Under the pieces are notes generated by a model. That model was not told where the DNA came from, did not search any database, and saw only the letters and a program-made list of their open reading frames with translations. Below are positions 1-46,341 of a DNA stretch of 46,341 bases, one piece after another. The DNA is from Catajapyx aquilonaris (lineage: Eukaryota): the NCBI GenBank assembly GCA_000934665.2, contig KZ538815.1:1-46341 (forward strand), in the 5' to 3' direction. Made by a program: the position numbers and the translations under genes. Every line of letters starts with the position of its first letter. The stretch's first letter is position 1.

Positions 1-2065
1 GGGGGTTGAGGGGGTTGTGGGAGAGGGTTGTGGGGGTGGGGGAAGAGTTAAGCAGCGGCTAATGATCAACTCCTCGCCCGCCATCTTACGGGGATATCAA
101 CAAACACACATACACACACTCACACATGACACTCACATGCGGTGTTTACCCATGTCATGTGTGTAAATAATGATAGTACTGTACATGGCGCACTTCATGT
201 AGTCATCGAATGGCTCGGGAATAAGATGTGTACATGTATATGTAAGAGCCATGGCCTGCAGAGAGGCCATACTGGAGTCTATTGATTGCATAAACCCCGT
301 CATCCCGTAATCAGACTGCGTCAATTGTATTTACCGTGACGCACTGGGTCGCCCCCCGAAATATCACCGCCCACAGTACCGGTAGACTACACGCGCGACC
401 AGAATTTTTTTGCACTCAATTTTCTTGAGTGCATTGCGTCGGTATTTGCCCATTTCTATCCTGGCCGTTATGCAACCAGGACGACAGCCCTGCATGTTGG
501 GATGCGGCAGACAGGAGCTGAACTGTATACCGCGTAATAATAATAAATAGGGCAATTAAATTAATTACTCGATTCGTGTATTATTGTATAGAGGCAATTA
601 GCAATTGTTTACGTTTTGACTGGGGTTTGGGTGGCATGCCTTACAACCTCTTGCACAGGGTATTAGACCGTAAATATGTCAATCAAGCCACTCCCTGTGA
701 TAATGATCCAACCGATTCGAGTTCCAAGATACCTTCGATTGGGCCGTATCAAATCTCAGGCAATTAATCATACTTGTTAATGACGTAACCGCTCGAGGTT
801 CGGTGATGATCTCGCGGCGACCATAAGTTATGTGATTACAGACCTATAGTCGGGCTGCAGAATGTCGGCCTACTGTGGATTATAGAATGGTTTCGACTTG
901 AGCCTATATACACAAATTATATTTACAATCCAACTGATAATGTCATTCCAATCTGTTCAGATAATCTGAAGCCGTGCCTTACCGGTCAGATTATTATGGG
1001 GACTATATTTACAAGCAATGAATTCTTTATTACGCAAGAGGACATGCTTCAGATACACTCTAAGATTGTGGTATAAAACTCGGCCATGCAACTATAGGCC
1101 TTCGGTGCTATCTAGGATTCTAGGCAACTGTCAGTTAGTCGTCTACCAACGCTGCTGATTTCAGTCTGCTATGCTCTCGAAATTACTTTGCAAATAATCC
1201 TTGTATTTCTATAACCATTATTTGGTGTATTACAGAACATGTTTGATGAAGTGGGTAATTAGTTGTCATCAGCACTGGTCATCAGTGAGTAGGGATATTG
1301 GGATAAGCATGATGCTTTAAGTCCTGAGTCGGCTTTCGTCTTTTACTCAGTGGAGCCTGCCGGTAAAAGACCCAGCTTGATAAAGCGGAAATATGTTCAT
1401 TATACGGACTTCTCTTGGTCCCGACGACGTAGGTATTCTCTCGCACACGACGGAAACCTGTTCAGTGTGAATTTTTTTTTCCCGGAGCGCATGCAGTGAG
1501 GCCGCTGAAGATTTCAACTTATAAGCCAGTCAAATATAAGGGCATGTCGGCTTATACAGCACTTGTTAGGATTTCACATGCGCGCTTTTCCTCTCCATAT
1601 TACGGCCAGCACACCAATAAACAATATTAAAGCAATAATATCCTACTCATACAATTAGTGTATTTAAGGGGACATATCTGCATGTCAAAATGATTTTGAT
1701 CCACTACATCAGCACTATACATCAACGACAACACCAATCATGCTTCGGCAGTATACATATAGGTTTAGTGACCCTAAATTCAATATATTGTTTATTATTT
1801 ACAATTGAAATAGGCCTATTAATTATTTTGCAATACCTTTTCAGCCAGCTGGCATATTACTTTTATGGACGACTTTCATGCACCATTTTCAAAATATCAT
1901 GTCTAAAAATCTGTAATGAAGCCGCAATCTCCCTTCATCTATGGTTTGCTTTTGCATCCGAAATCCGAGAGGAAGTAGGCCTATACGTCAATTTTGCACA
2001 ACCCTGTAAGCGCGCAATCACCTACCGGCACTATCTTTTCATTGCATCTGCAGATCGACGATCTC

Positions 2066-2113
2066 ACAATAATGACTAGTTTCCGAGATTTCCACACGTC
2101 ATCAGATAATTGC
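2066..2113 (-). ncRNA. Degenerate minimal (Penelope-type) hammerhead ribozyme motif
   Basis: Minus strand: GCAATTAT-CTGATGA-CGTGTGGAAATCTCG-GAAA-CTAGTC^-ATTATTGT. The core is intact, stem I pairs 7/8, stem III is the palindrome ACTAGT, and stem II pairs only 3/5. Confidence 0.5.
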
Positions 2114-4370
2114 AGTTTTACCCGATTTTTCACATGACGAGTCCAATTATTGTTTCATTGCCGAAAATAACCTTTACTCACTGGAAAGAATCAAATGAAA
2201 TTTTGGAGATAGATCAAAATGCATAATTTGGTGAAGAGCAAATTAATTTTAAAAGAAGTCGACTGTAAGAATCCAACAGCTGACACCTGTTCCTAACCAG
2301 AAGTTTGAAGACAGATTTCGATCTAAGGAAGATGATGGGATTCCTTCCATTCCCTCCCGAGCTCCTGGAGTGCGCCCTCTCTCGATGTTTTTTCTTTTCT
2401 TTTCTTTTTAAATATACGGGCCTCTTATAGTCCGCGGGGTGCACCGTCACATACCCACAATTTCACTCGAAAAATGAGGATTACCATTGTTATTATTTAG
2501 TACTCAACAATATGATAACAATGGTAACAGGGGTCTTGAGCGAAACCCAAGCGATTAAATTTCCATGGATATACTTACGTAGCCTACTGCAAACACCTCC
2601 AGGGCAGGACGAGATAACTAGTAAAATCCGTAATTATGACTGCTGCGTCCGTCACATTGAAATGTACTCCTGGCGATAAGTATTTATCTTTTAAATTATA
2701 TCATCATAAAAAGTGATCTCTCTTTTCCTGTGTTAATAGGACGACCATAGGACGACCGAGGAGATGGTGCAAGACAACCCATACCAGCTACTTCAGGTCT
2801 TTGTCCTGATTGCTGCAATTTATGTAACTCTTTTATACACCATCTACTGCATAGCTCTGGCTCATCTTAATGCGCTCGTGCAACGTACGTAACTACTCTT
2901 ATTCTGTAACAGTGTAAGAAATATGGACTTGGAAAAATCCCTTTGTAACTATAGCGAAAATCAAAGGGGGAGGGGGAGCTGTGGGTTTCTGTTAATCTAT
3001 TGGTAATAGGTCACTAAGTTTTCCAGCCACGATGTTAGGCAATGATGAAGAGCATTAGTTTTCACGTGAATGCATATTATTAACAAGTTGAAAGTTGGGC
3101 ATGCCCTGCCGTTTAAAAAAAAGGGTACAGTATAAAGAGAGCAAGACAAAGTCCACAAATAATAATCAAAATCTTTGCATGTTGTCTAATATTGAACTAG
3201 ATGCCGCAAGCTTTTGGCAAATTACGACTCTCTGCCTCTACCTTGCCCTATGTTCCAACCTTCATGTAACAGTTGTAATTTGCAATCGAAAGTTGCAATA
3301 GGAAAAAATTTCACATTCCACATTCAGCCTAGATTACCCCAGAGAAAAGGGGTCAAGACACTGATAGAAATGGATAAGATTTACGCACCTACGGGATTTA
3401 TTCCCTAAATCTAAATTATTCACTTAATTGTCCAATCCCTCCTCCTTTACAAAACTTGACATACAAAAATTGAACACTTATTTATTGTACATATTTCCAT
3501 CAGGGGTAGAGGGATGATGGAAGCAAAGGTCTGGTGACTTACATGGTATCAGCACATCAAATGAAGAGGCAATGGTTGAGCTTCACCAAGCAGAAAAAAA
3601 TGCAGGTTTATTATCATTTCTTTTGGTCCCTGCCCCCAAAATGTAACACAATATAAATAAATGCAAAACAAGAAAATAATTCAGAGTGGGTGTAAGGGTA
3701 GAGACGACAACATGGTGACACCCAATCTTAACCATTTATCATTGTTGACTGATGGCATGGCCCAACATCTCCCTGACCTAAGAACACTCAGGTCAGATAA
3801 TTGTCATGTACTTCTAGCTGTCCATGCTTGAGACTAGACTGGAACGTTGGCAGGGTTAGAAACAAACACACAAAATACTGCGTCAAGACAATGAACTTGT
3901 GCATCACAGTAGCATCATACATCCAAATGAGAGAGAAAGATAGAGATCGCCAGTGACAACCAAGCAAATGTACTTTCTACTCAGCAAGATATTACTCTCA
4001 CATGAAACCTGCAACCTCAGCGTTACATTTGGATACCAATAAAATCGATGCGAGTAAACACTGATTCAGCCACCTGCCATAAAATGACACAACATTGGAA
4101 TAAAGGACATGATCACGCACAAAACAGCTTTACTTATACCAAGTAAAATATTATCCTGGTGGTTAGAAGAGTCAGATTGCAGGCTGCATGTAAATGTGCT
4201 ACAGATAAAACCATTACATCTGAAATGTGAGAGCGAATGTGAATTTCACAGCCTCGGTGCTAGGAAAAAAAAAGTCAAGAAATGGTTAGGGGCACATAAA
4301 TTTACTGTTGAGGTGGAAGCTTGTGCAGCAATTCAATCTGTCTTTAAAATTTCTGTCCTCCTCTATAATT

Positions 4371-6637
4371 CTATTCGCCATAAGGTGCAAGTGTCGCCAC
4401 CAGTGTTTTTGCTTCTCTTTGCACATGTTCGTAGTCTGCTTTCTTTTCTTCTGGGACATAATCAACATCGGCAGCCAGTTTCTTGGCGACGTCATGCAGC
4501 GTTCTAGCTCGCAACAACACCCGACGCATGTCGTCACCTAAAAATAAACAAGTATTTGGATCAAATATGTACAGCCAATGTTGCAATGGTAAATGTGGTA
4601 TTTTCGCTAAGACCTATAAAGTCGTAAAAATAGACATACTGTGGGAGCCCCAGGTGGTAGCCAAACGCAAGACCATCACTTTCAGTTTACTGCCACACTC
4701 AGTTCGTTTAAGGGCTGCTGTAATGACTTCCCCTGGTGCAACTGGAGAGCTTCTTGGAATTTCTGACAGAGCAGTAATTACTGAGGTTTTGTTGTTCTGA
4801 GCTGCTTGCGTTAGAACAGTTAACCCCTGTGCTGCTTCAAACTGCATCAGCTCATGTTCTGAGGTGGCCAAGGTAGAAAGTAGACATTGCAGACCTCCAG
4901 CCTGAATAATGTTGGCTGCTACAAGGCCTGCCTCGGAAGTGTCAGAAGGACCCATATTGCACAACACCCACGAGATCAGGCGGTTTGCTTCCCCTTCCAC
5001 TCCTGGGTGATCTGGTGTCTTACACCATCCGACCAACCTTTCCATGAGGCCTGGATGAAGCCCAACTTGGATAGCAGCGTCTTGCCGGCCATCCACAGCC
5101 ATACGAAGCGTTCCCAAGAGCTTGAACACAACTGGGAAGGCCTGTACTGGGCTGGGACCAGCATCCTCAATTTCCACGTCAGCAAGCTTGGTTGTGTTTT
5201 GTTCCTTAACGGGTCCACTCATATTACGTGGAGAACAAGGTGCACTGCATGGTTGAGCACCGCTTTGCCCAGAAGTAGATTTGGTGGTGACAACTTTAGC
5301 ACAAGATGCACTGCAAGGTTTTGGTGGAGTAATGCCTTGCGCATAAGTAGGTTTGGTGTCACTAACTAGAGCAGAATATGGGTTAATTTCTTTTCCACCT
5401 TCATTACCTTGAATAGGAATGGGCTCGTTAGTGTCAGAGCCACCATTCTCTGGTTTCTCTCCAGACACGAGGGGAAGCAGAGCCTCTAGCAATCCCTGTT
5501 CCTGAACCAGTTGTGCCTTGTTGCATGAGGGAACTGATAAGTTCCTAAGAGCTGAGAGTAATGCGTGCTGCAAGCGAATGTCCTCTGATGATAGCTCAGA
5601 AGAGAGCAGTGCTATGAGGTGACGTGACACACCTCTCTCAACCAACTGCCGACAGTGGGCATCAGACCTGGCAAAATTGCCTATTGCCACAGCTCCTGCA
5701 ACCCTCAGCTCTGCTTCTTGCGCTTCCCACTCCTCATCCTCCTCCTCATCTGATTGGACATCCTGAGGTGGATGGAGCCAAGAGAGGAGGCACTTGAATA
5801 CAGGCCCATCCCCATCTTGGTAAAGTAAGGTCATTGCTTCATCACCAGTCAGCACCAAGGTCAGCAGGTCACACCCCATCCGAACCAGGGGATCACTGGA
5901 TGAAGCAATGTGATCAGGGTCAGGACTACTTCTCCGCTTGCCTCGCCTCTTGTCCAGTAAATTGGCCAGGGTGTGGCAGACTCCTTGTTTTGCCAGCTGG
6001 GTCTTCACAGCATCAGATTCACTTTGGCTCTGGAGAAGATCCAAGCACATCTCAAGTACTTCAGGAGAGGAAGTGGAACTTAGAACATCATTAGCCACTC
6101 GACATGCCCTTGCATCTTCCAACAGGTCGCTACACAGGCCAAAATCTACCAAGGCGCAGAGTACTAGCAGGGCATTAGCTCGAAGCTCCTCTCCTTCTTT
6201 GAGCCCTTCCACTGTCTCTCCTTCCAGATTCCCAGCCTCTCCAGTCTTACCCTCTTCCAGAAATTGTAGCATGGCTGATGCCAATTTTTTTGCATCCAAC
6301 TCTTGCCCTAAAGTGGGTTCCCAACTGGACATCAGATTGAGAAGACATCCAGAAGCTCTCAGGCGAACACGTCTCTCCTCGACCCATGACAACGAAGGAC
6401 CTGATTCCTGTCAATAATAAAAGAATCAGTGAACATAATTAATAATACACTAATGAAAATCTACAGTACTTTTTACCAATCATAACTAGAAAAACTGGCA
6501 TTTCATGAGGGTGCAAAACATTTGACACTGAAGACGTAATGAGCTCTTAGGAAGCATTATATGACAGCAACAACAATAGCTGTAATTAGTTGTCAGCATT
6601 TAAATATCCTTATAGTATAAACGAGAGTGGATGTACG

Positions 6638-6699
<62 letters not shown>

Positions 6700-9600
6700 C
6701 AACAACAACAATAACAACTGAAGCAGTGGTGGCAGAGGGGATATGGTATCTGACTGCTAATCGAGAGGTCCTGGGTTCGAATCCCGGTGCCGGCAACTCT
6801 AACCGTGGTTTTCTGTGGTTTCCCACGGTTCCTCCAGGAGAATTCCGGAGTTGTTTCCTAAACTAATAGGCCACAGCCGCCTCCTTCCTTTCCTATCCTA
6901 TCCCAAAAAGCGTAGTAAAAACGAAACGAAGAGTTCCCGTCAAAAAAAACAACAAAAAAACAAAATCCCCCCTACAGAGCCGCCGGCTGATAATGGGGTA
7001 TGAATTATTATTATTATTATTATTATTATTATCATCATCATTAATAACAATAATACTAATAACAATAATAATAACAACAACAACAACAACAATAATAATA
7101 ATAATGTCACACCTATTTAAGCCACTTCCCGAGAACCGAGAGTGCAGAAATTTCTCACACCCATGCCTTACGTGTCCTTGAGTCCAGGAAAAGTCCAACA
7201 ACCGCAATTTTTGGAGTCTAAAATGAATGCCCCATGATAGGCCTCCTTGGGCCTCTTCGGGGATCATCTTTTGAATAACAGTCTTTAATCATTGCATGCG
7301 CTGTGATGGATTTGGATTGCGGGAGGAAACTGGAGAACCCCGAGAAAACCCACGCAAACACGGAGAGAACCCATTGAAACTCTAGCCACATAAGTATCCT
7401 CTGTCCGACCCGGGGATCGAACTCGGGACCTTAGAGGTGGAAGGCTGAGGTGCTAACTCCTCCACCACCGTGTTGCCCTTTCAATTATTGGAGTCTAACT
7501 ACCCCAAATGCCCCAAAATGGTTTTTCATGTTGTTATGTACCCACTGTTACCATTGGCAGAGACTGTTGTTGGTATTGAGAAATGAAATATATGATTGTG
7601 TTCCTGCTGCTATTACTGGGATTTTTTACTGTGGCATTTACTGCGACGTAATGTCACGTCCTCTCCATTCGAATTGAGAGGCACGGTAAGACGAGTACGG
7701 TGCGTACAGCGGCTCTCTAGCCATGCCGGTTGCACTGAACAAGGCGCTCTCATGCTCTCCCACCTTCCCACGCAAAGGATGGGGCCGGGCTTGGACCTCG
7801 GAAACCCCTCTTCGCGACCTGCCCATGCAATGGTGCACCGAGAAATGGCGGAGGATGTCGAGCACCGATGTCTCTGTACAGGCAGGAATGACAGCACGCA
7901 TACCTCATAGACGTCATCCTCATCGAAAAATCGCGAAAAATGTTTCTTGCGGTGGACAGACTGCTGCGTGAGGCCGGTACCGGTCGGTACATTACGAGGC
8001 AGGCGAGATACGTCAGGTACGTACAGTAGTACAGTGTGTCGTATACCTGTACTGTAGTACAGCACTGCACTGGCTGGAGTGCACAGTACTGTAACAGTAC
8101 TGTATCACACATCATGACAGGTGCATCGTCCTCGTACCGCACGTACCATAGCAATGGAGGAAGACGGTCTGAACATGGTAGCCATGGACCCATTGATCAG
8201 CCCCTGTGAAGTTGGTATGTGTACTGTCAGAACGCATACCGTGACTACAGTAAATGCTGGAACTGGCGCCTATTCGCTCATATGCTGTCATGGATGATCC
8301 TTCACACATTGCAATGAATGCTGTGCACTCTACGACCGACTTCACGGGAGCTGATAGACAGGTCCATGGCTACCATCGTCGGCTACCATGTCCAGAATGT
8401 CTTCCTCCATTGCTATGGTACGTGCACCTGTCCTGATGTGCGATACAGTACTGTTACAGTACGGTACTGTACACTACTGTACACAGGCATTATCCAGCCA
8501 GTGCAGTGCTGTACTACAGTACAGGTGTACAACATTCTGTACTACTGTACGTACCTGACGTATCTCGCCTGCCTCGCAATGTACCGACTGGTACCGGCCT
8601 CACACAGCAGTCTGTCCACCGCAAGTAACATTTTTCGCGATTTTTCGATGAGGATGACGTCTACGAGGTATGCGTGCTGTCATTCCTGCCTATACAGAGA
8701 CATTGGTGCTTGACATCCTCCGCCAATTCTCAGTGGTGCACCGTTGCATGGGCAAGTCACGAAGATGGGTTGCAGAGGTCCAAGCTGGGCCCCATGTTTT
8801 GCGTGGGAAGGCTGGAGAGCATGAGAGCGCCTTGTTCAGTGCAACCGGCAGCGGCATGGCTAGAGAGCCGCTGTACGCACTGCACTTGCCTTTCCGTGCC
8901 TCTCAATTCGAATGGAAAGGACGTGATGTCCCAACGTAATAAAAAATCGATTACTCCCTTATTTCTAATTGTTTTATAAAACTGACCAGGGTTATCACCA
9001 CCAACGATTTTTCCCCACCTCCTCGCACGTGCTTGACCCGTGACTCTGATACGCCCTGTTTAGGCACAACATTACACTGTGGGATGACATCTTTTGAATA
9101 TGTCATCTGGGATATCATTTAAAAAATCAATCCTGATTATATTGGCATAACTTAATCATGTCCTCAAGTAACGACACTGTAAATAGAATCATTATCAAAC
9201 TACATCATGTCACTGCAACAGAGAGGCAGTTCATTTGTCGGTGGAAATGGTGCAGTAAGAAAGAGGACTAGGTAAATATTAATGAGTTTTGCAATTCTCT
9301 GAACCCCCCCCCNCCCCCCCCCATCAGGTTTGCCTGCATGCTGGAAAGACATGCATCAGAGTTAGGCACAGATGTCCTGCTTCGGAATAATTGTCGTCTG
9401 TTGGTCTTTGTCTTGTCGTGCTATGGTCTGCAGTTTTAGACGTACAGTACAGTGCTGCACACGTATGATAACTAAGGACCATGTCCCCTAATGGCAAATG
9501 CCCAATGGGGTAAAATAAAATATAAATAAAAAATAACCAAGGACCATGTTTGCCCTTCGTACTTGGAAATTATCATGCTACTTTTTGATCACATTTCAAA

Positions 9601-12212
9601 AATGGACACGATGCTCCATATATATTTTATAAGCGCAAGAACATTGGTGTATCAGGTCCAGCAACTGTCTGTCACATTTAATACATTACATAATTTCATG
9701 AAATACTGGCACTGCACACCCTTATTCGGGCTACACCGGGTCTTGCTCATGTGACATGTTCTAAGCCGTCACTCCCTTGAGTAGAGAGCATTTACACTCC
9801 CTCTGATTTAGCTCACTATACAGTATAATATGCAGGTTTTACAAACTTTTTCATTGCTCAATCCCCATCAAAGAACGGGTCCCCTGGAATGGTTTACGTG
9901 CCCCTGATTCAGGGAAGAGCCCGAAAACTGCACTTCCTTGAGTCTAAATGACTAAAATTTAGGATTATCGTGTCTGCGGGAATTCTGGCTTACTTTACCG
10001 TATGTGGAAATAGGCTGTGCGAAAAATGGGCTCCACTGCTATATACGTAGTTAGGGGTCGTCCATATACCACGTGACCGTTTTGGGGGGAGGGNNNNNNN
10101 NNNNNNNNNNNNNNNNNNNNNNNNNNNNNNNNNNNNNNNNNNNNNNNNNNNNNNNNNNNNNNNNNNNNNNNNNNNNNNNNNNNNNNNNNNNNNNNNNNNN
10201 NNNNNNNNNNNNNNNNNNNNNNNNNNNNNNNNNNNNNNNNNNNNNNNNNNNNNNNNNNNNNNNNNNNNNNNNNGGGGGGGGGGGGGGTGCCAAAAGTGCC
10301 CGAAAATCGGTCACGTGGTATATGGACGACCCCTTATGCATAAAATTATTATTGTGAATGTCAGTCACAGTATGATCATCAGTTAGCCTCCAGTCAAAAA
10401 TGTGGTATTTACACTCTTCCAGTCAAGCTTCAAATAAAGTGGCATTTCCTTCCCTCCAGGTTAGTTTTATTGATATTTCAACAAATCAATGCAAGGATAG
10501 CTCTATGTAGTCACTGTGGAGTTGGAAACTATTATAATAACATAGTGTAACATGGTCTTGGTAATAAGAATAAATCGTGGCATTGAGTAACAAATTAACA
10601 ACACTGATGCAATGCAGATGGGAGGCCTAGAGACACCCACCTAATTTTTGTGGCCGTATCAAATGCAAAAAGGCCTTGCCAGAAACAGGAGTTATCTTTC
10701 AGGGATCACTACTTTAGTGTCAGTTCAGCTTTAAAAGAACAACACAGACAACATACATGTTGGGATATGAGAATTGGGCAAAAGATCAAGATTCTGTCAG
10801 TGCAATATGTTTCCATCAGAACAAAATGGTAAACCCAAGGAGAGAATGATGTCAAGGTCAGTCAGCAATGTCTACAACTCTACACTAACTAGTAGCTGAA
10901 GAGTCAGTCGTATGGCTTCACCTCTTCCAGAAGAAACTCTAAGTTGAAGATAGGGGGCAACATAAAGACTTGCACTAATTTATGTGGTGGTGCCACTGTA
11001 CTACTTGGCTGGTATTCCCAACATATCACACATTATAATTATTATTTTACCAAGCTCAATTTGCATATAATCTTAATATTGTTGATGATTCTGTGGTTTC
11101 AGTGCGATGGTAGTAGGCTCCTCTGCAGCCTACCATTGTCTCATGCCAGTTTGTGCAAATTTTAAAAAGTGCACTGGAAAATCATCTCTTGGCCCAAATT
11201 ACGATACACGTACAGGTAACTGTTGCCTGTCCGGGTTTGTGTGTGGTTTTTAGCTGTCCTAGTGGTCACCAGCCCAGTCCTTTTTGCCATCCATTGAATA
11301 TTATGGCAGCATGCATGCCAGCCCCCAGTCACTCGTATACCTATACATTGCTCCCCCTGTGAGCTGAGCTGACCTCCTCCACCAAGGGGGGTTGGGAGTG
11401 ACCGGGGCCTGATGCATGCCATTGGCCTTTATGACACAGCAAGTCTCTGCTGAACGAAACAAGATTGGTGCAAGGATCTAGTACTCTAGTTGGTAATGGA
11501 GGATGAGATACCATACATCTCCACATTGAGGTGCAATTTTCTTTGACCCATGCAGTAGGCTGTGTGAATGACACCTGACTACACAGCTGCGTTACTCCCT
11601 TCATGCAACACCATTATACAATATCCTCACATTGTTCTGCCCCGTGCCTGCCATGTTACTGTGTTCCGTGCCAGGTGAGGTCCTGGCTGCAGATTTCTTG
11701 ATGACCTCCTGCAGCTTGGTGATGGCCCCTGCCTTGACAGCCATTTCCCTCCCTCCGTCACTCTCGTAGCTGAGGTTCCCCAGCGCCCTGCAGGCCTGCC
11801 CAACGCTCTCCATGGTGTCCGGCCCTGCACCAGCCCGTGAGGCGCAGGACAGCACGGCAGCCAGGGCTCCCACCAGCATGTCTGCCTTGTCCCATGTGAG
11901 GAGTGCTCGTCGACCAGGGGTGCTCTTGGCCACGTCCGCTACGCCCTCTGCAGCCTTCCCCACCAGCAGGGGTGTCACGTTCCTGTCCCCATGAATGAGC
12001 AGTGGCAGGAGGTGGGTGGCCAGGTGGGTGGCGGTGGCCTCCGCTGTTCCGTCGGTGGCCGAGGTGGCGTCCAGCTGGGCCACGACGTCCCTGACAAGGG
12101 CCCCGTCCCCCAGCGAGGCCAGCACCTTGGCCGGGTCAGGGGTTCGAGTGGCAGTGGCCGTCCGCAGCTGCTCCAAGCGATGGGCTATGGGGACGGGCGC
12201 GGCCTGTGTCAT
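4371..12212 (-). CDS. RAP1GDS1: Rap1 GTPase-GDP dissociation stimulator 1 (SmgGDS / vimar), armadillo-repeat GEF/chaperone; about 838 aa from 3 coding exons
   Basis: Exons: 12212-11631 (ATG, MTQAAP..., donor AAT|GTGAGG, phase 0), 6407-4640 (acceptor ttgacag, donor A|GTATGT, phase 1) and 4537-4371 (acceptor tttttag, TAG stop). Motifs GKAAEGVADVAKS, QACRALGNLSYES, CDLLTLVLTGDEAM, GAVAIGNFARSDAHC, QHALLSALRNLSVP, VVFKLLGTLRM and HPGVEGEANRL match SmgGDS as I recall it. Confidence 0.92.
6722..7031 (+). mobile_element. tRNA-derived SINE in RAP1GDS1 intron 1
   Basis: A-box-like TGGCAGAGGGG and B-box GGTTCGAATCC. Body GTGGTTTTCTGTGGTTTCCC...AGGCCACAGCCGCCTCCTTCC is typical of insect SINE2 elements. 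It ends in a (TTA)n tail and is preceded by an (AAT)n/(AAC)n microsatellite at about 6638-6717. Confidence 0.8.
7060..7478 (-). mobile_element. tRNA-derived SINE with V-domain-like central region
   Basis: Minus-strand head GGGCAACACGGTGGTGGAGGAGTTAGC...GAGTTCGATCCCCGG. Plus strand GGGAGGAAACTGGAGAACCCCGAGAAAACCCACGCAAACACGG resembles the V-SINE core. It has a microsatellite tail and lies tail-to-tail with the preceding SINE. Confidence 0.7.
7651..8929. mobile_element. Long foldback / palindromic non-autonomous element (arms about 570-600 bp, spacer about 110 bp)
   Basis: 7654 TCACGTCCTCTCCATTCGAATTGAGAGG... is the near reverse complement of ...CCTCTCAATTCGAATGGAAAGGACGTGA 8926. Pairing continues to about 8218/8331. 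The duplicated opposite-strand ORFs in the track (7613-8065 minus vs 8674-8979 plus) confirm the symmetry. Confidence 0.85.
10054..10333. mobile_element. PIF/Harbinger-type MITE spanning the assembly gap
   Basis: Perfect TIR GGGGTCGTCCATATACCACGTGACCG / CGGTCACGTGGTATATGGACGACCCC, flanked on both sides by TTA (10051-10053 and 10334-10336). Confidence 0.85.
10094..10273. other. Assembly gap (N run)
   Basis: Run of N bases between two poly-G tracts. Confidence 0.99.
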
Positions 12213-12442
12213 CCCGGTCGTGCCTTGCCTTGTCTTTCCCTCCTCCTCTCCCACCTGCCTTGGAGCCGAGGCGGCCCGCACCCCCAAGAACACCCCCTTG
12301 CTTCCTCCTCCTCCTCCTCTTCAGCCGATTCAGGTGTCAACCAAGCAGCATCAACAACACTGTCAGATCAGCAATCGAATCGGACGACATCTTGCAGTGG
12401 GCAGGAAGCCAGAGCAGGAGGCAGACATGTTGGAAGTCCACT

Positions 12443-12526
12443 GTCACGTGGGGGGCAAAGCCCGCTTCCCTATTGGTCGGCCGATGGAAGTGCTGCAACA
12501 TGGCTGCCGCGCTCTAGGGTCACGTG
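12443..12526. promoter_or_regulatory. Putative RAP1GDS1 promoter elements
   Basis: Two GTCACGTG E-boxes (12443-12450 and 12519-12526), a CCAAT box (ATTGG 12472-12476) and a YY1-like CAACATGGCTGC, all in a GC-rich stretch 230-310 bp upstream of the ATG. Confidence 0.45.
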
Positions 12527-12982
12527 GTCTCCGCTTCAGAGTGCATCTCCCAGGTGGCGGGAGTGAACAGGAGGGAGAGGGTCTCAATCCATGCAAATTA
12601 GCCAGAAGCGCCACTAACGAATGTCCTCACCTTCATCATCATATTCGCACACTGAAATTGGCATTCATCTTTGCCCTTCGAGCCTTAGCGAGCCTTAGTA
12701 ACCGAAACAAAACTCTCGCAATTAAAAAAAAAAAACTGTATTACTTATGCATGCAAATTAGTTACATGGGAATGAACCGAATGTCCTGCCAGGTCTTGTC
12801 ACTTGTTTTAAAAAAATTCTAAAGGCATCTGGTCCAACAGGGATATATTTCCCATAATGTCTCATATGGTAAGATTTTAATACACTAAGGCCTATTTAGA
12901 AATATGCAATATGTAATCCCAAGAACTGGTAATGCAAACGCTAGTAATGCAAACTTGCTTTAACACATTACATTTGAACATA

Positions 12983-15212
12983 TCAAAAGCAATCAATAGA
13001 AGGTTGAAGAGAGGTGTCACTGTATGAGGATAAAATATCTTCCAGAAGAGAGTTCATCTCGTCCCTACGATGCACTTCAGCTGTTGCAGCATTAGTCAAT
13101 TTCACAGTCATTTGTCCGTCCAGGGCTGAGCCTTGCTTTTGCAACAGTAACCGAGTCACTCTCTGGGCCTCCTCACGAACACTTTGGTCACAGTCCTTGC
13201 ATGTCTCAAGAAGAACTTGCGGCACCAATTCTTTGTTATCACCAGGCCAACGATGCACCATTTTTTCCCAGAATGTGACTGCTTCCAGTTTCACCTCCCA
13301 GTGCAAGTCATTTCTAGCAGCCTTAGCCATCACCTCACATGGAGCAGTAATAATACCATAACTGTACATATGGTTCAGAAGGGTGACCGCTGCCTTCCTA
13401 ACAATGCCTTCAGTGTCCGTATCAATTGCCTTGGCTGAACACTGCTGTACCTGCAACGGCAACACCACCACCCACAATCCTTTCACTGAGACCATAACCC
13501 TCAAGCAGTCAAATGCTGATGCCCTAACAAATGCTTCCTCATCTTCAGTACAAAGGCTAAAAACATTTTCACACATATCTTGCAACACTGGGTCCATTGT
13601 TTTAGGTTCATTTTTTGCAATAAGATGACCAAACAGTTCTAAGACACTATCTCGTACTGCCCAATCTGAATGGTCTAAAAGTTTCTGCAGACACAAAAAA
13701 AGATTCGTTGGTGGATGGCTATGTTTCATAATCTTCAGCAGAGACACAATCACCTGCAACAATGAAATATATTGAAAGCATACAATACTAAGTAATTACA
13801 CATATTCCACGCTTGCTCCATACTTACCCTAGAATCATAGCCATGACATGCCTCTAGCATATCCATGTGTAAATTGAAGACTTGTGGAGAAAACAATGAG
13901 GCATCACTTTTAATGATTGTCCTTATGGCATCGATTGTTGCCAGCAACACTTGTTGGTGTCCTCTTGGTTGCTGGATTAAATGTGTCAAGAGACACTTGA
14001 GTCCAACAAGTGCTAGCCTGCGCTGTTCCTGCATGCAAAAGATTATTATGTATGATAAATCATGTTTAACATCAACTGTTTTAAAAACAAGAATTCCTTT
14101 ACCTGGCACATAAATTGCATGTTGTATTTAATACAGCTTACAGCCAGTGAGACATCCCCAACTTTCCCTCCGTCATTTCTCATTGTCCTGGCCACCATTT
14201 TAGCAACAGTTCCATACTCTCCATTCTCATCACATTGTTGCTGCAGCAGCTGGTTTAACTCATCGTTCTCATTGGCACAACAAAAAATAAATGACACCAG
14301 AAGGCGAGTGGCAAATAGTGCAGCTTGGTCATGATTAGTGACAGTTGCTTTCTTCCAGTACTGCTGTGAGTGTGAAAGAAATTGAAGTAGGATGGCCGGA
14401 ATATGCCAGTGGCTAAGTAGTTTCAGTATCACACGCAGGTATGTTTCCTGCTCTGAATTAGGTTCAGAAAGCCACAGGGCTATCCAAGCTGCTTTTTGGG
14501 CCAAGATGGGATCCTGAAGGCATTGATTTGCTGCATCTACGAGTCCATATCTCTTTAAAGTGTCACAAAGCGAGTTTTTAATTAGTGGTGGGCAAGATTC
14601 ACCCAACAAAGTCATCAGTATTTCCAGTGACATAGACTTGTCCATTTCGCCATTGGAAACTGCCTGAACCAGTTTCTCTAATATGCTACACACAACTTCC
14701 ACATGATGAGACGTCAATTTCCACAACAAGGAAGTCAACACCTCTTTGGTCTTTCGTGATAAAAACATGTTGCTTTTGCTCCTCCCTGACAAAACTGCAA
14801 TTTCCCACACAATTTTCCAACAGCTTGCTTCCACAACCCATGCCAGACCCACGTCATGCTTGATGACCACTTCAATCAGCATCAACAGAGCATGTTGGAC
14901 AGGTGCCGAGGAGTCAATAATTACAACTCCTGAGATTGATTTTTCCAGCAAGTTCTTCAGGGAAGGGAAATATGGCTGGTCTTTCACAGCAACAGCCAGC
15001 AATCTAAAACTCAAGCATCGCAAATTCTCAGACTGTGAGAGCAGTGCCTTTTGCGCAAACCCTACAACAATTTTCCTTCGCTCTTCTTCAATTGGATGGG
15101 ACTCCAGGAACGACAGCAGGTGCTCCAGGTAAGTGTCATCAGAGGACACTCCATGGTTGGCCAGCAGGACATTAAAAACTGAGGAGAGTAAAACGTCTGT
15201 TTCTGGATCCAT
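12983..15212 (-). CDS. BRAT1: BRCA1-associated ATM activator 1 (HEAT/ARM-repeat INTS11-binding protein); about 693 aa from 3 coding exons
   Basis: Exons: 15212-14103, 14028-13828 and 13753-12983, with two 74-nt phase-0 GT-AG introns. An alternative in-frame ATG lies at 15218. N-terminus MDPE...DDTYLEHLL, internal DWAVRDSVLE, D.EAFVRASA, D.EGIVRKAAV and DLHWEVK, and C-terminal DCF* resemble BRAT1. Confidence 0.88.
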
Positions 15213-15392
15213 CTGCATTCTGCAACTGCTGGGAAGACGGTAAAACTTACGTTAATAACATGCAGTGTCAGTTAGTAAATTGTGGTTATCATACCAGCTG
15301 GCAATAGGCCAAAGAGAGAAGAAGCGTGCCAGACACCAGTGAACCAAACCTAACTGAAGTGGACTCAACCTCCGACATGCACTAGTCTGGGC

Positions 15393-15405
15393 GCCGCCAT
15401 ATTTG
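15393..15405 (-). promoter_or_regulatory. YY1/Pho-like motif near the probable BRAT1 transcription start
   Basis: Minus strand CAAATATGGCGGC about 180 bp upstream of the BRAT1 ATG. Confidence 0.4.
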
Positions 15406-15956
15406 AACCACAGTTGCCAGCACCACACAAAAAACAACAATAATAATATTTTACCAATAGGAAATGCAACTGCAGCAGAATAACAAGTTAAACAACTTGT
15501 CTACTTATCATCAGTGACTGTTGTAACAACTGCAGATGACAAATTGTATATTTCTGCAGGTGGGGGAAGGGCGGCCTGTTCAAAGGAAGAGAGTCCAACT
15601 CACAGCACAGTTAGGGTTAGGACGGGTTAGGATATCAAAGAACCTGACCTAAAAATGCTTTAAAATGCTCAGAATGCGTCAGATAGCTCTGACTCGGTTG
15701 CAATTTAGGAATGGAATTTATCAGGTTTTTATGCTAGGAAAATAAGGATTCTCAGAAATACGCAATCTCTTGTAAATTGCCTAAATAATACTCAATGTAA
15801 CATTTTCATATTTTAATAAGTTTCGTTTCAATCAAGGGGAAAATTACTCTCTCGTAAGTTTCCCATAAGTTATTGAACATTGTTGTGTTGTAGTCGTTGT
15901 GGTCGTTCGGGACTAGTAGCCAGCAACTCTAGTGAGCACGGGCCTTTAAATAACCT

Positions 15957-16494
15957 GTATCTGCGTTGTAGATAATATGTTTCGGATTATTATCTGCGTT
16001 GCGCATTACATTATAATCCGTGTTGAGGATTATTATGTGTTGCGGATTATCTGTGTGGAGGATAATGTGTGTTGAGGATTATTATTGCGGATTATTTTCT
16101 GTATTCCGGATTATAATCCGTGTTAAGGATTATTATGTGTTGCGGATTATCTGTGTGGAGGATAATGTGTGTTGTCGTGTTGAGGATTATTATTACGGAT
16201 TTATTATCTGCGTTGCGCGTTATAATCCGTGTTGAGGATTATTATTGCGGCTTATAATCCGCGTTCAGGATTAATACATGTTGCAGATTATTATCTGCAT
16301 TATTAGCTGTATTTGTGATTGTAATCCGTGTTTCAGATTATCTGTGTTGTGGATAATAATGTATGTTGAGGATTATTATGTGTTGCGGATTATGTTTTGA
16401 GGACAATATGTGTTGATGATTATTATTGCGGATTATTTTCTGTATTGCGGATTATAATCCGTGTTGAGGATTATTATCTGCGTACTGCGTTGCG

Positions 16495-16566
<72 letters not shown>

Positions 16567-17446
16567 ATCCGTGTTGAGGATTAGTATGTGTAGCGGATTA
16601 TCTGTGTTGAGGATTATTATTGCGGATTATTCTCTGTATTTCGGATTATCTGCGCTGCGGATTATTCTGTGTATTGCGGATTATAATCCGTGTTGAGGAT
16701 AATGTGTGTTGTGTTGATGATTATTATTGCGATTATTTTCTGTATTGCGGATTATCTGTGTGGAGGATAATGTGTGTTGTGTTGATGATTATTATTGCGG
16801 ATTATAATCCGTGTTTCGGATTATCTGTGTTGTGGATAATAATGTACAGGTATGTTGAGGATTATTATCTGTGTTGAGGATAATAATGGGTGTTGAGGAT
16901 TATTATCTGCGTTGCGCATTATAATCCGCGTTGTGGATTATTATGTGTTGCAGATTATAATCCTTGTTGCGGATTATCCGTGTTGAGAATTATTATGTGT
17001 TGCGGATGATCTGTGTTGAGGATTATTATTGCGGCTTATAATCCGCGTTGAAGATTATTATAAGTTGCAGATTATTATCTGCATTATTAGCTGTAATTGG
17101 GATTATAATCCGTGTTCGGATTATCTGCGTTGCGGATTATTCTGTTTTGCGGATTATAATCCTCAACACAGATATAATTATCTGTGTTGTGGATACTAAT
17201 GTATGTTGAGGATTATTATGTGTTGAGGATAATAATGGGTGTTGAGGATTATTATTTTCTGTATTGCGGATTATAATCCGCGTTGAGGATTATCTGTGTT
17301 GAGGATAATAATGGGTGTAGTTGAGGATTATTATAATTTGTATTTCGGATTATCTGTGTTGCGGATTATAATCCGTGTTCAGAATATCTGTGTTTCAGAT
17401 AATAATGCGTCGAGGGATTATTCTCTGCATTGCGGATTACACGGTA
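15957..17446. repeat. Irregular tandem array of GGATTA / TGTGTTG / TATAATCC modules with an embedded (ATT)n microsatellite
   Basis: Variable 13-22 bp units such as TGTGTTGAGGATTATTA and TGCGGATTATAATCCG; (ATT)n at about 16496-16562. Confidence 0.9.
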
Positions 17447-18569
17447 ATGTGTCGATGATTATTGACAAACTTTTTTCAGAACACATATTAACGATATATT
17501 ATTTTTCATTTTTTTTAAATATTATACTGTACCTTATTTTACAGGGAAGTCTTTGGAACTCGTGATTAGCTCGTGATTTTACGGTGTCTCCTCCGGTTTT
17601 ACGGTGTCTTCTCCGACGGGACCTTTCCCTTTGGGGCTCGACGGAGGCCTGGCGCCTGGGTGACCAGGCAGAAGTCGAGAGGCCTGTCGGACGAGATTGG
17701 GGCGAGCTCCGGACCTTACGGGTTTCGGACTCGATCGTGGGACGGGCGGCTCCTCTGGGTGTCGTCCCGATGGTCGAGTCTCGACCCTATGACGGCTTGG
17801 CTTCGATTCGGAAGCGAACGGGTGGTCCGCCACGATGAAAGGGACTTAGAGTGATGATACAGGCCATATGTGGGGCCCGGGGTTTAAGGACCTACATGGT
17901 CCGGAATAACCCCGTTAATATCTGACGAAGTGCCTAGGACCATTTTTAGATTATCTGGGCACAACCTTGCTTGCATTCACTAGCATGGATAGTAATCGGG
18001 AGTACAGTGTCGCTAAGTTCAAATTTCGGTCTTAACTTCTTACGAGAGTGCCTAACTAATTTGTTTCCAAGGTTGATCTACTGATGATATTTTAATAAAA
18101 TTTTAAGTCATGCGTTAGAAGACGGAAACAAAGATAGTCCAGCGTAAAATTATAATTACAACAGAAGTTCTAGGACAATCCGTATAATTTTTTCTCCACT
18201 CATTGCTTCACTTTACATGCCATGCAATGTGGCATTCTCACATTGAATGGAGCAGTGCTGGTAGCAATGATGGAATCGTATTATATCCCAATAATTAGGG
18301 TATTTCAGCCCATTATATCGAGTTTCATACATTTTTCGAAGGCCTTTCTCTTTTTCATCTTGGAAAGTATGGGTCACAAGTTGCACTAGGTAACACCTGG
18401 CTATACAGGGTGATCTAAAATACTTCTATTGCTGTGGCTCTTGTTGGCACTAATCTACAAAATTTAAGGAGTTACTTTAATGGCTATCAAAAGTATTAGT
18501 GGATTGTAGGACACCATTGTTTCCCTTGCTACCAATCATAAAGGCCAACAATGTAAATATTGTATGGAG

Positions 18570-19143
18570 GCTCTTGCCAAATTCTATGCTCGCTCCGTAA
18601 TCAGATTGCATCCAAAATCCATAGGAGATCGTGTAATGTGTATGGAGAAAAGCCCATGAGTGACATTGTTGAATCGGAATTTTCAAGAAGGACGAATTGA
18701 TGTCCATCATGAGAAAGGTCATGAGAGGAAATCTGTGGCAACTGACAAGTTGTTGAAAAGTCAACAATGCTGGTTTAGAGCGCATCTGGTCACAATATCT
18801 GGCCTGTCTAATGATTTCTCCCCCAATTTCAGGGTCAGCACTTGATGAAATTGTCACAGGAACGTTGGGCTATCACAAGCATTGTGCATATAGTGAGTTG
18901 AAGAACAACGAAGAGCTGAAACAGTGCGTGATCGGTTGGCTCAGTAGCCAGGTGGCAACCTTATATGGGGTAGGCGTACAAAATATGGTGCTGCGTTATG
19001 ACAAGTTATTCAATCGGGATGGTGACAATGTGGGAAAATAGCATAAGAATGTAGCTAACTTTTGTAAGCATTGAAATTTTTTTTCATCACTTTTGTTTTT
19101 AATTTACAGCGCAGAGGACCTTAATTAAAAAATAGCCCTCGTA
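18570..19143 (+). mobile_element. Internally deleted, frameshifted mariner (Tc1/mariner) transposon relic
   Basis: Peptide remnants FQEGRIDVHHEKGHERKSV, EIVTGTLGYHK and NNEELKQCVIGWLSSQ...GVQNMVLRYDKLFNRDGDNVGK* match mariner N- and C-termini. The right TIR ...CCTTAATTAAAAAATAGCCCTCG is followed by TA. Confidence 0.85.
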
Positions 19144-20058
19144 CATCCAGGACATTTTTGTGGGCATCCTTTAACTACTCTATCTCAACAGACATTCACT
19201 ATGTAATGGAATCTGTCTAAATTAGTTAGTTGACGCCTGCTGCCTGTAGGGTGCTTTGTTGTCCCAAAAAAGGTACTGGCACGATCTCATCCCACCTGGC
19301 ACAATCTCAACCCGTTTGACGGTAATTTTTGACCTTGTGACTAGTAACCTAGTGACCTAGTAACTGATGTGCACATAATAAGCTGCTGCACATCACATTT
19401 GGTCCTTACAACATATTGTAGAAATGCATTGTCAGAATACATTTACGTACATATTGTTGCTCCATCCAATCTACTTGTTGAATAGGATCCTTCTCTTGTT
19501 GTTCTATAATTATGTTCCAAAAGGATGTCATAACTTGCACAGAACAACTGCAGTATCAAAATGCATTAGTTTGTACATGTATGAACAGTACTTGAGGCAG
19601 TTGATCAAATGTTCATGTAATCCACTGACCACTACCAAGCATACTTAAGGGAACACTCACGTAGTTATCTCCTGACGACCAAACCTACGGGACTAGGACT
19701 GGATAGGCCACTACAAATCAAACTTATTTTCTTTCCTTCCAACAGCTTCTCTGTCTCCTTATTCCTCCTTCTATATTTCCTTACTCTTACACTTCCCTTC
19801 ACAACTTGCACCACTGCAAAAAGTCCTCAACAAAGTCGCATCCGATGCTCAGTCACAATTTGTCTCTCTCGTGATTCAAAACAAAAATCCTACAAGTTAA
19901 AACAAACGGGACTGACAATGGTGTAAATAAGGTTAGCAATTGTTTGCAATAATAATAATAATAATTAATAATAATAATAATACAATGGTACAAATTGCTC
20001 CATTTCAGATGGAGCAATGATAACTTCAACAAAAAAATACCACAAACAATAACAAAAC

Positions 20059-23000
20059 TCAGGAATTGCAAACTTTGCACACCAAGTCCTCCATTTGTTG
20101 GTCAAAATCAGGACTAGCAGATGATGCTTCATCATCTGGGGTACCAGGCGTCACGTCATCTTCCACCAAGGTGCCATTGTCATCAGCAGTGCTGGAGTCA
20201 GGGGGGGTTCCAGGAGGCTGGGGGCCACCATTGTCAGTAGGTGTTGTTGACATGACAGTTGCTGAGCCATTGTTGTCAACAGCAGCATCAGAGGTTGCTC
20301 CGCTGGTACCAGCAGTGGCTGAGTCATCGGCATCGTCATCATCATCAGCAAGGTCATCCGGTAACCCTGATGGCCTCTGAAGCTTTGCCAGCTCCTTCTT
20401 CAGTTGGGCATAATGGCGCTAGTTGACAAGAAAAGTACTTACTACACGTACACTCCGCTATCCTAGTGACAACCTTATAACGAATCATCCTGACACATCC
20501 CCTCCAACAACATGCCTGGCCCTGCTACACACAAGTTTTACGTATTTACAGTTTACTTGTTGTCACTTGAGTTTCAGCTTACAATCTGAAGTTACAGTAA
20601 GAAATTAACTCCCCTTCAGAAAAGAGACAACATTTTGTGAATGCTTACGAAATTATTTTAATGCCAGAGCGCCTCAAGTGTTACTGATTCTTTGGTTTCG
20701 CATTTTTCTATGACTAATGATTACCTTCATTGCAGCTGCATTAAGAGTAAGTGCCCTGGCAGTGGGCTGCTGGCTAGCCTGTGCTTGGGCGTCTTCCAGC
20801 CATGACTGCACCTGCTGCAGGACCTGCTTCCTCTTCAGCCAAAAATGGGTGTGGACTGCCTCACGGAAACAGGCAGAGGGGTTCCTCAGTTGCTCCAGGA
20901 CTGCCCACCTCACACAGGCCTGCCTCACATTGGAGTTGTACTCCCTGGAGCTCTGGTTACCTGAAGAAGTGCCCCTTGACCTCTCATACCCTGGTTCATT
21001 GAAGTATGGCTCTGGGACTAGGATGAGAGACTGGATTGACACCAGGACCTGCAAGGAAGCAAAAGCAGACGATATTAAATAGTCACTTGATTATAATTTT
21101 AGACAAATTGTTCATTTGATATGAGACGAAGCATGTAAGACTGCTCGAACACACAACTGGATTTCTAGGAATTTGTAACAAGGGCAAATAGGAAACTGCA
21201 CCTGTAGGAAACTTGAAGTTGATGGATTCCACTTCTCCTCTGGGCGTCCATGCCACGTGTTGAGAACAGACAAGCAAACCTTGCCATCTGAATAGAGATT
21301 AGGGTTGAAGCGAACACTTCGATGCCCTGTTGTCTCTAGGTTCACCAGCATTGGAGCAGCAGGGTAGTCCGCAGGGAAGAATACGTCAAACTCAAAGCAG
21401 CCATTGGCATATGGAGTATCTGCTGGCCCAGTTATGAGCACCTGTCAAGAATAAGGGGCCCACATTTAATAACAAATTTCAGTTAAATGAAGACCTCCAA
21501 TTTAACTCAAACCCCGTACCTTCATCACATCCAAACGGTCAACATCACACCGGACAAAGACAGATGAAGATGCTGACAGTGGTAAGCTAGTAGAAAGTGT
21601 CACAGCCTCTTGCGCTAACCTCTTCAGACGCTCAGGATGAAGGGAGCGAGAACCAGAAGACCTTACATTTGCCTCAAAGTGATGTGAGACTGCAAACCTC
21701 ACTCCACTGGAAGTTCCACTGTCTGGGTCCGCTTCTGCATCCACAATCATCTCATAGGTGTCAAACTGTAGCCGACGCATAGCCTCTACATACACTTCAT
21801 CTGCATCTCTCTGGCGTAATGGGCGCGACACAGCACCCGAGGATGTAGGCTCATCATCAGAACCATCATCAGAATTTGTGGAAGGAAAAGAACGTCGGCC
21901 CATACGGTGAGCAGCATTCTGGACCAGCTGGTAGGTCAGGCGAATGTCAGGTATGAGTGTAGCCATGCCCTCGTCAGCTTCTGAATTGGTATGATCTGCT
22001 GGCGCAGGTGAAGATAACACACCAGGAGATTCAATACTGGTCTGCGTTGCCTTTGATTTGCTCCTGAAAGTAGATGTATACATTTACAGGACTCTGGCAG
22101 ATTGATTAAAAGTTAAAGAGCACACATGCACACAGGTTCTGATAAATTTATCAATAATTGGCATAAATTTACTCAGGATAGGGAGTGAGAGCACAACAGT
22201 GAAGGACATCCTGCATGCTCACATTTTGACTGACCACACTTGATGGAGAGACAAGTGTATAATGATGTGAACTTTCAGTGGCAATCATGGTTCAATTCAA
22301 ATTTGACATTGAACAGTATTATCAGGAAATGCTAATGGATAACATCCCTAGTCAATAAAAGGTGCACTTACTTAAACCTTGCAGTGGCATCACCTCGTAG
22401 TCGACTGGCATATGTATCAACACACGACTTCATCCTGGCCAGCAACGTGTGAACTGGTGGATGATGTCGCTGGGCACTCTCACCATTACTGCAAGAATTG
22501 TGACCATTTGGCATAAGCAAGGGTGCCAATGTCTGGCAAGATGCTAGCGCCCTTAGCGTAGCCAATACAGCGCGGTAGAGAGGCACGTGTCGAGCCATAT
22601 CAAGCACAGAGTCATTGCGAAGGTATGATGCCAACGCTGGTATGAGACAGGACTGTGCTAGTGCATCAGGGACGCTGTCAGGCAACACAGCAGCCATCGA
22701 ATCTTGCTCTTCCTCCATATCACCATTTGCACTGCAGCCATCTCCATCTTGTAGGTAACTCGCCAGCACTTGAAGCAGCACCGTCACATATTCCTCTTCA
22801 CTCCTCTGACGCAGCAAGGCTTGTTCTACATCCCATGATTGTGCAACACTACCAGTTCCAAACCCAGTACCTTTGGCCCAGTACCGGTCTTCTGGAGCTT
22901 TGGCTCCAGGACAAGCTGTTGAGGATGAATTGTTACCCCCACTAGGAAGGTGTGTGAATAGTGCCAATGACGCTAGCAGCAACTGCAGTGCTCCAACCTC

Positions 23001-26000
23001 AACAGTGGCAGCTCGAAGTAGCATACCATCGTCAGTGCGAGGTGCCACAGTATGGAAGAGACGCCTAAGAACCTGAAATGAATGTTTCCTGAGTTACATG
23101 TGTACAAAACACACACAGAGTATATGAAAATCAGAATAATGCAACCTATCACAATGTTCCCAAAAACTATAACAATAAGTTGAAGCTCACTTGAAATGGC
23201 AGTGTTGGTAGGGATGGTGCAGAAGGTGATGCTAATATGTCCCCACCGGCCCCATCATCAGACACACCAAGCACCAGACGCAACAAAAGCCGTGCCTTGC
23301 GGCGGTCTTCAAGTAATAACTCTGCATAACCAGGAAGACGCAAAAACGTGCCAAGTGCTGCTAAAGAGTGAGGTGGCACTGATGGAGGCGCCACAGGAGA
23401 AGCCGACTTTGATCCATGTGATATGCTGTTAGCCATCATAGCTCCTGACATGTCCTCATAGTCCTCATAAAAGTCTTCATTGTCAACTTTGACCCAATCA
23501 GATTCAAGAAGTGCTTCAGGTGGACTCCCAACACTATTTCCAACACTGTTTCCTAGCACCACACCAGCACCATTTTTAGTTCCACCCGCACTATCAACAC
23601 GTGGCCCCACACCAGTTCCACCGCCGGCTGATGGGTACACCAATGGCAAGTGACGGGCCAACAAACTGAGTCCACCAAGAGCAGTAAATTCATCCAGTGC
23701 TGATGCCAACATGGCCGTTGACATTCCTGCACTCGCTGTCTTGCGACGCACCTCCAAAGTCAGGTATCCATCTGACAAGGCTGCCCCAGTGTCAGCAGCT
23801 TGACGTAATACCTGCAATGTTCGAATGCCTTTGGTTAGAATATACCACTACTTCCAAGCTAACAGCATATTCCAGACCATATCAGATCCAGTAAAAAAAG
23901 CCACAAATACTTCACTGTAAATCTCAAGGGGAGAGTAAGAAATTGTACCAATTCTTGTAAATAGTTAATCAAGAAAAGCTGGTGTATGTACAGCACAACC
24001 TATGCCCTATGGCTACAGTTATTAATAATTATTTCTTCAAGACAACAATGATGATTATCACCACTGGTACTACTTCACTTGAAAACAGCCACCCAACTTT
24101 TACAGTGAAACTCTAACGTACTCTGCTATGGGAAAAATTTAAGCCCTGCAGCAAAAGTTATACCTGAGACAGTGTCATTTCAGAAGCAAGGGAATGTGAT
24201 TCCAATGCAAGTTCATAGCCGGCAGAGGTTGGCGCTGGGGCAGCAGGACGCTCTGGAGGCGTCTCCTTGGCACGCTTGTCCTTTGCAAATATGCCAGCTG
24301 CAAGTGACAGCTGATCAGCCAAGTCACTTAATGACATCTCTCGAGGACGAGCCTGTCTGACTGGTGGTGCTGGAGCATCTAGCACTGACTGCAATACACT
24401 GGCACAGGTGGCACCAGTTGTTACTGCGACCACCTGGTGATGATGCCCTACACCAAACCGTGGGTGGCGCTCGCTGACAGAGGGAAGTGCAGTGGGTCCT
24501 GCCCTGAGTGTCACTGGGTCATCTCCCATTGATACAAGATTAATGATAATACGTTCATCCTCCAGCAGAAGTTGCAGAACCTTTGAAAAAAAGGATGCAA
24601 GTAATTAGCCGGTGAGTTGAGAATCAGTGTTCACATTGCACATATATGTACTGTTACACACCAGACGCCTAGTAAATCCTGATCCAGCATCGCTGGCACT
24701 TGACTCTCTCTGTCGCAATACATCACACAAGGTTTTAGCCAAATGACGTTGGTTCTTTGGATGAGCAGAGCAACACCTTGAAAGGAACACTACAACACCA
24801 TCTTCCAGAGAAGATCTATCACAGTCATCCAGTTGAGTAGCAGCACTAACACAGAGAAGACGAAGCAGGGGCAACCAGAAGGATGACCCTTCTGGACCCC
24901 CCAGCCAATCACGTGCAGTGCCCTCCAGACACCATGATGCCAGGCAGTCTAGAAGCCAGCCCACCTGGTGGGCTGTGAGGCAACGTGATGGTGCCTCTGG
25001 TGACGTCCGATCACAGAAATCTGCCAAAAGTGGTGCATTTAGTGCCAAATGGCCAGAAATATTTCAACAGGGACAAATAATGCCAACAGCAGCTGACCTG
25101 TTATTGCATGGATTAAGACCGGCAGCACTCCTGACTGAAGCAAAATGTCAAAGGCAACCTTGGACCTTGCTACTCGTCCAGCCAATGCCAACTTGTTCTC
25201 ATCAAGACCCTGCAACCATGCCACCTCACTTGCAGTAGCCTCGCAACACTTGAGCTTGCTGTCATCTGACTGGTTGCTGGTAGCACCTCCGTCAGTTGCC
25301 AGAGGGACACCCCAAGAGCACAGCAGAGCTTCGAAGAGGGCAGGCTGATGTGCACATGCTGCACAGACTACGTTCTCTGCAGACAATCTCAGGGACTCCT
25401 GGGCTGGCAGAGCAAGGGCCCAGTCAGAAAGAGTGAGGAACACCTCCCGACTGATGCGGGCACGACCTGCATCCCACAGGGCACAAGCAATAGCCTGTAA
25501 AGAGAATATGCTATTTAAAATGCTGCTAAATCGCATAAGGAGCAAAGCTACACAAGTTCTTTTGCCATACCTGCACATAAGCAGCACAAGGCTGCATCGC
25601 ACTGAGGGTCCCACATGCCAGAGCTCTGTTGGCAGCACTGTAGAGCCACCCAATTGCTTCAAGTACTGCATCTGGTGCTGTATTGGAATCTGTTCCTTTC
25701 ACAGTGCACAGTCTGAACAGTACATGCACTGCAGAGTCTACATTGACCAGATGTCGCCAGACACTGAGCAAGTTGTGAAGTGCTACTATTATCGCACCAT
25801 GGTGCACTGGTGGTGACAGTAAAATGAGGAGGAGGAGGCGTTCAGGGCAGGTGGGGTCTGAGGGAGGAGGGGGAGAGGTGGCAAGAAGGGATGCAACAGA
25901 CTCGACTAGGGCAGGATATGTTCGTGCTTTGTCCATCAGAGTCTGGCCCTGCTGTTGCTCTGACAACTGCTGTTCAAGACGCAGGACTGCTTCCAGGAGG

Positions 26001-29000
26001 ACAAGCCAGTTGGCACTAGTGTAGGAAGAAAGGCGAGAAAATTCAGTCATCCACATTGCTGATCTCCCAAAAGGCAAGAATGTCAAGATTTCAAAATATA
26101 TTTTCAACTAATTATTAAATATTGCTCAAGATAATTAAACCTTGATAATGAGCAGTGTTAAACCATATATTCCTCCTCTTGCCTCCCTCCCATCATGACC
26201 AATCATTCTTCACTTTTAACATTAACATACTGACCTTGTAGCTGCCTGTGGACTAAGTCGTCTCCTCTCCTGTGGTAATGTTTCCCCAAAAGCTGTTGTT
26301 CCCAGCAGTCGTACCTGTGAGAGGCCAATGTTGGACGAGTCCCTGGGCCTGTACAGCCTAAGCAAAATGGAAGAAGTAACCTCAGGTGGGTCAAGCCTGA
26401 GGCGAACTAGCGTGGCTCCACTCGTTCGAAGGGGAGGGCCTAATGGGCACCACTGTTGTTGGCTGGTTCCTGAGGCTTGTGACCCTGATCCCTGTGAACT
26501 TGCACCTTGGGTTGAAGGCGCCACACCTCCCACTTCCACTGACACAGCAGATGGGCATGCTGCAGATAAACAAAAAATGAGTGTGGGAACCACTTGTACA
26601 TTTGACAACCAAAATATTACAAGTTACACGAAAACCAATGACACTTTCCAGTAATGAAATAACCAAAGATTCCGTCCTAATTTGTCAAGCATCAGAAGTC
26701 ACACACACTCACTCCAGTTGTACAATTAGGGCAACACATTATCCCCAGGATTAGATTGCGCAATACCCAGTAAGGAGAAAAAACATTAAAGCAAAACTCA
26801 CTCGCTAGTGAGCTTAGATGTGGCTGCAGGTGAACCTCCCTTAGCAAGACAGCGGCAGGCAGTGTGACCACCAGTTCTACCCAGTCCTCAGTGGGCATTA
26901 AGTGGTAGGACCAGGCAGGGGTCCTGGCTCGCCGATGAGGGGGGCAGGCTTGCACCAGGATCTCCGGAGGCTGAGCTGCTGCTCTGCTCTGGCAAGTGAC
27001 TCGTCCAAATGGGGCAAAGTTTACCATCCCTTCCGTGGACTCTGCCAGCTCTGCCTTAGTGCGGCTGCTCACCCCTGTTACAAAGCCAGCATCGAAACCT
27101 GGTTTATATCGGGGGAATCAGGAAGGGGGATAATGTAAATACAGAAATGAACAAAGTATGGACCAATGCAGTTATCTCTCAACTCAATTTCACCATTTCA
27201 TCCCTTAGCACTCCAATTTACAGGGTGAAGGTAACACTCACCCACAACGGTTGGCGCACCATTGCCAGATGTTGCAGCAACACTGCGACGGCCTAGATGA
27301 TGCATCATCATTGACACTAGCCCAGTGGAACCTCCTGCTGGTGCTTGACAACACCACACCACGTTGGCACACACTGTTGCCAAGCCACTGTGGCGCTCAA
27401 ACTCATCAACAACTCCTGGCAGTTCTAACACCCTCACCACAAGCCTTAGCAGTGCATCTGACATGTGGCATGCCCCAGATGACAACCCAGTCTTGAAGAA
27501 TGCCACCAGTGGTTTTATGAAATCAGCATGACTAGAGCTGGATTGAGCCAGGGCTAGGGCTAACTGAAAAGTTGCTTCTGGGACTGCATCGGAACCATCA
27601 CTGGACACGCTTAACCCTGACAACAGTCGTAGTACAGTTGGTTGCTGCGCCACCACTGCATCAGCAAGGGGTGTAGCCACGCATTTCTGCTCATCTGTTC
27701 CAGCTCCACGAGGTCGAACAATTTTTGACACCAGTGCAAGCATGGCACACAGCAGTGTCTCAGGAGTTGCACGCAATTGTCGCTCTGAGCTCTCAGGAAT
27801 GTTCCGTGAAAGTGCTGCCTCGGCTGCTACCATTGCTGAGAGTCGTTGCTCTGAAGTTGTCTTCCCTGACAGCACTGACAACAGCAAACCTGCAAAAGAA
27901 ATTGTAAATTGTATATCACAGCATGCAACACATGGAAACCATAAGAACCATCACTATATAGACGACCATCTGAAATGTGGCAACCAGACATGATCTCAAG
28001 AAGTGGAAGGCTTTGGTACCTAACCAATATACCATCATGTTACCTGTTTGCATACACACTCTTGCCAATGGTGATCTACTGTCCATACCTTGATCGTATG
28101 GCAGACTCGCTGCAGGCTCCTCTGGTGCTCGCCCGCACCGAAGACGGTCGGCACCAGCCAGGTGCTGATAGGCCAGTCGGCCAGCGTCTTGTGCAAGAGC
28201 TACTGCGCTCCCAATTTCAATGCTGTCCCCTGCCGAGTCTGCTCGTGCTAGCAAGTGTGACACCAAAGCCATCTGTGCATCAATGGCACCATAATGATTT
28301 GAGATGGCACCCCCAGGCTGTATCAGTTGACGTGCCAAATCCAATGCCAAACCATAGCCAGCCACATCCAAAACCTCCCCTAGCCTCTTACATGCTGTAG
28401 GTCCAACTAACCTTTCCATACCACAATGATCTTCAGACAAGAATCGCATCAGCACCTGCAAGCAATAAAAATTCTTACACTTGGCTCACAATAACGCTCA
28501 TTTTTCCCACAAAAAAGGGGGACATAATGGGCCTTCCAGAACAGAAGAGGTGGCATGATAACTAAACTCTTGATACATCTGACCTGATATTAAGGCATCA
28601 TTGTCAACATTCATACCTGTGGCAGTGTTCCCTGGCCAGGGCATTCAGAGCCTGATAACACCTCCAGGGCTAATGTCCATGCCCTGAGCGTAATCCCAGG
28701 ATGATAAGCTAGGGCCTGTAGCAGTCCGAACACAGCCTTGTCACTCAGACCACCTGGTGCGTCAGATCTAAGTGACAACCACAGTTGAAGAAGCAGTTCC
28801 AAGCTAACCTGAAACATAGCACAACTTATTTTACTGATAGAATAATTTTATTTCGAGTCGGGTAGTATTATTATCAGTCATAAAACCCAGGTTAAGAAAC
28901 TGTTTCTTGAAAGTTTTGTAATTTAAACTGTCCCAGTTTTTTATGCAAGACAAGGAAGGCAATTTATTACTTGGGCAACATCTTCATGCCCTCCTTCAAT

Positions 29001-32000
29001 TTGAAAAATAGTGGAACGTTTTTTTGCACAGTTAGAGGGCGAAATTCAGATCCTTATTAGTCTGATGACCGCAATTACTAGCTGTAAAATGGGATCAACT
29101 TACAGGTGCATCAGGTGAATGGAGTTGTGAAAAGACAGTGTCAAAACAATGGCGAACTGCCTCGGATGAATCAGCTTGCGCAGTAACAGTAGCAGGCTGT
29201 GCTGGCCTTTGTGCTGGTTGAACCAATGGTGTTGCCACAGCGCGACTAAGGACATCAGCTTGAGCAGCAGCAATTCTGCGGAGGCGTACTTCTGCACCGA
29301 CATCTAGCCCCAGCTCCATTCGTGCATCAATTGCAGTTGACATAGATGTATCGATTCGTGTGGCTGCAGCAGCAGCATTGGCAGCACGTCTAGCAGCCTT
29401 TGAGGCCATGGCAGCCCGGCGGAAGCCAGAGCAACGGCGATCCAGTATGCCCCCCATCGCATTTTCCATCAGATTCTCCACTTCTGAATCCGAGTCAGTG
29501 GGGGAGGGGAAGTCAGCACCTAAGATGCAATGACCTGTAAGTTGATTTTATTCAAACAATGTAAATCCATTCTTGCAAAAAACCACACTTGTCCAAAATT
29601 ATAAGGAACCAATGTCTCACAACCAAAGTAACTTTTCTTACCCTCCTGATTTTTGAAAATTTGTGTAATTTCTAATTCTGCTTGGCCTATAGTGTTGAGA
29701 AAACATCACCTCCGCTGCTAATTTCCACGTTAGCAGGGTGAAAATACAGCCAAAAGGCAATGTTCCAAAGCCACAACACTTGCATCCAGTCGCAAGTCGC
29801 TGGCCAGCGCCAACGAGGAATAAATAGGGCACAGGCAGGCTGTAAAGGTCCTTTGCTATGGCACTTCACAGCAAGAACACGCGCGAATTTGAATATTTTT
29901 GCTTTATGAGCTCCTTTAATGCACTATTCTACGTATTAATTCCGTAAGTACGAAAAAAATATTCAAATTCGCGTGTGTTCTTGCTGCGAAGTGCCATGGT
30001 AAAACCATCAAAGATGGCGGACCTTTACAGCCTGCCTGTGCTCTATTTATCCCTCTTTGGTGCTGGCCGGCGACTCGCGACCGGATGCAAGTGTTGTGGC
30101 TTTGGAATATTGCCTTTTGGCTGTATTTTCACCCTGCTAACGTGGAAATTAGCAGCGGAGGTGATGTTTTCTCAACACTATAGGCCAAGCAGAATTAGAA
30201 ATTACACAAATTTTCAAAATTCAGGAGGGTAAGAAAAGTTACTTCGGTTGTCAGACACTTGTCCCACCAAGCCTGAGATACTATTATATCAGGGTTATAA
30301 AACAGTTGAAATTATTCATGCAGCAGTAGGGCTCCAACAAGTTCACCCTAAATTAGCTTTCTCTCTTCACACACAGTATCCAACATCAAATCTCACTGCA
30401 TATAACGTAATGTATCAAAACCACTGTGCTGTATATTTCGGTGGAGAAGACACATTTATGTGTTTTCCGGGAAACCTGCTGTCGAGCCTTAAACCGCGAT
30501 TGCTGTATTTTTGGCTACTACGGCAAATGCAATTGATTTCAATATAAATTCAGTGCAATTATTACAAATATGTCCATGCATTTTAAAGGAAAATTAAATT
30601 CAAAAATCAAGATGTCTGCAAGCTCCAAACAATAGCGAAGTCTCACCAGTGGTTTGTTCTTCTATAAGGAGGGGATCCAAGGCTGCTGCATCCAGCTCCT
30701 CCACCACTATCGTGCCAGTTGTCTCAGTGTCATTGTTGTTGCTTGTTGTGGGTTCCTCTGCAGTGGATGGTCCTGCTACTGATACAATGGCAGTCACCGA
30801 TGAGGAGGCAGATGGTGGTGGAGTAGCATCCCTTTCAGCTACCAAACAAAAGAAGCATCATTTCTGTTAAAGTAACTTAATGGTACTGAAAGGAATATGA
30901 AACACAGCCTAGAATTTGACCAAGGCAGACAACTGCAGGGTGTTTAAAACCTTTGCACATTCAACTCTGGCAGAAATAAATGTCCAATCAGTGTTGTTAT
31001 GTTTCATCAGTGAACAATCAGGAGTTTACTGGATATCGTGTAGCATCACTTCGGACAATGCCATAAAGAATGAGTTAGAAATAACTTGAACAGTTATCGG
31101 AATGATGTGTCACTAGATCTCCCATTTGGGGATCCAAATTGAGTGTGTACGTGACAAGAATAAAGCATCCCTTTACCTTATTTGACTCACACATGGAGGA
31201 GAAAGGCATTTTTCACTTACCCCTGAGGAGCTCTTGCAGCAATGTTGCTAGGGAGTGATACAACCAAGGCCTAGCGTTTGAGTCTGGAGCCACTGCCTGC
31301 CTGACAAGTGTGGCTAGTCGTTGCGCATCAGCCAGCTCCCTAACCCCAATAGTTGGCTGGCAGCAGTGGGCTAGCCTCGCAATAACCTTGCAGGCCAAGG
31401 AAGCACTGTCCCACCCTGGAGTCTCACTGTCACCACACAGCATGCCCAGCAGAGACTTGCAAACAGCCAAGACCAGGGGACGGTTCAGCACCAGGCACTG
31501 CACCTCTGCCTCCTCTGCTTCAGGTTCGTCCTTTGCCTGTTTTGTTAGAAACACAACAATATTAACCCCTTGAAATGTATAATTAAGGTCAACCAATGTG
31601 ATTTATCTTAAGTTGCATATCATTTAACAGCAGAATGCAACATAGGCAATCGTGAGCAGTCTTCCAAATATGGTGTAATTGATGCAGTGTCAAAGGCTTG
31701 GATAAGCCTGCCATGAATCATGAAGGTGTACACTACCTTGATGAGATCTTCTATTCGTAGCACTGCTGGAATTTTCCCTTTCTTTTTCTTTTTGTCTGGT
31801 TTGCTGCTCTCCATGGCTGCCTTCTTCAGCTCGGCTGTTTTAGCCACCATCTTGGCCCCAACAACTCTAGGCAGTCTCCTGCTCAGCAGGCGTGCAAGCA
31901 TGGGGTTCCCTCCTGGATCCCCAATGTGGTTGCCATTTGCACTCATGGCCATCTCTGCATGCAAGAAGTCAAATGGTGCCCGCCTTTGTGGAGCTGCTAC

Positions 32001-35000
32001 ATCCATTACAAGAGACACATAGAGTAGTGTCCAGTCCAAAAGTTGTGGGTCTTGCAACTGTCCACATGCAGCTGGTTCCAAAACTGCTTCCACAATGGCA
32101 GCACCACACCCTGCCTCCCTGGCACTCTTCTGTGCCATCCACGCCAACAACAGGAAGACTCGGTCGCGGGGAAATATTGCATTCTGGCTCTGCCCAAACA
32201 GGTCTTGCAACTGACGTGACAGAAACTGGCCCCACCATGGTGCTGAAGAACATCGGCGAACAAGTAGGGCTGCTGTTGCCAAGCGAAGATATTCACCCTG
32301 CAAGAGGATTGAAATCCAGGTTATAACTCAAATAGTTGGTCATTTCCATTAGGTCATTTAACACACTCTATTTATACTATAACTTGTTTTTGACACCCAT
32401 TATCATAATCATGATAATAAAAAGCATCAGAAGTTAAAATTTTCACATTTCTAATATAAGTTGATTAAATTATATGAATTGGTAATGAAAAAAAAACAAA
32501 AACAAACAACCTAAGCACTGTTATTGAGATATTAAAACAAAGTGACCTCCGATCAGTAATGCTGAGATTCGTCAGAAAACTTGTCAGGAGTTTACTGGAT
32601 ATTGTTTGGCATCATTTCGGATTAGGCCACAACTACTTTGCAAGTTCTTTAAGCAAGTTGAGCATTAACACTGATATTGTTCTGCCTGTCTACTACTACT
32701 AATCTTCTATTGCACTAAAAAAAAACTAAGAAGCTTCCCAGGTAAAAGAGGTACTTTACCTGTGAGACACACAAACGCCGGAACAAATCTTGACACTCCT
32801 GGGAGGAGACATCAACACCATCACCACAGTTCAGCAGCACATCAACACACCTCTCAGTAAGGGCTGCAAGCTGTTCCGTTGAAGGTGGTGATTCCACTCC
32901 CTTTGCTGTTCCTCCCAACCTCTTGATAGCACCACGTACTACATTGAGTTGCTGGCGATAGGCCTGGCATTCTCTGTACACTGCTGTCAGCTCCTCATCA
33001 GGGCTTTCATCTACGAACATGTTACCACACTGTGAAGACATCATAGATCTGAGCCTCCCACATGACAAAGCATATCTGCATCGCATGTCCTCCAGCAATG
33101 CACCAAGAACCCTGCGGTGTTCAGGGCGTCGGACAGGCACTCCATAGAAGCATCCCACTGGTATCCGACAACGAGTTGTGCTCATCCCATGCCGCCCTAC
33201 AGCTGTCAGACGGAGGTACCTGCACCTAAGTGGTGGTTGTAGGTCAGGCAATACTAATGGGCGGGCACCAATGTCAGTGCAAGTGGCCAGCCTTGTACCA
33301 TCTCGGTCTTCGCCATCCTCCCAAGCATCAAGTGTAAGTGTCAAGAGGTCTGGACAGGAGGGGACCCAAACATCAGACAACAGGACAGGACAGCCAAAGT
33401 CCAGCACAACAAAGCGACGGGCTCCTGAGTGCATGCGCTCAATCACTAGTGTCTGCTGGGCAGGAAGGGTGGCCAGGTGCTGCCATGATGCACTTTGTTC
33501 CTGGATAAATACAGGAAAACAAGTTTTAAAATTCATGAATGCAGGTTCTAAGTCTCAATGAAACCACAGCCTATTCCAAGCAACTCTTGAAAAGAATGTG
33601 GACTTGTTTGAAGAAGTTGAAGTTAGCAGTTGGCTCACAGATGGTAACAAGTTTCAGGAACATGCAAGTCGGATAATTTCAATCCACTACTCTCTGTGCC
33701 TGCATCAATTTCTGACCTACGATCAGTGTAGTAATGTTTCGTCAGTGAACTTCAGGAGTTTACTGGATATCAAATGGCATCATGTCGGATATGGTCAGAT
33801 TAAAAAGAAACAGGACAAAACCAGCATTCTTATCATTCAAACATACAAGCACGCACAGTGGCTCTCTTATAATGCTATTTCCAAGAGAACCCAACACTGA
33901 CTGTGAGAAGCTTATTTGACACCTCCTTAGTGTGCTGTACCTGCGGAGTTGGCTTCAGGCATGTAGGTAGAGCTGAGTCAGAAGCAGCAGCTGATGGAGA
34001 GGCATCATCTGTGTTGCCTGATGCTGATGTTGCATCAGCAGCATCAGCAGAATTGCCTGGTGAAGCAGCAGCAGCAGCTGATGGGGCAGCCATTACTTTA
34101 GCCTGCGGCTCAGCTCTCTCCACCCTTGTGCCATCAGATGCTGAGTGGCACGTGAAATGGAGAGGCTCAGATTCAAGAAGTCCTTGGAGTTGGCACCACC
34201 CAACACCTGTCGGCAACACTGCTTTTGAAGCACCACCTGAAACAAAAGTAATTTTAAAATGCATCCGAAGTAATGCTTCCGTTCGGAACTTTTTAGTCAA
34301 TAAATCAGCATGTAATTGTGTTTCAATTTCTTCCCAGAGGAACCAATGAGAGAAGCCTCTTTACCTTGTGCCCCATTGCTCCCAACACACACCAAGTCCC
34401 TCAGGTCAAACTTCTTTCCTTGCTGTCCTCCTCCGCTTGCTCCTCCCCTCCCTCTCCCGCCTCCACCCATTCCCCCTCCACCCCCTGCATGAATTACTCC
34501 TGACCAACTGGACCCGCCATGGTTGAATGGAGCTAAGATATCGGCTGTGGTGGTGGCTATCATGTGTCCTGCTGACGCAGGAGGTGGAGGTGGGGGAGGG
34601 CCAGAACCCCCTCCCACTACCTGGTGAGTCGTCAGTCCACCACTGCCTGCCATCCCATGAGACAGGCCAGCACTGATTCCACCTGGTCCCACAAGGACTG
34701 TCCCGGCAGAGGGATGGTCTCCTGGGTGGCAGGCAACCACTCCTGCATAGGTCAGCACTGTAGATGTTGACTTAGCAACACAACTTGACTCCAGATCATA
34801 CATTTCCTGCTCCAGGGGACATCCATACAGACCATACCTGCAACAAGAAAAAGAAAAGTTCAGAATTCACTTTACTCCTGCACAATAAAAATTACAATTT
34901 TATACAGCTAACTAGCAAGACCCAATGTGCCACTCACTTGGCTCTTAGAATTGAATGCGCTCTGTCAACTCTGTGGTCCAGTTGCTTTGCAGCCTGAAGT

Positions 35001-38000
35001 AGTGTGGTCAATAATGTCTTCCCACAAGACCTGGGGTCACGAATGGCCACTCTGGCCAACACAAGGAAAAACCAGTGCAAGGCACCTGAGTGCTGTGCCT
35101 TTCCTGACGAGGGTAGCCAGTGTAGCAGATGACCCAGAAGGGTGTCAGCAAAACTGGTTCCACCATCTCCGCCAGACTCCAAGCACAAGATCAGGATTCG
35201 TGCACATCGGTGAGCCATGGAACGGGTTGCAAACAGCAAACATCGTGGGACTAGGGTTCCCAGTCCAGACAAGACAGCTGAAAGGGCACCATCAGCCCGT
35301 TCTGGTGACTGGAAGCGAATGGCTAACACCCACAGTGCAATCTCCAGGGCTAAATCACAAGCCTCGCCTTCCGATTCACCACAGAGGGCTACCAGCCGTT
35401 GCAGAAACAAGTCGTCACTCAGCATAGCCAAACGTTCATTGCGTGAACCACCAGCTGTCACTTTTCTCACAGTCACTGTCACTTCTGCTAACCAGTCATG
35501 TCCATCATTGTTGTTAGAGCTACTCTCACGTTGAGAGAGAGCATTGGTTACATTTGGGGCAAGTATTACATTTTGGAAGTTTTGACCAGGATACGGAAAC
35601 AAATGACCAAACATGGATTCAAGTAGTTTCTCTGGCAGTTGCTCTTTCTTTGGAGGAGGGGGCCGAGGTGTTCCAAACCACGATGGCCGCCTCTTTGATG
35701 TGAGAGTTACCAAGTAGGTGCGTGATCGTGATGCTAAAAGGTCGTAGGAGGTCAAGGTGGCTAGGCCAGTTGTGCCTGAAAGATCCAGCAGGGGTGCAAG
35801 GTCCAGTGGACCACACAGTGTGTTGCCTGATGCAAGGAAGTCTATGGTGGAATCAACGTCAGTGTTGCTGGGCTCAGCTAGTGACACATGAATGTCGGAT
35901 GTAGCACCAGCACATCCTGGGTGCAATGTGAAGCGGACATCCACATGACCAACACAACATCGACGTGGCAATGTTATCTCAAATGTATGTTGGTCGCATG
36001 AGCCCCGATCTCTTTGAAGTCTGAAAGTCCTGCAAGTAGAGTTTAAAGCATTGTAGCATGATGCATGAAATAGCTGGAACAAATAATGCCAAAATACCAT
36101 AACTTGCTCCCTCAAATTGCATCAAATTCACTGACATTAAACACAATTCATTATATTGTGTCATATTCTTCTCATTATTCCACATCTACTGGACCCTGAG
36201 TTTAACCCTGACTTGTTCTCAACATGGGGTTACTCAACACAATGATTTGTGCAGTTATTAAGCATACAATGTTGATATGTTCTCAATTTCTGTTGGTCTC
36301 AGAATCTATGGCTAGGGGATGACTGTGAAATAAAATGAAAACTCGTACCTAGAAACACTGCTGGTTCCTCCACCTTTCCGTGACTGGGAAATTTCAACCC
36401 AGCAAGGTGGTGCGGTGCATGAAACTGCAGGTGCGAGTGTCTCAAACCGTGTGAGGCGGTGAAGTTGTCGTAATGTGGCCAGATCCAGGTCCCCAGCTAC
36501 ACCCACATCAGGCAAAGGCTGTCCTGCTGGTGCACCAAGGGGAAGAGAGAAGACATGCAGATGCCCACCAGGGCAGGATGCATACACTCGCTCCACTGAT
36601 GCACAGTAAGCGACATCAAGAAATGCCCCATGCTCATGGCATTGCTGCCAAGCTGCTGCCACTGTTAAGTCGGAAGTGTCAATCACGTAAAAGGCACCAG
36701 AGAGGTCCAGCACCACAAAGAGGCCACAGGGGCGGCCATCCTTCACACTAGATTCATCCCCATCATCTGATTCAAGGGGTAGCAGTAGGAGCTTGCAAGG
36801 GCGGCGATCAGATGGGCACTTCCGCTGTAACACTGGCTGGTATTCAAACTCAAGACCAGCACTACCACATCTAAGCTGGTAGACCAGGAATCCACCACCA
36901 TCTCCACCATCACCTGGTGAAACTGCCAGTAGTATGTGTCCACCATCTTCTGTTGGTTCCATAGCCACTATCTGCATCCCAGACCAAATCTCGGGCAGGG
37001 TCAGCGATTGGAATGCACGAATCCCAGGACTTGCGGAATTTCCAGGTGGAGGTGAGTCTGGAGGAGTATCCGATGGGGAAGAGGAATCTGGGGAAGCTCC
37101 AGGTGAGGGTGGAGACGTGTGGGGGCGGTCCATTTGGCAGCAGAGTAGGTAAGATCTGTTGACACTGCAGGACCAAAGTGCCAGAACCAATGTGGCCTTG
37201 GTACTACCATCGTCAGGCGTCCCTGCAGTTGCAAGGACAGCAACAGCTGTGGCCTCCACATCCTCTGGCAGTAGTGAGGCAGCCTTATCAGCCCGGAGAA
37301 CTTGGTTTAGGTGCACTTCCATACCAGGCTCCTTCTGAAAATATTTTTGGAGAACATTAGGATGACATTGTTCCTACGGTTAATCACATTTATACAACAT
37401 CAGGTAAGAGCTCTCTTCTCAATCATAAACTCAAAGTATATGCATTAACATTATTCCCTCTAGAAATAAAATGTCTGATGCAAACGATCATTTGAGATAT
37501 TTTTGTCTCGATTGTACTGCTTTTTCCCAAAGTGCAGGTAAATGTGCAGTGGTCCTCAATGGCTTAATTGGTCCCAATAACTTGCACCAAATGCCTTCCA
37601 AACGCATAATGTAACACACCTTGAGATGTCCTGCAACATTCCATACTGCCACTGTATGTGGCAAGAGAAGTGCTGGAGCCAAATCAGGGCAGGTGGTAGC
37701 CCCAAACCTGACTCGAGCAGGGCTGGCTCCAGGACGTCCGAGTGGGAGAGCAGGAGCAGCCCCAAGGGCTACAGACAGGGGCACATTCTGGGTGAATTCT
37801 CCTCTAACAAAGGGGCATGATGGAGAGTGTCTTTCATGTTCAGACCAAGGTTCATCTGTGGGCTCCCAGCACACCAAGCAAACATTGCAAGTGAAACACA
37901 TTGCACGGTCATCTCCAGTTGCATTTGGCTGGTGATAGAAACCTGCCTGGGCCATTTGATCTGGAAGGGCCCATCTGTACAGAGAATGAAGAAACAAGTC

Positions 38001-38819
38001 AATTCGAAGGTACATAATTCAATACTGTATGCCATGTTGTTTTGAATAATGGCTTAACTATATGCAATGATGTGGAAAAATTTGCCACTGACAAGTAGGA
38101 CAACTACTAAATTGAATTCTACTATCTGCCATGGCTGCTTCACTATTAGTGATGTTGGACTACACTAATATCACATCCAGAAGTCTCCTACCTATAATTC
38201 ATATGAGGCCATCTGGAAAATGTTGCTTTCCTGGCACATTCTGAGAACATGAGAGACCGATCAGGAACTCCAGGTGCCGCTGCACTGCTCCCTCCTTGCT
38301 CCTCTACCAGGAGAGAGTTCAGCCTCTCTGCTACAGCACTTGCAACTGCCAGAGCTGGCACATGCCTGTTTTGCCTCTTCAACTCTGACACTAGTGCTGT
38401 GGCCACACCCTTCAATGCTAAGTGACTTATTTTCAGTATAGCAGAGGCCCATTTCAAACCCTTTGCACCAGAACGTGATGGCAGTTGAGGTGCAGACTCA
38501 TCAATAGCACGTGACAATTCCTCTAACACTTCCGATACAAAGTCTGCTCCTGGAAGTGGGGTAGAGCGCAGAGCATTCAAAAGCAGCGTGGCATCTGCAC
38601 GAGGAAGTTCTACTTTCACTATATCTTCAGCTCGACGCATAGGAGCTTGCAAGGCGGAGTCCAATAGCAACACACCATTGTGGTCACGACGCAATCCTAA
38701 GGTACGGCCATCGGTCAGCAAGAGTGCTCCTGAGCCTCGAAGGTATGTGGCAGACAAGTTGGCTCCTGGGTTTACTGCAGGGTTGGCTCCAGCATTGGAA
38801 CCACAAGAATCTTGAACAT
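20059..38819 (-). CDS. BIRC6: Baculoviral IAP repeat-containing protein 6 (Bruce/Apollon), giant BIR + UBC E2/E3; 5'-partial, about 4,110 codons visible
   Basis: Phase-consistent GT-AG exons: 38819-38192, 37974-37620, 37334-36349, 36029-34938, 34837-34365, 34236-33941, 33500-32760, 32297-31737, 31536-31221, 30838-30647, 29519(or 29534)-29104, 28808-28617, 28455-28044, 27889-27242, 27098-26802, 26559-26235, 26015-25571, 25494-25098, 25020-24662, 24580-24164, 23811-23191, 23072-22372, 22063-21520, 21441-21202, 21048-20725 and 20418-20059. Hallmark peptides: [47 protein letters not shown], the BIR domain and the UBC domain. Confidence 0.96.
20900..21640 (-). other. BIRC6: UBC (E2) domain of BIRC6; catalytic Cys codon at 21276-21274
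   Basis: [23 protein letters not shown]...[22 protein letters not shown]...[10 protein letters not shown]. Confidence 0.95.
29613..30257. mobile_element. Near-perfect 645-bp palindromic element in a BIRC6 intron
   Basis: Arms of about 290-300 bp (TGTCTCACAACCAAAGTAACTTTTCTTACCC... / ...GGGTAAGAAAAGTTACTTCGGTTGTCAGACA) around a loop of about 55 bp. Mirror ORFs 29638-29832 minus and 29975-30232 plus are nearly identical. Confidence 0.9.
30981..31057 (-). ncRNA. Intronic box C/D snoRNA, paralog A
   Basis: Sense to BIRC6, in intron 31220-30839. Minus strand reads: stem TGTCCGA, box C GTGATGC, guide ATATCCAGTAAACTC, D' CTGA, C' CTGATGA, D CTGA, stem TTGGACA. Confidence 0.8.
32542..32630 (-). ncRNA. 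Intronic box C/D snoRNA, paralog B
   Basis: In intron 32759-32298. Minus strand reads: GTGGCCT..TCCGA stem, box C ATGATGC, guide ATATCCAGTAAACTC, D' CTGA, C' CTGACGA, D CTGA, then TCGGAGGTCAC stem. Confidence 0.8.
33711..33799 (-). ncRNA. Intronic box C/D snoRNA, paralog C
   Basis: In intron 33940-33501. Minus strand reads: TCTGACC stem, box C ATGATGC, guide ATATCCAGTAAACTC, D' CTGA, C' CTGACGA, D CTGA, then GGTCAGA stem. Confidence 0.8.
37805..38262 (-). other. BIRC6: BIR domain of BIRC6, split by an intron
   Basis: [40 protein letters not shown]...CFTC...[13 protein letters not shown] carries the C-x2-C...H...C zinc ligands. Confidence 0.95.
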
Positions 38820-39960
38820 CTGCAGAAAATCAAGTAAAAGTGGTTAGTCTCAGAAGGTCTCAGGAATTTACCAATATTACGACAAATCTTATTGAACACT
38901 TGGGGACAGAGGGCACCCTTTGGCTTTCTCCATAATTTTTCAATATACTGCTCTTTGAATCTCTATTTCAATGTGCCTGGCAGGGCCACAACAATGGACA
39001 GTACTGTTGCGGTAACAAAAAGCAATACAGCATCACCAAGACAAAGGGCTATTCCATGCTATAATCACCTCAAAATCTGTACCGATCCATGCGTACTGGT
39101 GACATTCGAAATTTGTAGCCTAAGATTGTAAACAACCGAATTTAGAAGAGGTTATTCATAACCTAGCAACTTACGATTCGACCTGAGAGATGACAATGAT
39201 CCCATCTGTATTCTGGTCAAGTTTGAGGAATTAATACCAGGGTCCCTGGTCACTTCCCCGACTTCAAACCCAGAAGCAAAACAACGAATCAAAGGGTCGG
39301 AAAGCCGCAGGTACTGTTTCCTAATTGATTCGGCGAATGTTCCGCATACTTGACTTCAGCTTTTTTCACTTCTTACATGATTGAAACTAGGGCTTCGGTG
39401 CAGTTTAGTGCCGCAAAAGTCCTGCAGGTTTATATGTAGTTTCTGAATCTACTCGATGAGCTGAGTTGAATGACGCCATTCCTAGAGTGCGGAGATGCTT
39501 GGTTCAAGAGTATTTGAATTTTGAAATTGCAAGTTATAACATGAATGAAATGAAAGTAAACAACTAAAACAAGTGCTCCTTTGTTGAGACTGTTCACTCC
39601 CATTGTTGCGTGAGGTAGAAACGTGATAGTTGCCATGGATAAGTGCTGTGAGATTTGCTGAATGAAGTAAATAAACGGTTGGTCTTGTTTCGTTGGACGT
39701 AGAACGAGAGTGTAGGATTTTAATTTATCATCATTCAGGAGCGTTCATGGCCGAGGCATTGCATTGGGGCGTATCTGGAATTGGGCAAGCCTTCCTGGAA
39801 GTAAGGAGGGGGTTGGTATCTCCTGGGCCACTGCTCGAGGCCTCTTGCCCGCCAACAAGTGTTGTCGTAAAATGAATCCTAAGCTTTTTTAATTACTCAA
39901 GGCATGCCCCACTCTGATTGTGTTGGTGTTATTTGTGAGGCGTTGGAGTGACTGCACCAG

Positions 39961-40063
39961 TACTGTCCATCTTGTGGCGCCGCAGGCCAACGAATGTTAT
40001 TGTGGCTTTGCCACACCCACATCATGCAACACCTACATCTACGCCGCCACAAGGTGGACAGTA
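39961..40063. mobile_element. Small hairpin MITE-like element
   Basis: TACTGTCCATCTTGTGGCG ... CGCCACAAGGTGGACAGTA inverted termini with one mismatch, TA at both ends. Confidence 0.6.
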
Positions 40064-41116
40064 ATGCTACGAACACACAACCTCCAAATTACGTTTAAAA
40101 TTACCATGGATATTCATTCACTCAACAATAGGAGTAAACTGTTTCAACAAAGGAACACTTATTTATTTTCATTTATTAATTGTTATTACTTGCAATTTCA
40201 AAATCCAATTACTCTTGCACCAAGCATTTCCACACACTAGGAATAGTGTCATTTGACTCAGCTCATCGAGTAGATTCAGAAAATATATAGAAACCTGCAA
40301 GACTTTTGTGGCGCTAAACTGCACCCTTACCGAAACTAGCATATCTGCATGCAACATTTGATATGACAAATCTGCATGTAACTGCAAGTGCAATTTATTA
40401 GGTTGCCTGATTTCCTAGTCCAAAGGTGCACATTAACAGAAATAACACATGCTAGCACTTGATTTTGAGAATGATTAGAAAGCCCAAGAGAAAAGTATAC
40501 TGCGCATGAAAATCTCAAGACAAGGACATTACAAAATTTTATATTGTACACGCATCTGGCTAACACGCATTGCTGCTGTCCATTACTAATTTGAATGCTA
40601 ATTATTCACTTTTAAGTCCCTTCTGTCTACACAAACCGAGTATGTGCCATTGCAAGTGCAAAGTGGGCATTCTGTAGACACTGACACAATAGCTTTTGTG
40701 TTCCATTATTATATGCTGATCTGTTTCACCTTTACGTAGTAGGACAAGTAGGCTATGCTCCTACTGCAGCATAACGACATACTGATAGATTTTCTGTGCC
40801 CTTTCTGCCACTTGCAGTATAGCTTTGGAATTTAGTCGAGTCCTTCGATAGCTCACCCAGCCCACTCAATAACTCAAGATCAAAATGTACTAGCCTGTTT
40901 GCCATAGTTCATGTTTTACGCTTTAAAATGAAAGAATAAATTGCAGCATATACTTGTGTGTTATTAAATATCTTCATAAAAAAGTGTCTCTCCTCTGTTA
41001 TCCTGTATCCACCAATTTATTGACATAGTTCTTGTTAAAGTTTCCATTGTGTTACTACTACTTTCTGCAATTTGAAACTCCTGAAGAAATGGAATCAGCC
41101 ATATTGCAAAATAATA

Positions 41117-41619
41117 GGGTCATTCCCACGTGCCACAAAATCTCGATCTTGAACCACGTTTCTGAGGTGCACAATCAGGATCTTTTGGTGACTGTTTCCA
41201 TGGGCCACGTACTTTTCGTGATTTTCGGTGGAGTGGTCTGTAACCACGCCCACCCGCCTGGCGAAAAAATGACTCTCGCTTCGGCTCCCGGACAAAGGCA
41301 CGGGTGACTCTACGATAGGCCTGGCTGTAATAGCATGGAGGCATGCTATCTATGTTATTACACAGGTCCTGGCTGCCCGCAGAGCGAGGGGGCAGACACG
41401 TGGGCAGACGGGGCCAAGCAGGGAGCCGCCATGTTTCCCGGTCCGGAGGGGGGAGTTTCGTCAGGATCGCGACTCGAAAGCTGGCAGCCAACTTCCTCAA
41501 GCTGGTTGCCACAGTCACCTTCGTAAACGCGTTCGGGTGGAGGAAGGGCATGTGGGAACACCCCAATCGCGATTTTCGGGGGTAAGGATCATGATCCCTA
41601 TGGCACGTGGGAATGACCC
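41117..41619. mobile_element. TIR element (MITE) with GC-rich interior
   Basis: Perfect 19-bp TIR GGGTCATTCCCACGTGCCA / TGGCACGTGGGAATGACCC, flanked by TA on both sides. Confidence 0.8.
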
Positions 41620-42972
41620 TAATGACAACATTGAATGAACTTCGCCAATCAAGTTTGGCTTCAATCAGTCACTCCATCAGTAATGTAATATAAATGTAGG
41701 TGAGTATAGATGTCATCATAACTTCTTTTGACATTCTTAACCCTATGTCTCCCGTGGCCCATTTTGGTTGTATTATAATAGAACCAAACAAAATATTGTT
41801 TTACAATTCACTGGTATAACCCCGACGGAAATTTCTTTCACCATATCCTTAGGAAATGTTCATAGTTTCTATGTTCATGAGTATTTACGCCACTCGGGTG
41901 ATATTTTTAATGGCACGACGTCATAGGCCAAAGTTCTCACTCATTGTAAATAAACCGAAACAAACACTTCCAGCATGAATTAAAATACACACACTCCCTG
42001 CCGCATATTATCCGGTATGTGGATGTGGAGCTGAAAACCATTTAAAAATTCACGAAATTCTGTGACTTACTTTTCACAGGGGAAAAAATCAGAATGATCT
42101 GTGAAGAGTAGGCAATCTAGGCGTAGCCTGCTTGACACCTGAGCCGCCTTTTTTTTTTTTTTTTTTTGCACGGGGGATCACATTGCTTCTTTTTAAACCA
42201 GACCTTTAACGGACTCTTAATGTCTTCCTAATTCATCAGAGAGACTGGGGAATCATAGAATTATCGTGGATTTTTGACTTGGATATGTCTATAAAATCGG
42301 ATCAGGGGGCATGCAGGCACACTCGAGCGTTACAGAGCTGGGAAAGTCGTGAACAAAACTGTACTAGAAGACTAACAAGTAAGTGAAACCAAGCTAACAG
42401 GCTAATGTGATGAGTAATCTAGTCACAGTCCATCTCACATCTTCCTTTTCATACCTCTTACACCATAAGCACCTATTAAGCGTGCTTCGTTGAATACACT
42501 AGGCTAGAGCACCTTTCCCATTACCTTAGCAGTATTAAAAATTTAATAGTTTATGGCTGCATTGTTAACTTGCTCATTTGGTGGCAATCCAAATCCTTCT
42601 CATGCAACCTCATCACATTCTATGAGTTGGTCATACACAATAGAATTCCTAGTTACCTAGTACATTTCACAGATTCCAACATTTACAGGAATGTGATGCT
42701 AATGTACCCTTACATATGAAACAATCTTCCAATTCAGTGCCTTGTTCCTGCTGTCTCAGGCCAAGTAAGCTTCAATTCATCTATGTGAAGGAATGTAACA
42801 CTAATGCTGTCACGTCTCTTCTAGCATAACGACGACATATGAAAGTGTGTTCAAGCAAAATTTAAAATGTCTAGGAATTTCATGAACGGATACTTTCAAT
42901 GATCGTTTTTAGTGGACGTTGCTCCTAATCACACTACACAAAAAAGTGAAATTCAGTTTATAAAATAACATA

Positions 42973-43003
42973 CTAGCAGGTGACCCGGCGCTGCCCTGGT
43001 GTG
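42973..43003 (-). mobile_element. Helitron-like 3' terminus (GC hairpin + CTAG)
   Basis: Minus strand CCAGGGCAGCGCCGGGTCACCTGCTAG|T matches the hairpin-spacer-CTAG end of non-autonomous Helitrons. The 5' TC end was not located. Confidence 0.55.
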
Positions 43004-44339
43004 TTTTGGTTGTAAAGGTAGGGGTATCCATATCCATATTAGGAAGTTCATTTGTAAAATTTGCAAAATAGGGTCATTAGCATGTTCTTGAGGGTCTCGG
43101 GAAAGCCAGGAAAATATAAACAAAAATATAGAAAGAAAACAGAAAAAATAGGTTAAAGAAAGAAAATGGGGGGATAATCAACTCGAATCTACATAAGCAT
43201 TGTAGGCGACCGGTGGAACATTTTGATAAAAAACTTTTCAGGAAAAAACCAGGACGGCAGGGAGGGTGGGGGGTCATATGCGTCGTCAGGTTGACGAAAG
43301 GTCTGAGGTGGCCAGTCATGCCTCGGGTAGCAGAGTGGACACATATAATAATTCCGATAGGATGTGTAAAATATGAATGTGGAGATTTGGCTCAAGAAAA
43401 GACTGAATGGCCACTTTTTTTTATTTTTTTATTTAGTTTTTCGAAATATTTCTCCTCCTCCACTGCTTCCCCTATGTTTGCCCTTAAGAAATGTGCCTAT
43501 GCCAGTTGGAAAATTTTCTATTTAACACGTGTAATGTTGCATGTCAGGTTTCATTTGTGTCTGTCAAGTCTACTTACAAATCTGATGAAATCTCATGCAG
43601 TTTTTTTCCTGGCGTGACTATACACTATGAACTCAAGTCAGGTGGCCATCATGCCTTGGGTAGCATAGTTGACGGATGCATTGAACTGAAGGTTGTGTAT
43701 GAAAAAGGACGTGGGAGCATTATGGAGTTCAATGAGCATTTGTTACTTTCACTATCCCCACTTCACTTTTTTTTTGTGCATGTTTTTTTTTTTTTTGGGG
43801 GGGGGGGGGNGGGGCAGAGATCATATTTTTTTGAAGAAAAAAAAATTAACCCTCTCATTTATTTATTTTACCAATATTATTACTCCCTGCCTACCAGTGT
43901 GCCTGAACTCTAAAACCTATGAGACCTACAACCAGCCAGTTGTATTGCCTTGATCCTTTGTAATGGGAGTAGGGCGTTCCCCTCCCAAAGCCAACGATGG
44001 GATTGGTCACATCCTATGCACTTTGCAACAGAACTTACACATTCTCACAGTCCTGCACTCTCACATTTTTCACCCTAACATGATTTTAGTATGGTACTAT
44101 GGGCACCAAAAGTATTGTCCGGAGGTGATGGGTATATAGCACCGACCATCGGCAGTGGGAGAAACTGACGTGCTGGTGACTATCCCTGCCGCTTAGAGGT
44201 GCATCAGGAGCCGAGGGTGGGAGGCGGAGGATATGGGGAGAGCATGCGGAGGAGGGAGACCAGATCAGAGGGGGGAGTCGTATGTGGCCCGATGGTTAAA
44301 TGGTAAAGAGAGACAGATTATTTGGGCTTTGTCGGCTAA

Positions 44340-44467
44340 AGGCCCATTCGCACAGGTCCTCGACGGTTTTGGTCTTTGGTCGCATTGACGCTACAGACCA
44401 ATCATGACTCATGCGGCGTCAACGCAACCAAAGACCAAAACCGTCGACAGCCTGTGTGAATGGGCCT
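44340..44467. mobile_element. PIF/Harbinger-type 128-bp MITE
   Basis: TIR AGGCCCATTCGCACAGG / CCTGTGTGAATGGGCCT, an almost fully palindromic body, and a TAA target-site duplication (44337-44339 and 44468-44470). Confidence 0.85.
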
Positions 44468-45395
44468 TAATGAGTGCAAGGTCACGGACATTTTTGACAC
44501 TCAAAATTTGTGTATCACTACCATTTCGCACAATCATCTGTGATACGCGTTGGCCGCGGTGTAAATGTGTCAGTTGTCAGGTCATTATTTTATCGATGCA
44601 GTATTCCATGCCACGACGATGCATCAACAACAACAATTCACACTGCAAAACAATCTGATCGGATGTAGGTGTTCATTTTTGACTCGACAATATTAACAAC
44701 GCATGCTCTGCCCCTCCCAGTCTCGGCTCCCGACGCTCCTCTATTAGCGGCAGGGATCATCACCAGCACGTCAAGGTTCTCCTGGCTGCCGCTGCCGCTG
44801 GGCAGTGCTATATACCCATCAACATCGGACAATACAGTTGGCGGCCATAGTGCCAGCATTCCAAATAATTTGACAAGGATCAAAATGATGGCAATCTACC
44901 TTGGTCATTGCGGCATTCCGGCCACCCCCGGGTTATACTGGTATGCCGCTTTAAGCAAGGTTTTAAGTGAGGTAATACAGTATGATGATGGCCAATAAGT
45001 CCATAAGTACCCCTACATATGTTTAGGCAAATTAAATATCAATTGCACCAATAGCTTCATTAGTATATCATATTCATGAACTTCTCCAACGGATGTAATA
45101 GGTTGAGCAATTTAGTTTCATACACTTTGAACTCTTTTGCCCCCATCAAACTCCCAACTTGAGCTGCAGTTTCACTAGGCCAAGTTGTGTCTACAACCAT
45201 TCACTTCTCTTGGTCAAATGTATTTACACAAGTGAAGTTTCATGCTATGAATGGTTCCCTCTGACATTTCCCCAAATCCTAAAACTATTATGCAATGTGA
45301 TCAAACATTACTCACTAAACAAAATAAATTTATTTCAAAATACCATATTGTAATCACTGATCAGAATGTGACTGAATTACAAATTCATCAATACT

Positions 45396-45758
45396 ATTTA
45401 TTTATTTATTTATTTATTTCACTACCCCTTGCTCAGTACATTACGTCCTGCTTCGGGGGGTGGCATACCACCATCAGTTTTTCTATATATATTTTCCACT
45501 TCATTCACCGGTGCAAGGAAACAAGGACAATGGGAAAGGATAGGGATTTTTGGGGAGGGAACATGGGTGCAAGGTGCAATGTCGTAGCTAATGGGTCATG
45601 TGCTGTTCCCCAGGAGGTTAGGTTGCCAGACACCTCCTTGGTGCAGGTCAGAGACCCTCCTGACGCAGGTGAAAGGAAAGTTCCCCTGGCGGGGATCGAA
45701 CCTGGGGCCTTTCACTTAGCAAGCCGAGACGTTACCATCACGGCCACCACACCTCCCC
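45396..45758 (-). mobile_element. tRNA-derived SINE
   Basis: Minus-strand head GGGGAGGTGTGGTGGCCGTGATGGTAACG...GGTTCGATCCCCG carries A and B boxes; the element ends in an (AAAT)n tail. Confidence 0.75.
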
Positions 45759-46341
45759 AATTCATCAATACTATATTTATATTAACTTTCCTATTTGCCC
45801 TACTTTCTTAGCTTTAGTGCAAGTACATGTGGATTGTATTGTTGAGATCCAATACCTCAATTTTTGCATGGTTATTGATAAAATCTGAGGCTATCACAGC
45901 CATCATTGCTAGTTCATAAATTTTAACAACACATCATTCCTCTTTTACAGGCAGAGACCTTGAGATCCCTGGTTTTTTTTGTTATATATATATATATATA
46001 TATTTTTTGCACAAGTGGTGCACACTGAAAGGCGAGAAAATAGCCTCAAGCCAACAACGAAACTGACATGAATTACAGTAAGGCTGAGTAAGACCAGTCA
46101 TGGCATGTATATTAAAAGTGCATCTCTCTCTGTTATTCATTGCTGCTTTATTATTCGCAACAATATACAGGGTGATCAAACCTTTTTGTCGTTTTAGTTA
46201 TTGACAAATTCAGCCTAAGCTGCTTATATTGTAGCCCGTTCCCTGGCAACCCCGTCCGGCGGGTCAATTCAAACATCAGCCCATGGAGAGCGCTTCCATT
46301 GTTGCCACTGTTTACAAATCGAGTGAGTGACGCGGACGACC

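Follow-up and report, generated by a model that had tools for sequence, protein, structure and literature searches.

Three short units in neighbouring introns of a BIRC6 orthologue raise two questions: whether they are genuine genes for box C/D small nucleolar RNAs (snoRNAs), and what RNA would be recognized by the 15-nt element that they have in common. RNAs of this class, whether small nucleolar or Cajal-body (scaRNAs), are stable molecules of 60–100 nt that are bound by fibrillarin, NOP56, NOP58 and SNU13. They carry box C (RUGAUGA) near the 5' end, box D (CUGA) near the 3' end, a terminal stem and internal D' and C' boxes. An antisense element of at least 10 nt adjoins D or D' and directs methylation at the fifth paired position. 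In the window, which is the whole 46,341-nt stretch of DNA analysed here, the three units measure 77–89 nt, lie on the minus strand in the sense orientation of BIRC6 and occupy three of four consecutive introns (Table 1), exactly where, and in the orientation in which, a preliminary description of this DNA had placed them. A script parse recovered a single layout for all three: stem, box C ((R)UGAUGC), 6 nt, the 15-nt element, D' (CUGA), 6–8 nt, C' (CUGAYGA), 12 nt, D (CUGA) and stem. Boxes C and D, the terminal stem and a closely spaced internal D' and C' are therefore found in every copy. At the DNA level, box C reads GTGATGC or ATGATGC, C' reads CTGATGA or CTGACGA, and both D and D' are CTGA throughout. 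The last base of box C, an A in the consensus, is a C in all three copies, and on this departure, as on the rest of the box set, the parse agrees with the preliminary description. The distance from C to D' is 21 nt and that from C' to D is exactly 12 nt in each unit.

Table 1. Coordinates of the three candidate snoRNA units, their sequence elements and the four consecutive BIRC6 introns.
Feature	Position	Strand	Details
Intron with copy 3, 440 nt	33501..33940	-	GT 33940-33939, AG 33502-33501; both flanking exons phase 0; placed from splice sites and frame
Candidate snoRNA copy 3, most 5' in gene	33711..33799	-	Covariance model 99.0 bits; outer stem CTGACC/GGTCAG; box C 33783..33777; spacer 33776..33771; D' guide 33770..33756; D' 33755..33752; spacer 33751..33746; C' 33745..33739; D guide 33738..33727; D 33726..33723
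Intron with copy 2, 462 nt	32298..32759	-	GT..AG and frame: exon 33500..32760 is 741 nt, next exon in frame from 32297; placed from splice sites and frame
Candidate snoRNA copy 2	32542..32630	-	Covariance model 99.0 bits; outer stem GTGGCC/GGTCAC; inner stem TCCGA/TCGGA; box C 32615..32609; D' guide 32602..32588; D' 32587..32584; C' 32575..32569; D guide 32568..32557; D 32556..32553
Intron without a unit, 200 nt	31537..31736	-	Spliced contig joint 31535->31736 (cut +1), CT..AC ends
Intron with copy 1, 382 nt	30839..31220	-	Spliced contig joint 30838->31221, CT..AC ends, equal to GT..AG on the minus strand
Candidate snoRNA copy 1, most 3' in gene	30981..31057	-	Covariance model 102.1 bits; 7-bp terminal stem TGTCCGA/TTGGACA; box C 31049..31043; D' guide 31036..31022; D' 31021..31018; C' 31010..31004; D guide 31003..30992; D 30991..30988

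The host gene is an animal-type BIRC6 orthologue on the minus strand; a protein search with one of its exons returned only partial insect BIRC6 (six proteins, 33–46% identity). Intron removal is seen in spliced contigs for two of the four introns, including the one that holds copy 1, and the other two are placed from their GT..AG sites and the reading frame. The units thus lie within introns, sense to a spliced host, with one unit per intron as originally proposed; no covariance-model match falls in the fourth intron. The contigs, which derive from one sequencing run whose library type is not on record, cover exons and the two splice joints and none of the three units, an observation that has no bearing on expression. 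Full-text literature searches returned no report of BIRC6 as a snoRNA host, in line with the preliminary description, which knew of none. Within the introns, box C of copy 3 is located 157 nt from the 5' splice site, and box D is located 222, 255 and 149 nt from the 3' splice site in copies 3, 2 and 1, respectively. In excerpts of a review, human box C/D snoRNAs are placed about 50 nt upstream of the branch point (PMC5519232), in contrast to the 149–255 nt that separate the BIRC6 units from their 3' splice sites. According to the same excerpts, box C/D assembly can become independent of splicing when external stems are long (PMC5519232), and the distances and extended stems of the BIRC6 units are consistent with that statement.

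In minimum-free-energy folds, a terminal stem of 5–7 bp is formed by all three copies. Copy 1 closes with a single 7-bp stem, and copies 2 and 3 combine a short inner stem with an outer stem of 6 bp. A comparison of the two outer stems reveals one double compensatory change (G-C to C-G) and one one-sided change that preserves pairing (G-U to A-U), which bears out the earlier remark that the terminal stems differ in sequence and still pair. Counting against a snoRNA reading are the final C of box C, the failure to find a target in the sequences searched (described below), a C-U mismatch in the inner stem of copy 3 and fold energies that are unremarkable when taken alone (z of −1.40 to −1.52, with 16–19 of 200 shuffled sequences equally stable). 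Energies of this kind are common for C/D RNAs. RNAfold also draws a small hairpin between the guide and the D'–C' spacer, which competes with the C'/D' motif.

Immediately before D' stands the 15-nt element ATATCCAGTAAACTC, which the window contains exactly three times, at the D' guide positions of Table 1 and always on the minus strand. Shuffled sequences contain a mean of 0.11 matches, none of 100 shuffles reaches three, and allowing up to two mismatches reveals no additional match in the window. Together with D', the element forms a 19-nt block that is identical in all copies. Among the other non-box positions, only 5 of 18 ungapped columns are invariant (pairwise identities of 9/18, 12/18 and 6/18), and the chance of 15 consecutive invariant columns at this rate is about 5e-9. 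Variable columns abut the block on both sides. Five of the six columns that separate box C from the guide differ, which argues against the conserved block being part of one long conversion tract, and the 12-nt element adjacent to box D also differs between the copies. The identity of the guide and D' amid this divergence indicates old duplicates with selection on the D' guide. Beyond the stems, the flanks do not align among the three units, and this lack of alignment indicates that only the RNA-sized unit has been kept. The invariance of the 15-mer amid diverged spacers was already recognized in the preliminary description, and every sequence test run supports its broader claim of paralogous intronic C/D snoRNAs whose guide is selected.

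A search of the whole window against Rfam 15 gave no match at gathering scores. At relaxed thresholds, no snoRNA family appeared in the window (E ≤ 5) or in positions 30900–33900 (E ≤ 10), where the only matches were two chance ones to unrelated bacterial families. Neither the guide nor the target string was found by full-text search of the literature, and, as far as it can be tested, the earlier suggestion that no known family fits still stands. A crude C/D scan of the window produced ten candidates, including copies 1 and 2; the mismatch in the stem of copy 3 kept that unit off the list. The remaining eight each lack at least one of C' and D'. A candidate at 6091..6013 was discarded since it falls inside the open BIRC6 reading frame, as was a weak covariance-model match at 21558..21492 that has no D box. 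Judged from sequence, the three units very probably represent a genuine box C/D snoRNA family that has yet to be named.

A partner for the guide was sought in 113,086 nt of rDNA from 51 eukaryotic loci, among them three complete units, with a complete large subunit (LSU) in three (L167, L158 and L166) and a complete small subunit (SSU) in eight; these loci probably represent non-animal eukaryotes present as contaminants in prokaryote assemblies, and several have group I introns. In this set, the best ungapped duplex of the 15-nt guide has three mismatches. The 12- and 13-mers of the guide core gave one and zero matches, compared to 1.07 and 0.4 for shuffled guides, and when one bulge was allowed, four matches were found, compared to 5–34 for ten shuffled guides. 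The three D-guide 12-mers gave zero, one and two matches (about 1.0–1.3 in shuffles). One 11-nt match with a single G-U pair is located in a variable part of one LSU (L166:4205). The near-match to 28S rRNA that the preliminary description thought would need a bulge failed a bulge-tolerant search at up to two mismatches. Human snRNA, 5S and rRNA sequences are not known to offer more than near-misses that need a one-base bulge, and the 46-kb window, which is also the host region, contains no complement of the guide. On viral contigs, the 28S motif was encountered in L171, which holds only 103 nt of LSU, and in L170, for which Rfam gave no rRNA match and which looks protein-coding on inspection; the best L170 match (two mismatches, position 4473) lies in this non-rRNA sequence and was rejected. 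The 19-mer of guide and D' had one match on viral contigs (L172), which lacks an upstream box C and was attributed to chance. In a metagenome scan, the target 15-mer was present at at least 118 loci with diverse flanks. Among the 118 matches listed, none has CTGA directly after the guide-strand 15-mer, three have TGATG within 30 nt upstream, none combines TGATG and CTGA, and the flanks have no common rRNA-like context; these listed loci look like chance matches. As no convincing complement was found in the rDNA, the window or the listed metagenome loci, a target in the rRNA core conserved among unrelated eukaryotes appears unlikely for the 15-nt guide.

The locus is best explained, and we hold this to be quite likely, by a single family of box C/D small nucleolar (or Cajal-body) RNAs, encoded by three paralogous genes, that would be released from introns and would use a working D' guide against a target outside the conserved rRNA core. 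Each RNA would be freed from its own BIRC6 intron once the pre-mRNA had been spliced and the excised intron trimmed by exonucleases. Core proteins of such RNPs, fibrillarin among them, are predicted to bind both the C/D pair, which the terminal stem closes, and the internal C'/D' pair. In the target RNA, the 15-nt D'-adjacent element would pair with GAGUUUACUGGAUAU, and the 2'-O-methyl group would be placed on the nucleotide paired to the fifth position of the guide, namely the second U. The 12-nt element that precedes box D is probably not in use. For the target RNA, the likeliest candidates are a lineage-variable part of rRNA or pre-rRNA and an snRNA of the organism; otherwise, the family would be a true orphan.

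Among intron-encoded C/D guides of 2'-O-methylation, the closest layout is reportedly that of the U14 genes, which are said to lie in several introns of hsc70. For this arrangement, the references of PMC5519232 include a 1992 title by Leverette et al. Both systems have the C, D', C', D order, a terminal stem, a guide directly upstream of D' and one unit per intron, sense to a protein-coding host, with paralogues in neighbouring introns. The BIRC6 units differ from U14-type guides in having no Rfam family, a box C that ends in C, BIRC6 as host and a target that was not found. SNORD115 and SNORD116 are orphan, multi-copy intronic C/D snoRNAs whose copies number in the tens and stand in tandem within a non-coding, imprinted host in mammals. 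They share with the BIRC6 units the arrangement of one paralogue per intron, a conserved antisense element and the lack of a detected rRNA complement (in foreign rDNA for the BIRC6 units). In contrast, the BIRC6 units number three, are found in a coding gene of a non-vertebrate-like genome and have an orphan status that is only putative. A Cajal-body guide would have an snRNA target. In excerpts of two sources, the CAB box of Drosophila box C/D scaRNAs has the consensus cgaGUUAnUg (PMC4041459, PMC5519232), and each of the three units has GUU, two bases and CUG between D' and C'. Relative to the excerpted consensus, C or U stands in place of the A that follows GUU, the spacing is longer by one base and the CUG is the start of C', such that only GUU-NN-CUG is common and a Drosophila-type CAB box is absent from the units; the likeness is loose and serves as a lead only. 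The SNORD116 cluster is named in an excerpt of PMC11267527.

The units could instead be dead copies, that is, snoRNA-derived retrocopies or a short interspersed repeat, with a 15-mer that is identical because of recent copying or gene conversion. Although snoRNA-derived repeats exist in animals, this origin is very improbable here. The copies are old, with 6–12 of the 18 neutral-like positions in common between pairs, yet the boxes, stems and guide are intact in all three; variable columns on both sides of the invariant block do not fit a conversion tract; no A-tails or common flanks were seen at the three units, all of which are sense within one gene; and a covariance model run over the 46 kb found no fourth or decayed copy (next best match 10.8 bits, E of 1.6).

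A different possibility is that the RNAs are ordinary rRNA or snRNA methylation guides of a described family, missed by narrow Rfam models, whose known site has diverged in this lineage. Rfam C/D models are short and often taxon-bound, animal-specific or expansion-segment sites fall outside the coverage of rDNA that is probably non-animal, and the 11-nt match in the variable part of LSU would suit such a site. We nevertheless regard a described family as distinctly unlikely, since no snoRNA family emerged from Rfam at the relaxed thresholds, the best ungapped duplex in the rDNA has three mismatches, the core and one-bulge searches there gave no excess over shuffled guides, and known conserved sites fall in conserved sequence, which the complete LSU and SSU loci cover. 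More room is left for a true orphan family, in which the 15-nt element acts on an mRNA or other non-canonical RNA, or has a function that involves no methylation, as suggested for SNORD115/116; we consider this possible but doubtful. Strong selection on the guide despite no complement in conserved rRNA, the absence of an Rfam match and the retention of three copies in a non-ribosomal host gene are consistent with it. In contrast, most C/D guides with a clean D'-adjacent element prove to have rRNA or snRNA targets, and the 46-kb host region holds no complement. Similarly tentative is a lineage-restricted orphan family, composed of three old paralogues in introns of BIRC6 in an invertebrate-type genome, whose identical antisense element would have no rRNA or snRNA partner and would be selected for a non-canonical target, for example an mRNA or another regulatory RNA.

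Comparable finds are fairly ordinary in unstudied genomes. If the target of the proposed intron-encoded guide family is a lineage-specific rRNA site, the result would amount to routine annotation, and specialists in non-canonical snoRNA function would take an interest only in the absence of any rRNA or snRNA target. If real, the find would contribute an unnamed family of C/D guides, together with a U predicted to be 2'-O-methylated within GAGUU*UACUGGAUAU. Finally, the locus offers a clean example of selection confined to a guide, with drift elsewhere in the three paralogues, and this selection makes the target directly searchable given the rRNA, snRNA and transcriptome of the species.

On the minus strand, the units all follow one layout: terminal stem, box C, 6 nt, a 15-mer, D', 6-8 nt, C', 12 nt, box D and terminal stem, with one strand of the closing stem 5' of box C and the other 3' of box D. 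This reading bears out the arrangement and coordinates in the preliminary description. Box C is GTGATGC in copy 1 and ATGATGC in copies 2 and 3, C' is CTGATGA or CTGACGA, and box D (CTGA) lies exactly 12 nt from C' in every copy. The 15-mer, ATATCCAGTAAACTC, stands upstream of the D' box CTGA and is separated from box C by 6 nt that vary among the copies. It has exactly three perfect occurrences in the window and no further match with up to two mismatches on either strand; shuffled sequence yields a mean of 0.11 matches, and none of 100 shuffles has as many as three.

Coordinates of the snoRNA-like units, surrounding introns and BIRC6 matches
Feature	Position	Strand	Detail
Copy 1	30981-31057	minus	box C start 31049, box D end 30988
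Copy 2	32542-32630	minus	box C start 32615, box D end 32553
Copy 3	33711-33799	minus	box C start 33783, box D end 33723
Intron around copy 1 (382 nt)	30839..31220 (joint 30838 to 31221)	minus	confirmed by contig joint
Intron without unit (200 nt)	31537..31736 (joint 31535 to 31736)	minus	confirmed by contig joint
Copy 2 intron	32759..32298	minus	GT..AG sites, continuous reading frame
Copy 3 intron	33940..33501	minus	GT..AG sites, continuous reading frame
BIRC6 match	chain residues about 1800-2120		E 3.6e-41
BIRC6 match	residues about 1070-1495		E 2.2e-29
BIRC6 match	residues about 1555-1620		E 2.4e-07

As proposed earlier, the 15-mer is invariant on a diverged background: 15/15 of its columns are identical versus 5/18 of the ungapped columns outside it and the boxes, where pairwise identities are 9/18, 12/18 and 6/18. 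At this background rate, a run of 15 invariant columns would arise with a probability of about 5e-9. The low identity elsewhere indicates that the duplications are old. The spacer separating box C from the guide varies in 5 of its 6 columns, and the block of identity therefore does not belong to a longer shared tract. No alignable flanks were found beyond the stems of the three copies. The terminal stems differ in sequence yet pair in the folds of all three, again in agreement with the first account: copy 1 has a 7-bp stem, and copies 2 and 3 each have a 6-bp outer stem, and between these two stems a G-C pair is replaced by C-G and a G-U pair by A-U, with pairing intact. The fold energies are unexceptional (z -1.4 to -1.5; 16-19 of 200 shuffles fold equally well); as this is usual for box C/D RNAs, they are neutral evidence.

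In a Protein Data Bank search, the minus-strand open frames that surround the units have matches to BIRC6 of human and mouse, and the host gene is therefore, by these frames, a BIRC6/BRUCE orthologue to which copies 1-3 are sense. Two splice joints are present in contigs of run X1, the only public run with contigs at the locus, both with CT..AC ends (GT..AG on the minus strand). The earlier statement that three of four neighbouring introns carry one unit each is correct, two introns resting on these joints and two on splice sites and frame. The units lie 149-255 nt from the downstream 3' splice sites. According to a review, the distance from human box C/D snoRNAs to the branch point downstream of them is about 50 nt, and long external stems can free box C/D assembly from splicing (PMC5519232); the extended stems of the copies would fit such a splicing-independent mode. 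With its boxes, stems, intronic sense position and guide conservation, the snoRNA reading of the preliminary description is well supported by the sequence and in our judgement highly probable.

Several repeats occur elsewhere in the window. The BIRC6 intron directly after the copy-1 exon contains a long inverted repeat (29612-30257; local alignment score 243) whose arms measure about 290 nt, with mirrored peptides on both strands in the ORF list and a sub-threshold hairpin-type Rfam match to MIR530 (53.8 bits; gathering score 85). Run X1 has raised depth and many variant letters over it, the pattern that a dispersed foldback or MITE-like repeat would give. A minus-strand hairpin at 44351-44456 resembles plant-named miRNA families at scores below threshold (MIR2619, 52.1 bits, gathering score 113; mir-4677, 31.2 bits) and is probably repeat-derived and not a miRNA gene. 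A dense 1.5-kb intronic array at 15978-17439 consists of imperfect direct repeats with periods of 19 nt and longer (units such as TGTTGAGGATTATTATCTG), with a TTA-type trinucleotide run inside it at about 16500-16560; two TAA/CAA-type blocks lie about 350 nt apart at 6600-7140.

The whole window was scanned, filters off, with a covariance model made from the three units, which score 99-102 bits because the model was built from them. The next best match reaches just 10.8 bits (E 1.6), and thus no fourth or decayed copy was found in the 46 kb. Two box-C/D-like minus-strand strings were rejected: 6013-6091, from a crude motif scan, sits in an open BIRC6 coding frame, and 21492-21558, a covariance-model match, has no D box and crosses what seems to be an exon end. 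Rfam 15 gave no match across the window at gathering scores, no snoRNA family at E<=5, and just two chance matches to bacterial families at E<=10 within 30900-33900. The guide and target strings were not found in the searched full-text literature. Among the papers listed as mentioning both BIRC6 and snoRNA, including those that also mention a host gene, titles point to unrelated subjects, and passages of two of them name BIRC6 in another context only; supplementary tables of snoRNA catalogues lie outside this search. As regards Rfam and the searched full text, the proposal of an undescribed family holds. Genomes whose snoRNAs have not been catalogued commonly contain C/D families that lack annotation.

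C/D guides place methylation by the fifth-nucleotide rule. The D'-adjacent 15-nt element would be the selected guide, with the D-adjacent 12-mers having drifted, and the predicted target is GAGUUUACUGGAUAU, 2'-O-methylated on its second U. With G-U pairs allowed, the guide complement occurs in the window only on the units' own opposite strand. A metagenome scan placed the target 15-mer at no fewer than 118 loci; among the matches listed, flanks are mutually unrelated, none has CTGA directly after the guide-strand 15-mer, and there is no sign of a recurrent rRNA context. Eukaryotic rDNA was collected from contamination in prokaryote assemblies, fetched with a 28S 5'-end primer-type motif (51 loci, 113,086 nt; probably non-animal, because group I introns are present). 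By Rfam, three loci (L167, L158, L166) hold complete LSU, 5.8S and SSU, and eight altogether a complete SSU. In this set, the best ungapped 15-nt guide duplex has three mismatches, and D'-adjacent cores of 11, 12 and 13 nt do no better than shuffled guides; the sole exception, an 11-nt match that includes one G-U pair, falls in a variable region of a single LSU. When the duplex may contain a one-base bulge, the guide has 4 matches versus 5-34 for shuffled guides, and the bulged 28S near-match suggested initially fails here. A target in universally conserved rRNA thus appears unlikely from these comparisons, which cover rDNA of probably non-animal eukaryotes; the target may lie in a spacer, snRNA, tRNA or mRNA, or at an rRNA site that is animal-specific or in an expansion segment.

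Between D' and C', all three units keep GUU, two bases and CUG, which loosely recalls the CAB box of Drosophila C/D scaRNAs (PMC4041459, PMC5519232). It was not counted as a match: the key A is absent, the spacing differs, and CUG is the start of C'. As a lead, the likeness does no more than keep an snRNA target in play. On the minus strand (31010-31036, 32575-32602, 33745-33770), the guide part CAGUAAAC can pair, with one mismatch, with GUUCACUG or GUUUUCUG in the D'-C' spacer and C' start; RNAfold draws this hairpin in all three copies, where it may simply follow from the C' box sequence or serve to mask the guide. The boldest reading, a true orphan guide with a selected non-canonical target, strikes us as rather improbable; by their anatomy, copies 1-3 are most likely intron-encoded box C/D guide RNAs.
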